64,000 nt of DNA, taken from contig OZ245797.1 of NCBI GenBank assembly GCA_965228195.1, positions 646,540 to 710,539 on the forward strand, in the 5' to 3' direction. Source of the DNA: Candidatus Cloacimonadales bacterium (GTDB taxonomy: Bacteria; Cloacimonadota; Cloacimonadia; G963667145). Below, piece by piece: positions 1 through 64,000 of this stretch. The position numbers and the translations under genes are program-made. The notes under the pieces were generated by a model. It worked only from the letters and a program-made list of their open reading frames with translations. It had not been told where the DNA came from and made no database searches. Positions within the stretch are counted from its first letter, which is position 1, and each line of letters starts with the position of its first letter.

Positions 1-324
1 CTGGGTCATCCTCTTGCGGACAAACCCCAAGGTGGCAACCTGCGATGCTCCGCGGGAGACAGCGTCGTTTCTGATAGCCGCACTGACATCCACCCCGTCC
101 AGCAAAATCGTCTCTCCGTTGTCGGCAAAGCTGATCTTCAGCGCTCCCACCACCTCTTGCAGCAAAAACGAATCTTCCAGCTCGATGCCCATCTTTTGCA
201 GCTTCAAGGCGCAAGCCCTATACATTGCCCCTGTGTCTATATAGTTGATGCCCAGGGCCTTCGCCACCAGCTTAGCAGTGGTGCTTTTCCCCGAGGCGGC
301 AGGTCCATCTATGGCGATTATCAT
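1..324 (-). CDS. cmk: cytidylate kinase, N-terminal part (gene continues past the window edge)
   Basis: Minus-strand translation from the ATG at 322-324 gives MIIAIDGPAASGKSTTAKLVAKALGINYIDTGAMYRACALKL..., with the P-loop GPAASGKST typical of Cmk. The start overlaps the upstream gene's stop as ATGA. The ORF-track + strand ORFs here are antisense artefacts. Confidence 0.85.
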   Translation of the reverse strand, partial: MIIAIDGPAASGKSTTAKLVAKALGINYIDTGAMYRACALKLQKMGIELEDSFLLQEVVGALKISFADNGETILLDGVDVSAAIRNDAVSRGASQVATLGFVRKRMTQ

Positions 325-1022
325 ATCCTTCCCTCTAAATCTTTTAAATACGGATTGTGTTTTTTTTGCTCACCCAAGGTGGTTTGCTGTCCGTGTCCGG
401 GGTAAACCTGCAACTCATCTGGCAGGTCAAGTAGCCTTTTCTTGATCGAGTCCATGAGCTGGCGAAGGTCTCCGCCGGGCAAATCGCACCTGCCTACACT
501 CAGATCGAAAAGGGTGTCACCCGAGATGAGCACACCATCGCCCAAGAAACAAACCCCGCCCGGGGTGTGTCCAGGAGTGTGCAACACTGAAAGCCGCTGG
601 CTCCCCAAGGCGATCTTATCGCCGTCTTGCAAAAATCCGTCCGCCTTGGGCGAGATCACCTTTGAATCAAAAAATGCGCTCAAGTTAGCTTTGGCATCGG
701 TGAGCATCTGCTGGTCTGCCCGATGAATCAAGAGCTTCGCCTCTGGATAAGTCTTTTTGAAATACCCGTTGCCACCGATATGATCAGAGTGTCCGTGCGT
801 GTTCAAAATAAACAACAGCTCCAGCCCTTTTTGGGCAATAAACTCGCTAACTTCGCTGCCGGGTGCGGCAGGGTCGATCAACGCCGCCTTGCCACTGTTT
901 GGCTCGTAAACCAAATAGGTGTTCGTCTGGTAACCAGGCAACAAAACAAACTTTTCTATCTTCAACATAAACAACCTTCCTTGAATTTTGAAAAATAGCA
1001 AAATTCGAGGATTATCTGTCAA
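321..1022 (-). CDS. MBL-fold metallo-hydrolase (hydroxyacylglutathione hydrolase-like)
   Basis: 233 aa with the HGHSDHIGG (HxHxDH) metal-binding motif. Confidence 0.85.
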   Translation of the reverse strand: MTDNPRILLFFKIQGRLFMLKIEKFVLLPGYQTNTYLVYEPNSGKAALIDPAAPGSEVSEFIAQKGLELLFILNTHGHSDHIGGNGYFKKTYPEAKLLIHRADQQMLTDAKANLSAFFDSKVISPKADGFLQDGDKIALGSQRLSVLHTPGHTPGGVCFLGDGVLISGDTLFDLSVGRCDLPGGDLRQLMDSIKKRLLDLPDELQVYPGHGQQTTLGEQKKHNPYLKDLEGRI

Positions 1023-1062
1023 GTTCTTTAGCTGAATTTGAAGCGAAGAAAGGCAATATTTA

Positions 1063-1114
1063 TATGACCACTAAAATATAGTCTCAAATTTATAGCTTCA
1101 TTTTAGTGGTCATA
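1063..1114. repeat. perfect inverted repeat: 15-bp arms (tatgaccactaaaat / attttagtggtcata) separated by 22 nt
   Basis: Read directly in the sequence. It lies about 40 nt upstream of the MBL-hydrolase start codon, so it could be an operator or a bidirectional terminator. Confidence 0.5.
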
Positions 1115-1144
1115 AAATAAGAATTAAAAGTGAAAAATGAAAAT

Positions 1145-1267
1145 TTCACCTACGGTGGGTCTCCACCTTTTCCCATAAGTATCAAGGTAATATGTTCTTT
1201 TCTCCTGCGGAGGGCTTACTCTTTTCGGACTGCCGAAAAGAGTAACAGAAAAGACAGCTCCGCTTCA
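1145..1267. repeat. left composite repeat of AT-rich cassette
   Basis: Modules M1 (1145-1171, ttcacctacggtgggtctccacctttt), M2 (1202-1227, ctcctgcggagggcttactcttttcg), a 10-bp-stem hairpin (1219-1242) and M3 (1257-1267). All three modules recur reverse-complemented at 2562-2679. Confidence 0.55.
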
Positions 1268-1536
1268 GAGCGCCAGCGACGGGGCGTGTCACCAGCAGAG
1301 TAAAAAAGTGTGGTTGTTCCCGCTTATTACCCGTAGTCTTGTCATTTTTGATATTTGGCTTTGCACCTCTATTTAGAAAGTGGTTGGTGTCACTGGCTTA
1401 ACAAAGTAACGAAAAGGGGCTAATTTCCCTTTAAGCGGAGAGTTTTCCCACCCTAAAGTTAGCACTAGCTTTGCTGGCGTTTTTTTTGTTAAAAAATTAT
1501 TTAATTGACAGAAAAATTTGGGCAAGTTTTCTTGGT

Positions 1537-1545
1537 TGCTATAAT
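1537..1545 (+). promoter_or_regulatory. putative extended -10 promoter element (TGcTATAAT)
   Basis: tgctataat lies 120 nt upstream of the ORF at 1669. There is no good -35, but the extended -10 may compensate. Confidence 0.3.
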
Positions 1546-1668
1546 GAAAATATGAAAAATACAGATAGCAAGACAAATAGAGTGATATACAATGATGATA
1601 GTGAGCAATTATCAAACATAGCGTATTTTAACTGTGTCTTAATATAAAATAACAATTTAGAGGAAAAA

Positions 1669-2124
1669 ATGATTACATCAGCAAAAGGTCATAATGGTCA
1701 AATTGAGGTTTATGAGAACAAAATAATCATAAAAAGAAAAGGATTGCTGGCATTTGCCACTCAGGGTTTTAAAGGTGAAAAAGAAATATTTATAAATCAA
1801 ATTTCGTCTGTTCAACTAAAAAAAGCAAGTATGCTTATCAATGGCTATATACAATTTACATTCATGGGTGGAAAAGAGGCAAAGGGTGGATTATTTCAAG
1901 CAGGATCAGATGAAAATTCTGTACTGTTTAGGGTTAGTCAACAAAAAGATTTTGAAAAAGTAAAATCTGCAATTGAAAATATTATTTCAAAATCTTTAGT
2001 TAATAATACCCAACAAAGTGGGTCTTCTGCTGATGAAATCAAAAAGTTTGTTAAACTTAAAAATGAAGGTGTGATAACAGAAGAAGAGTTTCAGAAAAAG
2101 AAAAAGGAATTATTAGGACTATAA
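1669..2124 (+). CDS. small protein with an N-terminal bacterial PH-like domain and a C-terminal SHOCT domain (hypothetical)
   Basis: 151 aa. RBS AGGA lies 7 nt upstream. The C-terminus EIKKFVKLKNEGVITEEEFQKKKKELL is a SHOCT-like motif. GC is about 33%, far below the neighbouring genes. Confidence 0.6.
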   Translation: MITSAKGHNGQIEVYENKIIIKRKGLLAFATQGFKGEKEIFINQISSVQLKKASMLINGYIQFTFMGGKEAKGGLFQAGSDENSVLFRVSQQKDFEKVKSAIENIISKSLVNNTQQSGSSADEIKKFVKLKNEGVITEEEFQKKKKELLGL

Positions 2125-2311
2125 AACTGACACTGCAGATCGTTTCTACGCATAATGTCCAGCAAGCGATAACGCCAAATTTTGATGCCAAACTCCTCTT
2201 GCGAATATTTAAGGCGCCTTCGGCTTGGGCTACACCACATTTTTGCGGTACAAAAAAGAAGTATGGGGTTGCGGTGGAATTTTTCATTTTTAACTCTTAA
2301 TTTTTTCTTTT

Positions 2312-2371
2312 CTGACCTGACCACATAAATGAAGTCTTGATTGATTAGCCGTATTTATGTGGTCAGGTCAG
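2312..2371. repeat. long perfect palindrome (19-bp stem, 22-nt loop), possible terminator
   Basis: ctgacctgaccacataaat ... atttatgtggtcaggtcag. It sits downstream of the SHOCT ORF, with only a weak T-run after it. Confidence 0.45.
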
Positions 2372-2561
2372 ATTTGGGGTGGCACTCTCCGCTTCATCGG
2401 GGTCACTTTTTTTCCTTTCTTGGTCGAGCAGAGACACTTGGCACTTTATCTAGGTATTAAAAACGCAAGACCAAAGTGATTCGCCCAGTCAGGAAAAAAT
2501 CTCGGAGATGCTCCCCGCCACGGTAATCTTTAAGACATCTCACGACCTGTCTCTAGCGAGT

Positions 2562-2679
2562 TGAAGCGGAGCGGTTTTCTTTTCCCCTCCATCTTTTCGT
2601 TGAGCGGTCAACGAAAAGGTGGAGACCCACCGTAGGTGAACCACTCGTCAAAACGAAAAGAGTAAGCCCTCCGCAGGAG
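2562..2679. repeat. right composite repeat of AT-rich cassette (reverse complement of modules M3, M1, M2)
   Basis: rc(M3) 2562-2572, an 11-bp-stem hairpin 2593-2618, rc(M1) 2614-2640 and rc(M2) 2654-2679 are each 100% identical to the left-end modules. Confidence 0.55.
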
Positions 2680-2750
2680 TAAACAAAAATAATTTACTTA
2701 ACAAAATAAGGAAAGGAGAGGGTGCTTACCTGCCCCGCAAAAAAAAAACA

Positions 2751-2787
2751 GATTAGCTCTGTCTTTTGATAATAGACAGAGCTAATC
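2751..2787. terminator. 14-bp perfect-stem hairpin (gattagctctgtct / agacagagctaatc)
   Basis: Read directly in the sequence. It lies between the cassette and ssrA, preceded by an A10 run and followed by aatttt. Confidence 0.35.
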
Positions 2788-2848
2788 GGGCAATTTTGCT
2801 AAAATCGGAAAAATCTATTGACAATCTACCGCCTCAGAAAACCTTTTT

Positions 2849-2877
2849 TACTCAAAATCAAAAGAGGAACTTATATT
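2849..2877 (+). promoter_or_regulatory. possible ssrA promoter (-10 tatatt at 2872-2877, weak -35)
   Basis: tatatt lies 8 nt upstream of the mature tmRNA 5' G. The -35 is poor. tmRNA is processed by RNase P, so transcription could start further upstream; a consensus ttgaca sits at 2818-2823. Confidence 0.25.
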
Positions 2878-2885
2878 AAACACCA

Positions 2886-3256
2886 GGGGGTGAAACTGGT
2901 TTAGACAGAGGTTTTAAGCGACTATCGGTGCATATCGGGCAATGTTTGGCAATCCCGTAAAACTGTTCCAAGCAAACTCAAAGTAGACGGAAACGATAAC
3001 TACGCAATGGCTGCCTAATTAAGGCGCCTGTCTCATCGAGAAGGTTTTTGACCACTTCTTGATAACCGAGGCATCATTTTTGGTCGAATCAGCAAAAGAG
3101 GTCGGTTTTCGCTTTTTTTGTGAAACTTTTTAGAAAGCTCGCCAGAGGATTTAGGTTGATTGTTCCCTTGCCTTTGGTTAAATTAAAACAACTAAGTATG
3201 TAGATCCGACAGCGGTTGACTTTTGGACGCGAGTTCGACTCTCGCCACCTCCACCA
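2886..3256 (+). ncRNA. ssrA: tmRNA (transfer-messenger RNA, SsrA)
   Basis: The 5' end GGGGGTGAAACTGGTTTAGACAG resembles the E. coli tmRNA 5' end. The 3' end carries a T-arm (gcgag-TTCGACT-ctcgc), the acceptor strand CACCTCC and CCA, and pairs with the 5' GGGGGTG. An internal tag ORF ...GAC GGA AAC GAT AAC TAC GCA ATG GCT GCC TAA encodes (D)GNDNYAMAA, resembling ANDENYALAA. Total length is 371 nt. Confidence 0.9.
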
Positions 3257-3286
3257 TTTTAATAATTTTAGGGAGAGTATCTATTA

Positions 3287-5937
3287 TGAAAATCAATCTA
3301 ACTATCGACGGGAAAAGTTACGTTGGTAAACAAGGGCAAACTGTTTTGGAAGTTTGCCGTGAGAACGACATCTTCGTGCCTACTTTTTGTCACGACCAAA
3401 GGCTAAAACCATACACATCTTGCTTCATCTGCATCGTGGAAGTAAAAGGCGACCGAGGCAAGTTCTCGCCATCTTGTTCCACCCAGATCCAAGAAGGTAT
3501 GGAGGTCACCACCGACTCTGATGAGATCAGATCAACTCGCAAGATGAATCTGGAGCTTTTGCTCTCTAACCACCTTGGCGATTGCTACGCCCCCTGCACG
3601 ATGGAGTGTCCCAGCACCGTAGATATTCCCGGCTACATCTCGATGATCTCCAGAGGGATGTACAAAGAGGCTGTGCGCCTGATAAGAGAAGAGAACCCTT
3701 TGCCGCTGGTGTGTGGCAGAGTTTGTGCTAGACCTTGCGAGGATGTTTGTCGCCGACACAACATCGACTCCGAGGTTGCTATCGATTGGCTAAAAAGGTT
3801 TGCCACCGATTACGAGCGTAGCCACGGCGGACCACTGCGCATCAACAAAGAGAACTCCACTGGCAAGAAGGTTGCCGTTATCGGCTCAGGACCAGGCGGA
3901 CTGGCTTGTGCCTACTATCTTTCCCTGCAAGGCCACTCTCCGGTAATTTTCGAGAAGTTACCTGAGCCGGGCGGAATGCTTCGTTACGGCATACCTGCCT
4001 ATCGGATGCCTCGTGATCTACTCAGAGAAGAGATCGACTACCTTTTGAGCTACGGCTCGGAACTTCGTTGCAACCAAGCTTTGGGCAAAGATTTTAGCAT
4101 CGCCGAGTTACAAAAAGATTACGACGCCATCTTCTTGGCTACCGGCGCTCAAAACGGCTCTTCGGCAAGAGCAGAGAACGAAGAGTTGGCACTGCAAGGT
4201 GTTGACTTTTTGCGAAAACTGAATTTGGGCGACGCTTACGATTTTGAAGGCAAGACCGTGGTGGTGCTGGGTGGTGGAAACACCGCTATCGACTGCGCTC
4301 GCTCATCTGTCCGTTTGGGAGCCAAGAAAGTTATCTTGGCTTATCGTAGAACCGAAAAAGAGATGCCGGCTGCCGACAACGAAATCGTCGATGCCAGAGA
4401 AGAAGGCATTCAGATCAAAGAGCTTTGCGCTCCGCAAAAATTTAACGGCGAGTCTGATAACCTCAAATCTATCACCTTAGATTTGATGAAGCTGGGCGAG
4501 CCCGACGACTCGGGCAGAAGAAGACCGGTAAAAACTGGCGAGCAAGAAGATCTGCTTTGCGATATCGCCATTGCCGCTATCGGACAAAAAGTTGACCCGA
4601 TCGGCTTAGACGGCGTAGATCTGGAAAGCTGGGGAACGATCAAATACGAGCAAAGTTTTGCTACCAATGTTGAGGGCATCTTCACCGGTGGCGACGCTGC
4701 CCGTGGTCCTGGTATAGCTATCCAAGCCATCGCCGATGGCAAACTAGCTGCCCGCTCGATCAACCAATACCTAAAAGGTGAGGCTGTCACAGCCAAAGAC
4801 GCTTACGACGATTTGGGCTTCTACATCAAAAGAAGCGACCTCCTTTCCAAGAAAGAGCTCAAAGAGTATCTATCCGACAGAGAGTCTTTGCCAAAGTGTG
4901 AAATGCCGATGATCGAACCCAAAGAGAGGGTGAAATCTTGGGACGAAGTAGAAAAAGGACTAGACCTGCAGACCGCCCTCAAAGAGGCTGAAAGATGCTT
5001 GGAGTGCGGATGCCAAGATGTTGGCGAGTGCAAACTCAAGAAATACGCCGAGATCTACTCTGCCGATTGCACCAGATTTAAAGGCGAGGTGGATATCAAC
5101 CCCACCGACCAATCTCACCCATATCTTGCCCACGACCCAGCCAAGTGCATCTTGTGCGGAAGTTGTGTGAGGATTTGCCAAGATCTAGAAGGCGTCAACG
5201 CCCTGGGCTACACCAACCGCGGCTTTGCCTCGATTGTTCAAACCGACTTCAACGACGGCTTCAAGCTCTCTCGCTGTATCGGCTGTGGCGCCTGTATAGA
5301 AGCTTGCCCGGTGGGAGCTTTGACCGAGAAAGTTACCAGCGGACACCAAGGTCCCTTAAAAGGCGAGATCGTCGCTGGCACTTGCCACGCTTGCGGAGAT
5401 GAGTGTGCTATCCAGATAGAGAAGATCGATAACACCATCGTCAAGGTAAGCGCCGACAAAGACAAAGGACTGGGTCTCATCTGTAAAAAAGGCAAATTTG
5501 CCTTCACCAGCGAACAAAAAGATGACCAGACTATTGACGACTCTTTGCGCCAAAAGTTAGCACTTTGCCAAGATTTAAAGACGATAAGCGGTGATGAGCT
5601 GAAGAGTCAAACCATCTTTTACCTAGGCTCAACCAGCGAAGAGTTCAACTCTGTCAGCCAAAGGGTGCTTTACCAAGGCAGCTACTATCTGTATCACACC
5701 CAACCTTCTTTCCTTGAGAAAAATGCACTTGCTTGCTTCACTGACCAAGACGAAATTTTGAAAAAAGCGGTCGCAGAAAAGGGTCTGGTAGTGGTTAATC
5801 CGGTGGCTTTTAGCAAAGATAAACTGCAAAATATCATCTCTGTTTGCCAAAAAAACAGTTTGCCGTTGAAACTGCAATCGCCCATCTCTAACTCACTGGA
5901 AAGATGTAACTTAAAACCATACAGCTTTGAAGCTTAA
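3287..5937 (+). CDS. multi-domain iron-sulfur flavoprotein with an N-terminal 2Fe-2S domain, a GltD-like domain and NuoG/Fdh-N-like FeS domains
   Basis: True start is MKINLTIDG at 3287, because the ORF-track 3223 start overlaps tmRNA. The N-terminus carries CxxxxC..CxxC motifs. The GltD region includes GSGPGGLACAY and a second Rossmann segment VVVLGGGNTAIDCA. HxxxCxxC, CILCGSCVRIC, CIGCGACIEAC and a C-terminal CHACGDEC follow. The C-terminal ~200 aa have no recognised motif. Confidence 0.8.
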
Positions 5938-6044
5938 TAAGCTAAATAACTGAAAGATAGTATTTTTATTGTTATTTTCTATTGACAGATTGCCGAGCTA
6001 GCTTTGCAGATGGTAAAAAATCAACCTACACATAAGGAGAAATT

Positions 6045-6317
6045 ATGACGAGAGAAGAAATTGTAAGTAAAATTGCAAAAGATGCTGAGATTAACAAAAA
6101 ACAAGCCGCCAGTGCTCTTTCTTCTTTTTTAGCAAGTGTTACTGACGCTTTGGCTAAAAAAGATAAGGTCGCTTTGGTTGGATTTGGCACTTTTTCGGTA
6201 AAACACAGATCCGAGAGAGCCGGTAGAAATCCACAAACTGGAGCTAGCATCACTATCCCAGAAAGAGATGTACCTTCTTTCAAAGCTGGTAAAGGCTTGA
6301 AAGACGCTGTAAAATAG
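6045..6317 (+). CDS. hup: DNA-binding protein HU
   Basis: 90 aa. MTREEIVSKIAKDAEINKKQA...FGTFSVKHRSERAGRNPQTGASITIP is a typical HU family sequence. RBS AAGGAGA is present. Confidence 0.9.
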   Translation: MTREEIVSKIAKDAEINKKQAASALSSFLASVTDALAKKDKVALVGFGTFSVKHRSERAGRNPQTGASITIPERDVPSFKAGKGLKDAVK

Positions 6318-6342
6318 TTACTACCAAATTGAAAAAAAACAA

Positions 6343-6386
6343 GGCAAGAGCTTTGAACTTAGTTTTAAACTCTTGCCTCTTGTTTT
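6343..6386 (+). terminator. putative rho-independent terminator after hup
   Basis: The stem ggcaagag/ctcttgcc is followed by tcttgtttt. Confidence 0.4.
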
Positions 6387-6507
6387 AAACTTTAGCTTGA
6401 GAGCCTTAATAGTTTTGCCTGGTTTTTTAGTGAAGTCAGCAAACCATTAAGGTTTTTACACTCTTAAGATACAGCCCCCTTGAAGGAGATTGTCGTAAGG
6501 AGACGAA

Positions 6508-7635
6508 ATGAAATTTTCTATAGAAAAAAAAGATATTGCCAATAAAATCGCCCATCTGGTGACCGTTGTGCCGAGCAAAAACGCTATGGCTATTTTGACC
6601 ACTTTTCTTTTGGAAGCAGATCAAGACGAAGAGACCGTTACTATCAGTGCCTCCGATATGGATATTACCGTCACGGCGAAGATCAAGGCGAATGTGCTGG
6701 AGTCGGGCAAGACTGCCATTCCGGCTAAATATTTCAGCGACATCGTTGCGGCTCTACCCAGTAGCACCATCTACATCCAACAAAACGAAAACAAGCTCAA
6801 GATAAACTGCGGAAACTCCAAGTTCTCCACCCCGATTATCGAAGACTTTTCGGTGTTCCCCATCATCCCCAAGATCGACTTCTCCAAGGCGATCGAGTTC
6901 GAGATGGATATGTTCACCAGGATGATCTCCAACACATCTTTTGCCGTTTCCAACCGCATCAACTCACCGGTGCTCAACGGTATCTTTTGGCAACTAAGCC
7001 CCCAAGGGCAAATAATGGTCGCCACAGACGCCAGCAAGATTGCCGAGGTGACCATCAAAGAAAATTTGAGCGTCTCTGAGGAGCTGAGCAAGATTATGCC
7101 GGTGAAGACGACTCTGTTTATCAGCAAGATCCTCGATGAGAAAAGCAACAACATCAAGGTGCTTTTTGAAGAGAACAGAATCGTGTTCAACTACGAAAAT
7201 TTCACCATCTTCTCGCATGTGATCGAGGGCGAGTTCCCCGACTACAAGAGAGCTTTCCAAGTGGAAAACGACAGCGTTTTGGTGCTGAACCGCACCGAGA
7301 TCAGCGACGCCATCAAACGCGTCTCTTTGGCGTCGTCCGATATAGATTTTCGGGTGCTGCTGTCTATCAAAGAGGACGGAGTTACCTTGAGCTCTTCCAA
7401 CGACGAGAAAGGGTTTGGTAGCGAAGATCTGCAAGCCGTGGAGGTCAAATCGGAGCCGATGGAGGTTACACTCAACTACAAGTTTTTGCTCTCCATCTTG
7501 AACGTCATCACCAGTGAGAATGTGAAGATTTGCCTGAAAAGCTCCACCGAGGCGATCCTTATCTACAACCAAGAGCAAGTGGACGAAAACTTTAGTTCCC
7601 GCTTCCTTTTGATGCCCCTGAGGGTGAGAGGATAA
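6508..7635 (+). CDS. dnaN: DNA polymerase III beta subunit (sliding clamp)
   Basis: 375 aa. MKFSIEKKDIANKIAHLVTVVPSK... matches the clamp domain pattern. RBS AAGGAGA is present. Confidence 0.9.
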   Translation: MKFSIEKKDIANKIAHLVTVVPSKNAMAILTTFLLEADQDEETVTISASDMDITVTAKIKANVLESGKTAIPAKYFSDIVAALPSSTIYIQQNENKLKINCGNSKFSTPIIEDFSVFPIIPKIDFSKAIEFEMDMFTRMISNTSFAVSNRINSPVLNGIFWQLSPQGQIMVATDASKIAEVTIKENLSVSEELSKIMPVKTTLFISKILDEKSNNIKVLFEENRIVFNYENFTIFSHVIEGEFPDYKRAFQVENDSVLVLNRTEISDAIKRVSLASSDIDFRVLLSIKEDGVTLSSSNDEKGFGSEDLQAVEVKSEPMEVTLNYKFLLSILNVITSENVKICLKSSTEAILIYNQEQVDENFSSRFLLMPLRVRG

Positions 7636-7642
7636 CACTTTT

Positions 7643-8734
7643 TTGATGTTTTTGCCAAAAGCGTTTAAGAAAGGAGAAGTTTTTCTCCTTTTTTTTCTGT
7701 TTGGTTTTTCGTCTCTTTTTGGTTTAGAAAAAGCTGTTTGGGCGACGCCTTGGGATATCCAAGATAAACAAAGCATCGATCGAATGCTGGACAAAGCCAA
7801 AAAGTGCGGGATAAACACCATCATCGCCGAGGCTCGCTATCGCGGCGACGCTCTTTACTTTCCCAACAAGTTCGACAACGCTCATCCCAACAACGAACCT
7901 CGCCACTACAACCTCAGCCAAGACGGCTTCGACCCGCTGGGTTACCTCTCTAGGGTCTGCCCACAAAAAGGGCTGAAGCTAATTGCCTGGCTGACCACTT
8001 TCGTGGTTACGGGCAACAAGGTGGACAACATCGGTCTGGAGCACCCCTATCTGCGCCACAACTACTGGATAACCTGCAATCAGGCAGGCAAAAGGATGTT
8101 GCCACACAGCGAAGAGGGAGCTTACTTCGATCCGGCAATTCCCGAGGTGCAAGAGTATCTTTACAACATCTATATGGATGTGGTGAGCAACTACCAGCTA
8201 GATGGCATCCAGATGGACTATATCCGCTATCCAAACGAAAAATATGGCTACAATCCCCAAGCTATGAAGATCTTCCAAGAGAGTAACTACAGCGACTACC
8301 AAAGCTTCAAACGAGACAACATCAGCAGCTTCGTGGAAAAAGTTTATCGGGGAGCCAAAACCATCAACCCCAAGATAGAGGTGTCCACTGCCGTTTTTGC
8401 CAACTACGACGACGCCTACCACACCAGAAGCCAAGATTGGGTCGCCTGGCTCAAAGAAGATATCGTGGACAAGGTTTATCTGATGGCTTACGCCCAAGAG
8501 GACGAGATTATCAAGAAGCAGTTAGAGTTCGCTACTTCCCTAAACAAAAGCGATAAAATCGTGTTTGGACTGCGCGCTTGGGACGAAGAAAACGATTACA
8601 CAGGAAGAGAGCTGCTGACAAAGATCAGGCTAACTTTGGCAAAGAGGTTTTCGGGAATAGCTTTTTTCAGCTACTACGGGATCAAAACGCAAAACTACTA
8701 CTGGTTTATCAAAAGGGGACTAAATGGACAGTGA
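7643..8734 (+). CDS. glycoside-hydrolase-like family 10 (GHL10/DUF187, YngK-like) secreted protein
   Basis: Signal peptide present. DGIQMDYIRYP is the characteristic GHL10 motif. Confidence 0.7.
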   Translation: MMFLPKAFKKGEVFLLFFLFGFSSLFGLEKAVWATPWDIQDKQSIDRMLDKAKKCGINTIIAEARYRGDALYFPNKFDNAHPNNEPRHYNLSQDGFDPLGYLSRVCPQKGLKLIAWLTTFVVTGNKVDNIGLEHPYLRHNYWITCNQAGKRMLPHSEEGAYFDPAIPEVQEYLYNIYMDVVSNYQLDGIQMDYIRYPNEKYGYNPQAMKIFQESNYSDYQSFKRDNISSFVEKVYRGAKTINPKIEVSTAVFANYDDAYHTRSQDWVAWLKEDIVDKVYLMAYAQEDEIIKKQLEFATSLNKSDKIVFGLRAWDEENDYTGRELLTKIRLTLAKRFSGIAFFSYYGIKTQNYYWFIKRGLNGQ

Positions 8735-9008
8735 AAAAAGTTGGATGCGAATCGACGCCCTGCTGAACAAACTTTGCTTGACCAAGACCAGATCGATCGC
8801 CCAAAAAGCTTGCCAAAAATCTTTGGTGAGACTCAATGGGAAAGTGGTCAAACCGTCGGAAAAAGTTTTTGTTGCCGATAGAATCGAATTTTGTTTGGCT
8901 GGCTACACAAAAATCGTTGACATCTTACAGATTCCCAAGGGTAATGTTTCCAAAAATAACAGTGTTAATTTTTACACACTAATCGAAAATAGGAGAGACG
9001 ATGAGTGA
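8724..9008 (+). CDS. S4-domain RNA-binding protein (Hsp15/YlmH-like)
   Basis: 94 aa. WMRIDALLNKLCLTKTRSIAQKACQKSLVRLNGKVVKPSEKV is an S4-fold pattern. Confidence 0.55.
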   Translation: MDSEKSWMRIDALLNKLCLTKTRSIAQKACQKSLVRLNGKVVKPSEKVFVADRIEFCLAGYTKIVDILQIPKGNVSKNNSVNFYTLIENRRDDE

Positions 9009-9897
9009 AAATCAAGTTAATTATCAGGCTAATTTTAAAACTGAAGACGAGATAGATCTGCTGGAGATATTCGCCAAACTGTGGCGAAAAAAACGGACGA
9101 TAATCTTGCTGACGGCTATCCCCACTTTGCTTGCCGTAGCGTTTGCCCTGTTCAAGATGGAGCGGGTAAACCTTTACAAAGCCACCACCACGATCAACTC
9201 TTACCAAGAGAAAGAAAGCTCCAACAAAAATTACTACCAAGACCTGATCAAATCGGCAGTGGCAGGAGAGAAGTTTTTACAAGAGGTGCAAAAACAGTTT
9301 CCATCGGTGACCATTCAAAACTTCCGCTTTAGCTTCGATGAGTCCAAAAAAAAATCTCAACAACTTGCTGGTAGCATCGCCATCTCGGTTGTCTCTGCCG
9401 ATCAAGAGTTGGTTGAGCCGGTAGCCAATTTGGCTCCCGTGGTTATCCAGAAGGTGCTGAGCGAAGATTACCCAGACCAAATCAGCCAAAGCAAAGAAAG
9501 AAAGAGGCTCAAAGAAGAGAGCGTGGTCGCTTATCGTAACAACTTGGCTTTGCTAAAAAGCAAAATCGAAAAAGCAAAATCTCAAGAAGATGCAGATTAT
9601 CTGCTGACGCTGGTGTCATCGCTGAACGCAAGCCTTGCCAGCATCGAGAAAAGCTCGGTTTTTGACTACTCCAAGGTAAAGGTTTTGGATAGAGCCAAGC
9701 GCCCTACTTTAAGCATCCGCGATCAGGAGATTTTGAAGAAAAAAAGAGAGAGCGAACTTTCGGGTAAATGGAAAAGCAAAAAGGTGATTGTCTTGGTCAC
9801 TTTCTTCACCTTTTTCTTCTTGTCGGTGATGTTGGTTTTGCTACTAGATTTTATCAAGAACAACAAAGACAAGTTTAGAGAGTATCTCGACCAATAG
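9001..9897 (+). CDS. Wzz-like polysaccharide chain-length determinant family protein
   Basis: The N-terminal EIDLLEIFAKLWRKKRTIIL plus a TM helix is Wzz-like. A coiled-coil middle and a C-terminal TM helix follow. Confidence 0.5.
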   Translation: MSENQVNYQANFKTEDEIDLLEIFAKLWRKKRTIILLTAIPTLLAVAFALFKMERVNLYKATTTINSYQEKESSNKNYYQDLIKSAVAGEKFLQEVQKQFPSVTIQNFRFSFDESKKKSQQLAGSIAISVVSADQELVEPVANLAPVVIQKVLSEDYPDQISQSKERKRLKEESVVAYRNNLALLKSKIEKAKSQEDADYLLTLVSSLNASLASIEKSSVFDYSKVKVLDRAKRPTLSIRDQEILKKKRESELSGKWKSKKVIVLVTFFTFFFLSVMLVLLLDFIKNNKDKFREYLDQ

Positions 9898-9937
9898 TCG
9901 TCTTTTTGTAACAGTTATAAGAAAAAGAGAAGGATTT

Positions 9938-12037
9938 ATGAGCGACATAAAAAAGATTTTCGGGCAAAAAGTTTTCAACCGATTTTCGGTGCGAAAAAGG
10001 TTGTCTGGCAAAGATTTCGAACAGTTTATTCTTTGCATAGAGAACAACTTGCGACTGCCAAAAGAGCTTGCCGACAAGATAGCCACCGCCATGAAAAATT
10101 GGGCGATAGAAAAAGGAGCCACCCATTACACCCACTGGTTTCAACCGCTGACTGGCTCCACTGCCGAAAAACACGACTCTTTCATCAATCCGACCAACAA
10201 AGGCAACAGCATCGAGCTCGAGCTCTCGGGAGCCGAACTGATCCAGGGCGAGCCTGACGCCTCTAGCTTCCCCTCAGGAGGACTGCGTAGCACCTTCGAG
10301 GCACGCGGTTACACCAGCTGGGACTACACCTCACCCGCTTTTCTCAAAGAAGACACCGCCGGGGTCACCTTGTGTATCCCCACCGCTTTTTGCTCCTACA
10401 ACGGAGAAGCTCTGGACAAAAAGACGCCACTGCTACGATCTATGCAGGCAATTAACAAACAAGCGACCCAGCTGCTGCACAAACTGGGATACCAAGATGT
10501 AAAAAAAGTGACCTCCAGCGTAGGTGCCGAGCAAGAGTATTTTTTGATAGACAAAAAATATTTTGCCAAAAGGCTAGATCTGATCACCTGCGGAAGAACA
10601 ATTTTTGGCGCAGACGCCCCCAAAGGGCAAGAGCTGGACGACCACTACTTCGGACAAATCAAAGACAGAGTTGCCAACTTTATGAAAGATTTGGATTATC
10701 GCCTCTGGGAGATGGGCATAACTGCCAAGTCGAAACACAACGAGGTGGCTCCCAGCCAGTTTGAGCTGGCGTCGGTCTATTGTCAAACCAACCTTGCTGC
10801 CGACCAAAACCAGCTGGTGATGGAGACGATGAAGAGAGTCGCCCTAAGGCACGATTTGGTCTGTTTGCTCCACGAGAAACCTTACCAAGGCGTCAACGGC
10901 TCGGGCAAACACAACAACTGGTCTTTGATCTCCGATACAGGCATCAACCTCTTTGAGCCGGGGGCAACACCCGAAAAAAACCAACTTTTCTTGGTTTTCT
11001 TGGTCGCCGCTCTCAAAGGGTTCGACAAACACGCCGACCTCTTGCGCGCCTCGGCTTCCAATCTGGGCAACGAATACCGTCTGGGTGGCAGCGAAGCTCC
11101 CCCGGCGATCATCTCCGTGTTTTTGGGAGAAGCGCTAACCCAAGTGCTAGAGAACATCGAGAAAGGAGTTAGCGTCATCAGCCCCAAAGGCAGCTTCTTG
11201 GAGCTGGGCGTGGACACCTTGAGCAAGATGCCCAAAGACAACACCGACAGAAACAGAACCTCGCCCCTGGCTTTTACGGGCAACAAGTTCGAGTTCCGCA
11301 TGGTGCCCTCCTCCACCTCCATCTCTATGCCCAATGTCGTCTTGAACGCCTTGATGGCACAAGAGCTCGCTAGCCTCAACCAGCGCCTTGGAGAGAGCCA
11401 AGATGTGACCAGCGAGATCTATAAATACTTGCAAGAGACTATCCCCCAAGTAAAAAGGGTTATCTTCAACGGCGACAACTACTCCAACGACTACCACCAA
11501 AGAGCCAAAGAGCTGGGGCTACCTTGCCTTGACAACACCGCTCAAGCTATCGCCGCTTATCAAACCAAGAAAGCAGAAGAGCTTTTTACCACCACGGGTA
11601 TCCTTACCTCACAAGAGCTAAACTCTCGCTCGGAGATCTATTACCAAAGATATTACAAGCAGGCCCTGATCGAGGCTCGCACCGCCAAGAAGATGATCAA
11701 CACCCAATACTTCCCGGCGATTATGAACTACATCGGCAAGTTGGCACGCTCCATAAAAGATCTGAGCCAGATTAAAAGCGAGCAAAAAATTCAGTCGGCT
11801 ATCTTGGAGAAGATCAACTCCCACTTTGCCAACGCCTACGAGAAACTAAGGAAGCTTTGTCTGACGATGGAAACGGTGAGCGTTGCCAAAACCGACCAAG
11901 AGAAGGCAGAGATTTGTGCGCAGAAGTTGAATCAAGATCTGAAAAAGTTACGCCAAGAGATCGACCAGATGGAAAATCTTCTGCCGGCAGACATATGGCC
12001 GGTGCCTTCTTACTGGCAGATGATGTTCAAACTGTAG
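9938..12037 (+). CDS. glnN: glutamine synthetase type III
   Basis: 699 aa, the typical GSIII length. The N-terminal FGQKVFNRFSVRKRL...WAIEKGATHYTHWFQPLTG region is conserved among GlnN proteins. Confidence 0.9.
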   Translation: MSDIKKIFGQKVFNRFSVRKRLSGKDFEQFILCIENNLRLPKELADKIATAMKNWAIEKGATHYTHWFQPLTGSTAEKHDSFINPTNKGNSIELELSGAELIQGEPDASSFPSGGLRSTFEARGYTSWDYTSPAFLKEDTAGVTLCIPTAFCSYNGEALDKKTPLLRSMQAINKQATQLLHKLGYQDVKKVTSSVGAEQEYFLIDKKYFAKRLDLITCGRTIFGADAPKGQELDDHYFGQIKDRVANFMKDLDYRLWEMGITAKSKHNEVAPSQFELASVYCQTNLAADQNQLVMETMKRVALRHDLVCLLHEKPYQGVNGSGKHNNWSLISDTGINLFEPGATPEKNQLFLVFLVAALKGFDKHADLLRASASNLGNEYRLGGSEAPPAIISVFLGEALTQVLENIEKGVSVISPKGSFLELGVDTLSKMPKDNTDRNRTSPLAFTGNKFEFRMVPSSTSISMPNVVLNALMAQELASLNQRLGESQDVTSEIYKYLQETIPQVKRVIFNGDNYSNDYHQRAKELGLPCLDNTAQAIAAYQTKKAEELFTTTGILTSQELNSRSEIYYQRYYKQALIEARTAKKMINTQYFPAIMNYIGKLARSIKDLSQIKSEQKIQSAILEKINSHFANAYEKLRKLCLTMETVSVAKTDQEKAEICAQKLNQDLKKLRQEIDQMENLLPADIWPVPSYWQMMFKL

Positions 12038-12044
12038 AGGTGTT

Positions 12045-12821
12045 ATGAGTTTTTCCAAAAAGAAGTTTGCCTCTTTTAGCCAGGAAAAACGAAGAAAAGA
12101 ACTTTTTTGTTTTTTACAAAAAATAGAAGAGCAGTGGACAGATGAGCAAAGCAAAGCCGAGTTAATCGATGAGTATCAAGCCCTATCACCTTTGGCAGAG
12201 CCTGAGTTTGCTAAGGTAGATTTCACCAGCAGACGCAGCCTCTGGCAAAGCTTGACTAAGCTGGAAACTTTACACCAGATTAGCAAAAGCGACTACCAAA
12301 TCTTGAGCCAAGATGGTAAAAAAAGCTACAACAATCACCAAGAGTTGCCGCTGGTTTTGATTTTGGACAACCTTCGCTCGGCTTTCAATGTGGGAGCGAT
12401 TTTGCGCACCGCCGAGTGTTTCAACATCGAGAAGGTCGCTTTTTGCGGAGTGACGCCCGACTTGCAAAACCAGAAAGTGAAAAAGACTTCGATGGGATGC
12501 TGGCAACACCTGAAGACGGAAAACTATAACAGCACCAGCCAAGCTATTGAAACTTACCGAAAACAAGGCTACGCCGTCTTTGCCCTGGAGACCACCACCG
12601 CCTCTTTGCCCCTGGCTACTGCCGAGTTTGAGCAGCCTACCGCTTTGGTGCTGGGCAACGAAGCTTTGGGGATCGACAAGCAAACTTTACTGCTGTGCGA
12701 CAAGATTTACCAGATCGAACTCGGCGGTTGGAAAAACTCACTCAATGTGGGAATTTGTTGTGGCATTGCCCTTTACCAGCTGAGTCAAAAAATAAGCGAA
12801 AAGAAAGTTTTAAACCAGTAG
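12045..12821 (+). CDS. TrmH/SpoU-family RNA 2'-O-methyltransferase (RlmB-like)
   Basis: The SPOUT motifs LVLILDNLRSAFNVGAILRTAE, LVLGNEALGI and ELGGWKNSLNVGICCGIALYQL are present. Confidence 0.8.
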   Translation: MSFSKKKFASFSQEKRRKELFCFLQKIEEQWTDEQSKAELIDEYQALSPLAEPEFAKVDFTSRRSLWQSLTKLETLHQISKSDYQILSQDGKKSYNNHQELPLVLILDNLRSAFNVGAILRTAECFNIEKVAFCGVTPDLQNQKVKKTSMGCWQHLKTENYNSTSQAIETYRKQGYAVFALETTTASLPLATAEFEQPTALVLGNEALGIDKQTLLLCDKIYQIELGGWKNSLNVGICCGIALYQLSQKISEKKVLNQ

Positions 12822-12830
12822 GTTAAGATT

Positions 12831-14063
12831 ATGTTAGAACCGAACCTAACCTTATTCATAAGATTTGTTTTGACCCTAGCCATCGGGCTTTTGGTGGGAG
12901 CAGAGCGCGAAATATCCAGACTGCACAAGAAAAATCGTCTGGCTTTGGGCATTCGCTCGACCACCTTGCTGTGCATCTTGGGATTTTTGTGCGGTGAGTT
13001 GCACCGACTAGGAGTCGGCTTCATCATCCCTTGTGGGCTTTTGGTCGCCTGCGCCATTGTCCTATTTAACCAACTGCAAAAAAACCGCAACAACACCTAC
13101 GGCTGGACAGGTAGCATCACCTGCCTTGTCTGTTACCTTCTGGGCGTGTTGATGGCTTTAGGCATCCTTTGGCTTGCGGTGGTAGCGTCTCTTACTGCCG
13201 TCTGTTTGCTCTCGCTCAAAAAAGAGCTACTCGATCAGATAAATGGCCTGAAGCACTACGAGGTCATCGACACCCTGAAGTTCTTGGTCATTAGCCTGAT
13301 TATCTATCCGCTACTACCGGACAAACCTTTTCAGCCTTACAACTTAAACCCAAAATCTATCTGGGAAGTGGTGGTTGTGGTCAGTTTGATCAGCTTTTCG
13401 GCTTACATCCTCATCAAGAAGTTCGGCACCAAACATGGACTGAACTTCAGCGCTTTTTTCGGCGGCTTCATCTCGGGCAACGCATCGACCATCTCTTTTG
13501 CCAAACTTTGTCAAAACCAAACTGTCTGCTCCCACAAACTCAGCTTGCGAGCCGCACTCTTGGCAGCCAGCGTCACCCACATCAGGATCGCCCTTTTCTT
13601 GTTCATCTTCAACCCCGGCCTTTTTTACCTGCTTTGGTGGAAGCTGCTGCTCTACTTCGCTTCGGGAATTGTGCTTTGCACCTTTTTGCAAGACAAAGAA
13701 AGCTTGCCACGAGTCTTACCGAGGTTTCATCCGCTGGAGCTACGGACTGCCCTGAACTTCGCCTTGATTTTCACCATCATCTCCATCCTCATCGAACATT
13801 TCAAATCGACTGCCGATGAGCTGGGGATGTTTATCTTATCTTTTTTCTCAGGAATAACCTCCTCCACGCCTTTCATCCTCTCCATCTCCAAGGAGTTTAC
13901 CGAATCTTCACCAGCCATAGGCAGATACATCTTGATCACCTTGGTTATCTCCACGACGATGAAAGGAATCTACTTTTATCTATTTAACCACCAAAACGGA
14001 AAGACCACTTTTTCGTTTTATTTTAGCTGGATTATCGTCCAAATAGGAGCTATCTTTGTCTGA
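12831..14063 (+). CDS. MgtC/SapB-family membrane protein with DUF4010-like C-terminal region
   Basis: The N-terminal AIGLLVGAERE is the MgtC signature. The protein is polytopic with about 10 TM helices. Confidence 0.65.
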   Translation: MLEPNLTLFIRFVLTLAIGLLVGAEREISRLHKKNRLALGIRSTTLLCILGFLCGELHRLGVGFIIPCGLLVACAIVLFNQLQKNRNNTYGWTGSITCLVCYLLGVLMALGILWLAVVASLTAVCLLSLKKELLDQINGLKHYEVIDTLKFLVISLIIYPLLPDKPFQPYNLNPKSIWEVVVVVSLISFSAYILIKKFGTKHGLNFSAFFGGFISGNASTISFAKLCQNQTVCSHKLSLRAALLAASVTHIRIALFLFIFNPGLFYLLWWKLLLYFASGIVLCTFLQDKESLPRVLPRFHPLELRTALNFALIFTIISILIEHFKSTADELGMFILSFFSGITSSTPFILSISKEFTESSPAIGRYILITLVISTTMKGIYFYLFNHQNGKTTFSFYFSWIIVQIGAIFV

Positions 14064-15480
14064 AAAAATCAAACTAGAAGAAACTTTGCAAAGGGAGTTC
14101 GATGCCGACTCCTTGAATAGAGCCAAAACCTTGTTTTACAAAAGATTATCGTTTTTGCTACACAGCCACTTCCAAGGCAAGCTGGAGGTGATGCCCAAGG
14201 TGCCTGTGTGGGGCGCAGAAAGCTTTAGCTTGTGGTACACCCCAGGAGTATCAGAGGTCTCTTGCCAGATCAGAGAAGAGAACCTTAAGGCAGACACCCT
14301 AACTTGCAAAGGCAGAAGCGTGGCTATCGTCTCCGACTCCACCAGAGTCCTCGGGGACGGAGATTGCACGCCACCGGGCGGTATGGGAGTGATGGAAGGC
14401 AAGGCTCTGCTGCTGAAATACTTGGCAGGTGTGGACGCCATACCGCTGTGCATCGACTCTTATAACGAAGATGGAGTTCACGACCCCCAAAAGATCATTC
14501 AAGTGGTGAAAGCTTGCAGCCCCAGTTTTGCCGCCATCAATCTGGAAGATATCAGCCAACCCAACTGCTACACGGTGCTCAAGAAGTTGCAAGAGGAGCT
14601 GAAGATCCCCGTGTGGCACGACGACGCCCAAGGGACGGCTTGCACCATCTTGGCTGGGCTTTACAACTCGCTCAAGCTGGTTGAGAAAAAAATCGGCGAA
14701 GTGAAAGTCGTTTTAATCGGGGCAGGAGCAGCCGGTAGCCAGATTGCCACCTATCTGCTCAAGGCAGGGGTAAGCCCGAGCAGGTTGTTCATCTTCGATC
14801 AAGACGGTGGTTTGCACGCCGACAGAAAAGATTTTGAAGACGACCCCCAATATTTCAAGCAGTGGGAGTTGTGCCAAAATACCAATCGAGAAAAGATTGA
14901 CAGCCCGCTGGTAGCTTGCCAAAACGCAGACATACTCATCGGTGTCTCTGCCCCCGGCACGATAAATTCTCAGATGGTAACCAAGATGAACCAAAAAGCG
15001 ATCGTGTTCGCCTGCGCCAACCCTGTCCCCGAGATCTATCCAGCCCAAGCAAAGCTAGCGGGAGCTGCAATCGTTGCCACCGGTAGAAGCGACTTCCCCA
15101 ATCAAATTAACAACTCCTTGGTTTTCCCAGGATTGCTCAGAGCGGTGGTGCAGACCGGTGCCAGCAAGATCACCGACTCGATGGCTCTGGTCGCAGCGCA
15201 AGCTATCGCTACCACCTTATCGGAAGAAGAGCTGACGACAGAGAAAATCGTCCCTTCTATGGAAGATAAGCGCCTGGTGCCAAACCTGCTTGAAAGCGTC
15301 TGCCAAGAGATCAAAAAAGAAGGGTTAAACAAAAAAGAGGTGAACCCCCAGCAGCTTTGTGACGATTACCAAAAAGAGATCTCCCGCATCAGAGATTATA
15401 CTCAAAAAATCCAAACTTTCCCTCCAGAGCTGATAGAAGAAGCTTTGCAATGGACAAAAGAAAAATTAACAAACTCCTGA
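14056..15480 (+). CDS. NAD(P)-dependent malic enzyme (malate dehydrogenase, decarboxylating)
   Basis: 474 aa. LSLWYTPGVSEV, VAIVSDSTRVLGDGD and GAGAAG are conserved in the malic enzyme family. Confidence 0.9.
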   Translation: MSEKIKLEETLQREFDADSLNRAKTLFYKRLSFLLHSHFQGKLEVMPKVPVWGAESFSLWYTPGVSEVSCQIREENLKADTLTCKGRSVAIVSDSTRVLGDGDCTPPGGMGVMEGKALLLKYLAGVDAIPLCIDSYNEDGVHDPQKIIQVVKACSPSFAAINLEDISQPNCYTVLKKLQEELKIPVWHDDAQGTACTILAGLYNSLKLVEKKIGEVKVVLIGAGAAGSQIATYLLKAGVSPSRLFIFDQDGGLHADRKDFEDDPQYFKQWELCQNTNREKIDSPLVACQNADILIGVSAPGTINSQMVTKMNQKAIVFACANPVPEIYPAQAKLAGAAIVATGRSDFPNQINNSLVFPGLLRAVVQTGASKITDSMALVAAQAIATTLSEEELTTEKIVPSMEDKRLVPNLLESVCQEIKKEGLNKKEVNPQQLCDDYQKEISRIRDYTQKIQTFPPELIEEALQWTKEKLTNS

Positions 15481-17651
15481 TTTTAACTCTTTTTGGTCTG
15501 AGCTGCTGCCTACCACTACATAGCCAAGAGAGTAAAATCGGGCTGGCTCTCTCGGGCGGAGGAGCCAAAAGCATCGCCCAGATAGGCGTTTTGCAGGTGA
15601 TCGACAGCTTGCAAATCCCCATCGATATGGTCTCGGGAACCAGTATGGGCTCGGTCATCGGAGCTTTATACGCCTGTGGCTACTCTGGCAAAGAGATAGA
15701 GAAGCTGTTTTTGCAAACAAACTGGCAAGAGCTTTTTGATGAGTCTGTCTCCAGAAAAGATTTTGCGGGAAGCAAAAAAAGGTGGAAACTACTCACCTCG
15801 CTCTACCTCTACCTCACCGACGACTTCAAACCCCGATTGCCCCAAGGTATCTTATACGGTTCGCACATCACCAACAAGTTTTTCGAGATGACTTATCCGG
15901 CTTACAACATCAGAGATTTTAGCCAACTACCGATCCCTTTCTTTTGCAAAGCCACAGACCTGTATCGCACCAGATCGGCTCTTTTGGACAAAGGTTTTTT
16001 GCACACCGCTTTGCGCGCCTCCATCAGCATTCCCTCGGTGTTCACCCCCATCACCATCGACTCTAGCACCTATGTGGACGGCGGGCTTTTAGACAACTTC
16101 CCTACCAAAGATTTGCGCGACAAGCAGATGGATCTGATCATCGGGGTGAAAACCACCTTTGCCAGCAAACAAGATGGAGAAGAGAACCTACTGTCTGTGC
16201 TAGACAAATCTTTGGGCGTGGGTATCAACCAAAATGTGCAAACCTCACAGAAACTCGCCACGGTGCTTATCTATCCCAAACTAGAAGAAAAAACTTTTTT
16301 GCTCGATTTTAAAAACCTTGCCAAGATTATAAAAGCCGGTAAAAAAGAGGCAATAAAAAAAATCCCTGAGCTAAAAAAAATGAGCAACCCCCAGAAGTTC
16401 GCTCTGGCAAAAGAGAAAAAGATGCGCTTCCGAAACCAAGAGAACAGTTTTCACCTGAAGAAGGTCGATATCCAAGGAAACGAAAACCTTTCTAAGAAAA
16501 CTATTTTCAGCATGGCCAACTTAAAAAAAGAGAAGATTAAAACACAAAAAGATGTCGCCAAGATTTGCAAGAAGCTTTACGACACCGACTATTTCGACTA
16601 CTGTTACCCTCTTTTGAGCAAAGACAGCCTGAGTATTGTGGTCAAAGAAAAACTACGCCAAAAGATCGGGTTTTACGCCAACTACAACGATTACACCGAC
16701 CTTTCTCTGGGAACACTGCTCAAGATCGACAACCGAGTGTTGCGCAACTCCAACATCTTGGCAAACCTAGAGTTCGGGGGAAAAACCGAGATAGATTTGG
16801 ACTTCGTCAAAAACTTCGGCAACCGCTGGGGAGCTTACCTGAGAGGATTTGTCTCTCATCTGGATCAACCTTGCTACATCTACAACTACCAAGATTTTGC
16901 CGAATACAACGACCAAAACAAGATGAATAAGGCGGAGACCAACATCACCTTGGGAATGGGGCTGTTTACCAACAAATCGACCGTCTTAGAAGGTTACTAC
17001 TTCTACTACCTCTCCGCTTTTGAAAAAAGTTTGCAAGAGCAAAACATCCACCAAAGAACTTTTCAAACCAACGGTCTGGGCGTAAAACTTTACTACGAAT
17101 TTTTGGACGACTCCTACATCCCTATGGACGGTGAGTCTGTGCTGACCAAGTTTCATTTGAGTCACAAAGAGCTAGACAGCGACGCCGAGTATCAGAAGTT
17201 TTTTTGCAAATACAAGAAGCTGTTTCCCATCATCGACGAAAAGCTCAGCTTCAAACTGCGTCTGGCTTACGGCAACATCTCCAGTAGTAGTAGCCTGCCC
17301 AAAGAACACGACCCTTTTTATCTGGGTGGCATCGACAACTTCTTGGGGTTTGAGACCAACTCCATCATCGCCCCCGTTTACAAACTGGCTTATTTGGGCT
17401 TTCGTTACCGCTTTCAAAAAAACTTTTACTGGGATATGGGGATAAACGGCGCCGACTTGCGCGAAAAAGATGACTGGGATCTCTCTTCGGAAGAACCAAG
17501 CACCTTTCACAAAGGTTGTGGCACCACCTTAACTTACTACAACCCTCTGTTTATCGCCCGCATCTCGGCTGCCTGTAACGACCAGAAAGACAACTACTTC
17601 TACTTTTCGCTTGGCTACAACTTCGACTCGTTCGAGTTTTCCAAGAAGTAA
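15450..17651 (+). CDS. patatin-like phospholipase fused to an Omp85/surface-antigen beta-barrel (PlpD-like, type Vd-like)
   Basis: Signal peptide present. GLALSGGGAKSIAQIGV is the oxyanion GGGxK/R motif and GTSMG is the GxSxG motif. The DGG motif is also present. The C-terminal region of about 350 aa is aromatic-rich and ends with a terminal F, as in beta-barrel proteins. Confidence 0.8.
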   Translation: MDKRKINKLLILTLFGLSCCLPLHSQESKIGLALSGGGAKSIAQIGVLQVIDSLQIPIDMVSGTSMGSVIGALYACGYSGKEIEKLFLQTNWQELFDESVSRKDFAGSKKRWKLLTSLYLYLTDDFKPRLPQGILYGSHITNKFFEMTYPAYNIRDFSQLPIPFFCKATDLYRTRSALLDKGFLHTALRASISIPSVFTPITIDSSTYVDGGLLDNFPTKDLRDKQMDLIIGVKTTFASKQDGEENLLSVLDKSLGVGINQNVQTSQKLATVLIYPKLEEKTFLLDFKNLAKIIKAGKKEAIKKIPELKKMSNPQKFALAKEKKMRFRNQENSFHLKKVDIQGNENLSKKTIFSMANLKKEKIKTQKDVAKICKKLYDTDYFDYCYPLLSKDSLSIVVKEKLRQKIGFYANYNDYTDLSLGTLLKIDNRVLRNSNILANLEFGGKTEIDLDFVKNFGNRWGAYLRGFVSHLDQPCYIYNYQDFAEYNDQNKMNKAETNITLGMGLFTNKSTVLEGYYFYYLSAFEKSLQEQNIHQRTFQTNGLGVKLYYEFLDDSYIPMDGESVLTKFHLSHKELDSDAEYQKFFCKYKKLFPIIDEKLSFKLRLAYGNISSSSSLPKEHDPFYLGGIDNFLGFETNSIIAPVYKLAYLGFRYRFQKNFYWDMGINGADLREKDDWDLSSEEPSTFHKGCGTTLTYYNPLFIARISAACNDQKDNYFYFSLGYNFDSFEFSKK

Positions 17652-17653
17652 AC

Positions 17654-18298
17654 TTAGCTCCTTAAGTTGCGAATGTTTTGGGTATAATCTCCTGCAAAAA
17701 CATAGCTACCTGCCACCAAAATATCGACACCGGCTTGCACCAACTCAGGGGCGTTACCATCGCTCACACCACCGTCAACTTGGATAAGGAAGTTGTGCTT
17801 TTGCTTGAAGGGCCTCAGGTAGTCTAGCTTGTTGTAAACCAGCGGCAAGAAAGATTGTCCGCCAAATCCTGGGTTAACACTCATCAGCAAAACAAAATCT
17901 AGATCGGGCAAAAGCGGCTCCAACAGACTCACGGCGGTGCCTGGATTGATGGCGATGCCCGCTTTTATGCCATAAGATTTGATCTTGTGCAAGAGGCGAT
18001 GAGAGTGAACTGTCGCCTCCAGATGAAAAGAGAGATACTCCACCCCGATCTTTGCCAGCTCGTCGATGTAATCTTCGGGACGATCTACCATCAAATGGGC
18101 GTCCAGATCTATCTTGGTGCCAGCCCGCAGCGCCTTAATGATGGGAAAACCAAAAGTCAAGTTGGGGACAAAATGGTTGTCCATGATATCCAGATGCAAC
18201 ATATCCGCTTCGCTCAACTTCGCCAGCTCGCCTTTTAAGTTACAAAAATCGGACGACAATAACGAAGGAGCTATCAGCGGCCTTTTTTTCTCAGCCAT
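17654..18298 (-). CDS. rpe: ribulose-phosphate 3-epimerase
   Basis: 214 aa. SLLSSDF, HLDIMDNHFVPN and VNPGFGGQ are the classic Rpe motifs. Confidence 0.9.
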   Translation of the reverse strand: MAEKKRPLIAPSLLSSDFCNLKGELAKLSEADMLHLDIMDNHFVPNLTFGFPIIKALRAGTKIDLDAHLMVDRPEDYIDELAKIGVEYLSFHLEATVHSHRLLHKIKSYGIKAGIAINPGTAVSLLEPLLPDLDFVLLMSVNPGFGGQSFLPLVYNKLDYLRPFKQKHNFLIQVDGGVSDGNAPELVQAGVDILVAGSYVFAGDYTQNIRNLRS

Positions 18299-18597
18299 TT
18301 ATACACCTCTCTATTATTTTTTAGGTAGAAGATGACATCACGAAAAGCCAAACCAGTTCTAGAATGAAGCCGATCCATTATCTCCTCTTTTAATAAAAAA
18401 AATTCCTGTAGCCAAATATTATCGACTACAGAAATATACAAAACACCGTTCTCAAACTTTTCTACAAGGCTACAAGAGTCCATACCTTTGCCCACACAAC
18501 CACGCCAATGTAACAAAATCAAGGCGAAATCTCGGTACTTTTCTCCGGCAACTTTGAGCAAAAAAGAGCGGATATTAAACTTGGTAACTGCTCCCAC
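18274..18597 (-). CDS. DUF721-domain protein (DciA/YaaB-like)
   Basis: 107 aa. The pattern LKVAGEKYRDFALILLHW..VGKGMDSCSLVEKFENGVLYISVVDNIWLQEF follows the DUF721 consensus as I recall it. Confidence 0.45.
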   Translation of the reverse strand: MGAVTKFNIRSFLLKVAGEKYRDFALILLHWRGCVGKGMDSCSLVEKFENGVLYISVVDNIWLQEFFLLKEEIMDRLHSRTGLAFRDVIFYLKNNREVYKWLRKKGR

Positions 18598-18602
18598 GAA
18601 AA

Positions 18603-19145
18603 CTAAAGATCAGCTTCCTTAGTTTCAGTTTTCTCTTCTGCCGAAGCTGATGCTTCAACCTCTTGCGCTTCTTGCTCTTGTTCTGGCAAAGCTTCTATCT
18701 GGCTGTTTTTCACCAAAACTTTGATGTTCACATTCACCGACGCTCCGAAATTCAAGACGACATCAAACTCACCCAAAGATTTAATCTTCTCGGGGATCTC
18801 CACCATCTTTCTTTTCACATCCAAACCAAAAAGCTCTTTGATTTTGGCTATAATCTCCACATCGGAGACAGAACCGTAAAGCTTGCCGTCTTTGTCGGAG
18901 TTCATCTCAAACTCTAGGCACTTGCCTTCCAAAACAGAAGCGGACTCTTTCAGCTCAGCCAAAAGTTTTAGCCTGGCTGCTTCAGCCTTCTTCTTGATCG
19001 ACTCTATCTTTTGCAAGTTGTTTTTGTTAGCCAAAACAGCTTTTCCTTGGGGTAACAAGAAGTTGCGTGCAAAGCCATTTTTGACCTCTACGACTCCACC
19101 GGCTTCACCCACTTTATACAAATTTTCAGTTAAAATCACTTTCAT
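18603..19145 (-). CDS. rplI: 50S ribosomal protein L9 with acidic C-terminal extension
   Basis: [37 protein letters not shown] is a canonical L9 N-terminus. Confidence 0.9.
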   Translation of the reverse strand: MKVILTENLYKVGEAGGVVEVKNGFARNFLLPQGKAVLANKNNLQKIESIKKKAEAARLKLLAELKESASVLEGKCLEFEMNSDKDGKLYGSVSDVEIIAKIKELFGLDVKRKMVEIPEKIKSLGEFDVVLNFGASVNVNIKVLVKNSQIEALPEQEQEAQEVEASASAEEKTETKEADL

Positions 19146-19980
19146 CTTTCCTCCTTTTTAACTTCCTAAAATCGAACCAACGGTCAAGCAATCCTAGGAA
19201 CGATAAAACAAACAATAATAAATTATTCAATACAATCAGTAAACCAAACAAAACATACAAAATCTTAGACTTTTCAAACCATTTTTTCCAAACGGTAAAA
19301 ACTACTCCCATCCCCACCAACATATAAGCTACGGCAACGAAGATTAAAAAGTTGCTCCCCAGAGCCAAAGGCAGGCTACCGCGAAAAAGGTAAAGAACCA
19401 GCCCCGCAATCAGCCAAATATCTACCCAGGCGGGTAAAACAAACCCGCGAAAAGCGAACTCGGGTATCTCCTCTTTTTTGCCCAGCAACATCGAGCTCAA
19501 ATAAAAAGCGATCAAACTCAAAACCGCATACAAAGAGGCGTAGTTGCGCAAGTAAACGGTTTTTGCCAAATCTAAGTATTCGGCGTTTTGTTGCCCTGCG
19601 AACATCTTCCCGGCTACGCCAAAAGCTTGCTCGATGTTCAACACAAACTCTGGGTTAAAACCGGTGAAGATCAAAAACTCGCCGCCAAAACAGACGATGC
19701 CCGCTGCCAAGATGGCCAGGCTATAGCTGCCTTTGTTCAAAAGCAAGTAGAAGTAAACAAAAACTGTCGCCAGAAGCAAAGCCAGCTCGAAGAGATCTAC
19801 TCTGGTCAGCCGTCCCAAAACCCCTAAAGCGCCCACACCAGCCAAAGCCGTCAGGTAAAAGGAGTTCATCTTGCCGCTCTTAAGCAATCTATCACCCACC
19901 ATTCCCACACCATAAACAACCGCCAAGAAAGGGTTCAGATAACCGATCAACACAAAGGCGATTGCCAGCAAAAAAATCAT
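19126..19980 (-). CDS. DUF2232 (YybS-like) membrane protein
   Basis: A polytopic membrane protein lies between rpsR and rplI, which is exactly where yybS sits in Bacillus-type operons. Confidence 0.5.
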
Positions 19981-20210
19981 ACTCTTTTGTAGGGAAGCAA
20001 AGCCACCTGCCTTGCTTTCTTAATCTCCCGAGCGACCGCTCTTTGATGTTTGGCACAGTTTCCCGAAAATCTGCGTGAAAGAATTTTCCCGCTTTCGGCA
20101 ACCATCTTTTTAAGCACCTCTACATTTTTGTAATCAATTACTAACTCTTTGTTCTCACAGAACTTACACTTTTTCTTCTTAAATATTATTTTCTTTTTTC
20201 TAAAAGCCAT
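19977..20210 (-). CDS. rpsR: 30S ribosomal protein S18
   Basis: [19 protein letters not shown]...[33 protein letters not shown] chose the ATG start at 20210, with AAGGA 9 nt upstream. Confidence 0.9.
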
Positions 20211-20235
20211 AATAAACAATCCTTATTTAACAAAA

Positions 20236-20694
20236 TTAAAACGGCACCTTTTCGTCGTCCATATTCACATTAGGCTCGACAAAATTTTTCTCTCCCACTG
20301 CCGAAGACTGGTCGCCTCCGCTGGCGTAAGGAGCTCCCGCATTCTCATCTTTTTCCAAAAAATGAACTCGACTAGCTTGAATCTCGGTAACTTTGGCGTT
20401 CTTGCCATCTTTGGTGGTAAAAGATCTGGTGCGCAAACTTCCCTCAACCAAGACGGGATCGCCTTTCTTGAGGTTTTGAGCACACCTCTCGGCGTTAGCA
20501 CTCCACACCACCACATCGATGAAGCTGGTCTCTTGTTGCCACTGGTTTTGCTTGTCGCGATAGTTGCGCGAAACGGCTATGGGCAAAGTGACCACCTGCG
20601 TCCCGGAGTTCAGATAGCGAAGTTCCAAATCTCGGGTAATCCTTCCTGAGATAGTCACGATGTTGACGTTCGGCATTCTCAATCTTTTACTCAT
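20236..20694 (-). CDS. ssb: single-stranded DNA-binding protein
   Basis: OB-fold N-terminus, G/Q-rich linker and an acidic C-terminal DDEKVPF tip. A strong RBS GGAAGGGAGAG precedes the ATG at 20694. Confidence 0.9.
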   Translation of the reverse strand: MSKRLRMPNVNIVTISGRITRDLELRYLNSGTQVVTLPIAVSRNYRDKQNQWQQETSFIDVVVWSANAERCAQNLKKGDPVLVEGSLRTRSFTTKDGKNAKVTEIQASRVHFLEKDENAGAPYASGGDQSSAVGEKNFVEPNVNMDDEKVPF

Positions 20695-20722
20695 TTTTCT
20701 CTCCCTTCCGGTAATCTCTCTC

Positions 20723-21010
20723 TTAGTTTTGAGGATTTACGGTGGTCAAAAATCGAACAACATTCTCGTCGTAGCGGTAGATTTTTTCCAATTCGTCCAA
20801 CTTATCGACATCCAAACTGAAGTAGTTCAGGTAGTAATAAGCCGCCTCTCTTTTGTTAATCGGGTAAGCCAACTGCTTCTTGCCCATCTTTTCGCTAGAG
20901 ACGATGTTGCCTCCGCTTGCCTCGATGTAATCAAGAACTTTCTTGTTGATGGTGTCGGCATCTTCTTCCGGCAAGTCTTGATTAACTAAAAACATACTCT
21001 CGTAGTTCAT
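20723..21010 (-). CDS. rpsF: 30S ribosomal protein S6
   Basis: MNYESMFLVNQDLPEEDADTINKKVLDYIEASGGNIV is an S6 family sequence. Confidence 0.9.
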   Translation of the reverse strand: MNYESMFLVNQDLPEEDADTINKKVLDYIEASGGNIVSSEKMGKKQLAYPINKREAAYYYLNYFSLDVDKLDELEKIYRYDENVVRFLTTVNPQN

Positions 21011-21027
21011 CCTTTTTCTCCTTTGGT

Positions 21028-21609
21028 CTATTTTAGATCCTGAGCCACTCGCTCAGAATAGGTTTTCTTGTTTTTACTAAAATTTTCTAACATCTTTTGA
21101 ACATCGCCTTCCAGATAAGTCTCGATTAGCTCTTGGGAAAAGTCCAAAAGTTGGGGCAAGATCTTCGTCTGCTCGGGGCTGAATCTGCCCAGCACATAAC
21201 CGATCAAACTTTTCTTATCTCCTCCACCCACTCCCATCCGTAGCCTGACAAACTCTTCCGAGCCCAAACTTTGGATGATAGATTTAACGCCGTTGTGTCC
21301 ACCGGCAGAGCCAGAACCACGAATCCGCAGTTGAGCAAAGCCCAAGTTTACATCGTCAAAAGCTACCAAAACCCTGTCGGCTGCGAACCTTCTCGTGCCG
21401 TCTTTCACTGCCACGCCACTGAGGTTCATCATCGTTTTGGGCTTGAGTAAGACAAAATCTTTCTTCTTGGCGTAGTAGTAGTTAGCGGAGTCCGACCATT
21501 TCATTCCCCAAGCAAGCGCTAACTTGTCCACCAACATAAAGCCCACATTGTGTCTGGTGTTTTCGTACTTTTTGCCCAGATTTCCAAGGCCTACAATCAG
21601 TGTCGTCAA
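21028..21609 (-). CDS. pth: peptidyl-tRNA hydrolase
   Basis: LIVGLGNLGKKYENTRHNVGF and GGHNGVKS are conserved in Pth. Confidence 0.9.
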   Translation of the reverse strand: MTTLIVGLGNLGKKYENTRHNVGFMLVDKLALAWGMKWSDSANYYYAKKKDFVLLKPKTMMNLSGVAVKDGTRRFAADRVLVAFDDVNLGFAQLRIRGSGSAGGHNGVKSIIQSLGSEEFVRLRMGVGGGDKKSLIGYVLGRFSPEQTKILPQLLDFSQELIETYLEGDVQKMLENFSKNKKTYSERVAQDLK

Positions 21610-21612
21610 AGA

Positions 21613-22242
21613 TTATTCGGTCGATTCTTTGGCTGGCTCGGTCTCTTCTACAGCTTCTTGACTCTCTTCCTCTTCTGCCTTAGCAACCTCTACGATAGGC
21701 GGAATGATATGAACAACCGAGATCTCTGGCTCCGCATTGGCTTGCAAATCTCCCAAAGGAAGGTCTGCTACCCGCAAGGTATCACCGATAGCCAGATTGC
21801 TGATATCCACCTCCAGCTCCGAGATGATCTGAGAAGGCAAACAAGAGATCGAGATAGTGTGCATCAAGAAATCGACGATGCCGCCTTCTACCACGCCTAC
21901 AGAGTCACCAACCAACTTGATCGGAATATCCACGGTGATGGTGTGTCCTTTGGTCAACTCCATAAAGTCGATATGAACCACCCTTCTGGTGCTGGGATGA
22001 ACCTGTTTGTCTTTGATGATCGTCTTGTAAGTTTTACCGTCCACTTCCAGATTGAAAAAAGCCAACTCACCCAAAGATTTGTTGTAAGCTTTTACAAACT
22101 CGTTGGAACGAAGCTTGATCAAAGTCCCTTGTTTCCCATCGCCATAGATAACACCTGGGATATACCCTTCCTTGCGAATGTTCTTATTATCAGATTTTTT
22201 TTGGGCTACCACCCTTTTTTCAACTTTTAGATTAAAATCCAT
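21613..22242 (-). CDS. rplY: 50S ribosomal protein L25 / general stress protein Ctc
   Basis: 209 aa. RKEGYIPGVIYG...VHPSTRRVVHIDF follows the L25/Ctc pattern, with an acidic tail. Confidence 0.9.
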   Translation of the reverse strand: MDFNLKVEKRVVAQKKSDNKNIRKEGYIPGVIYGDGKQGTLIKLRSNEFVKAYNKSLGELAFFNLEVDGKTYKTIIKDKQVHPSTRRVVHIDFMELTKGHTITVDIPIKLVGDSVGVVEGGIVDFLMHTISISCLPSQIISELEVDISNLAIGDTLRVADLPLGDLQANAEPEISVVHIIPPIVEVAKAEEEESQEAVEETEPAKESTE

Positions 22243-22259
22243 TTTAAGCTACCTCTTTC

Positions 22260-23312
22260 TTATATCTCTATTTTAAATAGTTCACTAACTGACTTTTCTT
22301 CGCTGATATTGTAAACAGCTTTTGCCAAAATCTTGGCGATCGATATCACTTCCAAATGCGGACACTCTCGCACCCTCTTGGGCAAAGGAATCGTATCGGT
22401 AATATAAAGCTTCTCCAAACAAGAGCTGGCTATCCTCTCCAAGGCAGGTCCAGAAAGCACTCCATGCACACAAGCCGCATAAACTTTTTTCGCTCCATGT
22501 TTTTTTAGGGCCGCGGCAACTTTCACCAAAGAGCCTGCCGTGTCCACGATGTCATCACAAATCAAAACGTTTTTGCCTTCCACATCACCCACGATGTGAG
22601 TAAGGTCAACGCAGTCATCGTTGCCGGTGCGCCTCTTGTCGCCAAAAGCTATCGCCGTGGGCTTCTTGTCGGCACACTTGCCATCTTTTCTTCTGGCGTA
22701 GTTGATTCTTTTGGACAAATCTCTGGCTCTTGCCACTCCACCAGAATCGGGAGAGACGATCACCTCTATCCCAAATCCATCGTAAAAGTGTTGCACAAAC
22801 AGATAAGAGGCAGAAAGGTTATCCACAGGGATGTTAAAAAATCCTTGTATCTGCTGGGAGTGGAGGTCAAAAGTGATGATCCTCTTGGCTCCTGCCGACT
22901 CCAACATATCTGCCACCAATTTGGCAGTAATCGGCGTGCCAGATTGATCTTTCTTGTCGGTCCTAGAGTATCCATAATAAGGTATCACGCAACTAACGCT
23001 CTCAGCCGAGGCTCTCTTGCAGGCGTCCATCAAGATTAAAAGCTCCATCAAGTTGTCGTTTACGGTGCGATACTCGTTTTTATCACTACAATCTTTGCTC
23101 ATCTCCGAAGGAGAAATAGGTTGAAAGACAAAGACATCTTTACTTCTGATGCTCTCACAAAGCTTGGCGAAAGTCTCCCCGTTAGAAAACTCGAAGACCT
23201 CCGCCTTACCCATAACATCTACAGCACCTTCACTCTCTACATACTCAGAGACTTTTTGTGCCAAATATTTATTAGCGTTACCTGAAAATATTTTAATGCT
23301 ATTCTCCTTCAA
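22260..23312 (-). CDS. prs: ribose-phosphate pyrophosphokinase
   Basis: IKIFSGNANKYLAQKV..., DLHSQQIQGFF and the VDDIVDTAGS PRPP-binding loop are present. Confidence 0.9.
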   Translation of the reverse strand: MKENSIKIFSGNANKYLAQKVSEYVESEGAVDVMGKAEVFEFSNGETFAKLCESIRSKDVFVFQPISPSEMSKDCSDKNEYRTVNDNLMELLILMDACKRASAESVSCVIPYYGYSRTDKKDQSGTPITAKLVADMLESAGAKRIITFDLHSQQIQGFFNIPVDNLSASYLFVQHFYDGFGIEVIVSPDSGGVARARDLSKRINYARRKDGKCADKKPTAIAFGDKRRTGNDDCVDLTHIVGDVEGKNVLICDDIVDTAGSLVKVAAALKKHGAKKVYAACVHGVLSGPALERIASSCLEKLYITDTIPLPKRVRECPHLEVISIAKILAKAVYNISEEKSVSELFKIEI

Positions 23313-23329
23313 ACTTAATCTTATTTAAA

Positions 23330-23599
23330 TTAAGCTTCTGTGTTGTTTTTCTCTTCCTCATACTTAGCCAGCACCATATCTTCGATCTCTTTTCTGGTGT
23401 CGGAGTTTAGAGGATGTGCTATGTCTCTGTAAGACCCGTCGCTCAATTGACGATTTGGCATAGCTACAAACATACCGTTGCTGCCGTCAATCACTTTCAC
23501 ATTTCTGACAATAAAGCTATCGTCGAAAATGAGGTTAACAAAAGCCTTTAGCGGTTTGTCGTCGTCTCTCAAGAATACTTCTACTTTTGTAATGTTCAT
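23330..23599 (-). CDS. spoVG: septation protein SpoVG
   Basis: MNITKVEVFLRDDDKPLKAFVNLIFDDSFIVRNVKVIDGSNGMFVAMP is nearly invariant in SpoVG. Confidence 0.9.
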   Translation of the reverse strand: MNITKVEVFLRDDDKPLKAFVNLIFDDSFIVRNVKVIDGSNGMFVAMPNRQLSDGSYRDIAHPLNSDTRKEIEDMVLAKYEEEKNNTEA

Positions 23600-24423
23600 A
23601 TTACACTCCTTCTTGTTTTAGTAAATAATGTCCAAAATCTTTTCTGTTTAAAATGTTTTTCGGCTAACCTCAAGGTGGCTAAATCGTCAAAAAAACCGAT
23701 CACGGTGGCTCCACTACCCGAGAGTATGGCGTTTCTGGCTCCGAAACTTTTCAGCTCCTGCAAACAACCTCGCACGATAGGGTAGAGCTCTTCCACTCCG
23801 GCTTGCAGTCCGTTGTAACAGTAACTGGTATCGCCACTGGCTAAAAACCGCTCAAACGCTTGGGTCTTGCCGTAACTTCTCACATTTTGATAAGCTTCTC
23901 TACTGGAGATAGCCACGCCTGGATTAACCAGCAAGATGTTGTCTATCGCCCTTAAGGCGATGGGCTTCACCAGCTGACCTCTGTCTTCACCCAAACAAAC
24001 TCCACCTCTTAAGAAGAAGTTGATGTCGCTTCCAAAGAGAGCCGCTATCTCCTCCAGCCGGCTCATAGGCAAGCGCAGCTCCCACTCTTGGTTGAGAGCC
24101 AAAAGAGCCGCTGCCGCATCACTACTGCCTCCACCCAATCCAGCTGCCACGGGGATTTTCTTGCGCAAATCTATCTGCGCTCCCAGTTTCACCTGGCACT
24201 CTCTTTGCAAAAACTCAGCCACTTTGCAAACAAGGTTGTCGTCGTTTTGCAAGCTGGCATCGCTACAACTAAAGCTTATCTTACCACTTCTATCTTTTTT
24301 TACGCTAAGCGTATCGTGCAAATCTACCTGAGCAAAAACCGTCCGTATCTTTGTAAAACTGGCGCCTTTGGACAAGGTGTCCAGATACAAGTTTATCTTG
24401 GCGTAAGCTTTAGCGACTTGCAT
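23596..24423 (-). CDS. ispE: 4-diphosphocytidyl-2-C-methyl-D-erythritol kinase
   Basis: AKINLYLD and KKIPVAAGLGGGSSDAAAALLALN are GHMP kinase motifs. Confidence 0.9.
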   Translation of the reverse strand: MQVAKAYAKINLYLDTLSKGASFTKIRTVFAQVDLHDTLSVKKDRSGKISFSCSDASLQNDDNLVCKVAEFLQRECQVKLGAQIDLRKKIPVAAGLGGGSSDAAAALLALNQEWELRLPMSRLEEIAALFGSDINFFLRGGVCLGEDRGQLVKPIALRAIDNILLVNPGVAISSREAYQNVRSYGKTQAFERFLASGDTSYCYNGLQAGVEELYPIVRGCLQELKSFGARNAILSGSGATVIGFFDDLATLRLAEKHFKQKRFWTLFTKTRRSVI

Positions 24424-24431
24424 CTAACAGG

Positions 24432-24779
24432 CTAATACTTTCTTTTCTCTTTAATCTTGGCTCTTCTACCTTTTGCCTCACGCAAGTAGAACAGTTTGGA
24501 TCTTCTCACCTTACCGAATCTGAGCACCTCTAACTTGGCAATCAAAGGAGTAGACAAAGGAAAAATCCTTTCAACAGCCACACCGTTGCTCACTTTGCGA
24601 ACCGTAAAAGTTTTGGAAATGTCGGTTCCTCTTTTTTGAATCACAATGCCTTGGAAAGCTTGAATCCTTTCCTTGGTACCTTCGGTAATCTTATAATCTA
24701 CTCTGACAGTGTCACCAACGCCAAACTCTGGCAAGTCGGTTCTCATCTGCTCTTTTCCAACTTCGTTCAATATATCCAT
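24432..24779 (-). CDS. rplS: 50S ribosomal protein L19
   Basis: [16 protein letters not shown] and [13 protein letters not shown] are conserved in L19. Confidence 0.9.
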
Positions 24780-24790
24780 TTTATAACTCC

Positions 24791-25339
24791 TTATGCAGAC
24801 AGCAGTCTATCCAACACTATAGCCACGGCACTTCTCACAGAAAGATGATTGTAATGCTTCTTGCCTTGCAAAGGCGTCAGCACATAATCGGCATCGTTAT
24901 GCAACTTTTGAATTAGTCCCCCTCCGGTGCCAAACAGCAAAAGTATGGATCTTGTTTTCAGACCCTTGAGACTCTCAAAAGTTATCTGTCCGCTCATTTT
25001 TTTAGCCGTAGTAGTAACAGTCGTTGGATGTTCACCATCCTCATTTTTAATTTTATTTATTACTTCTTTTAAATTTTTTGCGTATCTTGTAATATTCAAA
25101 GCTTCTACTCGATCAGGATTGTAAGCTTTTGCTATCTTCGTTTTCCAAAACCCCAAGATGTCGTCCAAAAATCTCTTTTGTCCTATCAAAGGATTTACCA
25201 CGAAAAAGTTTTCCACTCCGAAACAGGCACAACTTCTGGCGATATCATGAACATCCAAGTTGGTGATAGATGTCACTATCTGCTCCCCTTTTTTGTTCAC
25301 CACGCCTTCGTGCAAAAGAGCCACATAAATTTTTCTCAC
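24791..25339 (-). CDS. putative SPOUT-type RNA methyltransferase (Methyltrn_RNA_4/DUF2168-like), translationally coupled to trmD
   Basis: 182 aa starting at a GTG that overlaps the trmD stop as GTGA. The ORF-track ATG start at 25396 would overlap trmD by 60 nt. It contains LLLFGTGGG. The family assignment is from memory of the trmD neighbourhood in Thermotoga. Confidence 0.4.
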
Positions 25340-26007
25340 TTCAACAAATCTTCCCTGTTTTTTTTGGTTATCTGCCAAGCTTGTTGCCTGCGCCATTTTT
25401 CGATCTGGGCGTGGTTGCCACTGAGCAAAACAGCTGGCACCTTCATACCCTCGAACTCTTCTGGTCTGGTGTAGCTGGGCGCTCCCAAGATTTTTTTCTC
25501 GAAAGAGTCGCTCAAGGCAGAGTCGATGTTGCCTAGCACTCCGTCCAACAAGCGAGCGATCCCGTCGATGAAGATCATCGCCGGCAACTCGCCACCAGAA
25601 AGAACATAGTCGCCAACCGAAAACTCCTTGGTCACATACTTGTCCCGAACTCGCTGGTCGATATCTTTGTAATGCCCACAAACCAAAATCGTTCGTGAGG
25701 CAGTTTTCAAAGAGTGCAGATCTTGTTGTAGTAGCGGCTTGCCTTGGGGAGTAAAGTAGATAACCTCATCAGCCTCTTGGTAGTGACAAGCTTTTAAGGC
25801 GTCTGCCAGCGGTTGTGGTGACATCACCATTCCACCTCCACCACCGTAAGGGTAGTCGTCCACCTTCTTGTGCTTGTTGTTGGAGAACTCTCTTATATCC
25901 ACCACGTTTGTTGCCAGCTTACCCTTTTGATGTGCCAAACCGACGATGCTGGTCTGCAAAAAGCTGGGAAACATCTCAGGGAAAATAGTCAAAACATCTA
26001 CTTTCAT
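25336..26007 (-). CDS. trmD: tRNA (guanine37-N1)-methyltransferase
   Basis: MKVDVLTIFPEMF and YPYGGGGGMVM are the SPOUT knot motifs of TrmD. Confidence 0.9.
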   Translation of the reverse strand: MKVDVLTIFPEMFPSFLQTSIVGLAHQKGKLATNVVDIREFSNNKHKKVDDYPYGGGGGMVMSPQPLADALKACHYQEADEVIYFTPQGKPLLQQDLHSLKTASRTILVCGHYKDIDQRVRDKYVTKEFSVGDYVLSGGELPAMIFIDGIARLLDGVLGNIDSALSDSFEKKILGAPSYTRPEEFEGMKVPAVLLSGNHAQIEKWRRQQAWQITKKNREDLLK

Positions 26008-26510
26008 AGCTCTAGTAGCCCTTGTATGTTTTTCACTCGCAACTGCCCGTCTTCGACAGAGTCAAGATACTCATCGGCTTGCGGGAGCAGCAGCGTCTTG
26101 GTTTTCATCTCCACCTCCAAAAGAGGCAGTTGGCTAGAGCCGCTATAACCGACCACCTTGCCGATCTTACGACCTTGCCAATAGACATCGAACCCTTGAT
26201 ACGGACACTCTTTCGATTGCAGAAGGTTATAATCTTTCTCAAGCAAAGCCACACTCACCTTCTTAACACCTTTGATCTCCTGCACCAGATCTTCGTCTTC
26301 AAGACGAAGCCAAGTACTCTCATCTTCACCAGAGACTTTCAGAGAGAAATCTTCCAGACACCTAATCTCTTGATCAAATATTAGCAAAAAATAGTCACTT
26401 TTTTCAACACTTCTATGGTAATTCTTATTCAGCCTCAGCTTTATAAACTTATTGATCTCCGCTTTGTAACCACGAAAAGAGGCTAAAGAGACGACAGGCA
26501 AGCTACTCAA
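26004..26510 (-). CDS. rimM: 16S rRNA processing protein RimM
   Basis: Its position between the KH protein and trmD, together with a PRC-barrel-like C-terminus, supports RimM. Confidence 0.8.
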   Translation of the reverse strand: MSSLPVVSLASFRGYKAEINKFIKLRLNKNYHRSVEKSDYFLLIFDQEIRCLEDFSLKVSGEDESTWLRLEDEDLVQEIKGVKKVSVALLEKDYNLLQSKECPYQGFDVYWQGRKIGKVVGYSGSSQLPLLEVEMKTKTLLLPQADEYLDSVEDGQLRVKNIQGLLEL

Positions 26511-26739
26511 TTATCTCCAGCTCTAAGGAAGCTCCTTGCTTTCTGGCGATGCCTTTGAAAAGCGTCCGCAAAGAGGAGATCGTTCTACCCTTTTTACCGA
26601 TAACTTTCCCCACATCTTCTTTGTTCAAAGAAAGCTGAAAAACTTTGCCAAACTCTGTGTCCACCTCTTGCACTTCCACATCGGCGGGAGTGTCCACAAT
26701 CTCTTGGACAAGGCAGGTCAATAACTCTTTGATCTTCAC
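26503..26739 (-). CDS. KH-domain RNA-binding protein (UPF0109/YlqC-like)
   Basis: 78 aa. VGKVIGKKGRTISSLRTL is the GxxG KH motif. It sits between rpsP and rimM. Confidence 0.8.
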   Translation of the reverse strand: MKIKELLTCLVQEIVDTPADVEVQEVDTEFGKVFQLSLNKEDVGKVIGKKGRTISSLRTLFKGIARKQGASLELEIIE

Positions 26740-26764
26740 GATAAATTACTTTTTTTGAAAAAAA

Positions 26765-27046
26765 CTACTCGGCTTTTGCGGCAGCTCTTTTCGCCTCATC
26801 CCAAGCTTTCAAGACACCCACTTGGCGAAGCAAAGATCTGACCGTATCGGTAGGTTGCGCTCCCAAGTTTAACCATTTCAAGGCGATCTCTTGATCGATT
26901 TTCACTTTCGCATCATCGCTCTTGGGGCTGTAAAATCCCAAAGCTTCCAGGTAAGCTCCATCTCTTTTTTTGCGACTGTCCACTGCCACCACTCTATAGA
27001 ACGGGATATTTTTCCTACCCATTCTTTTCAATCTTAATTTAACCAT
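26765..27046 (-). CDS. rpsP: 30S ribosomal protein S16
   Basis: [41 protein letters not shown] is an S16 family sequence. Confidence 0.9.
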
Positions 27047-27193
27047 TGTGCATATTCCTTCGATTTAAATATTTTTCTTTCCAATCTAACCAAAAAAAAA
27101 AAGCGGTTGACCAAGTCAAGGAAAATTAGTTTCTTAACGATTTTTTTAGTCAATCGATTGTTTTCACCATCTTTTTTATTTTTTTTAGTTTGC

Positions 27194-27850
27194 CTATTGG
27201 TAATACCTATCCAACTGTCCAGAGTAGTGACGAAGATTTTCGTAAGCAAAAGGCAAGCTAAAAATAAGCCCCAAACCTAAAGGTAAAATAGCGACGAGAT
27301 TGACCAAAAACAAAGCCCACAACAAGAAAAACTGTTGCCATCTGGTCTCTTTGATCTTCTCAAAACTCCACCCGATAGCTCTGAGCAGCTTCTCGCCTTT
27401 GCTTATTTGAAAAACTATCGGCAAAGATAGGCTCATTCCGTAGTTACACATTATCAAGTAAACCAAATCTAAGATGTGGTCGCCTTGGCAAATCGTCCGC
27501 AAAACAAAAAGGTAGACGACAAAACAAACAGCGAAAGGGAAAAACCTGACTAGCCTCTGGTGCCACGCCAAACCTTTTGCCAAAGGAGCCAAAAAGACAG
27601 GCAAAAAAATCAGCAAACTAAGGTAGTAAGCAAAATCGGTCAAAAACAAGAACGAGGCGATAAAAGCTAGCAAGGGAACTACCATCAGCAGTGCCAATTT
27701 CCACTGTTTTTTCCACTGCCCACTGGCGTAAACAGTCTTTAAACAACTGAAGGCGCTGAGCTTTGTCGAAAGAAGCTTTGTCGCTCGGCAACAAGCCGCA
27801 CAAAAAGTGGGGTCGCCAACTATCTGCGCACCACAAAATTCACATTTCAT
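27194..27850 (-). CDS. membrane protein with N-terminal zinc-ribbon (hypothetical)
   Basis: The N-terminal CEFCGA...CAACC zinc-ribbon is followed by about 5 TM helices. Confidence 0.45.
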   Translation of the reverse strand: MKCEFCGAQIVGDPTFCAACCRATKLLSTKLSAFSCLKTVYASGQWKKQWKLALLMVVPLLAFIASFLFLTDFAYYLSLLIFLPVFLAPLAKGLAWHQRLVRFFPFAVCFVVYLFVLRTICQGDHILDLVYLIMCNYGMSLSLPIVFQISKGEKLLRAIGWSFEKIKETRWQQFFLLWALFLVNLVAILPLGLGLIFSLPFAYENLRHYSGQLDRYYQ

Positions 27851-27878
27851 CGTCTATTTCTCTCCTTTGCTCAAAGCC

Positions 27879-29123
27879 TCAAAGATTAGCCTTGATCGCC
27901 TGAGCCAACCTTTGGACGCCTTTCCTGATCGTGTCTGCCGACTCGTAAGAGAAGTTCATCCTGAGCGTGTTTTTGCCAGAACCGTCGCAATGGAAAACCA
28001 CCCCAGGGACAAAAGCGACTTTATAATCTTTCACGGCACAAGCCATCAACTTCTCCGCATCCATCTGGTTTGGCAGCTTCAAGAAAAGAAACAAACCTCC
28101 CTCGGGCGTCGTCCAGCTGACCTCTGCGGGCATAAACTCCTGAAAAGCTCGTAGCATCGCCTGAGCTTTCACTTGGTAAGAGGCGACCGTCTTCTTGATG
28201 TTCGGCTCAAGCAATCCAGCCTCCATATACCTGCCGACCACTCTTTGCAAAAAAGGACTGGTGCAAAGATCCATCGTCTGCTTGACCACCACGGCAAAAT
28301 TTAACAGGTGTTTACTGGCGATGATCCAACCGAGTCTGAAGCCTGGCGCCAAAATCTTGGAAAAAGTTCCCAAGTTGATCACCCTGCCATCTTCGTCCAA
28401 GCTGTAAAAAGTAGGTTGGTCTTCGCCGCTAAACCGAATCTCACCATAAGGAGAGTCTTCGATGATCAGAAGATCGTATTTTTGGGCTAGAGCCAAGATC
28501 TCTTTTCTTCTTTCCAAAGGCATGGTGATACCAGCAGGATTTTGAAAGTCGGGGACCATATAGACGAACTTGGCTTGCTCTCCTTTGGACTCTAGCTCCT
28601 GCAACTTCTGGGCAAGTAGCTCAGCCGATAACCCGTGCTCATCGTGCTTGACCCCGATGATGTTCGGCTCAAAAGCTTTGAAGGCGTTGATAGCTCCCAG
28701 ATAAGAGGGCAATCCCATAACGATGTTGTCGCCCTTGTTCAAAAGCATCCTGCCGATGATATCCAGCGCTTGCTGCGATGAGGCGGTAGGCAAGACATTC
28801 TGAGCACCTATCTTGAAGTTTTTCTTGTTGCTATAAGCAGCTATCTGCTCACAAAGCACCTTGTCACCTTCGGTGGCAGAGTATTGCAACACCTCGACTC
28901 CTTCATCTTTTAAAACCTTGTCAGAGATCTCCCTGATCTCTTGAATGGGAAAAGATTCTGGCGAGGGCAACCCTCCAGCAAACGAGATAATATCGTCTTT
29001 GTCCAGCAGTTTCAAAATCTCCCGAATAACAGATCGCTCACCCTTGCTAGCCAATCTGGACAACTTCTTGGTCAACTCAACCATCACTTCCTCCCTAGAA
29101 AATAGAACATTTTTTGAATGCAA
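27879..29123 (-). CDS. PLP-dependent aminotransferase, class I/II (LysN/ARO8-like)
   Basis: SFAGGLPSPESFP, NPAGITMPLERRKEI and TFSKILAPGFRLGW carry the PLP-lysine SK motif. An alternative start at MVELTKK (29084) is possible. Confidence 0.8.
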   Translation of the reverse strand: MHSKNVLFSREEVMVELTKKLSRLASKGERSVIREILKLLDKDDIISFAGGLPSPESFPIQEIREISDKVLKDEGVEVLQYSATEGDKVLCEQIAAYSNKKNFKIGAQNVLPTASSQQALDIIGRMLLNKGDNIVMGLPSYLGAINAFKAFEPNIIGVKHDEHGLSAELLAQKLQELESKGEQAKFVYMVPDFQNPAGITMPLERRKEILALAQKYDLLIIEDSPYGEIRFSGEDQPTFYSLDEDGRVINLGTFSKILAPGFRLGWIIASKHLLNFAVVVKQTMDLCTSPFLQRVVGRYMEAGLLEPNIKKTVASYQVKAQAMLRAFQEFMPAEVSWTTPEGGLFLFLKLPNQMDAEKLMACAVKDYKVAFVPGVVFHCDGSGKNTLRMNFSYESADTIRKGVQRLAQAIKANL

Positions 29124-29334
29124 ATTAACTCTTCCCCAGCGAGCAGATTGTCAAGTATTTTTTTGACAGCCAAACTTATAGAGCTTTCTTCGACTCAACC
29201 AGATCGCAAATTTTCACTCATCTTTAACAGATATTTCTACCGTTTTTAGCAAAAAAAGCAAAATTTCCTTGCCTGATAAGCTTACCTTGCTGAATTGAGC
29301 TTGAAGTAATTGATTATAGATTATATTAGTTTGT

Positions 29335-29411
29335 GCCCCCGTAGCTCAGCAGGATAGAGCGGTTCCCTCCTAAGGAAAAGGTCGGCTGTTCGAATCGGCC
29401 CGGGGGCGCCA
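29335..29411 (+). tRNA. tRNA-Arg (anticodon CCT)
   Basis: Cloverleaf: acceptor GCCCCCG/CGGGGGC, D-arm GCTC..GAGC, anticodon loop CTCCTAA, T-loop TTCGAAT, 3' CCA encoded. Confidence 0.85.
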
Positions 29412-29438
29412 TTTTTTTTAGGAATTAATTTTAAGTTT

Positions 29439-40027: not shown

Positions 40028-41257
40028 CTACTCTGTCCAGTGGTCACTTGGCACAGGGTTTGCCCCTTCCCAAATAACCTGACGGAATAAAACAGGGTCT
40101 GTGTTTCCTTCGGTGTTGATCAAAAGAATTTGCGAGTTCTCATCTAAACCGATCTTCTGCCTCAAGTCAGACAGATGATCCTCTTTGAGCATGGTTATCA
40201 AAGCTCCCAAGGTAACGGCTCCAGACTCGCCAGAAACAACGAAGGGGTCACCCTTGAGTGGAGTGGCGTAAATTCTCATACCTTTGGCAGCTATGTAATC
40301 AGGACAAGAGATGAAGGCAGAGGTGCAATCTTTAAGCAGATTCCAGGCAAGAGGGCTAGGCTCTCCACAAGCAAGTCCTGCCATAATGGTAGAGAGCGAG
40401 CCGTCTATGGTGTGGGGTTTACCATCACCAACGGTAGCAGAATGGTAAAGACAGGCGGCGTTGTCTGGCTCAACAACCACACTAATTGGCGGATCGTCCG
40501 GAAAAAGGCTGTTATAAAAACCAACTACCGCACAGGCAAGAGCGCCCACGCCGGCTTGCACAAAGATGTGGGTTGGCTTGATGATGCCTTGTGCCGAAAA
40601 CTGCTCTTGAATTTCGCTCATCATGGTGGTGTAACCTTGCATAATCCAGGTAGGAACAGCCTCATAACCGTCCCACGAGGTGTCGGAGATAACCTCCCAG
40701 CCGTTCTTGGCAGCGTCGTTCCAGCACTTCTTTACCGCATCGTCGTAGTTGCCTTGTATCACCGTGACATTGGCACCGTAACCCTTGATGGCGTCGATTC
40801 TGCGTTGCGATGTTTCGGCGTGAACATAGATCTCACACTTGTGACCCAATTTTTGGGCAGCCCAGGCGATGCCACGACCGTGGTTGCCATCGGTAGCAGA
40901 GGCAAAGGTTACCGTGCCCAGCTTACTCTTTACCTCATCGGAGATAAGGTATTCGTAACTCATCTTGCTCTCTTCTACGCCAAGCTTCTCTTTTACATAT
41001 TGATAAATTGCAAAAGAGCCTCCTAGCACCTTGAAAGAGTTTAACTCTAGACGAACAGCTTCGTCTTTTGCCCAAATACCACCAACGCCAAACATTTGAG
41101 CCAAGTTTGCCAAACTGCGCAAGGGTGAGATGCTGTAGCCAGGAATTTGCTTGTGAAACTTGCGTGCCTCACGAGAAATTTCCACTGGAAACATCTTTTG
41201 GGGTAATTCGGTTTTGGATAGACTGTTTTCTACCCACAACAAAGATTTATTTTTCAT
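40028..41257 (-). CDS. dpaL: diaminopropionate ammonia-lyase
   Basis: ATDGNHGRGIAWAAQKLG, IPTWIMQGYTTM, IMAGLACGEPSPLAW and GESGAVTLGAL closely parallel E. coli YgeX/DpaL. Confidence 0.85.
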   Translation of the reverse strand: MKNKSLLWVENSLSKTELPQKMFPVEISREARKFHKQIPGYSISPLRSLANLAQMFGVGGIWAKDEAVRLELNSFKVLGGSFAIYQYVKEKLGVEESKMSYEYLISDEVKSKLGTVTFASATDGNHGRGIAWAAQKLGHKCEIYVHAETSQRRIDAIKGYGANVTVIQGNYDDAVKKCWNDAAKNGWEVISDTSWDGYEAVPTWIMQGYTTMMSEIQEQFSAQGIIKPTHIFVQAGVGALACAVVGFYNSLFPDDPPISVVVEPDNAACLYHSATVGDGKPHTIDGSLSTIMAGLACGEPSPLAWNLLKDCTSAFISCPDYIAAKGMRIYATPLKGDPFVVSGESGAVTLGALITMLKEDHLSDLRQKIGLDENSQILLINTEGNTDPVLFRQVIWEGANPVPSDHWTE

Positions 41258-41287
41258 AAAATCCTCCTTTTAGGATCTATAAATTAG

Positions 41288-42928
41288 TTACATTTTTTCG
41301 GGAGCGGTAATTCCCATCAAAGACAAAGCTTTGCCTAAAGTCATTTTTACGCAAGAAGACAAAAACAGACGCGCGATAGTCAGCTCAGGGTTGTCTTGGT
41401 TAATCATCTTGCTACTACCATAATATTTGTGATAAAGCCCTGCCAAATCGTGAGTGTAGTTGGTCAACTTGTTAGGCTCACGGCTGGACGCCACGGTAGC
41501 CAAAGTCTCAGGGAACTGCAATATTTTTTTTAGCAAAGATATCTCTTGCTTATTCTTCAATAGCTCTAAATATTTGGGCTTAAACTTCTTCAGAGTCAGC
41601 TTCTCTTTTTTAGCTTTCTTGATAAGACTGGCAATGCGGGCGTGAGCGTATTGGCAATAGTAAACCGGGTTTTCACTCGTCTTTTTTTGTGCTAGCTCCA
41701 GATCGAAATTGAGGTGAGAAGATGTTTTGCGAGCCAAGAAGAAGAAGCGAGCGGCATCGGTGCCGACTTTCTTGATCAGATCGTCCATCTTGATTATCTT
41801 GCCCTCCCTTTTGCTCATCTTCACCTGCTCTTCACCCTCGTAAAGGTTGACTTGCTGCAAGATAACGAACTCCAACTTCTCCGAAGGGTAACCGATGGCT
41901 TTGATGGCTGCCCACATCCTTTTGAGGTAGCCGTGATGGTCAGGGCCCAAAACATCGATCAAAACATCATAACCTCTTTGGTATTTGTTGATGTGGTAAC
42001 CAATATCCGGCACAAAGTAGGTGGTGTTCCCGTCAGACTTCATCAAGATGCGGTCTTTCTCATCGCCAAAAAGCGAAGATTTGAACCAGACAGCCTCGTC
42101 CCTCTCGTAGGTGTAGCCAGCCTCAGAAAGGTAGCTCAGAGCCTCTTCCACCATATTGTCGTCCCGCAAAGATTTTTCCGAAACCCAATTGTCGAACTCC
42201 ACGCGGAAAGCCTCCAGTGAGTTTTTTTGCGACTTGAGCATCTCGTAAAGGGCAAACTTCTTGATTCTGCGGTCACGATCTTCGTTAGAGAAAGAGAGCA
42301 ACTTGGATCCATCGATCTCGTAGATCTTCTTGGCAATATCTTTGACATAACTTCCGTGATACGCCTCCATAGGGAACTCTTGGGTTGCCCCGCTGATAAG
42401 CTCTTTGTAGCGGATCTCGATAGACTCTGATAAGATGTCGATCTGGTTGCCGTAGTCGTTGATGTAAAACTCTTTGGTCGCTTTGTAACCGACGAAGTTC
42501 ATCACCGCACAAAGCGTGTCACCGTAGCTGGCAGCCCTGGCACTGACGATGTTCAGTGGGCCAGTGGGGTTGGCACTGACGAACTCCACCAAAACTTTTT
42601 GCCCTTTACCGTAATCGAAACCGGCAAACTCGCTCTCACTGACGCTCAAAAGGGCGTCGTAGTAGATCTTGGCGTCCAAGACGAAGTTGATAAATCCGCC
42701 CTTGGCAACCTCTACTTTCTTATAGTATTTACTTTTTGAAAGTTGCTCGACGATCTTCTGGGCTAGCTCGTCGATCTTCATCTGCACAGATTTGGCATGC
42801 ACCATCGCCACATTCGAGCTGTAATCGCCAAATTTAGGGTCGGCGTCTAACACCAACACCTTCTTCGGCTCGATCTTCAGCTCTTGCAAACAAGATTGCA
42901 AATCTTGAGCAATAATCTCTTTAATCAT
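41288..42928 (-). CDS. argS: arginine--tRNA ligase
   Basis: 546 aa. SANPTGPL... and KMSKREG are present. The HIGH position reads NIVS (see findings). Confidence 0.85.
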   Translation of the reverse strand: MIKEIIAQDLQSCLQELKIEPKKVLVLDADPKFGDYSSNVAMVHAKSVQMKIDELAQKIVEQLSKSKYYKKVEVAKGGFINFVLDAKIYYDALLSVSESEFAGFDYGKGQKVLVEFVSANPTGPLNIVSARAASYGDTLCAVMNFVGYKATKEFYINDYGNQIDILSESIEIRYKELISGATQEFPMEAYHGSYVKDIAKKIYEIDGSKLLSFSNEDRDRRIKKFALYEMLKSQKNSLEAFRVEFDNWVSEKSLRDDNMVEEALSYLSEAGYTYERDEAVWFKSSLFGDEKDRILMKSDGNTTYFVPDIGYHINKYQRGYDVLIDVLGPDHHGYLKRMWAAIKAIGYPSEKLEFVILQQVNLYEGEEQVKMSKREGKIIKMDDLIKKVGTDAARFFFLARKTSSHLNFDLELAQKKTSENPVYYCQYAHARIASLIKKAKKEKLTLKKFKPKYLELLKNKQEISLLKKILQFPETLATVASSREPNKLTNYTHDLAGLYHKYYGSSKMINQDNPELTIARLFLSSCVKMTLGKALSLMGITAPEKM

Positions 42929-43232
42929 TGATACCGCTCCAAAAATTTTCTAAGTCGTAATACTTCCTGGTCTCTTCCAAGAAAATATGGACAATCACCT
43001 GGGAATAATCCAAAAGAACCCACTTTGAGCCAAGACCCTCTTTGTTAAAAAGATGGATCCCCTCTTGAGCAGATTTATCCATCAGATACTCACCTATCGC
43101 CTTGGCGTGATTTTCGTTTTTCGCAGTGCACACCACCACCTGATCTGCGTAAGAGATTTTGCCACTCAGGTCGTATTGCTTGATCTCCAAAGCTTTCATC
43201 TCTTCTAGCCACTGCACCAACTTCTCAATCAT
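42921..43232 (-). CDS. rsfS: ribosome silencing factor RsfS (Iojap)
   Basis: 103 aa. DQVVVCTAKNENHAKAIGEYL...WVLLDYSQVIVHIF follows the RsfS pattern. Confidence 0.85.
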   Translation of the reverse strand: MIEKLVQWLEEMKALEIKQYDLSGKISYADQVVVCTAKNENHAKAIGEYLMDKSAQEGIHLFNKEGLGSKWVLLDYSQVIVHIFLEETRKYYDLENFWSGIND

Positions 43233-43632
43233 CCTTAATCCTTTTTATCACTTTTTTGTAATCGTTACCCAAATAGACAACAAACTTCACACTTCTGGTG
43301 GTATCGGCTATCACTTCCACATCGTCTATTTTGAGCAAAGATTTCACAATGTTAATCTCGACCTTGTCTTGGGTCCTGCTGACGATAATCGTCTTGTTGT
43401 AGTTAAAGTTAGGGGCGTTTTTGATAGACTTTACAAAAAGTTTACCACCGGCGACAACCTCTTTGAACTGAATAGCAGCGTCCACCTGACCACAACCGTT
43501 GACAATCTCTAGCTCTATGGCTTGACCTCCCACAGAAGAGGGACGGCAACCAGCAAAAAGAAAAAATCCCGCTACCGCTAACAGACCAAACGACAAGTTT
43601 CTCACCATTTCAAATTCCCAAATTTTAACCAT
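43225..43632 (-). CDS. lipoprotein with LytR_C-like domain (hypothetical)
   Basis: Lipobox LFAGC present. IELEIVNGCGQVDAAIQ resembles the LytR_C domain. Confidence 0.45.
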   Translation of the reverse strand: MVKIWEFEMVRNLSFGLLAVAGFFLFAGCRPSSVGGQAIELEIVNGCGQVDAAIQFKEVVAGGKLFVKSIKNAPNFNYNKTIIVSRTQDKVEINIVKSLLKIDDVEVIADTTRSVKFVVYLGNDYKKVIKRIKDD

Positions 43633-43719
43633 TTAGAGCAACAAAATTATCGACGCTCATCAAAGCAAGCTATTTTTGAATTTTTGAAAGAAAGTTTTCT
43701 TCACACCCACAAAACCTTT

Positions 43720-44427
43720 TTAAGCCTTGATTGGTTCACTGTTTGCAGAAGACAAAAATTTGCTCTCCACCTTCTCTTGCACCAAAAAGATGACCTGTTT
43801 ACTACTGAGTTGCTCGGGGAAAACAGGAGAGTGGATTATCACCTTGATTTTGTTGTCAGGGGCAAAAGGGTTTGCCGTGCCGATACAGGTGATAGGCACG
43901 ATCGGCACTCCTGCAAGCAGAGCCATCTTGACACTACCGGGCTTAAACCGCTTGATTTTGCCGTCTTTGCTGCGGGTGCCTTCGGGAAACACCAACAAGT
44001 TGTAGCCAAGCAAAAGTTTCTTGACCCCCTTTTGGACGGCTAACGCTGATTTTCTACCGTTGGCACGATCCAGACAAACACAGCCCAGAAGCCTCATCCA
44101 CATCGCCAACATCGGCACTTTGAACAGCTCCTTCTTGGCGATGAAACCGATTTTTTGGGGGATAGCACAGATAATCACGGGAATATCCAAAACATTTTGG
44201 TGGTTTGCCACCGCCAAGAAGCTACCCTCAGGCAAGTTCTCTTTGCCCTCTATCTGGTATTTGCTCCCCGTAAAAAATATTGCCGAGCGGGAGTAAACAT
44301 AGGCGAAGGCTCTGGCTAGAGCATCACGACTGCTTCTGAAGGGGAAAAGCAAGAAATACAAAACAAACGGCACCACCGAGGTGCAAAGCAAGATGATCCA
44401 AAAACATCCATAAACAAATTTTTTCAT
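43720..44427 (-). CDS. plsC: 1-acyl-sn-glycerol-3-phosphate acyltransferase
   Basis: ANHQNVLD (HxxxxD) and FPEGTRS are the acyltransferase motifs. Confidence 0.85.
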   Translation of the reverse strand: MKKFVYGCFWIILLCTSVVPFVLYFLLFPFRSSRDALARAFAYVYSRSAIFFTGSKYQIEGKENLPEGSFLAVANHQNVLDIPVIICAIPQKIGFIAKKELFKVPMLAMWMRLLGCVCLDRANGRKSALAVQKGVKKLLLGYNLLVFPEGTRSKDGKIKRFKPGSVKMALLAGVPIVPITCIGTANPFAPDNKIKVIIHSPVFPEQLSSKQVIFLVQEKVESKFLSSANSEPIKA

Positions 44428-44441
44428 AACTTTTTTCCTGT

Positions 44442-46364
44442 CTAATTTTTGTCCAATTTGGCAATAACCTTCTCCAGCTGCGCCTTGACTTGGCTGGTTT
44501 GTTTATTAGCGATACCCAAAGATTTTATGCAACTTTGGTAAACTTGGGAGTAGTAATGTTTAGCTTTGGAAAGATTTCCGTTTTGCTCCCACAAAAAACC
44601 CAGATGACGATATTCATCTATAAGCTTAGCGTCTTTATTAAAAGAGTTTTTGCTCAGATAGGTGAGCACCTTGTTGAAGTAAAATATCGCTTTCTCATAA
44701 GCTTTCAACTGCTGATAAACTTTGCTTAGCCTGCGATAAACTTTCTCGGTGAGGGAGTTGACCGAGCCGAAGTTTTGCGATGCCAACTGCAAACTTTTCT
44801 CGTAAGCTTTCACCGACTCGCGGGTATTTTTCTCCATAAGCAGCACATCTCCATACAAGATATACAGAGTCACCAGCTCAGGATAGGCGGGCAAACCCAG
44901 ATGACGATAGGTATTAAGAGCAGCAAAAATATACCTCTTCGTCTTTCGTTTTCTTTTCAGGGCGAAGTAGCACTTTGCCAAAGATTTTTGGGCGGTGAAC
45001 ACCTTGAAGCTGTATCTGCCAAACTCGACGGTGTATTTTTTGATCGCCCTTTTGAAAAACTTGATCGCCGTTTTGTGGTTGCCCAGATGCTTGGCAACTC
45101 TAGCGTAAGCAAAGGTGGAGTTGAACTTGTCGTTATCTTTGCTGATCACCCCATTTTTGCAAGCGCTGGCAGAGTTACCCAACTGCTCACGCAGTGAGCC
45201 TCCCAGCTTACCCTTGTCAAGGCAACGAGAGTAGTCGCTATACACCACGCTAGAGATGATGTGCAAACTGCCGATGCTGCCGTTTAGCTGCTCTACTGCC
45301 CTGCCATACTCGTCCCCAGCCAGATCGAACTTACCCTCCAGCTCACAGATTCTGCCTTTGAGGTTTTGCATCCAAGCTTTACGAAAGGATTTGCCTCTGA
45401 CCCAAGAACACAAAAGCTTCTCAGCCCTTTCGATATACTCGCTGGCTTTGCCGATCTTACCCGTTTTGAGCCAAGCGTCACTCCCCGAGCAAAGCATATC
45501 CAGATCCAAGAGCAAGCTACGATTGTCGCTAGCCATTCTGGAGTTGAAAACCAAACCCTTGCTGTAGTAAGCTTTCGACTGGTCGTATTGCCCCCAACAG
45601 TAAAGGGCGTCTGCCATCCACCGCAAACTGGTTGCGTAGCGGAAGTTGTCCCATTCGTATTTGCCTTGCCTGAAGCCGAAGTTTTCGGCTCGGTTTTTGC
45701 AGATTAAGGCTTTGCGCAAATCGCCCAACTTGTCGTAGATAAGCATCAGATACAGGTAAGTCATCGCCAGCTCGGTGGTGTTGGAGACCGTTTTTTGCTC
45801 CCTTAAGCACTTCTCGGCTTCGTTTTTCGCCTTCTTGTATTGGTTCAACCTCAAGTAAGAGAAGATGATCTCGTTGCGATACTTAAGAGTCTGAGGGTCT
45901 AAGCCGACGGCTTTTTTGAATTTGGCAATAGCCAAATCGAAGTCGTATTTGCCCAAGAAGTAAACGCCTTGGACGAAGCTCAAGAAAGCTTTCTTGCGGC
46001 TGTCTGCCCCGATGGTTTGCATAGCCGAGATGAAGCTACTGCGATCGTCAGCCTTTAGTGCCGAGAAAACATCGTGAGTAGGATCAACAACGCTATCCAG
46101 CATCGAGCTGACATAGATGTTAAAATTGTCCACTTCCCTCAGGCGTAAGTTTAGCTCTGCCAGTGAGTAAACCCCCTGGAAAAGATAAAACTTCGCCTCC
46201 GGAGACAGGGAGCTGATCACAGATTTGTAACGGTTGGAAAGACTACTTTTGCTCTTCACCACAGAAGAGACGCTCTCGGGGTTGCGAGCCAAGTTGTATC
46301 TCATCCCCTCAAAAAGGATGAACCTTCTATCGGCGATGCTCTTAGCTCTTATCTTTCTAGACAA
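44442..46364 (-). CDS. tetratricopeptide-repeat protein (hypothetical)
   Basis: 640 aa with many TPR-like A-x-x-Y/L-x-x-A-x-x-x-x-G-x-Y repeats. Confidence 0.65.
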   Translation of the reverse strand: MSRKIRAKSIADRRFILFEGMRYNLARNPESVSSVVKSKSSLSNRYKSVISSLSPEAKFYLFQGVYSLAELNLRLREVDNFNIYVSSMLDSVVDPTHDVFSALKADDRSSFISAMQTIGADSRKKAFLSFVQGVYFLGKYDFDLAIAKFKKAVGLDPQTLKYRNEIIFSYLRLNQYKKAKNEAEKCLREQKTVSNTTELAMTYLYLMLIYDKLGDLRKALICKNRAENFGFRQGKYEWDNFRYATSLRWMADALYCWGQYDQSKAYYSKGLVFNSRMASDNRSLLLDLDMLCSGSDAWLKTGKIGKASEYIERAEKLLCSWVRGKSFRKAWMQNLKGRICELEGKFDLAGDEYGRAVEQLNGSIGSLHIISSVVYSDYSRCLDKGKLGGSLREQLGNSASACKNGVISKDNDKFNSTFAYARVAKHLGNHKTAIKFFKRAIKKYTVEFGRYSFKVFTAQKSLAKCYFALKRKRKTKRYIFAALNTYRHLGLPAYPELVTLYILYGDVLLMEKNTRESVKAYEKSLQLASQNFGSVNSLTEKVYRRLSKVYQQLKAYEKAIFYFNKVLTYLSKNSFNKDAKLIDEYRHLGFLWEQNGNLSKAKHYYSQVYQSCIKSLGIANKQTSQVKAQLEKVIAKLDKN

Positions 46365-47415
46365 TTGAACCTTCCCTTTGCTTTATCAGCTTTATTAACT
46401 CATCCAAAAGCTCGGCTTCTGGCACCTTCTTTATGATCTTACCTTTGGCAAAAAGCAAGCCCTCTTTGGTGCCGCCTGCCAAACCGAAATCTGCCTCTTT
46501 TGCCTCTTGGGGTCCGTTGACCACACAACCCATCACCGCTACTTTTAAATCCACATCTTGGTAAGGGAGCAAAGCTTGCTTGACTCTTTTAGCCAAGCCG
46601 ATCAGGTCGATTTTGGTCCTGCCACAAGTGGGACAAGAGATTATCTGCAGCCCTTTGCGAAGCCCTAAACCTTTGAGGATCTCTTTGGCAGCAACCACCT
46701 CTTGCACAGGCGATGCGGTCAAAGAGACGCGGATAGTATCACCAATACCGTCTAGTAACAAAGCACCGATGCCCATGCTAGATTTTATCAGACCCGCATA
46801 GTCGTCCCCCGCTTCGGTCACCCCTAGGTGCAGTGGGTAATCGACCTTTTGGGCAAGCTTCCGATAACTTTCCACCATCAAAGGGACGCTGGAAGCTTTC
46901 ACCGAAATCTTGATCTGCTCAAAGCCACACCGCTCTAAGATTACCACATGCTCCAAGGCACTCTCCACCAACGCTTTGGCTGACACACCGTGTTTGCTCA
47001 GCCACTTCTTGTCCAAAGAGCCGGCGTTGACGCCGATCCGAATGGGAACTCCAGCACCCTTGGCAGCGGCGACCACCTCTTGCACCTTCTGGTTACTACC
47101 GATGTTGCCGGGGTTAATCCTGAGTCCCTGCACGCCAGCCTGAATAGATTGCAGTGCCAACCGATAGTCGAAATGGATGTCTGCCACCACCGGGATAGAC
47201 ACCTGAGGCAAGATCTTGCTCAGAGCTTCCCCTGCCATTTCGTCGGGAACAGCCAGACGAGCCACTTGGCAACCTTCTTGCTCTAGCTGCTTGATTTGGG
47301 CTAGAGTAGAGACAACATCGGCTGTGTCGGTGGTGCACATCGACTGGATACTCACAGGAGCTTTGCCACCTATCAAAAGGTTGCCCAGCTGGATCTGCTT
47401 ACTTTTTCTTCGCAC
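46357..47415 (-). CDS. ispG: 4-hydroxy-3-methylbut-2-enyl-diphosphate synthase
   Basis: VSIQSM, RINPGNIG and SCPTCGRT are IspG motifs. Confidence 0.9.
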   Translation of the reverse strand: MRRKSKQIQLGNLLIGGKAPVSIQSMCTTDTADVVSTLAQIKQLEQEGCQVARLAVPDEMAGEALSKILPQVSIPVVADIHFDYRLALQSIQAGVQGLRINPGNIGSNQKVQEVVAAAKGAGVPIRIGVNAGSLDKKWLSKHGVSAKALVESALEHVVILERCGFEQIKISVKASSVPLMVESYRKLAQKVDYPLHLGVTEAGDDYAGLIKSSMGIGALLLDGIGDTIRVSLTASPVQEVVAAKEILKGLGLRKGLQIISCPTCGRTKIDLIGLAKRVKQALLPYQDVDLKVAVMGCVVNGPQEAKEADFGLAGGTKEGLLFAKGKIIKKVPEAELLDELIKLIKQREGSIV

Positions 47416-47510
47416 TTCTTCCCCTTGTCTTACACAAAAAAAGCTCTACTTTAGATTTGCAAAAAGCAAATACAGAAGTAAAGCTGTCTATTTTTTAAAA
47501 AACTAACTTT

Positions 47511-48293
47511 TTATTTTTTCTTGGCTCTCTCGAAGCTTTTTTTGATTTTGGCATTACCGCTCACACCCCAAGAGTCAACCTCGGCGTTTATTTGCTCGTT
47601 CTTTTCAAAAACCGATTTGCTCAGCACCTCGACGATGTGACCATCTTTGGTTTTACTCAACTCACAGAAAATCTTGGTAAAAATCTCTGCATCTAGCTTG
47701 GCTATCTTCTTGAACAGATCGACGAAAAATTTGTCGGTAACCTCACCGCCTTCACTGATAAGCCCAGAGAGTTGCGCAAAACAAGTTTCGATCAGCTCCG
47801 GATTTTTCTTGAAGCCACTGCCCAAAACGGTGAGCAAGCTTTTGTTTATCTCTTCTTGCTCTTTTTGTGCCAACATCACAATCGTGTCTATGCCTTTAGC
47901 CACATCTTTTTTCAAGGCAGGAGCGACGATCTTCTTGATCATCAAACTCAAAATCTCGCCATGAGCTTTCTCTAGGTAAGGCACCACCGTCTGCTGATAA
48001 AAATCACCATTTTTTTTGACCACCTCGGCAAAAACGATGACCAAGATAGCTTTGCCCTCTTTACCCAATTTGCTCCAAAGATAGTCAAAAAAGTCAGGAA
48101 CAAGCAAATCTCCAGCTTTAGCCACTCGCTTACCGATATACTCCAGCACCTCTAGCGGCACCATTCCCTCGTCCCTGATTGGATAAATTCTATAAATCAC
48201 CCCTACATCATAATCTGCCTGAGGCAACCTCTGATCGATGAAGAACTTTACATCCTTATCAAATCTACCTTTCCAATCAATATTTATCATCAA
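47511..48293 (-). CDS. hypothetical protein (possibly HEAT-like)
   Basis: 260 aa, predicted helical. No confident family assignment. Confidence 0.45.
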   Translation of the reverse strand: MMINIDWKGRFDKDVKFFIDQRLPQADYDVGVIYRIYPIRDEGMVPLEVLEYIGKRVAKAGDLLVPDFFDYLWSKLGKEGKAILVIVFAEVVKKNGDFYQQTVVPYLEKAHGEILSLMIKKIVAPALKKDVAKGIDTIVMLAQKEQEEINKSLLTVLGSGFKKNPELIETCFAQLSGLISEGGEVTDKFFVDLFKKIAKLDAEIFTKIFCELSKTKDGHIVEVLSKSVFEKNEQINAEVDSWGVSGNAKIKKSFERAKKK

Positions 48294-48296
48294 TAC

Positions 48297-48494
48297 CTAC
48301 TTCAAAAGATCTTTTTCGTTACACTTGCAGACAGACTCAATCACATAACTAGGTGACCATCCACCCTTAGCAGAAATCTTCGCTCTGATCATCTTTACTT
48401 GCTTAATCTCGCTATTGCACACAGGACAAATCACTTTGCCAGCACCTTTAGATTCGTGAGCAAGTTTTGCGCCTGAACTTCTTCCTCCAGCCAT
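48297..48494 (-). CDS. small zinc-ribbon protein (hypothetical)
   Basis: 65 aa with CPVC...CKC. Confidence 0.35.
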   Translation of the reverse strand: MAGGRSSGAKLAHESKGAGKVICPVCNSEIKQVKMIRAKISAKGGWSPSYVIESVCKCNEKDLLK

Positions 48495-48516
48495 AATTTA
48501 TCTCCTTATTTTAATT

Positions 48517-49365
48517 TTAATTGTTATCTAAAAATTGCAACATCCTCTGACGAGAAGAAGACACCGCATCTACTTTGTTATAAACTGCCAAAACCTCTGC
48601 GGCGATAGACACTGCTATCTGCGCCGTGGTCGTCTTGGCAACATTCAGCCCAATGGGGCTATAAAATTTTTGCAAGAAAGGGTCGCCTTTCTTAATCTGC
48701 AGCTTCTCCAAGAAGCCTGCAACTTTGCGGGCTGAGCCGATCAAACCAAAATAGCGCCCACTGAAACCTTGCTCATAGATTTTGCCCAAAATCTCGTAAT
48801 CGAAAGAGTGACCGTGGGTAAACACGGCTACGGCGTCTTCGGCTTGCGGAGTCCAACTGTCCAAAAACTGCAAATAATCTTGGCAAACAACCTGACCCAC
48901 CTCAGGAAATCTGTCTTTGGTGGCAAAATCAGGGCGATTGTCAACTGCCACCAACCTGAAGCCAAGCGTGTTCAAGATAGGAGAGAGCGACTGGCACAGA
49001 TGCCCGCAACCAAACATATAAAAAGTTCGCACCGCAGGGAAATGTTCAAAGAAAACCTTTACCTTGCCTCCACAGCCCATATTCATCTGCTCTTCGGTAA
49101 GCTCAAAATCTGCCAAACAGTTCTCTTGGGAGAGCAAAGTTCTGGCACAGATTTTTAGGGAGTCGAACTCCAAACCTCCACCACCCAAAGTCCCCTTGGT
49201 TGTGCCGTCTGGATAGTAAATCAACTTGAAACCAGCGCGTCCTGGAGAGCCGCTGGCACCTTCTACAATCGTTGCCAACACAAACTCCCTGCCTTGGGAT
49301 TTTGCCTTGCTAGCCTCTTGTAAAATATCGATTTGATTCACTTTTTCACACCTTTTTTTCACCAA
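48517..49365 (-). CDS. XdhC/CoxI-family molybdenum-hydroxylase accessory protein
   Basis: An N-terminal XdhC_CoxI-like region and a C-terminal Rossmann region (MFGCGHL...) are present. Confidence 0.7.
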   Translation of the reverse strand: MVKKRCEKVNQIDILQEASKAKSQGREFVLATIVEGASGSPGRAGFKLIYYPDGTTKGTLGGGGLEFDSLKICARTLLSQENCLADFELTEEQMNMGCGGKVKVFFEHFPAVRTFYMFGCGHLCQSLSPILNTLGFRLVAVDNRPDFATKDRFPEVGQVVCQDYLQFLDSWTPQAEDAVAVFTHGHSFDYEILGKIYEQGFSGRYFGLIGSARKVAGFLEKLQIKKGDPFLQKFYSPIGLNVAKTTTAQIAVSIAAEVLAVYNKVDAVSSSRQRMLQFLDNN

Positions 49366-49450
49366 TTTTCTTCAAAAAAAAAGGCGTTGGCGTTCTGTCA
49401 ATCGGAAATCGGTTTTTTCGTGTTTTTCAGGGGCTTTTGAACTCTCTTTG

Positions 49451-49969
49451 CTAATAATAGCTTCTATTTTCAGTTAAAACATCCAAATCTGTATTTTTAA
49501 AATCTTTGTCGTTTGTCCACAACACAAAAGATTTCTCTCGACACAGTTGGAAGATTCCTTTATCGTTAAAATCCAGCTCATCCACTATCAAACAATCTTC
49601 TACACTTTGTTTATCAAATATTTTTCCTGTCATCTTGAAAATATCCAAAATCTCAGCCTTTACAACCGTATAAACACTTTTCAAAAAAGTTTGACCTTTT
49701 GAGCTACTCCGAAACTTCTTATAACTATCTTTGTTTTTCAATCTCTCTTTCTCAATCCTTGTGACGGTGTTTACAAACTCCGAGAGAACTAAGAAACTAA
49801 CAAACAGCTGGTTACCTTGATGCAAAAGCTTCTTGAATGTAGCGGCATAAGCGTTTTCCCAATACACCGACCCTGTTGGCCAAAACAGATAGATAAGAAC
49901 ATTAGCATCAACAAATATTGGTCTATTTTTTAATTTTTCGATTGTTTTAGAAGAGAACTTAACACTCAT
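49451..49969 (-). CDS. PIN-domain nuclease (VapC-like)
   Basis: IFVDANVLIY (Asp), VLSEFVN (Glu) and LWTNDKDF (Asp) are the three PIN acidic motifs. The region is AT-rich. Confidence 0.75.
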   Translation of the reverse strand: MSVKFSSKTIEKLKNRPIFVDANVLIYLFWPTGSVYWENAYAATFKKLLHQGNQLFVSFLVLSEFVNTVTRIEKERLKNKDSYKKFRSSSKGQTFLKSVYTVVKAEILDIFKMTGKIFDKQSVEDCLIVDELDFNDKGIFQLCREKSFVLWTNDKDFKNTDLDVLTENRSYY

Positions 49970-49973
49970 AAAC

Positions 49974-50321
49974 TTAGTCTTCTAAAATCTTTTCGACACT
50001 TTTTCTAAGAGTGTCTGGATCTTTGTAGTAAAGCTTAGCCGTATCCACAACCCTTTTTAAAGAGAGCTTTCCCGAGTCCGAGATATCCACCGCTTCAAGA
50101 TGACCTCTGATATAATCTTCGGTAAAATCTTTATACAACTGACCGATAGCCGTGTTTAAAAAAGCGGTTGTGAGCATCTTCACATTTTGAAAAGATAAGG
50201 TTACTTTTTTATCGTCTTTAAAAGATTTTTTGATTAGCTCAAAGATTTTTTGTCCATCTTCAGCCTCTACACCGTAAACATCACCAATTGCGTTCACTAT
50301 ACTTATTTTATTGTTTTCCAT
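49974..50321 (-). CDS. small STAS-like protein (DUF4325-like), putative partner-switch antagonist
   Basis: 115 aa. VTLSFQNVKMLTTAFLNTAIGQLY matches the DUF4325/STAS-like core as I recall it. A 4-nt gap separates it from the PIN gene and a 3-nt gap from the ATPase gene. Confidence 0.5.
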   Translation of the reverse strand: MENNKISIVNAIGDVYGVEAEDGQKIFELIKKSFKDDKKVTLSFQNVKMLTTAFLNTAIGQLYKDFTEDYIRGHLEAVDISDSGKLSLKRVVDTAKLYYKDPDTLRKSVEKILED

Positions 50322-50324
50322 AAT

Positions 50325-51185
50325 TTAAAAAATCTCATCCATATTTATTTCATTTCCCAAAGAGTAACTGCTACTATCGTCTGTTTTAAACTGAAGATTT
50401 ACGATCGTTCCGGGAAAGCTTCCCCTGAATAACATCTTCTTTTCCTCTTTGGCTTCATATTGGTAAAATCCATCACCGCTGACAATCTGCATCTTCCCAC
50501 TATTTTTGTCAATAAATTCTCGGAGTAACGCCAAACCTATTCCACCTGGGATATCTTTAGTGGTCATCCTATCCTTGACTGCCCAACTTATGGCGTCTAT
50601 AGAGCTAATATTGCGACCGAACCTCTTTTTTATCTTTCTCTTAAATCCAATGCCCATATCAACGATAGTAAACTCAATCTTGTGTTTGTTAGGAAAAAAC
50701 TGTCCACAGGTATAAATATAATCTGTTTCGCTATGAATTTGGGCATTAACAAAAATCTCATAAATCGCCTCTACTATTTTTTCTTTAACCCCTTTTGACA
50801 TTCGCGGAAGATCTGTGTTGTGTCCCTCAATGAACTCTTCAACCACATATTGCTTAAAATATTTACCATCGGTTTTTTTTAATTTTTGGTACTTTATGGT
50901 CGTATTATTAACATCTAAAGCCCGTTGCAAACCGTAATAAGTCAAAAAATCGTTTTTACTCAAAACAGTTTTGACATCTTTTTTACTAAAAATAAACCTA
51001 ATGCTATTAACATTATCTGTGAAACGGTCTAAAATAGCACCCAAAACGGAGCTCATATTGGCTGCAAAAAAATTTCTTATCTCTAAGCTTATTTCAGAAA
51101 AATGCTTATTTTTATTCTCCTGATAAAGATCGATAAGAGCTTGAAAACTCTCATACGAATTGTTTATAATCGGCAATGCTCTCAT
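50325..51185 (-). CDS. GHKL/HATPase_c-family ATPase (anti-sigma-factor-kinase-like) with novel N-terminal domain
   Basis: N-box EAIYEIFVNAQIHSE, G1 VDMGIGF, G2 GGIGLALL. The N-terminal ~130 aa have no recognised motif. Confidence 0.7.
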   Translation of the reverse strand: MRALPIINNSYESFQALIDLYQENKNKHFSEISLEIRNFFAANMSSVLGAILDRFTDNVNSIRFIFSKKDVKTVLSKNDFLTYYGLQRALDVNNTTIKYQKLKKTDGKYFKQYVVEEFIEGHNTDLPRMSKGVKEKIVEAIYEIFVNAQIHSETDYIYTCGQFFPNKHKIEFTIVDMGIGFKRKIKKRFGRNISSIDAISWAVKDRMTTKDIPGGIGLALLREFIDKNSGKMQIVSGDGFYQYEAKEEKKMLFRGSFPGTIVNLQFKTDDSSSYSLGNEINMDEIF

Positions 51186-51240
51186 CTTGATCTCCCGTTA
51201 CAGATTAAACAAGCAAGATTTTTGTCCCTGAAAGGCTAGG

Positions 51241-51768
51241 TTAGCCTTGCTCCACCACTCTGCCCAGATAAGGCAAGTTGCGGTGGTTTTGGGCGTAGTC
51301 GATGCCGTAGCCCACCACGAACTCATCTGTTATCTGAAAGCCGACATAATCGACTGGGATCTCCACCAAGCGCCGCTCTGGCTTGTCCAGAAGAGTGCAG
51401 ATAGACAAGGAGGCTGGTTTGCGCAGGCGCAAGATCTTGGCAACTTTGTCTAAGGTGTAGCCGGTGTCGATGATATCTTCGACGATCAAGACATCTTTGC
51501 CCTCGATCTTCTCTTCCAGATCTTTGAGGATCTTCACATCCCGCGAAGACTCCATCTGGTCGGCGTAGCTGGAGACCACCATAAAGTCTATCTTGGAGTC
51601 CAAAGATATTTCCCTGACCAAGTCTGCCAAAAAAATCACCGAACCGCGCAAAAGCCCTACCATCACTAGCTCTCTTCCTTGATGGTCTTGGCTGATTTTT
51701 TGCCCCAGCTCTCTCACCTTTTTTGCCAACTCTTCTTTGCTGATCATCTGCTCAATCTTGTATTTCAT
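51241..51768 (-). CDS. hpt: hypoxanthine phosphoribosyltransferase
   Basis: The PRPP loop [14 protein letters not shown] and the HPRT family pattern are present. Confidence 0.9.
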
Positions 51769-51789
51769 CTTTTTCCCTTATTTTTTTTG

Positions 51790-52425
51790 TTAATAAACGA
51801 AGTAGTAGATCATATAGAAGTGAGAGAAACTGCCCAACATCACGAAGATGTGCCAAATCTCGTGAAACCCAAAAAGGCGAAAATTGGGTCTCTTGCTGGC
51901 ATAAATAAAGGCTCCCAAAGAGTAGAAAAGTCCGCCCAACACCAACAAATAAACTCCGCCTGTAGGCATACTCTCCAGCACAGGTCCAATTGCCACCACC
52001 ACGATCCAACCCATCGCCAAGTAGATGCCGGTGTAGAGCCATCGGGGAGCGGATAACCAAAACAGTTTCAAGAAAACCCCCGCAACCACCAAACCCCAAC
52101 AAACACCAAATAGGCTCCAGCCCCAAGCGCCTTTGAGGGTCAAAAGACAGATCGGCGTGTAAGTAGCAGCGATGAAGACGAAGATCATTATGTGGTCTAT
52201 CTTGCGGAACACCCTAACCCCTTTCTCGCGCAGTGGAAGCCAGTGGTAGAGAGTGCTAAAAAGGTAGAGCAAAATCATCCCTGCCCCGAAGATAGATAAA
52301 GATGTATAGCTGATGGCAGTGTTGTAAGGACGAACTAGCATCATCACCAAAGCCCAGATGGCAAGCCCAAACCCCACGAAATGGGTAAGCCCACTCATCG
52401 GGTCTCTAAATATTTTTTTCATCAA
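51790..52425 (-). CDS. hemolysin III family channel protein (PAQR)
   Basis: 7 TM helices. The HxxxH motif (HEIWH) sits near the C-terminus. Confidence 0.85.
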   Translation of the reverse strand: MMKKIFRDPMSGLTHFVGFGLAIWALVMMLVRPYNTAISYTSLSIFGAGMILLYLFSTLYHWLPLREKGVRVFRKIDHIMIFVFIAATYTPICLLTLKGAWGWSLFGVCWGLVVAGVFLKLFWLSAPRWLYTGIYLAMGWIVVVAIGPVLESMPTGGVYLLVLGGLFYSLGAFIYASKRPNFRLFGFHEIWHIFVMLGSFSHFYMIYYFVY

Positions 52426-52447
52426 ACGCTCCTTAAATTACAAAACC

Positions 52448-53302
52448 TTAAAAGCTGCCGATAAACAAAAGCAGCCCATACGAAAACAAGAAAGTGGCAA
52501 AGAGCACCTCCACCAGCTTCCTGATTTGGAAAACCACCTTTTTTTCTGCCCATCCTAAAGAGAAGTTTTTCAAAAACAGGGTAGCTAAGCCGATACTGGC
52601 GATGGTGATACCCATACCGATGCTCATAAAACTACTCAAGATGATCCCAAGGGGCAAAGCTCCCATAGAGACGCAAAAAAGCATAATCATCACCACCCCA
52701 GGACAAGGGACGATAGCCACAGACAAAGCCAAGGCGATGCCATTTCGCTTGTTTTCTTGCCCGAGATAGGTCGCCCTTGAGTGCAAAATTTTTTTCAGCA
52801 CAAGGTAAAGCCCGAGCAAACTCAGAAGGAGGTAAGAGGTTTTTTGAATCACTTGGCTGACATTTTGTTGCAAGAGGTAGCTGTAAACTTGCAAGAAGTA
52901 TTTCAAGACCAACACCAACAGCACCCCCATCAGTCCGTGCAAAAGCCCGATCATCAGGCTGAGCAAGATACCCCGCGGCAAAGAGACCTTTTCCGACATA
53001 AAGTAAAAGACGGAAAAAAGTTTGCCGTGACCGGGACCCAAAGCGTGAAAAACTCCGTAAGCGAAAACCAAACAAACCAGCGGAAACAGCTTCCACCAAT
53101 CTTGGTGAACCTCTTTGCTAGCTACGGCAATTTTTCTGTTCAGATCTCTTTGCACACGCAAGATAAAAGCAAAAGGTTTGCTCTTGCCAAAGCTCTCTAT
53201 CTTGGTGGCAGGCTCGTTTTTCTTACCCGCAAAAAATGGGTTTGCCGCATACACCCAGCCCAGCGTGGTTGCCAGTAGCATTATTAAAAACAGTCTTCTC
53301 AT
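52448..53302 (-). CDS. NicO-like nickel/cobalt transporter family membrane protein
   Basis: HALGPGHGK is the NicO signature. It pairs with the DUF1007 gene downstream. Confidence 0.6.
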   Translation of the reverse strand: MRRLFLIMLLATTLGWVYAANPFFAGKKNEPATKIESFGKSKPFAFILRVQRDLNRKIAVASKEVHQDWWKLFPLVCLVFAYGVFHALGPGHGKLFSVFYFMSEKVSLPRGILLSLMIGLLHGLMGVLLVLVLKYFLQVYSYLLQQNVSQVIQKTSYLLLSLLGLYLVLKKILHSRATYLGQENKRNGIALALSVAIVPCPGVVMIMLFCVSMGALPLGIILSSFMSIGMGITIASIGLATLFLKNFSLGWAEKKVVFQIRKLVEVLFATFLFSYGLLLFIGSF

Positions 53303-53865
53303 TTTTTCTCCACCTCCAAGTTCACCATTTGGGGGAACTCTATCTCTGCCAAAACCTCATACTCCCCATAACTCATCGTGTAGGAGTAGCCTTCTGGCAC
53401 CATCACCAAAGGGTCGTCTGCCAAAAGCAAGTCGGTAAAGATAGTCGGATCGTAGCAAGCAAACTGAATGGTAAAGTTCGATTTGTCGGGCAGTTTGAGC
53501 GGCACTTGAAAAGAGTAAACTATCTTGTCGCCTAAAAGCTTCACCTTGAACTTTTTATACTTTATCGTCTGCGCTACTCCATCGACGAAAATATAGGTAT
53601 AAAAATCGAAGTTGACCAGATTGCTAAAAGCTTCTTCCTCTATCCTCTTTGCTTGACTATGGCTGACCTTACCGCCTTTTTCCAAGCCGTAATCTTCACA
53701 GATGATGCCGGTGAACATCTGGTCGAAACTCCAATCCACTTGCAGCTCCGCCTCAGAGCCGTTTTTTATCTCCAAAGCCAAACTGGACTCAACCCAAATA
53801 TGAGGGTGAGCCCAGAGACAAAACCAAATCGATATTAAAAAAAAGCTGGCAAAAAACTTCTTCAC
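53299..53865 (-). CDS. DUF1007 family periplasmic protein (partner of NicO-like transporter)
   Basis: Signal peptide present. The HPHIW motif is present. It is translationally coupled to the NicO-like gene. Confidence 0.55.
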   Translation of the reverse strand: MKKFFASFFLISIWFCLWAHPHIWVESSLALEIKNGSEAELQVDWSFDQMFTGIICEDYGLEKGGKVSHSQAKRIEEEAFSNLVNFDFYTYIFVDGVAQTIKYKKFKVKLLGDKIVYSFQVPLKLPDKSNFTIQFACYDPTIFTDLLLADDPLVMVPEGYSYTMSYGEYEVLAEIEFPQMVNLEVEKK

Positions 53866-53871
53866 CGAGTT

Positions 53872-54147
53872 CTAGCCAATGGTGTAATCTTCCTGTTTAA
53901 CACCCTCTAGATAAACGGCAACAGGGTTTTCCGGAGAGCCTTTTTTCTTGATGCAATCAAGATCTCTGTCTCCTGCCTGACGCCAAATCTCGGTCTCTTC
54001 TTCGTCGCCACCAAGGCAAAAGGTCACCTTCTTGCTGATGAAATCTTTGACGATAAACTCAACTTCCGATCTGCTACAAGCTTTGGTTACCGGTATGCAG
54101 AAATCTTCTTTTTTATAAATAAAACTCATTTTATTTCTCCTTATCAA
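53872..54147 (-). CDS. hypothetical small protein
   Basis: 91 aa with no recognised motif. It overlaps the rodA stop. Confidence 0.4.
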   Translation of the reverse strand: MIRRNKMSFIYKKEDFCIPVTKACSRSEVEFIVKDFISKKVTFCLGGDEEETEIWRQAGDRDLDCIKKKGSPENPVAVYLEGVKQEDYTIG

Positions 54148-55364
54148 CTACTATATTCAGATTTTTTCATTAAATAGGCGACCGCTGCCGACACTATCAA
54201 AAGGTTTGAACCTCCGTAACTCAAGAAAGGCAAAGAGACTCCCGTGGAAGGAAGCAAACCCAAGGTCATGCCCGTGTTGACCAAAAACTGGTAAAACAAA
54301 AAAGCCAAAAACCCGACGCTGACCAAGAATCTATTCTTATCTTTTTGATTACTCGTCAAGTAAATAATCCGCCAAAAAAATAAGAAATAGATGATGAGTA
54401 AGAAAAAAGCTCCCAAGAAACCGACCTCTTCACAGATGGTGGAAAAGATGAAGTCGTTGTGGCTTTCCGGTAAAAACTTGAGGTTTTTTTGTGTCCCTTG
54501 CAAATACCCTTTGCCAAACAGTCTGCCCGAGCCGACGGCGATTTTGGACTGGATAATCTGGTAACCAGCACCCAACGGATCAAGGCTGGGATCTAAAAAA
54601 ACCATGACTCGCTTCTTTTGGTAACTTTTAAGCAGGTTCCAAGCCACGGGAATATTGAAGTAAACAAAAAGAATCATCAAGACAGATATCCACTTTTTCA
54701 CCACCGAGTAGTCCGAGTAAAACACCAAGTAGTAAGCCACGAAGCCAAAATAAACCAAGAAGAGCCAGATGTTGGTGACGAAAACAACGCTCAAGAAAGG
54801 AGCCAAAACGCTGACCAGATAGTAAAAAGGGATGCGCGAGAAGCTGAGCATCACGAAGAAGACGAAGAAGTAAACCAGCGTGCCGCTCAGGTTCGGCTCT
54901 GCCACGATCAGTCCGGTGGTCAAAATCAGCAAGCCACCCACTTTCCAGACGATCTCCCAGCAGCTTTTCGCCTCGACGATCAACTTGCTCCCGTAAAGGA
55001 CGAAGCCAAGCTTCATCAGCTCCGAGGGTTGAAACTGAAAGCCAGCGAACTTGATCCAGCGGTGAGCGCCTTTTACGGCTGGGAAGAAAAAAACCAAAAC
55101 CAGCATCAAAGCGGAGAAGATATAGACGCCCTTGGGGAGCATCTCCAAATAGTGCATCGGTGTTCTGAGGATAGCCAAGACGACCAAACCAGAGAAGATA
55201 ACCCAATAAGCTTGTTTGATGTAGAGCCTATCCAGCACCTCTTGATGTTGGGCAAGGGTGCCGTGGGTAGCGCTGTAGATAGCCAACCAACCGATGCCCA
55301 AAAGTAGCAGATAAAGAAATAAAAGCGGCTTATCGCACCTTCTAAAATCTAAAATATCTTTCAT
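54144..55364 (-). CDS. rodA: SEDS-family peptidoglycan glycosyltransferase RodA
   Basis: About 10 TM helices and the SEDS pattern. It lies downstream of mrdA in the mre cluster. Confidence 0.9.
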   Translation of the reverse strand: MKDILDFRRCDKPLLFLYLLLLGIGWLAIYSATHGTLAQHQEVLDRLYIKQAYWVIFSGLVVLAILRTPMHYLEMLPKGVYIFSALMLVLVFFFPAVKGAHRWIKFAGFQFQPSELMKLGFVLYGSKLIVEAKSCWEIVWKVGGLLILTTGLIVAEPNLSGTLVYFFVFFVMLSFSRIPFYYLVSVLAPFLSVVFVTNIWLFLVYFGFVAYYLVFYSDYSVVKKWISVLMILFVYFNIPVAWNLLKSYQKKRVMVFLDPSLDPLGAGYQIIQSKIAVGSGRLFGKGYLQGTQKNLKFLPESHNDFIFSTICEEVGFLGAFFLLIIYFLFFWRIIYLTSNQKDKNRFLVSVGFLAFLFYQFLVNTGMTLGLLPSTGVSLPFLSYGGSNLLIVSAAVAYLMKKSEYSS

Positions 55365-57124
55365 CTTTTTCTTCTCTCTTTCAAAATTTTTGCGTATCTT
55401 CTGATGATCCTAGCGGCGATGGGTGCTGCCACCGAACCACCTCCACCGTTGACGGTTTCCAAAAACACCAGATAAGCTAGCTTAGGATAGAAAGGGTCTT
55501 GGAACTTGCAGTAGCCGGCGAACCAAACATGCGGCAAGTCGCTCATATGGTTTTGTGCCGTGCCTGTCTTGCCATACATCACCGGGTCCCTGAGTTTTGC
55601 CAGAGGAGCGGTGCATTTTTTGGCATTCACCACTTGGTAAAGCCCTTTTTGGATGATGCGCAAGGTGTTTTCACTGATGTTCAGCGGATAAGAGGCGAAG
55701 TTGAGATCTTGGCTACTACCCTCTACCCTCTTGAGGAAATGGGGTTGTCGCCACACGCCGTCGTTACCCAAGGCTCCATAGTAAGCCAGCATCTGCAAGG
55801 GCGTGGTTTGCAACTCGCCCTGACCGATAGACAGGTTCACCTTGAACCCTTGTTGCGAGGAGGTAAAAGGAAACTTCTTCTTATACCAGTAGCGAGTGGG
55901 AAAAAATCCCGAAACCTCTCCGGGCAGATCGACACCTGTCTTGACGGTCACCCCGCTTTTGCGGGTGAACTGGCGAAAATTTTCCAGATTGAGACGCAAA
56001 GACAGATCGTAAAAAAAGACATCACAAGAGTGTTGCAAAGCTCCCACCACATTTTGAACGCCGTGTCCTTTGCGTAGCCAACAGCGAAAGATGTTGCCTC
56101 CGTAGCGAAACTTGCCCGTACATTTTTCGAGGGTGGTGTGCTCATCGATGATGTTCTCCTCCAAACCCAAAGATGCGGTGATCGGTTTGAAGATAGAGCC
56201 AGGCGGATAGACGGCGCTGATACCCCTGTCCAAAAGGGGGTTGAGCGAATCGACCAGAAGAGAGTGCCAAACATCGCGACTGATGTTTTGGCTCAGGAGG
56301 TTACTGTTGTATTCGGGCAAGCTGACATAAGCCAGTATTCCACCGCTGGAAGCGTCCATCACCCCCACAAACCCTTTGTAAGAGCTGCCCTCAAACATCT
56401 TGGCGATCATCTCTTGCAACTCAGAGTCGATGCTCAAGACGATAGATTTGCCGTCTTGCACCTGCAAACCTTCGCTGAAAATTCCCAAAGATTTACCCAA
56501 GGCGTCTTTTTGTTCCAAGCGATAGCCAGGGCTACCCCGCAGCAAAGACTCGTACTGTTTCTCCAGCCCTCTTTTGCCGATGAAGCTGTTGAAGGTGTAA
56601 CCTTTGCCTCGCAACTTGCGATACTCATCTGCCCCGATGTTGCGAACATACCCCAAGAAATGGGACTTGATCTTGTAGTTACGCCTGCTCTCGTTTTTGA
56701 TCTGGATGGCAGGGTAGTAGTTTTGGTTTTCGGCTATCTTGACAAACTGCGGATAAGGAAGATCTTCGTGGAGCAAAATCTCTTTGCCGCCTTTGGAAAG
56801 CTTTTGCTGAAAACGATCCACGAAGCTGCTATCGGCACCAAACACGGAAGAGAGGAAACTGGTGTAGCGGGACAAGGAGTCCACTTGAGAAGGCAAGATG
56901 TAGAGGTTGATGGAGGAGCGATTGACTGCCAAGGGTCTATAAAGGCGGTCGTAAATCACGCCTCTGGTGGGCAACACGCACCTTTTGACGAAGCTGTTGT
57001 TCAGGGCAATCTTTTGATAATGTTCCCCTTGTTTGACCTGCATCCACAAAAGGCGCAAGATCAGCACCAAGAAGCTGACCACGACCAAGAAGAAAAAAAC
57101 TTTTAGTCTAGCGTGGTTCTTCAT
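55361..57124 (-). CDS. mrdA: penicillin-binding protein 2 (elongation transpeptidase)
   Basis: SIFKP (SxxK), SCD/SxN region and KTGTA are present. It follows mreBCD. Confidence 0.9.
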   Translation of the reverse strand: MKNHARLKVFFFLVVVSFLVLILRLLWMQVKQGEHYQKIALNNSFVKRCVLPTRGVIYDRLYRPLAVNRSSINLYILPSQVDSLSRYTSFLSSVFGADSSFVDRFQQKLSKGGKEILLHEDLPYPQFVKIAENQNYYPAIQIKNESRRNYKIKSHFLGYVRNIGADEYRKLRGKGYTFNSFIGKRGLEKQYESLLRGSPGYRLEQKDALGKSLGIFSEGLQVQDGKSIVLSIDSELQEMIAKMFEGSSYKGFVGVMDASSGGILAYVSLPEYNSNLLSQNISRDVWHSLLVDSLNPLLDRGISAVYPPGSIFKPITASLGLEENIIDEHTTLEKCTGKFRYGGNIFRCWLRKGHGVQNVVGALQHSCDVFFYDLSLRLNLENFRQFTRKSGVTVKTGVDLPGEVSGFFPTRYWYKKKFPFTSSQQGFKVNLSIGQGELQTTPLQMLAYYGALGNDGVWRQPHFLKRVEGSSQDLNFASYPLNISENTLRIIQKGLYQVVNAKKCTAPLAKLRDPVMYGKTGTAQNHMSDLPHVWFAGYCKFQDPFYPKLAYLVFLETVNGGGGSVAAPIAARIIRRYAKILKERRKR

Positions 57125-57614
57125 ACATTTTCAGTTTTAGATGGTATACCAACCCCAAGAAGATGAAAATTATCAGATTGGAAAGTAGCGAACCAAAGAA
57201 GTAAGAGAGCATCTGCCAAAAGGTTCCCACACTGGAGTCGGAGACGATCAAGACATTGGCGAAGTAAAAAGCGAACTGGTAGTAAAAAGTTAAGATGAAA
57301 AGCACCAGAGCGCAGGAGAAAAAACTACGCTCGCTGAAGAACAAAAACAGCTTGGAGGCTATCCAGATGGAGCTGAGCAAAACAAAAGGGGTGAACCCGA
57401 AAAGGTTGATGTTGATCACATCGAAGATGAGTCCCAGCCAAAAAAGAAGCCAAATCGTCTTTTTGCTCACTCCCCAAACCAGCAAACTCAGCAAGCCAAA
57501 AGGTAACAAGAAGTTGGCTAAGCTCCCGTTGATCTCCAGATAGTCAGCCCAAAAGAACTGCAGATACAAAGCTAAGCAGCCCACTAAAATAAGTTTAAAA
57601 TTTCTTTTTATCAT
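57108..57614 (-). CDS. mreD: rod shape-determining protein MreD
   Basis: A small polytopic membrane protein lies between mreC and mrdA. Confidence 0.6.
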   Translation of the reverse strand: MIKRNFKLILVGCLALYLQFFWADYLEINGSLANFLLPFGLLSLLVWGVSKKTIWLLFWLGLIFDVININLFGFTPFVLLSSIWIASKLFLFFSERSFFSCALVLFILTFYYQFAFYFANVLIVSDSSVGTFWQMLSYFFGSLLSNLIIFIFLGLVYHLKLKMYEEPR

Positions 57615-58348
57615 TTTTTCGCCTTTAGAAGATAGACCGACTCTAGATTGGCAGTGTTGACCACCGGTTGCAAGACGGCTTGCAGTCTGTTGCCATAATC
57701 TGAGGAGCGCAAATATTGCACCGTGCCCACTTTGATGCCCTCGGGAAATATCGACGAGAGATTGGAAGAGATGAAAAGGTCGCCCGGTTTGACATCAGCC
57801 CCGAAGTCGATCATATCGACAAAAGTGGTGCCGTCCAGAGAGGTGGTAAGCACCCCTTGCACTCTGGCTCTTTGGCTTTTCACACTCAGACGGAAGTCGA
57901 TATTGCCCACCGGCAACACCAGAGCAGAATTTGGTTGAACGCCGATCACCTTACCCACCACCCCTTGAGAGGTGATAACGGGTGCGTCCAGCTCCACGCC
58001 TTGGGCTTTGCCCACATCCAGTAGCAAACTCCGCTGGTTGTAGCTGCCCAAGATGCCCACCACCACTGCCAGTTGCATCCCTCTTTTTTGCAAATCTTTC
58101 TTTTCTAACAAAAGCTTCTGGTCGCTAAAAGCCAAGTTTTGCTCCAACAGCTCTAAGTTCTCTTTTTGCAACCGCTGGTTTCTAGCCAAAAGGTCGTCCA
58201 GCGACTTCAAGTATCTGATCGGAGAGACAAAAGGCAAAGCCAGATAGTTGCCAAACCAACCGGCTAAACTTTGCTTAGAGGTTTGGCTAGAGAGCAAAAC
58301 AAAAAAGCTGAGTAAAATCAAGACAAAGAGTTGAAACTTAGTTCTCAT
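57611..58348 (-). CDS. mreC: rod shape-determining protein MreC
   Basis: A TM anchor and a coiled-coil are followed by a beta-rich GVVGKV domain. Confidence 0.85.
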   Translation of the reverse strand: MRTKFQLFVLILLSFFVLLSSQTSKQSLAGWFGNYLALPFVSPIRYLKSLDDLLARNQRLQKENLELLEQNLAFSDQKLLLEKKDLQKRGMQLAVVVGILGSYNQRSLLLDVGKAQGVELDAPVITSQGVVGKVIGVQPNSALVLPVGNIDFRLSVKSQRARVQGVLTTSLDGTTFVDMIDFGADVKPGDLFISSNLSSIFPEGIKVGTVQYLRSSDYGNRLQAVLQPVVNTANLESVYLLKAKK

Positions 58349-58372
58349 ATTGTTTTCTTTTATTTAATAAGC

Positions 58373-59392
58373 TTAGATGAGAACCACCGAATACTCGGAG
58401 AAGTTCTCCATCACCTTGCCTGTGCCACGCACCACGCAAGTAAGCGGCTCTGGCACCAAGTGAATAGGCAAGTTGGTCTCTTGTCTGAGTTTGGCATCTA
58501 GGTTCTTCAGAAGAGCACCACCGCCGGTGAGGAACACACCGTTTTCGGCAATATCGGCAGTCAGCTCGGCTGGGGTCATCTCGAAGAGTTGCAACACCGC
58601 ACTAACGATCTTCTGCACATTGTCGGCCAGCGCCTCTTGCACCATGTTGGAGGTCACCTTGAACTTTATCGGTAGCCCCGAGACCAAGTCACGCCCTTTG
58701 ACCACCATCTCCAGCTCCTCTTCCATCTTTAAGGCAGAACCAACTTTTTGCTTGATCTCCTCGGCAGTGAGCAGACCCACGAAAACCTTCTTCTTGAGAC
58801 GCAAGTAGTTGACGATGGCGTCGTTCATCTTGTCGCCGCCGATACGGATAGAGTTGTGAGTGACGATGTTGGACAAAGACAAAACCGCAATCTCGGTGGT
58901 GCCGCCACCGATATCGATGACCAGATTACCTTGCGGCTCTGTGATCGGCACTCCCGCTCCCAAAGCTGCGGCAACCGGCTCGGAGATGAGGTGAACCTCT
59001 CTGGCTCCTGAGTTAAGCACGCTGTCTTTCACCGCTCTTTTTTCCACTTCGGTGATGCCCGAGGGGATACAGACGATAACTTTGGGCTTGACCAAAAACT
59101 TTCGCCCTTGAGCTTTCTTGATAAAATATTTCAGCATCAGCTCCGTCACCGCAAAATCGGCGATGACCCCGTCTTGCAAAGGTCTTATCACCTCGATCAG
59201 ATCAGGATTTTTCCCCAGCATCTTCTTAGCCTCTCGCCCAAAGCTAACTTGCTTCTTGTCTTTGGTGGAGATAGCCACGATAGACGGCTCGTCCAAAACC
59301 ACACCCTCGTCTTTGACATAGATCAAAGTGTTGGCTGTCCCCAAATCGATAACGATATTTTTGGTAAACATACCCAGCAACTTATCAAACAT
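58373..59392 (-). CDS. mreB: rod shape-determining protein MreB
   Basis: IVIDLGTANTLIYV and DIGGGTTEIAV are actin-fold motifs. Confidence 0.9.
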   Translation of the reverse strand: MFDKLLGMFTKNIVIDLGTANTLIYVKDEGVVLDEPSIVAISTKDKKQVSFGREAKKMLGKNPDLIEVIRPLQDGVIADFAVTELMLKYFIKKAQGRKFLVKPKVIVCIPSGITEVEKRAVKDSVLNSGAREVHLISEPVAAALGAGVPITEPQGNLVIDIGGGTTEIAVLSLSNIVTHNSIRIGGDKMNDAIVNYLRLKKKVFVGLLTAEEIKQKVGSALKMEEELEMVVKGRDLVSGLPIKFKVTSNMVQEALADNVQKIVSAVLQLFEMTPAELTADIAENGVFLTGGGALLKNLDAKLRQETNLPIHLVPEPLTCVVRGTGKVMENFSEYSVVLI

Positions 59393-59404
59393 TTTTCACC
59401 CCTT

Positions 59405-64000: not shown

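Follow-up and report, generated by a model that had tools for sequence, protein, structure and literature searches.

A symmetric 1.7-kb insert with a DUF4429/SHOCT gene 5' of ssrA in one Cloacimonadota lineage

The DNA analysed is a stretch of 64 kb (the window) from a small Cloacimonadota genome (about 1.56 Mb). An insert of 1.7 kb that is specific to one lineage of Cloacimonadota adjoins the tmRNA gene in this stretch. The insert lies 5' of ssrA, and it is real and oddly symmetric. An earlier reading of the letters alone (the sequence-only reading) had described a cassette immediately upstream of ssrA, and this position was confirmed with Rfam and ARAGORN. The anatomy of the insert and its edges is as follows.

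990-1030, minus strand: promoter region of the MBL-hydrolase/cmk/ispH operon; here the variable spacer has its conserved left-hand border
1060-1117, no strand assigned: hairpin A, 18-nt arms (1060-1077 / 1100-1117, 94%), 22-nt loop, stem core TGACCACTAAAAT
1114-1147, plus strand: AT-rich segment X, joining hairpin A to the first R site
1145-1455, plus strand: left arm, 311 nt, with R-a, R-b, the R-b hairpin, R-c1 and R-c2
Sites of the left arm: R-a (M1) 1145-1172; R-b (M2) 1195-1236; R-c1 (minus strand, includes M3) 1248-1270; R-c2 1432-1452
1216-1228 / 1233-1245: R-b hairpin, 13 bp, perfect
1458-1487, plus strand: terminator-like hairpin followed by T8, just 5' of the ORF promoter (consensus scan)
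1537-1545, plus strand: extended -10 element TGcTATAAT of the ORF, read from the sequence
1669-2124, plus strand: ORF for a 151-aa DUF4429 (PH-like) + SHOCT protein, GAGG ribosome-binding site 6 nt upstream
2277-2310, minus strand: X', inverted copy of X; the alignment runs on into a decayed R-a start (AAAATTCCACC)
2311-2330 / 2353-2372, no strand assigned: hairpin B, perfect 20-bp stem, 22-nt loop
2375-2686, minus strand: right arm, 312 nt, with R-c3, R-c4, the R-a hairpin, R-a (M1') and R-b (M2')
Sites of the right arm: R-c3 (minus strand) 2375-2394; R-c4 (plus strand, includes M3') 2562-2586; R-a (M1') 2613-2640; R-b (M2') 2645-2686
2587-2603 / 2608-2624: R-a hairpin, 17 nt, 94% (spans 2587-2624)
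2739-2787, minus strand: hairpin C, 17-nt arms (2751-2767 / 2771-2787, 94%), then T10 (A-run 2739-2748)
2806-2885, plus strand: promoter and leader of ssrA (CGGAAAAATCTATTGACAATCTACCGC...), conserved right-hand border of the variable spacer
2886-3256, plus strand: ssrA (tmRNA), Rfam RF00023, 160.5 bits, ARAGORN tag GNDNYAMAA, intact and outside the insert

Both promoter edges of the MBL-ssrA spacer are conserved in relatives. On the left, the operon promoter region includes TTGACA at 1016-1021 on the minus strand, and the block TCTGTCAAGTTCTTT at this promoter is kept in the loci L166, L168, L170 and L177. On the right, the ssrA promoter and leader share 82-84% identity with L168 and L170 across about 85 nt, and TTGACAATCT of this segment was found in L003 too. 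The left flank comprises cmk, ispH, rpsA and rnf; the gene directly 3' of ssrA encodes a conserved oxidoreductase. The interior is AT-rich, as had been stated before: GC content is 29.6% in the ORF and 31.8% in the core (1456-2374) versus 49.5-52.6% in the flanking genes and 46% in the window. Pfam had no match to the remaining ORFs (30 aa or longer) in 1023-2885. A check for known structured RNAs, suggested by the sequence-only reading, was performed with the Rfam 15 covariance models (E <= 1); tmRNA was the sole assignment, and the hairpins gave sub-threshold chance matches to miRNA models.

Three short modules had been described as inverted at both ends in permuted order, and both statements hold. 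M1 is complementary at 28/28 positions (1145-1172 vs 2613-2640), and M2 at 24/24 (1204-1227 vs 2654-2677), widening to 1195-1236 / 2645-2686 at 86%. M3 at 1258-1267 corresponds to 2562-2571, with a third, direct copy at 2387-2396. The order is M1-M2-M3 on the left and M3'-M1'-M2' on the plus strand of the right side. M1 had 2 matches in the window vs 0 expected (100 shuffles). M1 and M2 are about 70% alike, being two variants of one motif of ~28 nt. The inverted homology itself is longer than the approximately 120 nt given earlier, extending over 311/312 nt per arm. Global alignment of the left arm with the reverse complement of 2375-2686 gave 58.5% identity, nhmmer gave an E-value of 2.4e-10 over positions 6-317, and the score was 65 vs 11 +/- 5 in the shuffle control. 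The arms match in length and are homologous end to end.

Each arm carries four R sites, eight in total, in the mirror order + + - + on the left and - + - - on the right. The R motif consists of a 4-bp mini-hairpin, GG and then CTTTTC. Three mirrored sites per arm were retrieved with the regular expression CGGWG...CTTTTC, and the AAGCGGAG sites c2 and c3 are the fourth of each arm. Identity between R sites is criss-crossed: outer-left equals inner-right and inner-left equals outer-right, each at 100%, whereas sites at equivalent arm positions agree at only about 70%. In each arm, the inner R pairs with its own partner (b with CCGAAAAGAGTAA, a with TCAACGAAAAGATGGAG). The mini-hairpin variants are compensated (CACC/GGTG, CTCC/GGAG, and CTCT/AGAG in L166). 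Simple gene conversion between aligned inverted repeats would not be expected to yield module pairs of 100% identity at swapped positions within arms of 58% identity. Since two short modules were kept perfect, and swapped, inside old, diverged arms, the criss-cross identity hints at a sequence-specific function or partner (protein, RNA or recombination) that the best explanation does not name.

All hairpins of the sequence-only reading are present, with longer stems than it had assigned: 13 bp at 1216-1245 and 17 nt at 2587-2624 for those at the two ends, 20 bp instead of 19 for the palindrome at 2312-2371, and 17-nt arms at 94% instead of a 14-bp stem at 2751-2787. Hairpin A was absent from its list. 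It folds as RNA at -20.4 kcal/mol (z -7.75). Hairpin B and the hairpin of L166 are its homologs; compared with B it differs in two stem pairs, each with compensating changes on both sides (CACATAAAT/ATTTATGTG vs CACTAAAAT/ATTTTAGTG). Hairpin B folds at -34.9 kcal/mol (z -9.25). X and X' are 82% complementary, so that hairpin A plus X recurs inverted as X' plus hairpin B (local alignment score 51). Hairpin C (-22.1 kcal/mol, z -8.70) looks, together with T10, like an intrinsic terminator for leftward transcription; its A-run is kept in L168 and L170, where the hairpin itself is not kept. The stem at 1458-1487 is weak (-7.2 kcal/mol, z -0.9). The 64 kb contain seven hairpins whose arms reach 14 nt or more, and five of these fall in 1000-2800. 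Structure appears to be under selection, given hairpin z-scores of -7.8 to -9.3, the compensated stems of A and B, the compensated R mini-hairpins and the matching partners of the inner R sites.

The assignment of the 151-aa ORF to a PH-like + SHOCT protein was borne out by Pfam (DUF4429: 1.8e-9, 38.5 bits, cut-off 25; SHOCT: 1.1e-7, 31.8 bits, cut-off 27) and by an AF2 model (pLDDT 88.9) whose best Foldseek matches were PH domains. Its ribosome-binding site and extended -10 element are visible in the sequence as previously read; the promoter scan did not list this promoter because its -35 element is poor. The gene is foreign in character. Its product matches PHROG 2700 and 888. Among 140 homologs, the next best is 64% identical and stands in an unrelated genomic context, and the flanks of the closest DUF4429 homolog are not similar to those in the window. 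The homolog P0034 (55%) belongs to a prophage, with a cI-like repressor, a holin and a DGR reverse transcriptase as neighbours; another DUF4429 homolog adjoins ParE/Phd. BLAST of 1023-2885 against plasmids and phages returned the SHOCT-coding part as the sole match, on Bacillus plasmids, and nothing in these records was similar to the insert outside the ORF. From its GC content of 29.6%, the 64% nearest homolog in an unrelated context, the PHROG matches and the 55% prophage homolog, the ORF looks laterally acquired and phage-associated.

The cmk-ssrA interval was compared in related genomes, as had been proposed for finding an empty site. In six related Cloacimonadota genomes the MBL-ssrA spacer measures 172, 201, 297, 417, 172 and 692 bp, and the DUF4429 gene is absent from it in all six; relative to these genomes the insert is a gain. 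Between the two conserved promoter edges the spacers of the relatives are not alignable, so the exact insert junction is not definable. Hairpin and R motifs of the window have homologs in the closest relative, L166: a hairpin at the same locus shares 84% identity with hairpin B across 50 nt that include the loop (nhmmer E 5.8e-8), and TTTTCTCTTGCCAGAGCGGCTTACTC, which resembles R-b, is present there together with the tail motif GAGCGG..TTCTTTTCCC. The loop motif CACCAATGATTA is common to L166 and L177. L166 also contains two direct repeats (98% identical, 267-nt period) around a hairpin, and its contig ends inside the repeats of the locus, before any gene or second arm could show. Relative to the MBL gene, the hairpin-B unit has opposite orientations in L166 and the window. 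In L170 and L177, the spacers contain GTAGAGACGCC...GGCGTCTCTAC palindromes, as a doublet in L177, and GGATTCCCGC...GCGGGAATGAGGG palindromes as well. Given the hairpin-B homolog and R-like motifs of L166 and the other palindromes in the same spacer of more distant relatives, the repeats look like residents of a hypervariable spacer, not imported transposon ends.

Three assembled copies from the same population, two in L001 and one in L002, each agree with the window in order and orientation. Fold-back junctions in L001, L002 and L169 (2830/3163, 2759/ispH and cmk/oxidoreductase) were considered as structural variants and judged to be chimeric-read artefacts, on account of their unrelated positions and of a contig coverage of 7-17x vs 899x for the main chromosome of a related genome. 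L175, from the same JGI sample as L166, was considered as a completion of the L166 locus; it was rejected as a more distant organism with the tag ANENYALAA and differing synteny.

Copy searches inside the genome covered the 64-kb window, which is 4% of the 1.56-Mb genome, so that a low-copy dispersed family may still exist elsewhere in it. At up to 3 mismatches, no further module copy was found in the other 62 kb. With nhmmer, no further copy was detected in the window or in eight loci of related Cloacimonadota. Loci of relatives totalling about 90 kb yielded no additional copy of any module or hairpin, and the repeats were absent from the approximately 60 remaining intergenic regions of the window. 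IMG/VR contained no module or hairpin copy and no match to the hairpin pattern; two matches to a degenerate R motif lie in GC-rich phage coding sequence and were rejected as chance. A metagenome scan with the MBL protein returned no close relative, the matches being dominated by a generic peptide pattern. Candidate target-site duplications at the flanks of 1145/2640, 1195/2686 and 1138/2685 amounted to AAAAA/AAAAT in A-rich DNA only, with no clean direct repeat. The MITE-like mobile element of the sequence-only reading is not supported as a multi-copy element by these results, while its pair of REP-like elements bracketing an acquired gene survives in part: palindromes do bracket a gene that looks lateral, but a multi-copy REP nature is without support.

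The 20 ORFs scanned at 6-28 kb comprised 16 housekeeping genes and 4 without a Pfam match at E <= 1e-8; no mobility-gene family (transposase, recombinase) was present among them, no Y1 transposase (RAYT) in particular, and the left-flank genes included no recombinase either. Reading of the insert and a Pfam check of ORFs of at least 30 aa revealed no integrase remnant, and no repeat of the ssrA 3' end was noticed there. The insert is explained neither by a mobility gene nor by a second copy or a known RNA family.

Several other identities were considered and rejected. A replication origin was suggested by dnaN 3.2 kb downstream, the divergent genes and the AT- and repeat-rich sequence; against it, DnaA boxes numbered 14 vs 10.6 expected, with none in the region and no cluster, GC skew tracks gene strand only, and the spacer is just 172-201 bp in relatives. 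Between the arms and tmRNA, the ORF leader or the MBL start, complementary stretches did not exceed 9-mers in low-complexity sequence. Inspection by eye spoke against integron attC sites (no R'/R'' GTTRRRY), IS66-type ends (GTAAGC faces outward), type III toxin-antitoxin repeats (sites not tandem, no toxin fold) and a derivation of M1 from the ssrA 3' end (CTCCACC and a T-run alone in common).

As a tentative best reading, somewhat short of an even chance, we propose that a hypervariable spacer breeds palindromic repeats and has taken up an accessory ("moron") gene of phage type. Within this Cloacimonadota family, the spacer that separates the divergent promoters of the MBL-hydrolase operon and ssrA would be hypervariable, with palindromic modules that may arise, duplicate and invert locally. 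In the lineage of the window it would have expanded from a few hundred bp to 1.9 kb by two components: a self-contained, AT-rich, "moron"-like DUF4429/SHOCT gene that brings its own ribosome-binding site and extended -10 promoter, and two inverted arms (311 and 312 nt) with four R-motif copies each. The long hairpins beside the arms would derive from a resident ancestral hairpin. The element would lack autonomous mobility and the gene would be expressed on its own, the hairpins and arms presumably acting as structural DNA or RNA elements. Their putative functions are insulation of the foreign gene and the two housekeeping promoters from each other's read-through, and stabilisation of transcript 3' ends. 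Ongoing recombination or gene conversion between the inverted copies might keep the module pairs identical. What the analysis shows directly is the anatomy, the gain over the related genomes, the foreign character of the gene and the hairpin and R-motif homology in L166; that the arms arose locally, that hairpins and arms insulate and that gene conversion acts is what we infer. The weakness of the plus-strand terminator at 1458-1487 (z -0.9) was counted against an insulator, and the placement of the foreign gene exactly between the arms, like the swapped perfect modules, against the reading as a whole.

A non-autonomous transposon with a passenger gene, of the mobile-insertion-cassette or large-MITE type, is a rather unlikely alternative. 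Its arms would be ends with several transposase-binding sites, like those of Mu, Tn7 or IS21-type elements, and the transposase would be encoded elsewhere or lost. The perfect 28-nt and 24-nt inverted repeats around a foreign gene, the mirrored R sites, four per arm, which recall multi-site transposon ends, the relatives' spacers without the gene and a TG...CA readable at 1138 and 2685 would fit such an element. It is opposed by the failure to find a second copy of the ends in any sequence searched, the unconvincing duplication (AAAAA vs AAAAT in A-rich DNA), the missing transposase in the 20 ORFs at 6-28 kb, the outermost sites of the two ends, which are different variants about 70% alike, and the dissimilar flanks of the closest DUF4429 homolog; and the R-like and hairpin motifs of L166, arranged differently at the same locus, favour a resident origin over a transposon. 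Two convergent paralogous small-RNA genes, at about 1125-1487 (plus strand) and about 2700-2495 (minus strand), with R-a and R-b modules as functional seeds or protein-binding hairpins, would make the module order irrelevant. Identical 28- and 24-nt modules in sequence otherwise 58% identical, read outward to inward, are the pattern of small-RNA paralogs, and terminator-like sites lie 3' of each arm on the strand to be expected (plus 1458-1487, minus 2517-2495). An AT-rich promoter-like stretch precedes the left arm (TTTATA-18-TAAAAT, 1089-1118), hairpin C with its T-run would shield the right arm from upstream transcription, and the folds reach z -2.0 (left arm, plus strand) and -2.6 (right arm, minus strand). 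Yet the opposite strands fold no worse (z -3.5 and -4.7), no Rfam family matches, the promoters are weak or hypothetical, tmRNA, ORF leader and MBL start offer no complementary target, and 11-mers of the modules form no target cluster elsewhere in the window; this explanation was considered improbable. Slightly less credence was given to a genome-wide REP/REPIN/BIME-like family, with a RAYT-type Y1 transposase, that has accumulated in the spacer while the gene arrived independently. GTAG-tagged palindromes do occur at the same site in L170 and L177, with an inverted doublet in L177, the short palindromic modules of alternating orientation form a mosaic like that of BIMEs, and the L166 contig breaks inside repeats. 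But hairpins A, B and C and the R sites of the window bear neither a GTAG nor a CGTC tag, GTAGAGACGC is confined to the MBL-ssrA spacer within the L170 and L177 loci, the about 60 other intergenic regions of the 64 kb hold no copy, and the scanned ORFs include no Y1 transposase.

A site-specific recombination module, inverton- or shufflon-like, in which the R sites are recombinase targets and the segment between inverted pairs flips, was regarded as very improbable. Its interleaved heterotypic pairs (a> b> ... <a <b) would allow inversion followed by deletion to lock the orientation, as in the engineered FLEx switch. It draws on two perfect inverted pairs of ~28 nt, related yet distinct, in the exact order a, b ... 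a', b', on the additional inverted pairs c1/c4 and c2/c3, and on the flipped hairpin-B unit in L166 vs the window, which suggests a past inversion. No recombinase is encoded in the 20 ORFs at 6-28 kb or the left-flank genes, though, all three assembled copies of the population have one orientation, and the sites are without the obvious core/spacer symmetry of tyrosine or serine recombinase sites; since promoter and ORF share the segment, a flip would not switch the gene on or off. Its boldest form, a natural FLEx counterpart in which the eight mirrored R sites are targets of an unlinked site-specific recombinase and a> b> cargo <a <b undergoes a one-way, self-locking flip, is a long shot, although, if true, it would explain why two modules stayed 100% identical, and swapped, in arms that drifted to 58%. 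Just as slim is the chance of a decayed tmRNA-targeting prophage or genomic island, which the sequence-only reading had also offered. Proximity to ssrA, the phage-associated cargo family and the AT-rich composition are compatible with it. Islands that target tmRNA genes enter the 3' end of ssrA and duplicate that end. The insert lies upstream of the conserved ssrA promoter instead, on the 5' side, the conserved oxidoreductase gene directly follows ssrA, and neither an integrase remnant nor an ssrA 3'-end repeat was noticed, so that a classical island remnant is largely refuted by position.

If the preferred reading, a repeat-breeding spacer with a captured gene, is true, a streamlined, uncultured bacterium (about 1.56 Mb) has gained and houses a phage-type accessory gene, and one intergenic spacer in a bacterial family breeds palindromic repeats again and again; this would be useful for annotation and unsurprising. 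The part it leaves over is the criss-cross identity of two related 24-28-nt modules, which points to a sequence-specific partner.

Among known systems, phage morons, known from lambdoid phages, are prophage accessory genes that bring a promoter and a terminator of their own and deviate in composition. The single small gene of the insert resembles them in its own promoter and ribosome-binding site, its deviant GC content, its PHROG matches and a family member beside a prophage repressor; it differs in standing outside a prophage, alone in a chromosomal spacer between long inverted arms. With tmRNA-targeted islands the insert shares foreign DNA beside ssrA, but it lies 5' of the promoter and has neither an integrase nor a duplicated ssrA 3' end. 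Invertons and shufflons (Hin/Gin, Fim, R64 Rci) and FLEx/DIO likewise place inverted site pairs around a segment, and, in formal terms, two heterotypic pairs interleave in the insert as they do in the engineered FLEx switch; the insert is unlike them in that no recombinase was found and no alternative orientation observed, promoter and gene are on the same segment, and there is no recombinase-core architecture.

REP/REPIN palindromes are associated with RAYTs (PMC8266576), and among GTAG- and CGTC-tagged REPs the GTAG tag is the signature of the largest superfamily (PMC3733652). The repeats of the window share with REP, REPIN and BIME elements the short extragenic palindromes, alternating orientation, mosaics, compensated stem changes and likely roles in termination and mRNA stability. 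They are unlike REPs in having no GTAG/CGTC tag, in occupying one locus in 64 kb rather than being scattered in high copy, and in that no RAYT was seen. Mobile insertion cassettes (MICs), of which qnrD and qnrS2 provide examples (PMC3913671), and large MITEs come close in overall form. Like MICs such as MIC231 of Bacillus cereus, the insert has inverted repeats around one or a few passenger genes and no transposase, a size of about 1-2 kb and relatives that lack it. The ends of MICs match known IS repeats, with target-site duplications and several copies, none of which were found for the insert; the insert in turn is distinguished by its 311/312-nt arms, eight internal sites, swapped modules and related motifs at the same locus in a relative.

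All elements listed in the sequence-only reading were found in the sequence, at a locus arranged as follows.

Features of the locus (window positions)
to 323, - strand: cmk, at the left end of the window
321-968, - strand: MBL-fold hydrolase gene (MBL; Pfam Lactamase_B, 8e-33)
969-2885: MBL-ssrA interval, 1,917 bp, called a non-coding interval
1060-1117: hairpin A
1145-1455: left arm
1669-2124: DUF4429 + SHOCT ORF
2311-2372: hairpin B
2375-2686: right arm
2751-2787: hairpin C
2886-3256, + strand: ssrA, the tmRNA gene (Rfam, 160.5 bits; ARAGORN tag GNDNYAMAA)
downstream of ssrA: 883-aa Fe-S/flavin oxidoreductase gene, then HU and dnaN

The genes left of the cassette are cmk, ispH, rpsA and rnf. 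HU and dnaN (window 6045-7635) follow ssrA at a distance of about 3 kb, and dnaA is absent from the stretch from ssrA to dnaN; the order ssrA, oxidoreductase, HU, dnaN is kept in the relatives L168 and L170. Apart from the cassette, only two pairs of other long repeats were present in the 64 kb: an inverted pair of 24 nt (92%; 24740-24763 / 33397-33420, spaced by 8.6 kb) and a direct pair of 47 nt (74%; 25056-25102 / 55368-55414).

The module pairs were reproduced. M1 (1145-1172 / 2613-2640) is complementary at 28 of 28 positions and M2 (1204-1227 / 2654-2677) at 24 of 24, extending to 42 nt at 86%; M3 (1258-1267 / 2562-2571) is exact and has a third copy at 2387-2396. By dinucleotide shuffles, none of these matches was expected by chance. 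The permuted order was also recovered, reading M1-M2-M3 ... M3'-M1'-M2' on the + strand (primes denote right-side copies), with M1 and M2 swapped relative to a simple inverted repeat. M1 and M2, about 70% alike, are variants (R-a and R-b) of one motif of ~28 nt, consisting of a 4-bp mini-hairpin (CACC-TAC-GGTG or CTCC-TGC-GGAG), GG, a few bases and CTTTTC. The regular expression CGGWG[GC][GT]...CTTTTC gave 6 matches in 64 kb, all within the two arms, and the related 8-mer AAGCGGAG is as frequent in the 1.5 kb of the cassette (four copies) as in the remaining 62 kb (four copies).

Inverted homology spans the whole arms, 1145-1455 against the reverse complement of 2375-2686. The arms measure 311 and 312 nt and share 58.5% identity in global alignment; the alignment score was 65, compared with 11 +/- 5 (maximum 31) for shuffles, and nhmmer matched arm to arm over almost the full length (E = 2.4e-10). 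Eight R-like sites are oriented + + - + on the left and - + - - on the right, which is an exact mirror image. In the positional alignment the outer-left a faces the outer-right b and the inner b faces the inner a, each at ~70%; the 100% identities run crosswise, outer-left to inner-right and inner-left to outer-right. The inner R site of each arm has its own matching hairpin partner (TTACTCTTTTCGG / CCGAAAAGAGTAA in the left arm; CTCCACCTTTTCGTTGA / TCAACGAAAAGATGGAG in the right arm, read on the - strand).

The hairpins reported earlier were present and somewhat longer than described, and hairpin A had been overlooked. Fold z-scores against shuffles were -7.75 (A), -9.25 (B) and -8.70 (C), and of the seven hairpins in the 64 kb whose arms reach 14 nt or more, five fall within the MBL-ssrA interval. 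The hairpin pattern of the cassette was defined as TGACCACWWAAAT-N22-ATTTWWGTGGTCA. Hairpin A and the AT-rich X beside it (1114-1147) recur inverted as X' (2277-2310) with hairpin B, and the X' alignment continues into a decayed R-a start; two stem pairs differ between A and B, on both sides. The heptamer GGCTAAT was seen in the loops of three different hairpins, namely 1413-1432, hairpin B (- strand) and a hairpin of the closest relative, L166 (window 1417-1425 and 2342-2350; L166:199-207), and may serve as a recognition motif in loops or reflect chance. The AT-rich interior was borne out, with GC contents of 29.6% (ORF) and 31.8% (core), versus 46% in the window and 50-53% in neighbouring genes.

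The ORF had been read as a PH/SHOCT-domain gene, and both Pfam DUF4429 and SHOCT scored above the cut-offs. A GAGG ribosome-binding site and an extended -10 element (TGcTATAAT, 1537-1545) precede it. SHOCT is a common short C-terminal domain of unknown role, for which oligomerisation was proposed (PMC3581485). The product was modelled with AlphaFold2 (42-sequence alignment, pLDDT 88.9) as a beta-sandwich capped by a long helix and followed by two short helices; the best PDB matches to the model were PH domains, e.g. Avo1, Vps36 and Pob3/Spt16 (probability <=1.0, E ~6e-3). PHROG families 2700 and 888 (function unknown) were matched, and PADLOC defence models gave no match. The DUF4429-SHOCT family is scattered over phyla. 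The next best homolog (64% identical) lies on a contig without similar flanks, and another adjoins ParE/Phd. A 55% homolog, found on >100 contigs, immediately follows a cI-like HTH repressor in a prophage which also holds a holin and a diversity-generating retroelement (RVT_1 + bAvd). A position beside the prophage repressor is typical of lysogeny-expressed exclusion or moron genes. It follows that this is an accessory gene of unknown function, laterally mobile and phage-associated. In the same prophage (L178-L182:2318-3453, 5100-6450), the 55% homolog was seen directly downstream of the repressor and a 61-aa gene.

The nearest GTDB genomes are Cloacimonadota MAGs of ~1.5 Mb. The divergent arrangement of MBL operon and ssrA is kept in six related Cloacimonadota genomes, with MBL proteins 65-70% identical, and the DUF4429 gene is absent from the MBL-ssrA spacer of all six.

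MBL-ssrA spacers of the six relatives, with positions of spacer palindromes
L003: 172 bp
L004: 201 bp
L168: 297 bp
L170: 417 bp; 5760-5788, 5826-5843
L176: 172 bp
L177: 692 bp; 3534-3663, 3798-3825, 3840-3908

Conservation holds at both spacer edges, namely at the MBL promoter block TCTGTCAAGTTCTTT to the left (window to ~1030) and, to the right, at the ssrA promoter block, an A-run / GCTAAAAxCGGAAAAATxTATTGACAA (window from ~2739-2806). Judged from these edges and the short spacers of relatives, the window has gained ~1.7 kb (~1031-2750) between two conserved promoters, on the 5' side of ssrA. The spacer middle is palindrome-rich and different in each genome. L170 and L177 carry GTAG-tagged GTAGAGACGCC...GGCGTCTCTAC palindromes, as an inverted doublet in L177, and both also carry GGATTCCCGC...GCGGGAATGAGGG palindromes. 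The L177 doublet resembles a REPIN, and within loci of 8-12 kb both palindrome types were confined to the MBL-ssrA spacer. In the ssrA leader (window 2860-2885 vs L003:7829-7845), the window has ~26 extra nt, CAAAAGAGGAACTTATATTAAACACCA, after the conserved ACTCAAAAT and before the mature 5' end; a similar extension was seen in L168, L170 and L177 and was absent from L003 and L004.

The closest relative, L166 (JGI contig Ga0366841_1011743; MBL 74%), begins 465 nt upstream of MBL. It holds a hairpin that matches hairpin B at 84% identity across stem and loop (nhmmer E 5.8e-8), flanked by two direct repeats (98% identical, 267-nt period). An R-b-like motif of L166, TTTTCTCTTGCCAGAGCGGCTTACTC, has the mini-hairpin CTCT/AGAG in place of CTCC/GGAG, a GAGCGG..TTCTTTTCCC motif resembles the right-arm tail, and the loop motif CACCAATGATTA is common to L166 and L177. 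The contig ends within the repeats, probably by an assembly break, and the locus is seen only to there. Each direct repeat (L166:1-470) comprises three or four small hairpins. In L175 (2906-3275), which shares its JGI sample with L166 and is more distantly related, the tmRNA tag is ANENYALAA and ssrA is preceded by dicarboxylate symporter and Asp/Glu racemase genes, not by the MBL operon. The earlier proposal of an inserted element stood in part: the gene is absent from the six relatives and their spacers are shorter, but with related motifs at the same locus in L166 the repeats look resident rather than imported.

Rfam gave tmRNA as the sole match, and the cassette was assigned to no known RNA family. 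The dispersed copies expected of a MITE- or REP-like element were not obtained, as neither modules nor hairpins recurred in the other 62 kb, the relatives' loci, IMG/VR, or plasmid and phage records; a dispersed repeat family was not detected. No convincing target-site duplication was found, and the 20 ORFs scanned at 6-28 kb included no mobility gene family (16 housekeeping, 4 without Pfam hit at E <= 1e-8). There was no sign of active mobility. A replication origin was rejected, given the lack of a DnaA-box cluster and the tiny spacers of relatives. L001 and L002 come from the same population and contain three copies of the region; all three run collinear with the window, and no inversion was seen. 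L001 (7,824 nt), L002 (5,611 nt) and L169 (7,279 nt) are linear ENA contigs of 7-17x coverage with fold-back or chimeric versions of this locus (unrelated junctions: window 2830/3163, 2759 fused to ispH, and 2092 fused to the ispH side). Chimeric long reads from very deeply covered genomes are their probable source; the main chromosome of a related genome has 899x coverage. That the cassette itself is an assembly artefact has a negligible probability, since fold-back misassembly is not expected to give short perfect modules within diverged arms.

Tentatively, we favour a hypervariable MBL-ssrA spacer in which palindromic modules arise, duplicate and invert locally. A resident hairpin-plus-R unit would have been duplicated in inverted form at least twice in the lineage of the window, giving rise to arms 1 and 3 and to the hairpin B-X' unit, now decayed. 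Between the arms there now sits a phage-type "moron" gene, whose transcription presumably starts at an extended -10 promoter of its own. At the mRNA 3' end, hairpin B may act as a closing or stabilising element, like REP-like hairpins, and the weak terminator-like site at 2387-2402 possibly adds to this. The + strand hairpin-T8 (1458-1487) and hairpin C with its T-run on the - strand may curb read-through that would otherwise link the foreign gene with the promoters of MBL and ssrA. Inverted copies would keep each module pair identical through recombination or conversion. The unit seems incapable of autonomous movement. The criss-cross identity is the weak point of this reading: if aligned arms converted each other, positional partners should become alike and swapped ones should not, which makes a sequence-specific constraint on R-a and R-b likely.

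A transposon resembling a mobile insertion cassette would fit the inverted multi-site ends and the foreign cargo, but is unlikely with no copies, duplications or partner IS, and the motifs resident in L166 speak against it. A pair of convergent sRNA paralogs whose modules are conserved would explain the pattern of module identity and the terminator-like sites on the appropriate strands; given that opposite strands fold no worse and that promoter, target and covariation support were lacking, this is quite improbable. The GTAG palindromes of relatives suggest a dispersed family of the REP/RAYT type, for which copy-number and tag tests failed in the window, and such an origin of the cassette is very improbable. 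The criss-cross identity would be accounted for by a recombination switch, since the interleaved order a, b ... a', b' formally equals a FLEx switch; with no recombinase among the ORFs scanned, no variant orientation in three copies and no obvious regulatory consequence, this is barely credible. A decayed ssrA island is more remote still, being largely excluded by the 5'-side position; a classical ssrA island was rejected, since the insert precedes the ssrA promoter and a conserved gene, the oxidoreductase, directly adjoins the ssrA 3' end.

The DUF4429-SHOCT gene family, hairpins as a class and cassettes flanked by inverted repeats are already known kinds, and a specialist would be little surprised by the cassette unless the recombination or sRNA reading were true. 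No described family matched the combination of equal 311/312-nt arms, eight mirror-arranged sites and crosswise-perfect modules. With the FLEx switch, the cassette shares the interleaved order of two heterotypic site pairs.

Follow-up and report, generated by a model that had tools for sequence, protein, structure and literature searches.

The question raised by this locus is whether three tightly packed genes on the minus strand, which the earlier note had read as a toxin or defence module unmatched to any named system, are indeed something new. The window analysed here is a stretch of 64,000 nucleotides from contig OZ245797.1 of a Candidatus Cloacimonadales bacterium. We find that the three genes very probably form a vapKSC operon, that is, a toxin-antitoxin and anti-phage module of three components under the control of a kinase. 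This system has been described and partly characterised by Chambers, Rani, Min, Villa & Corbett (EMBO J 2026; PMC13373217; PDB 9Z7O), with the operon of Escherichia sp. E4736 as reference; in it, a serine kinase of STAS + GHKL architecture (VapK) is combined with a STAS antitoxin (VapS) and a PIN toxin (VapC) (PMC13373217). The claim of novelty thus fails, because the trio corresponds to a system that already has a name, which is the very outcome that the note itself had given as refuting it.

Layout of the locus and identity of its products

The three open reading frames, all starting with ATG on the minus strand, were recovered exactly where the earlier note had placed them and at the lengths it gave: vapK (50325..51185, 286 aa), which would encode the STAS + GHKL serine kinase and proposed sensor activated by single-stranded DNA (ssDNA); vapS (49974..50321, 115 aa), for the STAS (DUF4325) antitoxin with its C-terminal helix; and vapC (49451..49969, 172 aa), for the PIN-domain toxin. 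Their tight packing is confirmed, with gaps of 3 nt (AAT) between vapK and vapS and of 4 nt (AAAC) between vapS and vapC, and the genes follow one another on a single strand as kinase, STAS protein and PIN protein, which is the order of a VapKSC operon. The flanking genes are also those named before, hpt (51241-51768) on the vapK side and an xdhC-like gene (48517-49365) on the vapC side. The locus is surrounded by housekeeping genes and is not part of a defence island. A spacer of 55 nt (51186..51240, minus strand) separates the stop codon of hpt from the start of vapK; it contains an SD-like GGGAG, located 7-11 nt upstream of the vapK ATG, and our scan found in it no recognisable sigma-70 promoter upstream of vapK. 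A terminator scan of 49300-51400 found none, and transcriptional read-through from hpt into vapK is possible.

VapS consists of a single STAS domain together with a short C-terminal stretch, as expected of a VapKSC antitoxin. The Pfam DUF4325 model scores 62 bits on it (cut-off 23), and a phmmer search of the PDB returned as sole match 9Z7O_A, 'Escherichia VapS' (E 1.8e-15, residues 3-114), with no match to the CapS entries 9Z71-9Z73; the protein is thus STAS-like and of DUF4325 type, as had been proposed from the sequence. BLASTP against Escherichia VapS gives 39% identity (E 2e-21). With the numbering offset of 18 in the 9Z7O chain confirmed from its DBREF record, VapS T52 (codon 50166-50168) aligns with S48, the phospho-acceptor of Escherichia VapS, and this column holds S or T in 7/7 sequences. 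T52 is the predicted phospho-acceptor, and the adjoining T51 makes the exact acceptor ambiguous.

VapK has an N-terminal STAS-fold domain (50811..51185, minus strand, residues ~1-125) followed by a GHKL kinase domain (50382..50795, minus strand, residues ~131-268). Sequence methods do not reveal the STAS domain. Pfam HATPase_c reaches 21 bits, under its cut-off; the kinase boxes are complete (N-box E143/N147/H151, G1 D176-G178-G180 and G2 G214-G215-G217-L218, codon positions verified) and invariant in alignments A2, A3 and A6, and the fold is confirmed as GHKL, in agreement with the original call of a GHKL ATP-binding core. The alignment with Escherichia VapK runs from end to end (E 1e-22, 23% identity) with the ATP-binding boxes intact. 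Within the STAS-fold domain a conserved aromatic residue, F39 (codon 51069-51071, minus strand), is equivalent to F54 of Escherichia VapK and to W68 of CapK; the column that it shares with F54 is F or W in 7/7 diverse VapKs. An exact-sequence lookup gave no record for VapK, while records exist for VapC and VapS.

The structure model of VapK opens directly with STAS beta-alpha units and shows no N-terminal HTH, a point that bears on whether the first two genes could be a transcriptional regulator pair of the CapK/CapS type, controlling an adjacent operon. CapKS and VapKS are homologous families that share the architecture of a STAS + GHKL kinase with a STAS substrate (PMC13373217). The window kinase, however, is devoid of the HTH, the 115-aa STAS protein has no wHTH and matches VapS rather than CapS 9Z71-9Z73, and the downstream xdhC is native, since it is syntenic in relatives without the insert. 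As neither the HTH, nor the wHTH, nor an immune operon is present, this reading is effectively refuted and keeps only a vanishing probability.

The assignment of the third protein as a PIN nuclease with all its catalytic acidic motifs also stands. The Pfam PIN model scores 36.8 bits (cut-off 23.6), and D21, E64, D133, D136, D154 and D156 are invariant across relatives and match D28, E74 and the Mg ligands D151, D154, D173 and D175 of Escherichia VapC. A Foldseek search with the structure model (pLDDT 94.9) against a PDB library that ends in April 2026, and thus does not include 9Z7O, gave VapC toxins as top matches (PAE2754, Rickettsia VapC2, and Shigella and M. tuberculosis VapCs). The direct link to Escherichia VapC is more difficult to see, at ~20% identity: phmmer with the window VapC as single sequence found no VapC match in the PDB even at E ≤ 10, the narrow profile A1, made of close PIN relatives, found spurious weak matches only, and hhalign of A1 with Escherichia VapC was collinear but weak (probability 15%). 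The matter was settled only after diverse VapCs had been added, in profile A7, which was built without the Escherichia sequence and for which 9Z7O_C is the sole match in the whole PDB (E 9.4e-31). A transitive bridge of full-length homology is also provided by the VapC of D. gobiensis, matched in BLASTP by the window VapC at E 3e-13 and itself matching Escherichia VapC at E 2e-11. A classical VapBC type II toxin-antitoxin pair was considered and rejected, in line with the opinion of the earlier note: the upstream gene encodes a DUF4325/STAS protein and not a DNA-binding VapB, and the TIGR00028 VapC model gives the PIN protein 18 bits against a cut-off of 73.6.

Judged on sequence, the trio possesses all the defining features of VapKSC, and the three initial domain calls (GHKL, STAS-like, PIN) were correct. 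The searches also illustrate why annotation tools miss vapKSC. PADLOC-DB v2.0.0 (2023), which predates the system and has no model for it, gave no significant system match, its weak partial matches being DrmA on the ATPase domain (16 bits) and PDC-M07B on the PIN protein (14 bits), with none on VapS; NCBIfam assigned no meaningful family to the trio; and, as seen above, HATPase_c stays below threshold and the STAS domain of the kinase goes unseen.

Acquisition and distribution of the operon

The vapKSC operon is the sole cargo of a segment of ~1.8 kb (49440..51252, unstranded) whose GC content is 34.5%, as compared to 46.5% elsewhere in the window (z = -4.1), and lies below that of all 1,171 windows of equal size. 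Here again, the GC3 of the trio (~0.35) is distinct from that of the neighbouring genes (0.51-0.68). Synteny in blastn with two relatives (L034 and L035) is lost at 51253 and regained at 49427-49439. Three relatives (L034, L039 and L041) have no insert between hpt and xdhC, two (L035 and L040) have other cargo in this slot, and one relative carries SoFic there. Given the low GC, the break in synteny and the empty or otherwise filled slot in relatives, the segment has been horizontally acquired into a variable hpt–xdhC slot; both the AT-richness that the earlier note had judged by eye and the acquisition that it had suspected are thus borne out. No recombinase was found at the segment, and a search for direct or inverted repeats at its flanks gave nothing convincing. 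The locus offers a clean example of the states before and after an acquisition, and the slot, empty in three relatives and carrying SoFic in another, is marked as a hotspot of defence genes.

The co-occurrence of the three genes in other genomes is strict in all complete loci. The K-S-C order is kept in 28 of 31 genome loci, the remaining 3 being cut by contig ends, and in 14 of 16 viral contigs, the remaining 2 also being cut, which makes 28/28 and 14/14 among complete loci; in none of these 42 complete loci is the K-S pair joined by an effector other than a PIN protein. The invariant trio is carried by a large, mostly Bacteroidota clade, to which the window copy belongs, and by at least 16 viral contigs; in prophages it adjoins integrases and sits at the prophage ends. 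The VapK of the Marinilabilia salmonicolor locus is 67% identical to that of the window, and this species is listed, together with D. gobiensis I-0, in the published vapKSC catalogue (PMC13373217). In phage Javan172 the VapC gene is unannotated.

Some copies in relatives are decaying, with VapK frameshifted in L029, VapK and VapC truncated in L032 and VapC split in L045, which may suggest that the window copy is also an inactive remnant of a transferred module. Its open reading frames are nevertheless all full length, and the catalytic, phospho-acceptor and ssDNA-site residues are intact, so that we consider such a remnant very unlikely.

Proposed mechanism and role

The mechanism that we propose is transferred, step by step, by homology from vapKSC of Escherichia sp. 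E4736. For this homolog, the toxicity of VapC, the antitoxin activity of VapS and the 2:2 structure have been shown, a phospho-mimic VapS loses VapC binding, and phage protection needs D28, S48 and F54, whereas direct VapK kinase activity and activation by ssDNA were proposed from AlphaFold 3 models and mutant phenotypes only, Escherichia VapK being insoluble (PMC13373217). At rest, VapS would bind VapC as a 2:2 complex in which the C-terminal helix of VapS would block the active site of VapC. Phage infection or DNA damage would generate ssDNA, and its binding at F39, in the groove that the STAS and GHKL domains of VapK form between them, would make the kinase active. VapK would then phosphorylate VapS on the STAS threonine T52, which is predicted to lie within the VapS-VapC interface, so that phosphorylation would release VapS. 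The free VapC would cleave RNA, probably rRNA or tRNA, leading to growth arrest. We infer, as did the authors of the original paper, the direct kinase activity of VapK, its activation by ssDNA and the RNA target. The target or the trigger could differ from those of Escherichia, because VapK (23% identity) and VapC (~20%) are distant and the direct VapC links are weak. One might speculate further that the Bacteroidota-type clade has diverged in function, its VapC cleaving another RNA or its kinase responding to something other than ssDNA; this is suggested by the low identity of VapC, by the Thr-Thr acceptor and by a VapC 30 aa shorter than in Escherichia, but we think it rather unlikely. Co-transcription with hpt, if true, would couple the release of the toxin to the nucleotide metabolism of the host, whose genome is reduced.

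The wiring of this mechanism differs from the one first proposed for the locus. That a GHKL serine kinase and a STAS partner control a PIN nuclease in a toxin or defence module holds, but the classical partner-switch wiring does not, since, according to the published model, the toxin is bound and inhibited by the STAS protein, which in turn is inactivated by the kinase, and the effector is not sequestered by the kinase. In a partner switch of the SpoIIAB/SpoIIAA or RsbW/RsbV type, it would be the kinase that captures the effector, be it a sigma factor or another protein. Such a module calls for a kinase fold and a STAS phospho-site, both of which are present here, but neither a sigma factor nor a PP2C phosphatase is encoded in the 1.8-kb insert, the third gene is invariably a PIN nuclease, and in the crystal structure it is the STAS protein, not the kinase, that binds the effector (PMC13373217). 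A module of this type is highly improbable.

Another interpretation retains the whole molecular mechanism and changes its role, the trio being a general growth-arrest module for DNA damage or stress, or an addiction module, and not dedicated phage defence. We take this possibility seriously without favouring it. The authors of the vapKSC paper call the line between stress response and immunity blurred, they found protection against one phage only, and 64% of the catalogued instances have no nearby defence gene, against 36% that are near known ones (PMC13373217). The position of the window locus amid housekeeping genes points in the same direction, as does co-transcription with hpt, which is possible because no terminator was found in the region scanned. 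On the other hand, the Escherichia homolog gives ~2-log protection against phage Bas42 (PMC13373217), SoFic occupies the same slot in a relative, and the location of the trio at prophage ends and in 16 viral contigs is typical of defence cargo. We thus retain the reading of the trio as a toxin-antitoxin and anti-phage module. Since the 2026 publication already covers this type of system, with its structure and a proposed mechanism, the result has little importance beyond annotation; it does extend the range of vapKSC to an uncultured, small-genome lineage, whose position near Cloacimonadota is indicated by a single marker gene.

Comparison with known systems

The linkage of PIN and DUF4325 genes was recorded in 2017 as subfamily PIN.4 (Matelska et al., PMC5499597), and it is by this described linkage that we liken the two; the kinase was not noted there and no mechanism was proposed. 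With SpoIIAB/SpoIIAA and RsbW/RsbV the differences are that the window kinase carries its own fused STAS domain and that the STAS protein would hold the effector. In common with VapBC, the trio has a VapC-like PIN nuclease as toxin, which a small protein, the product of the upstream gene, would neutralise by binding to it directly, but the antitoxin has a STAS fold instead of being a DNA-binding VapB, and its release is proposed to follow phosphorylation by a dedicated kinase, encoded by a third gene, and not proteolysis of the antitoxin. CapK/CapS, from CBASS, Bub and Thoeris operons (PMC13373217), is similar in that its kinase, a homologue with STAS + GHKL domains, acts by phosphorylating a protein with a STAS domain and that an aromatic residue is the proposed ssDNA sensor. 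The additional N-terminal HTH of CapK is absent from the window trio, as is a CapS-like wHTH transcriptional repressor that binds no toxin.

VapKSC itself is a family whose members occur across many phyla, on chromosomes and plasmids and in prophages. The proteins of the window have diverged far from those that have been characterised (23% identity for VapK, 39% for VapS and ~20% for VapC), the acceptor is a threonine of the T51-T52 pair where the reference has a serine, VapC is 172 aa long against 203 aa, and the copy belongs to the mostly Bacteroidota clade and resides in an uncultured, small-genome host that is absent from the published list. The features in common are (i) the gene order kinase, STAS, PIN with tight packing, (ii) a VapK made of STAS and GHKL domains with no HTH, (iii) a VapS of ~115 aa that has the conserved S/T and ends in a C-terminal helix, (iv) a PIN-domain VapC with acidic residues at six identical positions and (v) an aromatic residue at the proposed ssDNA site.

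Identity of the operon

Three minus-strand ORFs, each with an ATG start, encode VapK (50325-51185, 286 aa), VapS (49974-50321, 115 aa) and VapC (49451-49969, 172 aa); gaps of 3 nt (AAT) and then 4 nt (AAAC) separate them, and the trio is flanked by hpt (51241-51768) on one side and by an XdhC-family gene (48517-49365) on the other, exactly as the earlier note had placed it. Its STAS-like and PIN assignments were borne out by Pfam, with DUF4325 ("STAS-like") at 62 bits in the 115-aa protein and PIN at 36.8 bits (cut-off 23.6) in the 172-aa protein; in the 286-aa protein HATPase_c (21 bits) and HATPase_c_2 (20 bits) were both sub-threshold.

The earlier note knew of no named system to which this trio belonged. 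A match to a named system was among the outcomes that the note itself had set down as refuting, and this one occurred. The trio matches vapKSC, which is already named, structurally solved and partly characterised, a three-gene operon defined by Chambers, Rani, Min, Villa and Corbett (EMBO J 2026, PMC13373217; bioRxiv February 2026). In that work, VapK is a CapK-like kinase with STAS and GHKL domains, VapS a STAS protein that has a short stretch at its C-terminus, and VapC a PIN protein, and 289 instances were catalogued in IMG. VapC of Escherichia sp. E4736 is toxic, its D28A mutant is not, and VapS neutralises the toxin in a 2:2 complex (PDB 9Z7O); the C-terminal helix of VapS, which extends to the VapC active site, is needed, and the S48E phospho-mimic loses both binding and rescue (PMC13373217). 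Against phage Bas42 the E4736 operon protects by about 2 logs, an effect lost with VapC D28A, VapS S48A or VapK F54A, each alone, and the kinase activity of VapK and its activation by ssDNA were inferred from AlphaFold 3 models and the homologous CapK (PMC13373217). Judged by this published system, the functional guess made for the kinase, STAS and PIN proteins was a good one.

Reference sequences were taken from the supplementary files of that paper (VapK residues 1-286, VapS and VapC SEQRES, and the Mg-ligand list). The sole phmmer match of the window VapS in all PDB sequences is 9Z7O_A, "Escherichia VapS" (E 1.8e-15, residues 3-114; BLASTP 39% identity, E 2e-21). With the 18-residue tag offset (DBREF -17..116) taken into account, T52 of the window aligns with Escherichia S48, a column that is S or T throughout an alignment of seven sequences drawn from Escherichia, Deinococcus, a Streptococcus prophage, Bacteroidota and a Caenarcaniphilales MAG. 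VapK matches Escherichia VapK over 275/286 residues (BLASTP 23% identity, E 1e-22), and its F39 aligns with Escherichia F54 in a column that is invariably F or W. The GHKL kinase reading stands, and the N-terminal domain described as unrecognised is, given this match and the F39/F54 alignment, most likely the STAS domain of the published VapK (PMC13373217). This domain escapes sequence methods: the N-terminus had no match in a Pfam search, and its hhalign probability against the VapS family was 0.2%.

VapC was the only component to fail the initial membership search. By phmmer the window VapC had no match in the PDB, even at E ≤ 10, a profile of its close relatives did not retrieve Escherichia VapC from the PDB either, and hhalign between the two gave a collinear alignment in which every motif was in register, yet a statistically weak one (E 0.0017, probability 15%). 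The bridge comes from Deinococcus gobiensis I-0, whose genome is among those in Dataset EV3 (PMC13373217): its VapC sits in a K-S-C trio on plasmid P5 and matches, over its full length, both the window VapC (E 3e-13) and Escherichia VapC (E 2e-11). In the multiple alignment D21, N23, E64, D133, D136, D154 and D156 are invariant, so the catalytic acidic motifs are indeed complete, and the acidic positions of the window protein are equivalent to D28 and E74 of Escherichia VapC and to its four Mg ligands, D151, D154, D173 and D175. A profile of the window VapC and 15 diverse trio-encoded PINs, from which the Escherichia sequence was excluded, gave one match among 177,635 PDB sequences, namely 9Z7O_C, "Escherichia VapC" (E 9.4e-31, 2-177 against 9-192), and no further PIN or VapC structure at E ≤ 0.1. 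The bridge, the shared invariant residues and the selectivity of this profile together show that the trio-linked PINs form one coherent subfamily holding both proteins. The AlphaFold2 model of the window VapC (pLDDT 94.9) has a VapC-type PIN fold.

The slot between hpt and xdhC

The named matches to the window's IspG, at 60-66% identity, begin "Candidatus Clo…" and "Candidatus Sty…"; the former, taken as Cloacimonadota, gives the genome a tentative place by this one marker. Close relatives, on contigs of 1.54-1.58 Mb against 1.56 Mb for that of the window, share its gene order but differ in what stands between hpt and xdhC. This slot is empty, with hpt directly beside xdhC, in three relatives (L034, L039, L041); it holds two unrelated genes in L040 (3584-4963; a 277-aa product without Pfam domain and a 136-aa Nitro_FeMo-Co family protein), a Fic-domain gene scoring as the defence system SoFic in L035 (2545-3648; PADLOC E 7.9e-113), and vapKSC in the window (49440-51252). 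In the window's lineage this stretch between the two genes is a hotspot of variation. The blastn synteny breaks, at 51253 and 49427-49439, delimit a window-specific segment of about 49440-51252, of which the trio is the only content; no flanking repeats, recombinase or tRNA were found at it. The AT-richness first noticed by eye was confirmed: GC is 34.5% in the trio segment against 46.5% in the remaining window (z = -4.1), below every one of 1,171 same-size windows, and GC3, at about 0.35, falls below the 0.51-0.68 of adjoining genes. Of 776 detectable VapK homologs, the best 120 show 62-70% identity and a length of about 287 aa, the named entries within these 120 being mostly Bacteroidota. 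Low GC and such relatives suggest a donor in the Bacteroidota or a similar group.

Other features of the region deserve mention. In L041, SduA_C (Shedu-like), ion-channel and AAA_14/DUF4143 genes lie just past the acyltransferase gene (10660-13604), perhaps another variable defence slot of the lineage. The second-lowest GC patch of the window (about 650-2850, GC about 0.37) sits directly upstream of the gene for tmRNA (2886-3256), a classic site of island integration, and contains a 151-aa DUF4429 and SHOCT ORF (1669-2124) without a match in PADLOC. Between ispG and xdhC, minus-strand ORFs of 260 aa (47511-48293) and 65 aa (48297-48494; Cys-rich, CPVC…CKC), both without a match in Pfam, hold their place in every relative examined (L034, L039, L040, L041).

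Distribution and mode of action

The three genes travel together, as co-occurrence in other genomes confirmed. Among species-representative genomes 28 of 31 loci have K-S-C in the same order, the remaining 3 ending at a contig edge, and the trio is complete in 14 of 16 viral contigs of IMG/VR, the other 2 being cut off; none of the loci examined joined K and S to a third gene other than PIN. A linkage of PIN and DUF4325 genes had been noted by Matelska et al. in 2017, as subfamily PIN.4 (PMC5499597). The published catalogue (PMC13373217) includes Marinilabilia salmonicolor strain 160A, and VapK of the same species (JCM 21150, L003) is 67% identical to that of the window, so that the window's clade is almost certainly catalogued already.

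In Streptococcus prophage Javan172 (MK448860.1, L037) the trio lies between a repressor/ImmA-like (XRE/ImmA-like) pair and the integrase; its full vapKSC is completed by a 176-aa, TTG-initiated VapC-type PIN ORF (4113-4643) that immediately follows the gene for the VapS-like protein and is absent from the GenBank annotation. The unannotated record of UNVERIFIED Bacteriophage sp. MT837343.1 from human faeces (L038, 1420-3192) encodes a complete trio of K, S and PIN proteins of 290, 125 and 188 aa, and some 1.5 kb downstream lies a gene for a serine recombinase. Francisella prophage vB_FhiM_KIRK encodes a 293-aa hypothetical protein and then a 112-aa DUF4325 protein (Fhv_0046/Fhv_0047), adjoined by a CI repressor and integrase, and the sizes suggest a VapK/VapS-like pair; the next gene encodes a 125-aa transmembrane protein and no PIN (PMC7924643), and tblastn with the window VapK gave no match to the pair. 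VapS and VapC of the window are also encoded on a 13.2-kb metagenome contig (ENA ERZ25074352 ctg19120, L002), which resembles a fold-back assembly artefact, with GcpE, TPR and 259-aa genes present twice in inverted orientation. Decaying copies also occur, with VapK split by a frameshift (L029, 4157-4885), VapK and VapC truncated (L032, 6001-7243) or VapC broken into two ORFs (L045, 5215-5774).

We consider it very probable, by homology, that the window trio is a VapKSC module working as published. VapS would keep VapC inactive until VapK, activated by ssDNA that phage infection or DNA damage produces, phosphorylates VapS at T52; phosphorylated VapS would dissociate, leaving VapC to cleave RNA. 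We infer every one of these steps in the window copy by homology, and all residues required for each are present. The chief alternative, a general DNA-damage growth-arrest module as opposed to dedicated phage defence, would differ in role, not in mechanism; the two roles are compatible, and we hold this one to be rather unlikely. Four further readings were rejected after each was compared with the features that define it: a CapKS regulator, a classical partner switch, a classical VapBC pair and a decayed remnant.

With a VapKSC module as the preferred reading, the remaining novelty is modest: the clade is distant, the acceptor is Thr-Thr, the insertion into a defence hotspot is clean, and current annotation tools have gaps. 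Two GIY-YIG nuclease genes lie near vapK on D. gobiensis plasmid P5 (L036), where a gene for an HTH transcriptional regulator (3456-3917) stands directly upstream of vapK on the same strand. No such regulator accompanies the window copy.
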